33,533 bases of DNA from Catajapyx aquilonaris (GCA_000934665.2 KZ539207.1:1-33533), one strand, 5' to 3'. Shown: positions 1 through 33,533, counted from the stretch's first letter. Notes: generated from the sequence alone by a model not told the origin. Program-made: numbers and translations.

Positions 1-2262
1 TCTCCAGAAAAATGAACTTCCTCCGGATTTTCTTCAGCCTTTTCCCTCTCCCCTCTGCCCGAACCTCCCCCCCCCCTCCTTCTTCTTCTTTTAAACTTCC
101 TGAGCATTATTTAAAGCAGTCGGCCTGCTGCCTTGATTAAGAAGAACGATAATGCAAGCTCCAGCCGACCCTTTTTATCGGAGGAAAACAAGCGCCAGGG
201 TATATAAGAAAAGGAAGAGAGAGAGAGAGGGTTGGAGAGTTCCAGAGAGAGAGAGAGAGAAGGAACCTCTCCTCTTAGGAATAAAAAGTACTGCCAGGAG
301 AATCTGGCGCCCTCTTGAGTTATGCCTTGCAACTATAATTATTTTTAAAAGATATATATTGCAGTCCAATTTACTCTCCAGCAGTTCCCTCTGATCGCAC
401 AAATGTTCAGGTGCTCGTTGCGAGTACACCGTACCATCATAAGCAAAAACAAAAATTGCACGAGAAAATTTGGCAAATTGCAGCCGAAATTATCAGTATT
501 TCCAAACGTAAGTTCAGACAAAAATAATTCAATGGCGGTTACAGATATTTTTTAAGCGTTATTTCGAAGCCCAAATAACTTTCCCCCACAACAACCCCCC
601 CCCCCCCAAAAAAAAAGTGGCAACAATTTCACACATCGCGCATCATCATACTATTGAATGACTATAAAGGTCGACACTTGTGGGTCCCTGTCAGAAAGGT
701 CAGAAATAAGCAGCTTGGAAATGCCATCATATAAAATTCTAATCAGGCGATTAATTTAAATATTCCATTATTCAGAGCTTGAACTGAATATATCCCTACT
801 TCGGCTTGGGGGTATCGTACATGCAACTCTGATGCTGCATTCGGGTCTATTAGGGGGGGGGGGGTCTCCCTCGGAATTTTACTTATTTCGGAAGGCATCA
901 CAGCAATTGTGCGAATGTAGAACCACTTATTTAAAACGGCTTCTTTGTCATTGCCATTTAGTAAACATTTTTTCCCCCCCCCCTGTAGGACGCGATCTTC
1001 ATGCGATTCAAGGTTTAAGTGATATTGACAATTTTGCTAATAATTGTTTATAGTGCAGCATCCTTCAAAGATGGCCTATATCATGTCTTGGGAGCATCCG
1101 ATCACGTTCGAGCCACACGAAGTTTGCTTGTGATGTATAAGACGCTGGCTTTTTCTTCTCTCCAGAGATATAACCAGCAGAGTGTATATGTTAGTGTGCA
1201 CATGAGAGAAGAAGTCTCTCTCTCTCTTTTTACCTCTTCTCTCTCCGTTGCACACCCACCCACACACACTAAAAAAAAAAAAGAAGAGAGGATCTTGCGA
1301 GTGTGGCAGCAGCCAGTGAGTTTTTGGGGGTGATCCCCCGCAGCGACCGCAGTTATATCCTTATTTATGTATTTATTTATGGGAGTGAGCTTTGCGCCCC
1401 TCGCCCTCTGCCGCCGCTCAAAGGAAGCAATTCCGCGCGTAAAGCTCTCCGGGAGTCGGCACTGGCTTTGAAGTACTAAGGGCGGCCTGGGCCCTTTTCG
1501 GGTTGGGCTCCAGCTATATACACGCAGAGGAAAAGAGGCTGCGTGCCATGTAGCTATCAATATGTACAGAGAGGCCAATTCGACACACCCCATGTACATG
1601 AAAATGTGGACAGATTTAATAATTATCCTGCATGTTGTTGGACATATGCAGTGTGGTCCTAAGCTACAGTGTGTCTATTAGAAATTCTAATAAAGCCTAG
1701 GGTGGGCGCCTGCTGCTGCTGCTTCTCTCTCTCTCTCTTTCTCCATCCGCCCCCGCCCCTTGGACTTCTTTGCCATTGGATCCTCCAGCCTGGGATGGGA
1801 GGGGCGACCCCCTTTCTTCACCAAACAAATCCTGCTCCTTGGCTGCCCATTGGATGCCCTCCCCAAGCTAACCCCTCTGACACTACACCCCTTCCCACGT
1901 CACACCATCTTACAACAGAAATGTGGCCTATATATAAACCCCCTCCAGCACTTGACTCTCCAACCCACAAAACCACCTGCGGGGGCATCACCAACCAATT
2001 CATGCTCGCCAATGCTATGTTATATATATAAAGTAAACAAATTGTTCATTATACTGGACTGTCATGGTTGGGATAAGTCAGATTTCAGAGGTGGAGCATT
2101 TTTTTTTTTTCATTTTTTTCCCCCCCTTCACTTTTTCCCTCTCTCTCCATCCTAACACACACGGCGTGTTACTCTCCCTTTTCCAACACTCCCTGGCTGG
2201 CTGCCTTTCCTTGGCTGAAAAATATGCAAATCCAGGCAGCAGCCGCCTCTGATGAGTGGAGG

Positions 2263-2276
2263 GCACAGGTGGCGCA
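2263..2276 (+). promoter_or_regulatory. Isolated CTCF-like core
   Basis: GCACAGGTGGCGCA; lacks the accessory blocks of the composite modules and overlaps an E-box (CAGGTG). Confidence 0.35.
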
Positions 2277-3040
2277 GGCTGCCGTTCGATCTTGGGGGCC
2301 TTGGTTCGGTTGGCTTTGCTGCCAAACCCCGAGTTTCTAGGGCCTCTCTCTCTCCCTCCCCACCTCCCTCTGTGCATGGTGCTGGAGAAGAGAGTTTTAC
2401 AACTGTCGCGGCGGATTTCCACTTTCTCTTGCTCATTTCCTACCTTCCCCTCCAACCATAGCTTTGTCTCGTGCTAATCCGGTCCCTTTACCTAATGGTA
2501 TTGGCGCACCCCGCACTTCCCTATCTTCAAAGAAAAGAGGCCAGCAGCAGCAGCAGGAAAAGCGATTTTATCATTTACACTTTGCACTGTACTATCGGGG
2601 GTATAAAGTTTCGAACCTCTCTAGTGCGCTTTGTGGGATGGTTTTCAAATTAGCGCAGAAATTTCTGTGGGAAGTTTGTTCAACTTCTTCTCTTTTTTTT
2701 AAACCCCCTCCCTGGGTTGCAGCAGCCATGGAAATGAGGTAGTAAATCCGAGATCAAGTGACAGAGGCAGTGGCCATTAGTTCTCTCCCTCTTCTTCCCC
2801 CCCACAGCAGCATCCCCTACTGTATATATACGTACTATACCCTTTTGAGTCTAGTAAGAGCAGGGCGTCGAGTCATTTCGACTGCGTTACGCCCTCTGCT
2901 CCTTGTTGAGGCTGCGATTGTTGCCTCTCTCAGCATCAAGGGAAAAGGGTTTTTGCCTGGCTGGCTTTGGCGAGATCCTATACTGCGGAGCTACCCAAAC
3001 CTTATATGTATACACACACATGCCAGATCAGGCCAGTACT

Positions 3041-3225
3041 AACCGTTGCCGAAATTTGGCAACACTTATCAGTTTCTTCTAAATACTATTTCTCTCCATC
3101 GAATGTTTGTCCGGCCCGCGAAGGCCTATTCACCACATAGTCCTATTCGTCACGCATAGATGGCGCACCCTTCCCCTGCACAGTCCTGCCACTCTCAAGT
3201 CGTGCGAGTGATAGTGGTACTACCA
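3041..3225 (-). promoter_or_regulatory. Composite module copy 1 with CTCF-like core (candidate insulator)
   Basis: The - strand reads GTAGTACCACT...GTGGCAGGACTGTGCAG-GGGAAGGGT-GCGCCATCTA-...ACTATGTGG...GTTGCCAAATTTCGGCAAC, the same block order as copies 2 and 3. On + the core is GCATAGATGGCGCA (3154-3167). Confidence 0.6.
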
Positions 3226-5898
3226 GATCGGACAAACATCCGACAGTATACGAACAACCATTATTAAAATGCAATCAACATTGTTATGACAGAAAATGTT
3301 GCTTCGATTTTAAATGGTTGCTGAGTTGAACTCTGTATATACATGCACCTGATACGATTTGTACAGATGCATAGATAGTCACGTGAAAGGGGGGGGGGGA
3401 AACACCTGTTTGAGTAGTTTTGACTAATGTAGAGGTAATTACGAGGGTTTTAGTATAGGGGGGGGGGGAGTGTCGAATAAAGAATCATCCAACACATTAC
3501 CATAGCCGCAGAATCAGCTCGGCCCAGTTTAAAACGCTCAAGTGCAAACGGGTTGAATTATGCAGGTTTTTAAGCTCTCGGGCTAAGAAGAATTAATTGC
3601 TCGTTATCCTCATCATCACTGAAGCTTAAACCCGTATATAAACCCCCTTCAGCACACAGATCTAAACAATGGAAAATTGACCTGTAAGATCTAATACGTG
3701 AACTTTGACAATTCGCAGTATTGCACATATACGACACTTCAATGTACGTTGGATTAAAATTTATATGCACATAAATATTGCTTGTTATATAATAATGGCC
3801 GGAAGGAGTAGTTCAATTTAGTTTTATAACCTATTTCGAGAAATTTTTTTACCAACCGCATAGATGAATAATTACTCGACCAACCTATATATACGAGGTA
3901 TAAAGGTTAATTTTGTCACCAGAATAATAGAATAAATTCCTCCTGATTATGCTGGCTAATTATAATAATGCAGATTTCGAATTTGTCCAATGAATAAATA
4001 AATACGAAAGAAAGTTGCATGTTCCGGTAATGTTTTTTTTTTGTATTAGGCCTACCTATAACAACACACGTATATGTGCCTGCTGCCATTGTTACTGATT
4101 CAAATCGTGATAACTTATTTTGGGGAGTTAATATTGGACCACCCTGTGCGTTATGGTGTGTCAAACTGTATACTCGGTGTTTTATTTTTAATTATATATT
4201 TTTTTTCAGGGGGGTGTCTCCGCTTCGATGAAAGTCTTGAGGGCCTGCTTAAAATCCTAATTAATGTAAACGCACTAAAAACGAGGGTTGAGTTTGCAGG
4301 TCTTGGGCATCAAGTTGGGGGGTGTTGGTTATTATATACAGAGGGGGGGGGGGGATTGTTGAGACGGCATAAAAATCCCTGGAGGCAGGGTTGCCAGCAC
4401 GTGGGGCTCGTTTCTCTCTAACATGATTAGCAGCAGGCGAGAAAACCTCATCCGCATTAATAATGGATCTTGCCTTTTTCGCAAAAAAGGTGCTGCGGGA
4501 TGCTCTGCCCTTCTTCTTCTTCTTAACTTATATTTCGTACCACCTCTCTCCCCAACTTTCTTTTTACCTCACCTTCCCATCCCGCACCTCCTCCCCCATT
4601 AATTACCCGTAAGGCTGCGCTGATTAAAATGCAAAAGTGGCTCTCCAAAAATACGCGCCGGCTGCCTTCGTTATAAAAGTAATATCCCGCCGCGCCGCCC
4701 TCAATAATGGCTCTTTAATTAACTCCGGCCTCTAATTGTGAGTCTCTCGCCTCGCCCGCTGATTGGCGCTCTATACACCCAAAAAAACCCAACGCCATCA
4801 CCATAACTTCCAATGCACTCTACTACATACTATATACGAAGGAGACTTCAATGCTCGAAGATCCCCCGCTGCAAAATCCTCCAGCATTTTGAGCCCCCAA
4901 AAGAAAAGTAATGGAATTTTACGAGGTCCCATTTTACACAGGTATGCCTCAATTATTCATGCGAAAATGAGCATCCGAAAAGTTGGCTCCCAAGACAAAA
5001 AGAAAGTGCTCGTGTGAGCGAATTGCTTATAAGTTCAAACACGCAATTTTCGATTAATTATTATTCAGGCAGTGGTTGCTAACTCGTTTGTTTGGTCAGC
5101 ACAGCGTAAGAATTTCCAGTGCGTGTAATGTACAGGTTGCTTACAGAATTAGCTCTGTACAGTGCCAGTTTGCTGCACTTTCAAGGACAACGACATCATA
5201 CACTGTAATAATTACAGCATATACTGGGTTCACTGTTATTGAGGGGAATTTTCGTCCCACTGCTAGTTTTATCTTCTGGTCAGATAATCGACCTACATAA
5301 TATAGTGAACTCACTAATTTCCTTAATGGCCAACGCCTGACAACAACCTTTTAATGGCATTTGAATATCATTGCTGCCTGAGACTCTTGATATATGTGGA
5401 CACACATAAAAGAATTGGTGAGAATGAGACGGGTTTTTCGGGAAGAGAGAGAGAGAGAAGATAGATAATATATATAGAGAGGAGTGTTTGGGTTAGAGTG
5501 TTGGATCGAAATGAATCCTGCTGGTCCTGCACTTGACTCCGCCCTGGCACTCAATTAACCCCCTCCCGAACCCGCTCGGATTGGCCCAAAGGACTTTGAG
5601 AGTCGGAGAGACGGAAAGGAAATCGGGGAGATAGTTGGGATAGGGAGAGAGAGAGAGAAAATGTTTGCTTTTCCCTCAACCACACTGCTACTACCACACC
5701 CATCAAGCAGCACCCCCAACCTATTCTCCACATCACCTGTTAAGTACACATATAGGCAGACCTGACCATAGCGATATACAATGTGGTCTGGGATTTGGAA
5801 AATCTGTATAGGCCAAGCTCAGCCATGTATTCCACTAGTTTTCAGCACCAAAATATAATTCCTCTATAAATTATCACGGGTTTAAAAGTCACTCTCAA

Positions 5899-6112
5899 AT
5901 TGGCCGGGAAAATGGGGCGTGGCCTAATGGGCGCATTCCCACTCCTGCCTGACCACAGTGACGTCAGCAGATCGGTTCAATGCTTTACTTGGCGGTCGTT
6001 CGATTCCGTTTGTATAGACGCGCCAATAAAACAAACAAACAAACAAATCCGCCCGCCGGGGTGCGTTCTTGCCTCTGTATACCGATCTGTTTAGCAACAG
6101 TGACGTCAGTGG
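5899..6112. promoter_or_regulatory. Promoter-like motif cluster (CCAAT, GC box, two CREs)
   Basis: ATTGG (5899), GGGGCGTGGC (~5914), TGACGTCA (5959, 6101), GCCAAT (~6022), (AAAC)n forkhead-like run, CCGCCC (~6049). Confidence 0.5.
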
Positions 6113-7334
6113 GCAATACGATACCGTATTTTAGATCGATCGTAGCTCGAAAACTAATACGTATTTCTTCAAACTAAAAACACCAAAATTTGTTTAAAAA
6201 TTAGGACGATCTTTTACATGGGTTTGCAAAAATTTGAGGATGTATAATAGGACCTAATTTCATTTGGTCGCACAACTTACCATCACTAGATGGGTTCGTG
6301 TCTCTCACTCGCGTTGAAATCTCCATTATAGTTACGTCTCTGGAGTTGAAATAATGCGAGTGATGTCGTTTTTTTTTGGTAGACGTTGCAGGTACATAAA
6401 AAGAATGTAAATTATGGATGTCTCCTCCCTCCTTTTCCACCCTCATGTGGGGAAAGAAGATTCCCGCACAACATTTTTGAGTGGTAAGGCCGCAAATCCG
6501 GCGCCTTGTCTGCCTCCCTCCCCCTCTCCCATAGCTCTATCTCCCACCTTCCCCTGATCCTCTTTGGGGAAAAATCTGTTTACCCTCTCCCCCCCCTTCC
6601 CTCCCTTCCCTCTCTCTCTCTCTCTCCTTCTGGCTCTGCTGCCTCTGCTCGCCGTCTCCATTTGCATAGCAGATGGAAGGAGCGGAGAGCAGCTCGCAAA
6701 TCCGAATAAATCATACCTCCCCCACCCCCCTCCATTCCCCCCCCCTTACCCCCTACCGACGCCATTCTCCCAACAGTGGCCCCGTGACGTCACTTTTGTC
6801 GACCGCCATATTTGCTTCTTCAACTTTTCTTTTGCTCGCAAAACTTTTCTGAGCTCCGCATACCCATTAAAGGGATGAGGCCCTCCCAGCATGCAATCAA
6901 TTGGACCAACAACATATATACATCGAACTCACTTTTTCATCTGGGGAGGATTTATGCCTTTAAAAAAAAAAAGTTTAAAAAAGAAGTTTTGTGCTCGGTT
7001 CGCATCCGGACTCCGTATATTATACACAAAATGGATCGTATAGTTTATTAGGAGATGAAATTGTGGGGGCGATTACAGGAACGGACAAGCTTTCATAAGG
7101 CTTTTTAATTAAGGGTTTCGCTGAGGTTTACTCTCGGTTTAATCCGATGTGGACTTTTCGGATCAAAACCATGGAGGGGGGAGGAGGGGGAAATTATTGT
7201 TGCTTCTCCGACTGTGAATTGATCGTTTCAAAAAAAAAAAAAAATGAGCTACATTCGGCAACCAAGTCACCAGTGTACTATGGGCGACTTAAAGTCTGTG
7301 TCTCTGTCCGGGGCGAGTCATCACCTAGGTGGAA

Positions 7335-7432
7335 ACGATGTGACGTCACCAGTCCATCCGGCTCTTCCCTCCAATCATGTCCACAAGCATGATACTGCGC
7401 ATGCTCAGAAAACACGGCTGGTGTGACGTCAT
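7335..7432. promoter_or_regulatory. CRE / CCAAT / NRF1-like cluster
   Basis: TGTGACGTCA twice (CREs at 7341 and 7424), CCAATCA (7371) and TGCGCATGC (7396). Confidence 0.45.
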
Positions 7433-7454
7433 ATCGTTCTTTGGTTTAACGAAC

Positions 7455-7597
7455 TGTAGTACCACTACCTGCCGCAGAAAGTGGCAGTAGTGTGCAGAGA
7501 GGGAGGGTGCGCCACCTGTTAGAGAAGTAAGATACTATGTGGACAGTTTATTATACATAAGTTAGTACTATAGCGCACCCGTAGCCAAAATTTGGCA
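7455..7597 (+). promoter_or_regulatory. Composite module copy 2 with CTCF-like core (candidate insulator)
   Basis: TGTAGTACCACT...GTGGCAGTAGTGTGCAGAGAGGG-AGGGT-GCGCCACCTG...ACTATGTGG (7534)...GCCAAAATTTGGC (7584). The core on - is TAACAGGTGGCGCA (7508-7521). Confidence 0.6.
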
Positions 7598-8913
7598 AAA
7601 CCCTCGGCCTGATGATTTAGTGCCTTCATCAGAAGGTGGCAGAACTTACCACTTCTGGAGCGTTCCAGAGGCGAAAGAATAAGGCTATTATTATAGGGGG
7701 AATTTTTTAATCGACAAAATTTAAGCCTGGTAATAAGTGAGCGATGGCTGTACCTGGGATTATGCGACAAGAAATGCACGTAGCCCCCAGCTGGGATTGA
7801 AGAGTATATAGGACCGGGTTTGAGGTGGAAAGGGTCCAATCGGAATCTGGCCTTTTGTTGTTTGCCTTTGCGATCCTCCCTCCCCATCTCATCCCTCCCC
7901 CTCCCCCCCTCATGCCCCCTGACCTCCCCCTCCCACCACCACCACCACCACTCCACGCCATCCGGGGTCCTAATTGTGTTATCCCAAGCCAGCTAAGTAG
8001 AAAAAAAAGTTGGGCGATTGGATTCGCGCTCCCTTTGCAAATATTTGCACGCGGCTGGGAATGGGGGGGGGGGACAGTGGGGGTGGGGTGGAGGGCACAC
8101 TAGTGGGGAGAGGAGGAGGAGGAGGAAAAGGGGGGGAGGGTCAGCCTCTGGCTGGACCCTCCCCAACTTCTCTTTCCTCCTCAGTTAATTTTCAATTGGA
8201 CGGTTAAGAGGCGGGGAACAAAGTGCTGTTTCCAACATTTTCTCTCCTTCATAACCCCCCCTTTCTCGTCCTCCATTCCCTCACTCTCCCCCCTATACCT
8301 AACCACGCTTCACTTCACCTTTTACCCACTCACTCTCCAAGAAAAGCGCTGCTCATGAATATTCATCGTGGGGCGTGAATCTAAATATTTGCAAACATAT
8401 TTTATGACTTTTCTGTATCGAGTCGCAGCCGCTTAATGATCTCCCTCCACTCTTCCTCCTCCTTCCCCTCCCCCTCACTATGGTTTTCTTCGTCCATTGT
8501 TGCCACATTGCATACATATGAACTCTTCTGCTTTACTGGCCAATATTGGAATTTATCCGTTGGGGGTCACATTGGATGGGGGGATATTTTGGATGTGGGT
8601 GGGTGGGTGGGGGAGGTGGGTTAAACAAAAAGAAAAAAAAAGTGTGCGACCCATATCCCGGAATATATGAATAAAAAATGACAACACGATTGTTTATGCA
8701 GGACAAAGCCTACATTGGGTTGTTCATGCATGTTTGCTTTTTAATTACACGCATTTTGTGCCCGGGTTTTTAAACGTTGGACAGCACTGCCGTTGGAATT
8801 ATCCGGATCTGTGCTCATAGCCTCAAATTTTGGGAAAAACTGGGGTAGAGTTTGGTACACATTGTGGCAAAGCGGTTTTTAAAATGTTCGTAAATTAAAA
8901 AAATACATTATAT

Positions 8914-9448
8914 GGGTCATTCCACGCGAAAAGGAACCGCATCAGTTTTGGTGAAAAGTTAAAGTTTAAAAGCAATTTTCTTGCTATTTAAACGGTATTT
9001 ATGTGGAATAACACCTATGAAGATTAGATGAATCAGACCCATTCTCTTAAAATATTTTTATTCAATGACAAAAAAATGTCAGTTAAATATACTTTGTCCC
9101 GTCCGTTAGTTAAATTAATTATCACTGTACCAATCACATGCAACAACTTAATATTGGAATGAACCTATCTTGTTCTACAAACATACTGGAAAATTTATTT
9201 CTGAAATGTTCAAGAGAACATCTATATAGTTTTGCTATTATATCTGCTACAATTCGTAAGCATGTTTATTTCTCGTCCCGTCCGTTACCCGTACGTTAAT
9301 GTAATTAAATCACCATGTTAAAACATAAATATTACCAACATCTGATTGCCCTTCCAATGTTACATAATGCACTTTATGAAACCAATACAGAATTTATATT
9401 TGTAAACACAATATCCACATTTTTTTTGTCCCGTCCGTGGAATGACCC
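8914..9448. mobile_element. Non-autonomous DNA transposon (MITE), possibly Sola-type
   Basis: Perfect inverted termini GGGTCATTCCACG (8914-8926) and CGTGGAATGACCC (9436-9448), flanked on both sides by ATAT (8910-8913, 9449-9452). AT-rich non-coding interior with GTCCCGTCCGT three times (~9096, ~9275, ~9428). A 4-bp AT-rich TSD with G-rich ends resembles Sola elements; the superfamily call is tentative. Confidence 0.8.
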
Positions 9449-10575
9449 ATATGTGACACTTGGTGACAATAATGTTTCCAATCGTCACCTGGTCGATTTT
9501 TTTTAAAATAATAAATTCATGGCTCCCAGATGAGGGGCTATAGAAGAGAATGTTAACGAGGTTCTTTTAAGAGATCCCCCCCACCTGTATAAAGAGAGTT
9601 GATTCCACAGATGTCGCAATTCTTGCTTGCTTTTTTCCTCCCCTCTTTTCCTTTTTTTCCCTCCCTCTCTCTCTCTCTCTCCCTATTTTCGCAAGCAAAT
9701 CTGCCTCTTGTGATGAGTGAGTGAGTGGTGAAAGAGCTCTGCCCCCGCAATTAGCAACTCCTTCTCGGTTTCCAGGGCGACAGGCCGGGAAGGCCCATCG
9801 CCATGACGACGACGACACCTTCAATCCTTTTCCTCTCTTTTTTTGGGGGGAAAGGGGGAGGGGGCAAAAAAAGAGAGAAGAAGTCCGGATGATCCAGCTC
9901 ACAACCCGGATAATCCCGAATGGTTGCGAAACACCCTGTAGTATATACTAGCGGACTTTGTCATGTTCGTCTGGGGCTGGGATGGTGGACAAGCTGGCGG
10001 GGCACTGGCAAAAGGACCAGGAAAAGGAACCTTTTTGGAGAGGGGGGGTTGGGAAGTAGATGGTGGGGGGAGGATGGGGGTGGTACAAGAGGGGAAGAGA
10101 GAGGGGGGGGGGCTTCGGGATTTGCCCGGTTTCCACCCCCTCCCATCCCCCCCCCCTCCATAGCCCTACCCTCCCCCACCGTCCCGACGCCCGGATCCGG
10201 CTCGTGCATATTCAACAGCTATCGGATCGCGGAGACATTTGCAATGCAGATGGCGAAAAACCGTGACGTTATCAGTTACGGGGGAGGGGTTTTTTGGGGG
10301 AGGGGGTGGTTGGAAGGGGGAGGATGGGAGGGTTTCTCTTCTCAAACCAAGGGGAAGGAGGGGTATATGGTGAATGGGGGGGGAGAGAGAGAGAGAGAGA
10401 GGAAGATGACGCACGCGAATTGGTGACTTTTATCTGGCCAACAACCTGCTGTCAATAGGAAAAAAATATATATTGAACCCATTTTACATAGATGTATCTG
10501 TATATAAAACACAGCAGGAAATGCTGTACAGAAGTGGTTACTTTGTTTGACGCGTTGACTCATCACCAACGTGCA

Positions 10576-10708
10576 TGTAGTTACCACTTTCCCAGTGAGG
10601 TGGCAGTAGTGTGCAGAGAGGGGGGATGCGCGCCATCTGGTTGTCGCACATCACACTAAGTCCAAGTGTGGCAGTATTGCCAAATTTTAACGACAGGTTC
10701 GCTACTAT
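10576..10708 (+). promoter_or_regulatory. Composite module copy 3 with CTCF-like core (candidate insulator)
   Basis: TGTAGTTACCACT...GTGGCAGTAGTGTGCAGAGAGGG (23 nt identical to copy 2)...GCGCCATCTGG...ACTAAGT (10655)...TTGCCAAATTTTAACGACAGGTT. The core on - is AACCAGATGGCGCG. Confidence 0.6.
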
Positions 10709-13700
10709 TCCTAAAGAGAAAAAACCTCAGGTGCAAACGTCGACAGTTTGTGTTGTGTAAAAATGCAGCGTTACTCCAAATCCGCACCTTTAATTATTGG
10801 GCAGCGTAACAGGAAGCGCGTTGTGGACTCTGGGCAGGACTACAAAACCAATGGCAGAGGACAAAGTTTCAAATTTCGGATCACGTAGGCCATAGTCACG
10901 AGCGCAGGAGGGGGGGTAGTATATATCCCCCCTTTTTTGAAGGGGCGGTCGTTGCTATAGCCCCCCCCCCCCCTCTAAAATGCCCGGGCTAAATGCACCC
11001 CCTGCACTGCATTATATGAAGTTAAAGCCCGTCAAAAAAATGACACATTTTTAACGCCGTGCCGGATCGCTAAAAAGATGTACTAAATATTTACCAAAGG
11101 GGTCAGACGCCATATAGAGGTTGACTCGAGAGCGCGTTCGAGACAGTTGAAGTAATTGAGGGGTCTGGTCAGCATTAGCCGCGTCTCGAGCACGTTTAGT
11201 GCTAAAAGTATATGGTGACTGTTAATGTACTCTTTTTTTTGCACACAGCACATTTACGAAACAGTTTGCACACTTCATCGTGGCCACGTCCGCGCTTAAA
11301 GAGACGTTACAGCAGTGTATGACCACCGCAAAAAGGATGAGGCATATAGTAGCCCAGGTCCGAGCTCCATAAATATAATGTGGGCCTATAGAGTTGGCAA
11401 ATAGTCCAGCAAATTTGCGCTGGGGTCAATCAGCACACGTGACAACGATATAACCCCAGGATGATTGCCAGCAGCCCCCCCCCCCCTGCTATAGCAAGCC
11501 CGTCCCTTTATCCCCCCACGTCAAACTGGAGGTAATTAAAGCCTCCATTAACATGCATGCGCGGATGCAAATGTGGCCGCGACGACAGCAAAACACTCCC
11601 GATGACCTCGCAGCCATTTTCTGGGTCGACCCCTCCTCCTCCAAGTTCTTCTCTCTCACTCAAACCCTTTTAGAGATTTTAAACCCCCACTGCCCCCCTC
11701 TTCGAAATTGTAAAATGGGCAACCACACCCACTCCTTATATAAAGGCCCCCACCAACCTCCATTTTAAATGTTGACACTAAAACTAGGGAACAAGTGCCA
11801 TTTGCTTCGGGTTTGATGGGACTATTTCCAAGGCCTTTTGCAGCAGCTAAAGGGTAACGCAAATCATTCCATTGCTTGCTTTTTTGACCCGCACACGCTT
11901 CGGTTCATGTCGACTGAAATCATATAGAAAATTTGGGGGCTACATGTAAGACATTAGACACCTTTAATTTTGTCGAGCAGGGGCAGGTATGGGCTTGAGC
12001 AGAAAAATATTGCTGTGGAAATCGAATTTCCCAAATTTCCTCCTCCCGGTTTATACCTTCAAGCTTATTCTCCCCTTATATTACAGGATATATGTATAGA
12101 GTGCCCACAACCGCCCGTAATCACTCTAACTCCCATCCAGCCATGGCACCCCCTCCAGGACTCCCTTTAATTCACCCCCTCCTCTCCCCTTGCCTAGTCA
12201 ACCAGAGAGCAAAGGCCCCGGGGCCGAATTTTGACTCAATTTGCGCCGCACAAAACGCCCAAAATGAGATGAAAAGGGGGGTGCGAAATCCCCCCCTATA
12301 CCCACTGTCTACACCCTCTAGTTCACTTGCCTTCGACACTTAGTTCAGATCACTCGTTCGACCAGCTTCTGACCATCAGTTTCATATTCTTTTTGCGGTG
12401 TTGTGTCAGCCGACAAAATGTTCAGTAACAGTACTAGTTGCGGGGAATACAATTAATTAACTGGCAGTATTACTGATGTAGATAACTGCAAACATGTGTG
12501 GCGCGATAATGTCATGGCGATTACAAAATATTAGAGTGTACGGGCATATGCTGTACGCATTATATAGAGCGGCCCAGTGTTACTCGAAAATCGGATTGTC
12601 AGCTGGGGAAACAAGCACATAGGCGAAAAAAATTGTTTCAAGGTTCTACAGAGAAAATGCTTTTTAAATCAATATTCCTTTAACTTTGCAATCGATGCCC
12701 AATAATCTGATCGTCTACAAGTGACTATTTTACGCCCTCTCAATTCGTATCCCAAAAACTCTACATCCCAGGCTGTTTATCCGGAGAAAATTTTCCTTTG
12801 CGCCTGAATTGTATGCAAGCCGTTGTTGAAGAGAGGCGCTTGGGTTGTATACCTGCTTAGGATAACTTTGCGCTGATCCAGTTGCGCCTAATAATAATAG
12901 GCCTATTAGGTAAAAAGCGAGAATAATATAATAATTACCGTATCTGTCCTGCGAGTATAGTGAACAATATTTGGTCAGCTTCTGAGTATAGATAATGCTC
13001 CTGCGTGACCTACAGGCAGCGTTCAAGACCAAGTGACAATGATGTCAAGTATATCCGGTACTCGGTACCTCCTTGGGGAATAAGTGGCGGTGTACACGTG
13101 GATGCCAAAAGTGCATCGTTGAGGGAGGAAGGGGGCTATATATGACATCCGTGATTGGAAGGACAGGGATTTGGGGACGTGTCTGGGAAAAGGGGTTTTG
13201 TGGGTACGGTGCATATAACAATGGAGGTTTTCAATTTGTCCAGACACCGCTTTCGCATTTGGCCAGGCTTTCTGCAAAAGGCCCACAGGAGCTGTACCAA
13301 AAGTCCATCCAGTTGTCGAGTTCTGGGTCCCACAGCGACGTCGCTACTGCTGCCATTTTTTTTTCTCTCCATAACAAAAATGTGTCCCCTCCACATTTTC
13401 TCCTCCCCGAAGGCCGCAAAAGTCCTTTCCCTCCCTCTAGAGGGGGGGAATGGTGGTTTTTTTCTGTCACTCGAGGCGACACGAGGAAGCCTAATTTGGG
13501 ATGAAGAGTTGAAGGGCCCTCATTTGACTGCACAAATAAACCGTGACAAGTCTCCCCCACCCGCCGCTAACGCCGTTTTTTTTTCAAAAAAAAGAGCACC
13601 CCGATCCACCAACCGTGGAGCTAACCTCATCTGTCTCAGGCATACCGTGACGTCACGACGTCATTATCCATGCCGATACTTCCGCTAAGTATGGATGACA

Positions 13701-15361
13701 AACAACTCGAGCGACCAAGCAGCCGAATTACGTCATGTCATCTAAGGCTTTCTCCCCCCTCAACTTCTGGCTAGGGATAAATAAAATGTCGAAGGCTACG
13801 CTTTAGTTGACGGTCCACCCCCTGTTTATGCGGTTGATATGGCTTGGACATATACTATTTGCGGAGTGACTAATCGAAAACGACAAAAGAAAACAGAGAG
13901 ACCCAGATTTGGTGGAAATTGAGGTTGAAGCGCCTGGAATCAGACATATCAACACGAATTATAAGAGACCGCAGGCCTAGAAAGACGCTTCTCTCGCTAT
14001 TTTTTTTCTAGGCCAGCGGACGTGGTGGACATATTGTTAATCGCCTTCCCATATCTTATATAGTCAAAGGACATCATAGATATCGGTCATCTGCCCGTAT
14101 TGTAATATGGGAATATAGGCGGCTTGTACTGGTTGGGTGCTGGGGGGGAAAGAAAATCTCCCCCATGGGTCCCCCCTTGTATGTCCCCCCAGTCTTTTCC
14201 CAAACCCTGGCCGATGACAGTGACGCGCGTGGACAGCTTGGGCGCCCGCCGAAACTGCCTTATCAAAACAACCCGCCGCCTCTCTCCTAATCCTCTCTGT
14301 GCCTCTCCCATATGCCATGGTCTCCCCCCACACACCTCCATAGTCCCCAGCCAACAGATTTAAAAAAAAGATAGACCTTTGTGTATACATGTTGACGTGT
14401 GCTGCTAACTTTAGCAGAGGATGAAAAATGTGGGTGGTATTTGCACTGCTAATTACTGCTACCTTAGCAATATCAGTGTTGTTGATAATGGTACTGATAA
14501 CTTAGCAGTGGGTTCGATCTTAACCGCGGCTTGGTGTTTGATTACTCCGTAACGTAATGGACGGAAGAGTTAAGAATCCGGACGCCTTACTTTTTATTCA
14601 GAGAGAGATACAGAGAGAGAGAGAGAAAAGGGGCAAGAAGATGCTAATGAAAAGTAAGTTAAATCTGGGGAAAAGGTTCGAGCGGTTGTTGAGGGGGAGG
14701 TAGGGAGGATTTAGAGAGAAAGAGGGGGGGAGGAAGTTGGCAAGGCTGTGCTAATCCCTCCCCTACGAAAAGAGAATGGGGGGGAAGAAAGAAAAAAAAA
14801 AGAACGCATACATTTTCAAGCCGCAGTTAATCAAGCCTTTTTATCGCTCGGAGGAACAACCGCCAGGAATTTCAGCGAATCCGAAGTTAGAGAAAAAGAG
14901 GTGGTGGAGGTGGAGGGGAGGGTTGCTTCTCCCCTACCTTTGCAGTTAGATTTTCTTCTTCTTCTTCTTTTCAGTGTCTTTTGGTGAGTGAGGAAGAAGG
15001 AAAGTTGTGGCAACGCCGCCCCCCCCCCCTCCAAGTTTAATTTCCCGAAAAGGGAAGGCCTAACCCATAAAATAGCTCTCACTTTACACACACCCACACA
15101 CCCTTAACTATTCAGGGGTTGAAATTAATCGCCGTCGTGCCCTCTTTGCTCGATTGCTTCAGGCCTCTCTTTTCTCAGCAGACCATTGTTCAGACCCCCA
15201 CTTCGATCAGAGTGTTGAGCAAGGAGGAGCGCCACTCCGACATAAGACTCTGATGCTTTTAACGCAAATGGTTGGGCATCCCCAAAAGTTACGCCGTTTC
15301 TGCAAAACAAATTCCGTGTATAGGCTACAGGTTTCCGATATGTGTATACTTTTGTACTGTA

Positions 15362-15580
15362 CATTGTTGGACGTTAATGGTGGCGCACTGGTGGCGACAA
15401 GAGCCGTTGGCGGCAGAATGGAAATTTTCCCTCCGGATGACCCGCCTTCACTTAGATCAAGCGAAGGGGGTCGTCCGGAGGGAAACGAATCAAATGAAGG
15501 TGGTCATACTTTTCGATTCGCCCTTTTGCCGCCATCGCATCGTGGTGCCACTAGTGCGCCACCGTTAATGTCCAGCACTG
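15362..15580. mobile_element. Tc1/mariner-type palindromic MITE with branched secondary structure
   Basis: TA on both sides (15360-15361, 15581-15582). The right end reads CAGTGCTGGACATTAA on the - strand, similar to the Tc1 terminus CAGTGCTGG; the left end is CATTGTTGGACGTTAA. Arms 15358-15395 and 15547-15584 pair over 38 bp (33 Watson-Crick, 4 G-T, 1 mismatch). Confidence 0.65.
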
Positions 15581-17840
15581 TACAAATTCGACAATCTCCT
15601 GCGTATGTGTATATAATGATGTCGAAAGCTCGTGTGTGTGTATATAGTTTGGGTTTATGAACGGCCTGGGTGTAATGTGGGTTTTGCTGTGTTGGTGTGT
15701 GTCGTGGCCATGGGATGGTAGGGAGATGGGGAGAGGTGGGGGCGAGAGGGGGGAGGATTTCACGCGTGGTAGAGTGAGAGGGGCTGCCCCCCCCATTCCA
15801 CAACCCCAAAGCCCCATCGCAGGGGCAATACCAAATGAACCAATGCGGTGGGGTTGGGGGTCCCGCCCTTAGCAACGGCGGTGGGGGCTGCCTGGCAACG
15901 GCCCAGCACACACACACACCCACACACATTGCACTATATGTACACTGCTGGATCACCAAACTATACTGATATCAAAATGACCAGACACGTTGGAACACCC
16001 TGTACTGGAGGCTTTCAGAGAAATGAGAGCCATTGCTTTCTGGGCGGTTGTCGGCGAGTGTGGGAGGAATCACAGCAGAAGGGCGGCGGGGCATATTCGC
16101 CCCGGGGCAGGCTGCCACACTCACACACGATATTCCGCCCCGGGGGCGCACGGGGCCAGCGGGCCTTTAATTACGTTACATCCAACCCAGCTTTTTTTCC
16201 CCCATCTCTCTCTCTCTCTCAGTGTGTTCAAACCCACAGCAGTTTACCTAGCTAGTCCGATGGACATGCCCCCATTTTTATTATATAGAGAGCTCGTTCC
16301 TCCCCAAAACATCCCAGGCAGATTTTTCATCGCCATTTTAAACGCTAACGAGCTAACGGGACAACAATCCGCAGGGGGGAAACTTTACACTTAATCAACA
16401 CGTAAGAACACACAACTGACGGAGATCACTGCGAAAATAGTGTTTGCAACGAGCCGAAACATAAAGCATTACGCTCTGCAAAAGGCAACTACACTACTAC
16501 CCCTTTTTCAGCAATTATCCTGGAAGTAATGCAACAGACGTCATTTGCTTATTATGCAACATTGAACATTTATCACAAATAAATGCATTACTTTATGCAA
16601 ACATTAGACGCAATGGAGTCATGCAATAGTTAATAGCTACCGGATATTGTAACTACTTTTACAGAAAATAACATGGCTTTGTAAGCTTTATTATTCGAAA
16701 AAGGACACGACCCATCTACAAGCACAGCGGTCACATTTGCATGTCCGTAAAATTCTCCCCGTCCGGCCATTGTTTTCTCTAGTGTCACAAACCACATGTT
16801 AGCGGACGACCATCAAAATTTTTAGAAGCATTATTTCCAACAATTACACTCAACTTTTCCTTATGCTGCGAACTAGTTTTAATGCAAATAACTGCAACAA
16901 TGCTTATTTCTGTCCTCACAACGCGACATTATTTACACGGCCGCTTTGACTTGAACCGATCTCACACACACACTCACGCATAATTCAGACACACACAGCC
17001 CACATACGCACAGAGTCGCCCAGCTGAGTCCGAGCAAGGGAATCAGCAGGCCTTGTAACCAAAATATTTTTCCAAGTTCCGGCCCTTCTATCCAGCCGAC
17101 TATATATAGCCCCCCGCCATCCCTCTCCCCCTCTTCCCGAGCCAACATTTTCTCTGTAGCTCATTACAATATTCGGTCGTGGAGTAATTTGACGGACCTA
17201 TACCCTAATTAATCCGTTTCCCCACCCATCCCTGTGCTGTCTATAGAGTCTTATATCGCCCCCCCCAGACCGGTTAGCAATTCGACCTCATCCGAGTGCA
17301 AGTCACGCGCTTCTCTCTCGGATTCCATGCTAAATCGGCCTCAACCTGTCTTACTCTATCGATGCTACTGTAGTAGTGAACCACATGGAAACACTGGCTG
17401 TCCAGGTAGTACCATACACCTCACATTGATGGCACCCAAGCCTATTCGGATGATCTTTACTACGCGACGACGAAGTGGCAGGAGTCGGGGTGGAGGCAGA
17501 GTGCATCTCGCCGTGGCAAAGCCACAATAACGTTCGTTGGCTCCACCCCTTCACTTCGTCACGAAGTTCGTCACGAAGTAAAGATCAGCCGTCAATTCTG
17601 TCTCCACCAAACTGAGCCATCAAGAATGTTGTTGATGGGTACATTTTGTTGAATCCAGGTGTGTATGCACGCATAACACGCATTTATGGTGGTGGATGGC
17701 GTGGTTTGGGAGGGCCCCAGGAGCCGAAGGGGGTGGTGGTGGTGGTTTGGTGTTGGAGGCCCGGGATGGAGGAGCCTCTGGCAGGGACACGGCCAACTAA
17801 TGAGGCGTGAAATGGGCGCCTGAGGGGGTGGGGACGGGGA

Positions 17841-18001
17841 NNNNNNNNNNNNNNNNNNNNNNNNNNNNNNNNNNNNNNNNNNNNNNNNNNNNNNNNNNNN
17901 NNNNNNNNNNNNNNNNNNNNNNNNNNNNNNNNNNNNNNNNNNNNNNNNNNNNNNNNNNNNNNNNNNNNNNNNNNNNNNNNNNNNNNNNNNNNNNNNNNNN
18001 N
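17841..18001. other. Assembly gap (161 N)
   Basis: Run of N following a G-rich tract. Confidence 1.
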
Positions 18002-18535
18002 GCAGGTGACACACTAGGGGGGGACTGGAAATCGTGCCAAATGTCATGGAATCATTTTTCGCTCCCCACACACCCACACCATCCCAGAGAAAAAAAATGA
18101 AACTAAAATGAAAAAAAGAGAGAGAGAGAGGCCCGGGTTGGCAGCAGTCGTCACATGGAGTGCTAACATTTCCAGTAAAATGTTACACGACATGAACCGT
18201 ATGATCGTTTCAAATGCTGTACTAGCATCAGATGGCCGGAATTTCAAATTGATTAGGTCACAGTGCACCGCACAGAATAACTACTGACGCCTGCCTGGCC
18301 TGCTGGGCTGATGCTGTTGTTGCTGGATGGCTGTGCGAAAGAGGACCGCATCACGGTTTATAATATTCCCCCGGACCTTTCGCAATATCGAACCCCCATC
18401 ATGCAACAGCGTGGTTCATCACACGCCATTCCGGCAAACCGACCCGAAAATCTGACATTTTCGAAGGGCGCTAATAAATAAAATGGCGTCGATACTGTCC
18501 GAAACATTTTTTGGGGGGGACACACACACATCAAG

Positions 18536-18595
18536 AGTGGTGCCATCTATCGGCGTGTTTGTGGGGCGCACATAAATAGTGCTGCCATCTATCGC
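18536..18595 (-). promoter_or_regulatory. Tandem pair of CTCF-like motifs
   Basis: AGTG(G/C)TGCCATCTATCG twice, 42 bp apart (18536, 18578). On - these read CCGATAGATGGCAC and GCGATAGATGGCAG, matching the YAGRKGGCR core. Confidence 0.55.
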
Positions 18596-19890
18596 TGTGT
18601 GATGTGTTCAACCGTGGGAGACAGACAGCCTGTGACTCCAGTCCTAATCCTTTTGTCCAGACTCGAAAACAAGTCGCCATTTGGACAAACACACATTGCC
18701 AGTGAGTGTATAGAGCTTAGAGAGACAGGAAAAAAAAAGAGATTTAGGGACCGGTGTGTTATAATATATAGGCAGAAGGGAGAAAGAGGGGGTCCATTTC
18801 AAAGCAATGGGGCGAGTGACGACTGGGTTTCGGGGGGCTTCCTTTGTCGCGCATTGTCGCGGCGGCCCCATTTGTCACGCGTCCATTTGACAGCGCGACA
18901 CGGCCCACGTGACCCACGACCAAAAGGGGGATTAGCCCGCCAAGAAAGGAGCCAGCATGAAGCTGCAGATAGGTTTTAGCCCGACGGCCATCGTCCCCCC
19001 CCTCCATGTTTGTTTTTACACTCTCCCCATTTTAATCACAGCAGCCCATCACCTTTATAAGCTGGCGTCATTGCCATCGCCGTCTTAGAGCGAGTGCCTA
19101 TGGCCCCCCCACGAAAATTGAATGAAGATTGGCAACTAGGTCTTTGGGGTTGGGGGGTTCAGTGCTGGGTCACACAGCTTTGTCGGTGCTCCCCTGAGGG
19201 GAAAAGTGGAGGCTCGATGGCAGTTGACAGCCCCCATGCGACCCCTTCTGCCACCAAATGTTGGATCAACTCACGCCTTTCCACAAAGGGACACGGCCAC
19301 GTGACCAGGCCCCAATAGCCTCCAGCCCTAAAGTCACCGCTCCCGATTGTTTTCTGTGATTGGACAAACACGTGCAGTTTGTTGTTGTTTGGCTGGGCAC
19401 CATCGTTCATGTCGGGACATCAGGAGGTAAACACTATATTTCATCGGGCCTTCTTGTATGCGCGGGCATGCGACCCGAGGTCAAACCGACTTATTTCTGG
19501 GGGAGGTCTTATCGGAGACGGCCATCTCTCTAGAAGAGGCCAGCAAGCGCAGGGGCCCCAACTGTCAGCGAGACCTTGACGAAGACGGACAGGCGTCCAC
19601 AAACGCGTGACAGCACAATCCTATACCTAGGACTCTGCCAGCATACGGTTCACACGCACCCCAAAAAAATCTTCCAAGACCCGTTGTTTTTTAAATAGAA
19701 AAAAATTAAAATTAATGTCGTCGCTCCTCACACAACACACACACACCGAGTTGGTAATTGCATCAGCGGGTTTATCATTTACCGGAGCAAAATAACCAGG
19801 TCCGGGCCCCCGGAAAAGCGGTACACCTTGCAACAACAAATTAATTTCTCTGGAGAACAGACTCTCCGGGTACTTTGCTTAATCTTGGTC

Positions 19891-19905
19891 CATTGTTATG
19901 CAAAT
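19891..19905 (+). promoter_or_regulatory. Sox-POU (Sox-Oct) composite element
   Basis: Exact CATTGTTATGCAAAT, the canonical zero-spacer Sox/Oct consensus. Confidence 0.55.
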
Positions 19906-20047
19906 GCAGCCGAGAGGGGCTCCCGGTTCTAAATTCCGCTTTATGTTTTAGGGTCGAATATTATTGTTGGAGTCGGCCGCTGCTGCTCCGGAGCAGGATG
20001 GATGATACCACTGCCTCTCCATGGGTGTATATCTGTGAGGCTACTTG

Positions 20048-20234
20048 TACAGGGTGTTCCATAATGATATCTAGGTGACTAGAGGGTCACTTTATGTACA
20101 GGGGTCGTTTGGTCTCAGAAGCTTCGTCGCTGTCATAATTGTATGTGAAGACGTTTGGTTTTTGCGGAAAGGACAATCCGCAACTTTTGCCAGACTTATT
20201 CGTCTTTTGGGTAGTGTAGTGCACCACCCTGTTA
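20048..20234. mobile_element. Degenerate Tc1/mariner-type MITE remnant
   Basis: Left end TA|CAGGGTGTTCCA; degenerate right end CACCCTGTTA (20225-20234). The same terminus occurs reversed at 15991-16005 (exact 15-mer) and partly at 9928 and 4134. Confidence 0.3.
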
Positions 20235-22073
20235 TACTGCAGGATATATGGAGAGAGCGGATGTGACGTCCAAAAGGGCCTGACGTTGGTGTAGTCTGCT
20301 TCTGCATGGGAGTGGTGGTGGTTTATGACCCCTGGGCCGACGCCAAGTCTGCTCTCTCTCAGTCCCTCTCTCGCGAAATTCCTGCACGACTCTTGTGCAA
20401 AACGCAGATTTCCAGGGAAAAAGGTTTATTGCCAAGATCTTCCCAAACTATAGGGGTCGACCGAGGGCAATGCTGGATCTTTCAACTTCTCCCCACAAAA
20501 AAAAGAGAAACCATTATCACCTGCTGATATTTTTTTTGCTAAAACGAGTGTGAAATGTTATCACCAGATGAGAGATGAATATTTAAAAAAAATACATGTT
20601 GAATAACACAGATTCTTTTAAAATGTGGAACGAATGTCACGTAATTTTATATAGCGACCGTACGTGCCGTAATTATCATGACGTTTCATTGATACGGCCA
20701 GTTTTCATTCAGCATATATGCAGTGCTTTTTACTGGCAATTGAATTATAAGTTCACGCACAGTGTACTGCACAATCCTGTAATTACTGCAGGCGCATCGT
20801 CAGCACTAGATTGGTTCGTTTGTATAACGCACAAAATTGCTACTCATCATTATACGGGTTGTGGTATCCAGAACATATCAACATTACCTGTGTTTTGCTC
20901 TGTGTACCGCTCTGATGCCCTGTATATATTTTGTGACTTTATACTTGCTGCAAATTAGTGTACAGTATTATTCCCCGGATTAGCATGTTGTTACCCGCGT
21001 ATTTTCTTGCTGCCCATTGAGGGGTTTACCTATTATTTTTAATTCACACGCAGCAATATTTGTGACTTTTGGCAAAGTGCGGCTGTGCTGAGAGGGGAAC
21101 TTTCGCGAATTTTGGCGGGACGGAAGGGCTTCGGCAACCCGCCAGCTGCTCTGCGGCTAACGTCATGAACAGCCTCCCGAATTCAACAAAGTTTTTTGAT
21201 TTTAATATACAGCACGATGTTACAAGTTGGACAATTTGCAATGTTTTTTTCTCCAACATACACCCGGTATTTTTCTTATATAGAAGCAACAACAGTTTCT
21301 AATGCAGCAGGCGGTTTATATATCTCTGGATCCGGATGAAGAGACCACCTCTCTCGCTTTACATCCCCAGCTATACCCCTGGTATCAGCTCATAGGCCTG
21401 TAAACAAGATGTGTAAATGAGATTTTGCGAAATGCGGAACTGGAGACTGAGCTGCTGCTGGTTGGAGGAAGAGGAAGGAAGGAGGGGGAAAAGGGGGGGG
21501 GGGGTCGTCGGCACTTAGGCTAAGAGCTCCTTTAGGTAAAGGCCGTTGATCGATCTGTCGGAAGCCCGGCCTGAGTCTCAGAGCTACCTAAGAGCCTCTA
21601 ATTGCCGCTGGGAGCTAGACTCTCTCTCTATAGGAGAGAGAGAGAGACACACACACAGAGAGAGATCTCTCTCGGATGAAGTAGTCCTCTCTCTCCTCCG
21701 GATAAATGCCTCCTAATCCTTCCAGTTATCCCTCCCAGCCTCTGTCTAGGTCCTCACCAGCCCAACACCAAAACCCCAAACCATTTTTCACCTCGTCACC
21801 AAGCAGCACCACTCCTTTTCTCATGATGATTCTGAATTATCCGGGGTGTCGCAAAATTTGCACTTTTAGTCCCCACAAGATTTTTTTTCTGGTTGATATG
21901 AACTGGTTGCCATTCCCCTCTCCATTCCGCACAGGATATAGCGATATATATCGAGAGCTGGAGGTTGTTATCGAGTCCTTCCGATGAAGCATCGGGCCAC
22001 GATTTATAAGGGGTGGGGTTGCGGGGGCCAAACATGAGATTAGGTGGTCCCCGCAAGCTTTAGGGGGGGGGGG

Positions 22074-22087
22074 NNNNNNNNNNNNNN
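22074..22087. other. Assembly gap (14 N) inside a poly-G run
   Basis: Run of N flanked by G homopolymer on both sides. Confidence 1.
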
Positions 22088-23491
22088 GGGGGGGGGGGGT
22101 ATAATAACAATAATGATAGATGAGAATGGGTTGTGTGTTGTGTGTATATATATAGGCATCAGCAACAACACAACCACAGCGCGGGGGTGGATGCTGCTTC
22201 CCCAGCAGCATCCCCTGTCGAAAAAATCCGAGTGTGTGATCCAGCAGGGCCACATATATTGGCATATATACCCTGCTGGTGCATGTTGTGTAATTGAAAT
22301 CTCCCCTGCCTGCCTGACGCTGCTGGCTGGCTGGCTGCTGCCCCTCGCCACGTATTGATTGTTTATAGCGGATATTTGCATGCATGTGTGTGGGATTTTT
22401 AGCACATGAAAATCAGGGAGGCCGGGGATGTGCTGTTTGGAAGTGGGGAGGGGGTGGGGCTTTTGGGGAGAGTCCATGATGAGGGTCCCCCCCAAATAAA
22501 TTTCGGGAGGGCAAGCCGCCCCCCCCTGATGCTTTTTCCCCCAACAACACCAGCAGCAGCCATCACTGACCAGACCTCCCCTATTCTAATTATTTTGCAC
22601 GTCGTCAGGTTGCTCTTTTTCGCGGTTTTAATACCAATGGCTACTTGGCTTTTATTGCCCCAGCAGACCATTCCCCTTTTTCCAACAGTGGCTATGCTGT
22701 TGCCTGTCTGTCACTGAGGCTGCGGTGGACCGTGGCCAGTCGTGTCCTCTTTAAATCCCTCCCTTTCCACGTGTGTGTGTGTGCATCCAATCCGATACAT
22801 GATGGGATATGCACATATGCCCAACGCCGATTTTGCGAAAGGAACATGTTGTGTCGAAATAATGCGTTGTTATGTATAGTATAGTGTAAGGTGGACCATC
22901 TGCGGGGTCATAAGTCAGTCCTGGTATAGTTAACCCCTTTTGGGGCACCTCCCATGCCTGCAGGGAGGCCCTTTTGTGCCCCCCAGGGAGGTCGGACAAA
23001 GACTCTTTGTTGCAGCTCAGAAGGGGGGCTCCTCTCCGGATGCTGCATGGTGTATACACACACACGCTGTGTTCTCCCCTCGCACTGCACAACACTGGCC
23101 CACCTTTTGCCAGCCTCCGCCTTGCTGACTAATTTGGCCCCATTTGTCACACCTCCATCCCTATACAACAAAAGCGCGCTTTTTCGGGACTATAAGCACC
23201 CCCCCAAAAAATTTCATATATGGTCAAGTTCTTCTCGCGGACACACCGCGTGAGGGGTCACCCTTTCGCTACTAAACTCTCATCATGAAAGGGTTATTAT
23301 CGCACTCAATCGCGTTCTGGACCCCCCCACCAGCTGCTGACTCTAATCACGCGCCGCTTAATGGAGCTGCACTTGCAGATTCGGTAATCAGGTTATATGC
23401 AGTTATACACTGCTATTGAAGCAATATGCAATAAACACGTCTTTCGCAAGATAGTTCGCAAGAGTGTAACAGTGATGTGGAGATAAGCGTT

Positions 23492-24110
23492 TTAACTAAT
23501 GAACTGATTTGAGACTTGGAAGGTTAACTAACCAGCCGATATGAGAGATGGCAGGTTAACTAACCAACTGATTTGAGAGGTCGGAGGTTAACAAACCAGC
23601 CGATATGAGAGGTGGGAGGTTATAACTAACCAACTGATATCAGAGTTGGGAGGTTAACTAACCAACTGATTTGAGAGATGGGAGGTTAACTAACCAGCCG
23701 ATAGGAGAGGTGGGAGGTTAACTAACCAACTGATTTCAGAGGTGGCAGGTTAACAAACCAGCCGATATGAGAGGTGGGAGGTTAACTAACCAACTGATTT
23801 CAGAGGTGGCAGGTTAACAAACCAGCCGATATGAGAGGTGGGAGGTTAACTAACCAACTGATATCAGAGGTGGCAGGTTAACAAACCAGCCGATATGAGA
23901 GGTGGGAGGTTATAACTAACCAACTGATATCAGAGTTGGGAGGTTAACTAACCAACTGATTTGAGAGATGGGAGGTTAACAAACCAGCCGATATGAGAGG
24001 TGATGGCAGGATACCTAACCAACTGATTTCAGAGGTGGGAGGTTAACAAACCAGCCGATATGACAGTTAGGGAGGTTAACTAACTGTGATATGACAGTTG
24101 GGGAGGTTAA
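23492..24110. repeat. Minisatellite, ~20 units of 32 bp, two alternating variants
   Basis: The GTTAAC register recurs every 32 bp (23523, 23555, 23587 ... 23975). Variants are AACCAACTGAT(T/A)T(G/C)AGAG and AACCAGCCGATATGAGAG; two units carry a TA insertion. There are no unique spacers. Confidence 0.97.
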
Positions 24111-24157
24111 AGTGACATTATTTTGCTCACCTGCTGTATTCCATTATGATGCATCTC

Positions 24158-24214
24158 CAATGGCATTAGAAGAGCGATGATCTGCGCAATAGCATCAGAA
24201 GAGCGATGATCTGC
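24158..24214. repeat. Tandem duplication, 2 x 29 bp
   Basis: CAATGGCATTAGAAGAGCGATGATCTGC at 24158 and CAATAGCATCAGAAGAGCGATGATCTGC at 24187. Confidence 0.9.
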
Positions 24215-27200
24215 AAGAACAGAAATAGATAAGTGGTAATAATGTGACAAAAATCTTACTGCCACTTAAAAATAACAATCATTATTAATAGTATCGCGCC
24301 AATTTCCAGCCTGGTAACTTGTTGGTGTTGCAACGATATCGGCTATGTAACCCTGCCCCATCACTCCCGGTCCTGCCAAAATAAGGAAGAAGAAAAAAAA
24401 ACGAGAGAGACCGATGAGATCTAGGCCTTTGGATCTTGTGAGTGTGCTTAATGAGAGGCTGATGGCGGAGGCGAGCGTCCCAAATCCGGCAATTTCCTGG
24501 CTCCCTAAGTGGACTCTGGCGCCCGGATTTGGCTCAATTTGACCCCCCCACACCGCCTCCTCTTCTCAGTCTTCTTTTCCTTATATATATATTTTCTCCT
24601 CCAGCAGCATCCCTCCCAAGCCCCAGATTCCCCTCTCAGTGTCTGTCACCAGGGTTCTTGACGCCTGCAAACAAGTCAATCGAGGCAACACCAGTCTTTG
24701 CCGCTACTCGTTGTGCTGTCGAAGCCCTTTTAGTATTCCGGACGAGTGTGTCCGGATCGCAAAAGTGGTTATACTGGGGGGTGAGGGGGAGTTTGGTACA
24801 GTTAGAAGAGGATAGAATGGAGTGAGCGAGAGAGGGGTGCAAAGGCGTTACATATACACCGAGGAGGGCCTAACTAAACTCTACCCTCTCTCTCGACTGC
24901 TTCTCCAACACCGCGTATTCAGTTGTAATAGGAGAATAATTGGGTTAGAGTCTGATGTTAACTTGTGCCGCCCTAATGACGAGCGCTTTATCATCTCCAG
25001 CGTCTGGTGCTGTCAACAAGTATATTACGCATGATGTACTGCATGATGGGAGATAGACAGAAATTCATCACCGCGACTGAAATATTTGAAGCATTTTACG
25101 AGAAATGACAACAAAAGGTTTCGAACGAGTATCCTGGCGTTATGCAACTGTCAGCACCGTTCAGCACTAATCTAGAAAGGTGAAAAATTATATGGAAAAA
25201 TCTTTAAATATCAAAGAAATATTTCCTGCACGTCCTGTACTGAGCAATAACTACTGTGATCCTTTAAGAATAAAAAGAGTACTCCTTCCATAATGTTTTA
25301 ATCAGTTTACTGTAAATCTAGGGCTGCTGAAGCACGATAATTCGCACCAGTACCCTTGCATAATATTTGCATAATTATTTTATAATCTAATAAACATTAC
25401 TATATATTGTATAAATAGCAACAGAGAGCAGTTTGTGTAAAAATGCATCCAACATCAATTTTTATGGTAATCGCTTCGAGAGGGAGAGAAAAAAAAGAGT
25501 TGCTCACTATTAGCATGTTTCGAATCAAATTTGTAATTTTGATTTTGCACATCCATTAATAATCTAAATGGCTTTAAAGAGGAACAGCTTTGGCTTGTGC
25601 TGTATATATAGGTGCTGCTGAAAGAATATTGTGCAGCACATTGTGATATAACACTGACTATTGTAGAGTCATGATTAAAACATTGTGTTGCATTCAAGAA
25701 GCTGACAAATTTTGAACAACTTCAGCGTTTACAATACATGCGGTCAACCTTCAAGAAATGAACCAGCACATCCTTTGTCCTTCGTATTTAAAAATTACCA
25801 TTATTTTGTTTGGGATTAATCCCATCACGCACTATATCGTATACTACATGCTGCAGTTCATGGATTTTTGTGTGTGTGTTTTTTTGCCATCTCCGGTTCC
25901 TCCCCAAAAAAAATGACTGGGATGTGCTTGGATGTTTTTTTTATTATTTTCCTGATGCACCCGGCGACCAGTACATGCACAGCGCAACAACCGAAATTTT
26001 CTTCACAATCAATTACATGCTAAGCATTAGGCGGGGGTGGGTCCCCCGCCATATCGGTTTACACATGATAAAATCGATCGGGATAGAGCGCGTAGTTGTG
26101 CTATCGCTGCATATAGTTTACATGATAAAGTTGACAGCCCAAATTGAGTTGCGAGGCTCGCTGCCTCTATGACCCGCGTGAGAACCATTCATTTGCTCCA
26201 CACATATGCTCAAAACAGTATACATATACTCATAAACCATCCGGACAATGTACAGTACATGCACCAAACTGTACATACTTTTCAATCTACACTCCCTTCC
26301 AGTTCTATAGCAAATGTGTCAAAAAGTGTTTGGTTATTCAGCTTATAGCTTGTATACTTGACATAAACCGCTCTGTTCCATCTGGCAGGTTGATTTTATT
26401 TATTGCCAATTTAGACTCGTTTTAAAAAGTGCGGAATTTTCCTTCAATCAGGCAGGTTTCAACCTCTTAGTAGTCCGAAAGTGAGTTAGGTAGCCAGGAC
26501 ATACAGACAAACTTTCTGCTTTTTATATCTTATAGAGATTGACCAAATGTGGACCAAAAACTGAAGATGAGCCTTTAATCTTGCTGACTTTTTGAAGGAA
26601 GGGCTATGTATACAGTCTTCTCCCAAGTTGTGCCTGTTTTTCTTCTTCTTCTCTTTCTGCTTGTTGCTTGCCTCTCTCCAGAGAGAGAGTCTTATTGGGT
26701 GTGAGGACGTGCGAGATATGATTGCGGTTTGAGAAACGACAAGTTGGTTGGATTGGCGTTTGGGGGTGGAATAGGCAATGAGCGGTCAGCTATAATGCCA
26801 TACAGCTGCTGGCCTCCTGATGAGACAGCAGCAGAGAGACGCATTCGACGGTGTTGGCTGCTGCTGGAGGAGGAGGAAGAGAGAGGAAAATGATGATGGC
26901 TATACCCTTTTGCAGCAGCAGCCAAGGGATAGGAGGAAGGGGAGGTGGAGGAGGGAGAGGGACGCCTGGTGACGCCCCGGCATCCATATTTCATCGGAAA
27001 GGGCTTCATATCAGTCGGCGGCAGAGAGCGCCAGCTAGCTCTTTCCTCGCTGTATCTCATTACCTGAGGCCAGCAGCTCTTCCTTTTATTTCGACCCGAT
27101 CTCATTACTGCCTCCTCCACACTTTTTTCTCCCCCCCCCCTCCTCCTCTCTCTATACCCTCTTCCCCCCATCACCCCTCACTCTCTCTCTCTTTGTGTTT

Positions 27201-30200
27201 GTCGGTTCCGCGAGTCATCATGAGGCAGCCAGCCAGCCATCCAAGGTCCACCCCGGTATCTGCGATTCGTCTTGTGTCATGTTTGCTCTTCCAGCCTTTC
27301 CATCCATCCATTTCTGCTGGGAGAGAGAGAGAGAAGAAGAAGAAGAAGGAAAAAAGGGACCCCTCTCTCTCTCTTTCTCCCTCCCTTTTGGCAGCTGCGG
27401 TTTTTGGTCACTGCTGAAATAAGCTCTCGATTGAGGCACCATCTCATCTATTTGGTGCCAATTTCGACCGTCTTATTTTTTTCCCCGGGCTGCCAACTGC
27501 ATCAGTCATTTCCTGATGGGGTGGAAAAGGGTCTCAATATTGCCATCTTATACTGTACACACTGCCTTTTGCCCTTTTCTCTTTTCCTGCTGCTGCTTCC
27601 ATATCTACCCATTTGATCCGCAGTTGCTATAGGTGTGAGCAAATGTGCAAAAAAAAAGTAGGACAAATGCTTAGGAAATAAGCAACAATGGGTGCTTAAT
27701 AATGCATGCACTGCTTGCCACTTTGGCTCGTTTTTACGTGCAGAACAGACAGCTCTAACATTGTAAACTGTACATGAGTAATTGCTCTCGCCCGACGGCA
27801 GAAGTACAAACACTTTTTTTTTTGCGAGCAGGAATGAAATCATAGCCAAGCAAAGAGATATTTTTTTTGCAGGTACGATTTAGTTAGTCATAAAATGGCT
27901 GCTAGCATAACCTCTCTCAAATGTGCCGCAATATTCGTAATGATGCCAAAAATTGCAATATTTGCAAATAAAAAAATAGCGCATCAGTTACAAAGTTGTA
28001 TCATTGACGGAAAATGTTATTTTGTATGAATATGCCTAAAAACAAAAGCACCAAAGTCCCAGCTATTATGAATATAAAATATGCAGCGCGTGAATATCAT
28101 ATACACAATATTATTAATCTCCGCCGATTGGTTTCCTACAGAGAAACACCGTTGTAATATCCGGTTTTTGTCATCTACTGAATTGCAATTGCTGAGCATT
28201 TTTTAAACATATCATTAATATTGTTTTCTCTTATTGCAGGAAATAACATCACACATCAGCTGCAAGCAAATGGTATAGGCATCGCACCATAATAGTCACA
28301 TAGGCAAGAAACGGCAAACCGCGATTCCCATTCGCCATAATGTTGCTCTGACCATCAGGCTGATCTATATTAGCTGACTAGCTACTTCTTAAAAAACATA
28401 CAGTGATATTTTCAGATTTTTTTTCTCTCTCCCAAGCTCGAGGTTTCTCTGTATATATCTACAGGATATCTTCCTGTATATGCAGCATATAAGAAGCCCA
28501 TGCAGTTGGAAGCCCATATTCAAAAAGCCATTTCGAAGCGGGAAAGATGATTCATGGTCGGAGTGGTCAGAACAGACTGGCTTTTGCTGCTTTGGGGAAG
28601 GGGGGGTTAGTGGTTTGGGTGTGGGCTCAGGGTGCTGTGCACACCAAAAGCAGCAGCAGCAGAAAAGGAATAAACCAAAGGGGCCGGACTATAGTCGGGC
28701 AAGCGGCTTCCCAAGTTTCAATAAATGAGGGGTTTGGCCCCCGCAGCCCCAAAAACAATCCCTGGCTGACAGGATGATGAATGATGACGGATCGGTGGCA
28801 ACCTCTACTCCTAACTACTGCCCACCTATGCCTTATATGCCTTCGTATCTCCCCCATTCAGTATATATAATAACTGTGCAGATAGTAGTACACATAGCCA
28901 TTGCAGCAGTCAGGTCATAACCCGCAAAAATATTTAAAACCGATGCAATTAGTTATTCATTTGACTTTCCATTGTCGGCGTATCATAAAAACCGGTGCGG
29001 ATATTTTTTGTGGGGGAAAAAAAATCAAAGTGTTGTGATGTTATTAGCATTATTTGCTAATTGTGGTCGTGGTGTGTATATACCCCAAGTGGCTGGACTG
29101 TGACAGGACTAGCATATAAAACAACATGGATGGGGGTGTAATATTAAAATGCAATGTGGGCGCCGGTCATAATGGCATTTTGAAAAATGGGGGAGATTTT
29201 ATGAAAAAAAATTACATATCTGCATTAATCGTTGAGCCAATAATTTTCTATAAAAAAGTGTGGTTTTTTTTGCACACATTTATGCAACCCGGGCAAGGCA
29301 GCAAAGTGAGGATAATCCCATTATTAAAACTAAGCTTTATTTTTAAAATTGTCACTTTGAGTTGTCATCATTATGGTTATGCATAGGGTGCCTTTCCGAT
29401 GATGACAACTATAAAAAAGCCCGATGAAATAATCCCAGCATGCTAATCAAAGGCCGCATTTTAAAATTAAAATTATCGCATATTACGTGCCACATATAGT
29501 TTCAGGTCGACATTTGTAACGTACTGACTTCAACGTCCATATTGTCATGTTTTTTGGTTACAATCTTTCACCTAATCGGCTTATTCTCTCCGTCTGATGT
29601 TTGTCCGAAAAAGCGAGCGTTTTTCTAGTGTTTGCTAAAAAATTCTTTGCAGTTCTAATTTGTGAATAGGTTCTAAGTTGGAATCACAGTGCTAACCAAG
29701 TTGACAGGTTGGCAATGCCAGCGGCAGCACCCTTCTCTCTCCCTCAACCCTTCTTCACGGGTCATTTCCACGACCTCCCCCCCTGTCATCACAAACCGCA
29801 GGGGGTGCTCTCCCCCCCCCTCTCCGTCACCCTGTGCTAAAAAACCCCACCCTAACCTCCTAAAACCCTAATCGGCCGTCATGGCCAACTAATGAAACGG
29901 GCGACGGGCGAGACATCTGGGACGCTGGGGACGCAACCGACGCACTTACGTCACTCGACAGATGACCAACCTTTTTGTGTGACCCACCCCATGGTGGAAC
30001 CTCCCCCCCATTCCAAAAAAAAAGAGGAAGGGGGGGGGGGGAGGTCGTCAGGGTCATTAGGAGGATTTCAGACCGGTTGTCTCTCCGTCATTGCCCGCTA
30101 AAGTGATTAAGTCCAAATCCGGACATTAATCTCCTTTTCGGTCCAACGGCGTACAGTGAAGCCAAAATCTTGAGGCAGTCCAAACAATCCCTGGTCTTAC

Positions 30201-31209
30201 TATACACACACAGAACAAGCCAGATTCATTATTGGGAAGTACAATCCAATTGTTCTGCACAGCCGAAATTTTGCGAATTCACGTCATGTCTGCCGGGACG
30301 TAACCGCGATTTTAGACCCGTCAAAAGTACGCACGCAACAGGCCAGACAAAGGTTGAAAGCGTCATGTCGCGTACATGTTTTTTTTAGCTGAAGTTGAAG
30401 AACCACTCACGTGATGATGAGCAAAAAAAAAGCTGGTACAAATTTGCAGAATATTTTCCTCCAAATTCAGCCAGACTATATAACAATAGGGTCGTATACC
30501 ACAACTATTGGACTTCATTTTTAGAGTTTTGTCAACCACGTTCATTTTGCGCCACATTATGTACCCATAAATGAATTTATTAGCCCGTTTATTACGCGAC
30601 ATAGCATATATTTCGCTTCTGGGCGCGACCCGCTGCCGTTGCCGCGTGTATAGTGTTGGAGCGCGATAAAATGATGTCGGTCGGGGCAATAGATTCATCT
30701 GGGCGTGATAGAATGATCCGGCCGTGTCATTCTGCGGGATATGTCGGCTGCCCACAACTAAAATTCCCAATTCGACTCTTTTCATATATAACTCTCACGA
30801 GGGTAGGAGGCTATATTTTATATTTTTGAAAAAACGGGGTGGACCATTAATGAGAGGCATGTGCGCAGAAGGTGTTAGGTGTGCGTGGGACACATGGATT
30901 TTGAAAAGAGGGGGTGGTTAATTTGCGTCTCTCTAGCTTTTCCAACCCCCCCACCGTAACTTTGGTGGTCCAGGGCGGTGTTGTTTATGGCGGCGGGCTG
31001 GCCAATTAGCGCGCGGCTGGGCGGAATGGGCCTCTAATGGGACCTGCGGCCACACTGCGGGTCACGGACTGGCACAGACAAATGGACCCATCGCTCACTC
31101 CCTCCCAGCACCACCACCACCAGCATATAGTTGGCCGGAAGAGGGAGGGACATAAGCATCAAAGATCAACTGGCACGCACAGCCGGACACTAATGGCGAC
31201 GACATATGT

Positions 31210-31267
31210 TTATTTCCAACGCTACCGTAACGACTGCTTATTTCCAACGCTACCATATTTCCAACGC
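31210..31267. repeat. Short direct repeat, TATTTCCAACGC x3
   Basis: TTATTTCCAACGCTACC at 31210 and 31238; TATTTCCAACGC at 31256. Confidence 0.9.
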
Positions 31268-32600
31268 AATAGCTAATTTTTCCGGTCCAATCTGTCTGGA
31301 AGTAAATCTGCTTTAAAAAAAAGATGGTTAGTAGGTGATTGAGAAGTCTTTCACGGGCAGAGAGGGGGGCTGGAAGGATAATTGATTGGTGTAAAAAAAG
31401 AGAGTTTGTTGTGGATGCATCAGAGGCAGCAGGGTGTGGGGTGGGTGGGATAAATAATAAAGGGGGGGCTGCCCACCCACCCAGCCAACTTCCCCCCCAC
31501 TCATCATAAGCAGCTCCGGCAGCCTCCTCAACTTTCTTCGCCAACATAATTATTTCCTGCAGCCTGCATCGAATTCCCAGATAATTTATGCCAACTTAGG
31601 GCAAAGTCTTCGCACCTCCGGAGATGGGGAGGGGGGGGGGAAGGAGGTGGGAGGGAGGGAGGGAGGGAGGCAGTTTTTGAGTTCATCCTCGGGGCCGGGA
31701 GGAAATTACCTTCTCTCCAAGCAGCCATGGCTTGCTTACTTGCATGGACGGATGGATAGCTTGGGCTGCCTGCTTCCACTAACTACCTGCTTAAATACGC
31801 CCCCCAGATGCAACCACCATCATTCCCATGGCCAACTTTGCCCTATTAGCAGCAGACAACTTTTACACACGAGTGAAACTTATCGAAGCTGTAACCCAAG
31901 ATGAATTGCCTTGGTTATTGTCGCACTATATATATATAAAGAAAAGAGCCAAGTTCTTGAGATGTCGAATTAAGAGTATGTTTTTTGGTGTCGGTTGTTC
32001 TGGTGGTGGTGTATACGTAGTGTGGTTTTCCAGGCGTAAAATTGGCGCGGGTCCTCTTCCCCTTGGAGGCAAACCTTTTCATAGGCAAATTTCGGGGGGC
32101 AGCTAATCACGGACAGGGGGACTTGATTCGGCCTCTCCTCAGCTCAGACTCAGAACAATGGACCCAGGGTGAGAGAGAGGAGCCTCTTCCGACCCCCCCC
32201 CCCCCTTTCCCCATACCTGACAATGGACACACAGCACAGCACACCACACTGCATAACAACAAGCAGAAGCGGCCAACTCCATCGTCTCTCGTCCGAAGGG
32301 CTGTTCAAAACGACTTCTATCCTGATGACTTACCCCCCTTCCCTTCCCTTCCCTTCCCCATCACCCTGCTGCTGCTGCTGCCTTACCAAAACAATGTCCA
32401 CTCACTGCCCTCATTTCCACCTCTTTATCTTTGTAATGACCTTTCCATTAAACTCTACATCGATCCAAGTTCGTTTATCTGCCGACACAAGGACCGTGAT
32501 TCAACAACTACGCGACCGCTTCTTCAAGTTACAAGAACAACATTGCCCGCGCCCCAAAATCTTCCGTGATATTATAATCGTTTATATGGTAATGCCTTCT

Positions 32601-32640
32601 GATTGGTCCGCCTCTGTTACCGCGACGCTTCCGATTGGCC
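32601..32640 (-). promoter_or_regulatory. Paired CCAAT boxes 32 bp apart
   Basis: GATTGG at 32601 and 32633 in the same orientation, about three helical turns apart, as seen in NF-Y promoters. Confidence 0.35.
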
Positions 32641-32993
32641 CCCTCACACAACAATGAGTAAGCAGCGTCCTACTCATATATTGTTGACAGGTCAACCAAC
32701 TTGAAAGGAGATGGGAGGTTCCAGAAGTGCATTCTATATAGGTTACTTTGATGGGGGGGACTTGCAATATATTAACAACCACCGCAGGCCGCAGGCCTAG
32801 AAACAAGAGAGCGAAGCGAGGGTATTTCTAATAATGTATATACAGTGTGATTTTGGGACCAGCACCTGTTGTTCAAACAGTGGCGTATCCGGATGGCACC
32901 TCGCTCTCTGATGTTGTTGTTGGAGGGGGTCGAGGTTTTGAGGGGAAGGTGATGTGTGAGGGATGGAGGGAATCGGAGCGATGATGATTGTTG

Positions 32994-33023
32994 ATGGTGA
33001 TGGTGATGGTGATGGGGAGAGAA

Positions 33024-33058
<35 letters not shown>

Positions 33059-33069
33059 GAGAAGAGAGA
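32994..33069. repeat. (GATGGT)n followed by (GA)n microsatellite
   Basis: Directly visible; one example of many GA/CT, CA, CAG and poly-G/C tracts in the window. Confidence 0.9.
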
Positions 33070-33210
33070 CGTCCTGCGGAAGACAAGCGCCAAGCGGCCA
33101 TCAGCTGCACAAAGCGGCCATTTTCCAGGCCAGCGCCTTCCAATGGGCCGGAGGGACGTGCAGGCGACAGGGGTCGGATGGGGGGGAAGGGGAGGGGAGG
33201 GGAGGGAGGG

Positions 33211-33216
33211 NNNNNN
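33211..33216. other. Assembly gap (6 N) in a G-rich tract
   Basis: Run of N after (GGGGA)n. Confidence 1.
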
Positions 33217-33533
33217 CCCGGGGGCGACGGGCTGTGGGGAGGAATGAGGGGGGGGGGGATCACTGTCACAGAGCCAGCGACACTGCCAAGGCTTTACGGA
33301 TGACGCCTCCGACGCCACCGAAGCTACCTTCTCACGTCAACGCAACAACCAGCACCACCAACCCCTCTCTCTCTGTTCCTCCACTCTCAAAACCACAAAA
33401 CGCCATAAATAGGGGGCATCCGTCATGAATGAACCAACTTAGGGAGGGAGAGGCTGGATGGAGAGATGCATGGATTTAAACAAGGTTCAGGGTACTGCGG
33501 AATTGCTGTGGAATAGTCCAATGGCTATATGTG

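What the first reader, a model, noticed from the sequence alone, without database searches (positions are those of the whole stretch)
15358..15584. 227-nt three-way-junction fold with + strand G-U bias inside a Tc1-ended element
Seen: P1 15358-15395/15547-15584 (38 bp: 33 WC, 4 G-U, 1 U-C, with another G-U just inside) continues imperfectly into P2 15408-15418/15524-15534 (11 bp, 1 G-U). It then branches into P3 15426-15453/15459-15485 (18 uninterrupted bp including 1 G-U, then a bulge and 1 A-C) and directly adjacent P4 (CGAATC/GATTCG, 15486-15520). Transition-type differences are 7 G-U against 1 A-C on +. Neutral decay of a DNA palindrome should give about equal numbers (one-sided binomial 9/256, small sample). 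Inference: the fold may be kept in a + strand RNA (or ssDNA), for example a MITE-derived structured ncRNA, a Dicer/Drosha substrate (P3 is 60 nt, pre-miRNA size) or an ADAR substrate. Internal branching is unusual for a simple fold-back MITE.
Basis: partly seen in the sequence, partly recalled or inferred. Interest (0 to 1): 0.75.

Follow-up and report, generated by a model that had tools for sequence, protein, structure and literature searches.

The report
Decayed Tc1-type MITE hairpin, ordinary
The branched 227-base fold is an old, mutated copy of a small palindromic jumping-DNA element whose side branch comes from a 24-base insertion, and its one-strand wobble-pair excess is too weak to show that an RNA structure is being preserved.

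Summary
As RNA the + strand folds at -152.0 kcal/mol (z -17) and the - strand at -130.1. It is a 219-bp palindromic MITE (15362-15580) with TA duplications on both sides and CAGTG-type ends. About 60 contigs per DNA run match its ends at 80-90%.

The three-way junction is not a designed branch. A 24-nt insert (15487-15510) in the right arm resembles the element's own apex. It is missing from the left arm and from other copies. Removing it in silico leaves one unbranched hairpin. P4 alone is no better than chance, and P3 folds equally well on both strands.

On homologous pairing the arms show 79 Watson-Crick pairs, 6 G·T, 1 A·C and 8 transversion-type mismatches. The 6-to-1 split gives a two-sided p of 0.125. 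By strand energy difference, 3 of 128 configurations are as extreme. This is a post hoc pick in a MITE-rich genome. Nine of the 15 arm differences break pairing on both strands.

No Rfam family matches. No RNA data or homologue alignment could be obtained, so an RNA role is untested, not refuted.

The parts
15362..15580 (.). Body of the palindromic non-coding element (MITE), 219 bp; the right end reads CAGTGCTGGAC on the - strand, the left end CATTGTTGGAC
   Evidence: Sequence; self-alignment with its reverse complement; related contigs stop matching at 15582-15585; no Pfam domain in any overlapping frame
15360..15361 (.). Left TA target-site duplication
   Evidence: Sequence; it mirrors the TA at 15581-15582
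15581..15582 (.). Right TA target-site duplication
   Evidence: Sequence; alignments of related contigs end at 15582-15585 with unrelated sequence beyond (tables 7 and 8)
15362..15415 (+). Left terminal inverted repeat. It carries GGTGGCG twice at 11-bp spacing (15379-15385, 15390-15396). It is matched by few related contigs
   Evidence: (I1); summed depth about 93-287 against a single-copy 21-26
15527..15580 (-). Right terminal inverted repeat, the arm closest to the family. It differs from the family majority at 15546 (T, family C) and 15552 (T, family C)
   Evidence: summed depth up to about 2066 against about 24; table 3
15426..15485 (.). Centre at about 15456, with equal energy on both strands
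   Evidence: I6; -46.5 kcal/mol on + and on -
15487..15510 (+). 24-nt insert in the right arm that creates the P4 branch; a probable partial duplication of the apex segment 15457-15473
   Evidence: 14 of 17 identical; 13 of 2000 shuffles score as well; absent from the left arm and from the 6-7 related contigs per run whose P3-arm-like sequence abuts 15511 (table 7)
15355..15361 (+). TACTGTA, a word shaped like a Tc1-type excision footprint; it abuts the element and shares its left TA
   Evidence: 7 TACWGTA in the window against 2.33 expected; 2 of 100 shuffles reach 7

Best explanation
This is one old, decayed copy of a palindromic, non-coding DNA transposon (a MITE) of the Tc1/mariner type, in non-coding DNA of an animal genome rich in such elements. 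It was pasted into a TA dinucleotide by a transposase supplied in trans that recognises the inverted ends. This step is inferred from established Tc1/mariner biology and is not shown here. The element was originally a single long fold-back. The apparent three-way junction arose when about 24 nt, a partial copy of the apex, was inserted into the right arm. The + strand excess of G-U-compatible mismatches is what ordinary point mutation left behind, mostly C-to-T changes at CpG-type sites that happened to fall on the + strand. It is a small-sample outcome, not the trace of selection on an RNA. Shown: the fold, the TA duplications, the shared ends in many genomic contigs, the insert, and the mismatch spectrum. 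Inferred: the mode of mobilisation, the direction of most substitutions, and the neutrality of the bias.
For: The fold and coordinates are confirmed. TA lies at 15360-61 and 15581-82, with CAGTG-type ends. In three DNA runs of one sample, 61, 61 and 64 contigs match at 80% or more (53, 52 and 56 of them below 90%). The matches are almost all on the terminal 40-75 nt, while the centre 15458-15479 is covered only by the element's own contig. 58% of what was laid continues into unlike sequence, as expected for several deletion derivatives that share ends. The family majority differs from this copy at 15522, 15546 and 15552, so the G-U pairs at 15396/15546 and 15390/15552 are private C-to-T changes (table 3). 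Six to 7 contigs per run carry P3-arm-like sequence directly against position 15511, so they lack the insert (table 7). The insert resembles the apex (13 of 2000 shuffles as good), and removing it in silico gives one unbranched hairpin. P4 has z -1.8 and P3 has equal energy on both strands. The arms show 79 WC, 6 G.T, 1 A.C and 8 transversion-type pairs. There is no Pfam domain in 144 frames of 75 aa or more and no Rfam hit. CpG o/e is 0.70 in the window and 1.10 in the element.
Against: The strand bias is not negligible. Only 3 of 128 flipped configurations are as extreme in strand energy difference, and only 1.8% of 600 neutral simulations are. The family evidence comes from assembled contigs summarised by a tool. 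I saw no alignment of full copies. Differences within about 30 nt of alignment ends were not listed, so most substitutions are not polarised. The loose-end consensus that shows absence of the insert has only 63-65% agreement. No autonomous partner was found, and the whole genome could not be searched. Expression was not tested.
Confidence: 0.8

Rival explanations
1. The element is the same MITE, but the G-U excess is a real mutational strand asymmetry. The locus would lie in a unit transcribed in the germline (a long intron or lncRNA) or on one side of a replication origin. C-to-T and A-to-G changes would then accumulate preferentially on the + strand, without any selection on structure.
For: All 6 G.T sites need a C-to-T or A-to-G change on the + strand, against 1 of the opposite kind. 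The changes at 15546 and 15552 are polarised as C-to-T on +. Transcription-associated compositional skews are reported in Drosophila introns (PMC5786239, abstract read).
Against: GC skew (0.013) and AT skew (-0.002) around the element (15001-16000) are essentially zero, and the skews wander in sign across the window. No exon or gene was found in the window. The sample is 7 sites.
Confidence: 0.1
2. The hairpin is transcribed on the + strand and kept by selection as a source of small RNAs (hpRNA/endo-siRNA or a young MITE-derived miRNA) or as an editing substrate.
For: The + strand fold is 21.9 kcal/mol more stable than the - strand fold. The bias is 6-7 to 1. MITE hairpins have given rise to miRNA genes (Made1 and hsa-mir-548, PMC1784062, abstract read). 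Hairpin RNA loci make endo-siRNAs in flies (PMC10317233, search listing only).
Against: Nine of 15 arm differences break + strand pairs. The branch is a copy-specific insert. P3, the pre-miRNA-sized part, has no strand preference. No Rfam family reaches threshold; the best is 21.3 bits against a gathering score of 111. Repeated TE hairpins are a known source of false miRNA calls (PMC3495686, abstract read).
Confidence: 0.05
3. The fold acts as single-stranded or cruciform DNA, for example as a hairpin that helps transposition or replication-slippage amplification of the element.
For: As DNA both strands fold strongly: + -82.5 kcal/mol (z -14.6) and - -75.9 (z -12.6).
Against: Any palindromic MITE gives this result. 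Tc1/mariner transposition acts on double-stranded ends (established knowledge, recalled). The left terminus has diverged from the right at 2 of its first 6 bases, so this copy is probably no longer a good substrate.
Confidence: 0.03

Closest known systems
[quoted passage not shown]
   Same: Small, non-coding, TA-flanked, with inverted ends shared among several derivatives whose internal sequences differ. One search shows related contigs that share the outer 45-75 nt and then diverge.
   Different: No autonomous partner could be sought here. This copy is nearly palindromic over its whole length, not only at short TIRs. It is old: arms 16% mismatched, relatives 80-90% alike.
Made1 MITEs, the source of the human hsa-mir-548 family (PMC1784062, abstract read)
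   Same: A near-perfect palindromic MITE that would form a very stable hairpin if transcribed.
   Different: Made1 is 80 bp and its hairpins are shown to yield mature miRNAs. This element is 219 bp and branched by an insert, with no evidence of expression or processing.
Drosophila hairpin RNA (hpRNA) loci that make endo-siRNAs (PMC10317233, search listing only)
   Same: A long, nearly perfect intramolecular duplex of about 100 bp would be a Dicer-2-type substrate (inference).
   Different: hpRNAs are defined by small-RNA output and have target genes. Neither is known here.
Strand assignment of structured RNAs from G-U pairs (RNAstrand; PMC1892782, passages read)
   Different: That method uses alignments of several homologues with conserved structure. 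Here there is a single sequence and 7 informative sites.

Membership tests
MITE of the Tc1/mariner (IS630-Tc1-mariner) superfamily | TA target-site duplication flanking the element | tested here: met
   TA at 15360-15361 and at 15581-15582; related contigs stop matching at 15582-15585
MITE of the Tc1/mariner (IS630-Tc1-mariner) superfamily | Terminal inverted repeats | tested here: met
   Arms 15358-15421/15521-15584 are 80% complementary. Homologous pairing over the whole element gives 79 WC of 94 pairs.
MITE of the Tc1/mariner (IS630-Tc1-mariner) superfamily | Small size and no coding capacity | tested here: met
   219 bp; none of the stop-to-stop frames that overlap it has a Pfam domain
MITE of the Tc1/mariner (IS630-Tc1-mariner) superfamily | Many dispersed copies that share the ends | tested here: met
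   61, 61 and 64 contigs in three runs of one sample, and 1 contig in a run of a second sample, match at 80% or more with unrelated flanks. Contigs are not a copy count.
MITE of the Tc1/mariner (IS630-Tc1-mariner) superfamily | Tc1-type terminal bases (CAGT...) next to the TA; the motif is recalled, not taken from a call | tested here: met
   The right end reads CAGTGC on the - strand. The left end reads CATTGT, 2 of 6 changed.
MITE of the Tc1/mariner (IS630-Tc1-mariner) superfamily | An autonomous element with matching TIRs and a DDE/D transposase in the same genome | not testable with these tools
   No genome is held for this window and there is no transposase remnant in the window. Earlier unchecked notes report Tc1-type transposase genes elsewhere in this genome.
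Known RNA family / miRNA precursor (Rfam) | Score at or above a family's gathering threshold | tested here: not met
   0 hits in the window at gathering thresholds. The best sub-threshold hits on P3 are 21.3 bits against 111 and 16.4 against 55.
Known RNA family / miRNA precursor (Rfam) | Small RNA reads from defined arm positions | not testable with these tools
   Only DNA contig runs were available
Structured ncRNA with a conserved three-way junction | The branch is present and the pairs covary in homologues | tested here: not met
   The 24-nt insert that makes P4 is absent from the left arm and from 6-7 related contigs per run (table 7, consensus agreement 63-65%). Covariation itself could not be tested because no homologue sequences were obtained.
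Structured ncRNA with a conserved three-way junction | Strand-specific conservation of pairing (G-U tolerated, disruptive changes avoided) | tested here: inconclusive
   6 G.T to 1 A.C, but also 8 transversion-type mismatches; p is between 0.02 and 0.125 depending on the statistic

The most novel reading that the evidence does not exclude
The + strand bias is real. This old MITE copy would have been exapted as a + strand hairpin RNA: an endo-siRNA or young miRNA precursor whose outer 38-bp stem tolerates only G-U changes. The 24-nt insert would create a junction that sets where the processing enzymes cut.
Probability: 0.05. Interest if true: 0.4.

Novelty: new member of a known kind. Interest (0 to 1): 0.1.

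Why it matters
It matters little in itself. This is one more decayed transposon hairpin in a genome that earlier notes describe as full of them. The useful lesson is methodological. A branched fold and a one-strand wobble excess in a single palindromic repeat can both come from ordinary decay: an indel in one arm and a handful of transitions at CpG-type sites. They should not be read as signs of a selected RNA without copies, orthologues or expression data. If the small-RNA reading were true, it would be another example of MITE-to-small-RNA exaptation, which is already known in principle.

Tried and rejected
2. The window holds no second copy or fragment (21-mer with 3 mismatches; blastn word size 7).
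3. Exact 19-mer scans of metagenome contigs (3 loci) and genome contigs (1 locus) gave matches that do not extend beyond 19-22 nt. These are chance hits, not homologues.
4. Sequencing runs: no RNA holder is listed. Only 4 DNA contig runs of one sample and 1 run of a second sample were available, so expression, small RNAs and editing are untested. One search showed no joint, meaning no contig with an empty site. That proves nothing.
5. A full-text search for the 11-nt terminal word in either orientation gave 71 papers. The 15 listed are primers or unrelated sequences, and none is a transposon paper. Dfam, Repbase and miRBase are not available here.
6. Earlier notes by place and by sequence returned nothing for this window.
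7. The Pfam scan of 144 frames gave only one sub-threshold hit (Osw5, 20.5 bits against 30), treated as noise. The gene context and transcribed strand are therefore unknown.
8. I considered and dropped the idea that P4 is an independent hairpin motif (5.7% of shuffles fold as well).
9. I considered and dropped the idea that P3 is a strand-specific pre-miRNA (same energy on both strands).
10. I did not realign the loose-end consensus strings by program. I compared them by eye only.

Full report
**Observation**

As RNA the + strand has a minimum free energy of -152.0 kcal/mol. Shuffles average -72.7, giving z -17.2, and 0 of 200 fold as well. The - strand folds at -130.1 kcal/mol (z -12.8). As DNA the values are -82.5 and -75.9 kcal/mol.

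The pair list confirms each helix:
- P1 has 33 Watson-Crick pairs, 4 G-U and 1 U-C, with a further G-U at 15396/15546.
- P2 has its G-U at 15416/15526.
- P3 has an 18-bp uninterrupted stem, a G-U at 15438/15473, a bulge at 15444 and an A-C at 15450/15462.
- P4 is the CGAATC/GATTCG stem.

**What the element is**

The palindrome proper runs from 15362 to 15580 (219 bp) and is flanked by TA at 15360-15361 and 15581-15582. Its right end reads CAGTGCTGGAC on the - strand. Its left end reads CATTGTTGGAC. The link of this end type to Tc1-like transposons is recalled knowledge, not a tool result.

No whole genome is held for this window, and the window has no second copy. I therefore laid public DNA contigs on 15150-15800. 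In three runs of one sample, which may be the source of this DNA, 61, 61 and 64 contigs matched at 80% or more. Of these, 53, 52 and 56 matched below 90%. One contig of a run from a second sample also matched.

The extra cover is confined to the ends. Summed depth reaches about 2066 at 15546-15567 and about 199-287 at 15370-15391, against about 21-26 in the flanks. The centre 15458-15479 is covered only by the element's own contig. Matches stop at 15582-15585 with unrelated sequence beyond. 58% of what was laid continues inward into unlike sequence.

This is the picture of a dispersed family of non-autonomous elements that share inverted ends but differ inside. The same is described for Tc1/mariner-derived MITE families in a mosquito (PMC3814204, abstract).

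No Pfam domain was found in any of 144 stop-to-stop frames of 75 aa or more in the window. One sub-threshold hit was ignored. The element is therefore non-coding, and its gene context is unknown. Earlier unchecked notes on the same genome describe an animal genome (arthropod in one note) full of MITE hairpins, Tc1-type transposase genes and excision scars.

**The branch**

Aligning the region with its own reverse complement shows one long fold-back centred near 15456. Its right arm carries extra sequence relative to the left: about 7 nt, and then about 24-25 nt at 15487-15510.

The loose-end table shows 6-7 related contigs per run whose sequence just before position 15511 resembles the 3' arm of P3. 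I read the consensus by eye; its agreement is 63-65%. Those copies therefore lack the insert, as the left arm does.

The insert resembles the element's own apex, with 14 of 17 bases identical to 15457-15473. Only 13 of 2000 shuffles of the insert score as well against the rest of the element. With the insert left out in silico the element folds as one unbranched hairpin, at -145.9 kcal/mol on + and -125.4 on -.

P4 alone is not better than chance (z -1.8; 5.7% of 300 shuffles fold as well). P3 alone has the same energy on both strands, -46.5 kcal/mol. The three-way junction is therefore a by-product of a small partial duplication in one arm of a simple fold-back. It is not a conserved architecture.

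**The G-U bias**

On homologous, DNA-level pairing there are 94 pairs: 79 Watson-Crick, 6 G.T on +, 1 A.C on + and 8 transversion-type.

The statistics are as follows:
- Six against one gives a two-sided binomial p of 0.125.
- I flipped each of the 7 transition-type pairs in all 128 combinations. Three combinations give a strand energy difference as extreme as the observed -21.9 kcal/mol.
- In 600 simulations of neutral decay of an idealised palindrome (7 transitions, 8 transversions), 1.8% are as extreme in either direction.

So the bias is real and nominally unusual at the 2-12% level. It is also a post hoc pick. The same look-up returned 126 notes on MITE or inverted-repeat features in this genome alone, one of which reports the same kind of weak G:U excess.

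Four points argue against selection for pairing:
- Nine of the 15 arm differences break + strand pairs.
- The G-U pairs at 15396/15546 and 15390/15552 are private C-to-T departures of this copy from the family majority. C is read in about 74-75% of the summed depth at both sites (table 3).
- Four of the 6 G.T sites and the A.C site lie at CpG/TpG/CpA contexts.
- The window is CpG-depleted (o/e 0.70) while the element is CpG-rich (1.10). CpG transitions are therefore the expected mode of decay.

A mutational strand asymmetry, for example transcription-associated as reported for Drosophila introns (PMC5786239, abstract), remains a possible non-selective cause. However, the local GC and AT skews are about zero.

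**Comparison with known RNAs**

No Rfam family reaches its gathering score anywhere in the window. A permissive scan of 15200-15750 gives only three sub-threshold miRNA-family matches on P3, on both strands. The best is 21.3 bits against a threshold of 111.

MITE hairpins can become miRNA genes (Made1 and mir-548, PMC1784062, abstract). Long hairpins make endo-siRNAs in flies (PMC10317233, search listing only). Transposon hairpins are also a known source of false miRNA annotations (PMC3495686, abstract). The strand logic of G-U pairs is established for alignments of homologues (PMC1892782, passages), not for one sequence with 7 informative sites.

**What could not be done**

No RNA run was available, so transcription, small RNAs and editing are untested. 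This is reported only as a gap. No homologue sequences could be retrieved for covariation analysis. Exact-word scans of the metagenome and prokaryote collections gave only chance 19-22-nt matches. Dfam, Repbase and miRBase are not available here. A full-text search for the terminal word found no transposon paper among the 15 of 71 papers listed.

**Verdict**

This is an ordinary, old Tc1/mariner-type palindromic MITE copy. Its branch is an insertion and its wobble bias is weak and unreplicated. I put 0.8 on neutral decay, 0.1 on strand-biased mutation, 0.05 on a selected + strand RNA and 0.03 on a DNA-level role.

Noticed in passing
window 15355-15361: TACTGTA, the shape of a canonical Tc1-type excision footprint (TA + 3 terminal bases + TA), sits directly against the element and shares its left TA. 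The junction reads as if an earlier element had excised here and the present MITE then inserted into the second TA of the scar. TACWGTA occurs 7 times in the window against 2.33 expected, and 2 of 100 shuffles reach 7. The footprint shape is recalled knowledge and is echoed by earlier unchecked notes.
   Followed up: partly
window 15379-15396 (mirrored in 15546-15563): Each terminal repeat carries the word GGTGGCG twice, 11 bp apart (15379-15385 and 15390-15396). That is about one helical turn and may mark a pair of transposase-binding sites (inference only).
   Followed up: no
window 14900-15110 and 15690-15940: The MITE sits in a patch rich in G-runs, C-runs and CA/CACCC-type low-complexity words. 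One example is ACACACACCCACACAC at 15086 and again at 15912 (D1). The GC content of 15001-16000 is 0.52 against a window range of 0.36-0.52.
   Followed up: no
window 17447-17591: This is the only other non-low-complexity inverted repeat in the window. Its 24-nt arms are 88% complementary with 97 nt between them (I9). It has no TA/CAGT-type ends, and a TACTGTA word lies about 75 nt upstream at 17366-17372.
   Followed up: partly
whole window: No Pfam domain was found in any of 144 stop-to-stop frames of 75 aa or more. The 33.5-kb window appears to be entirely non-coding: intergenic DNA or a very long intron.
   Followed up: partly
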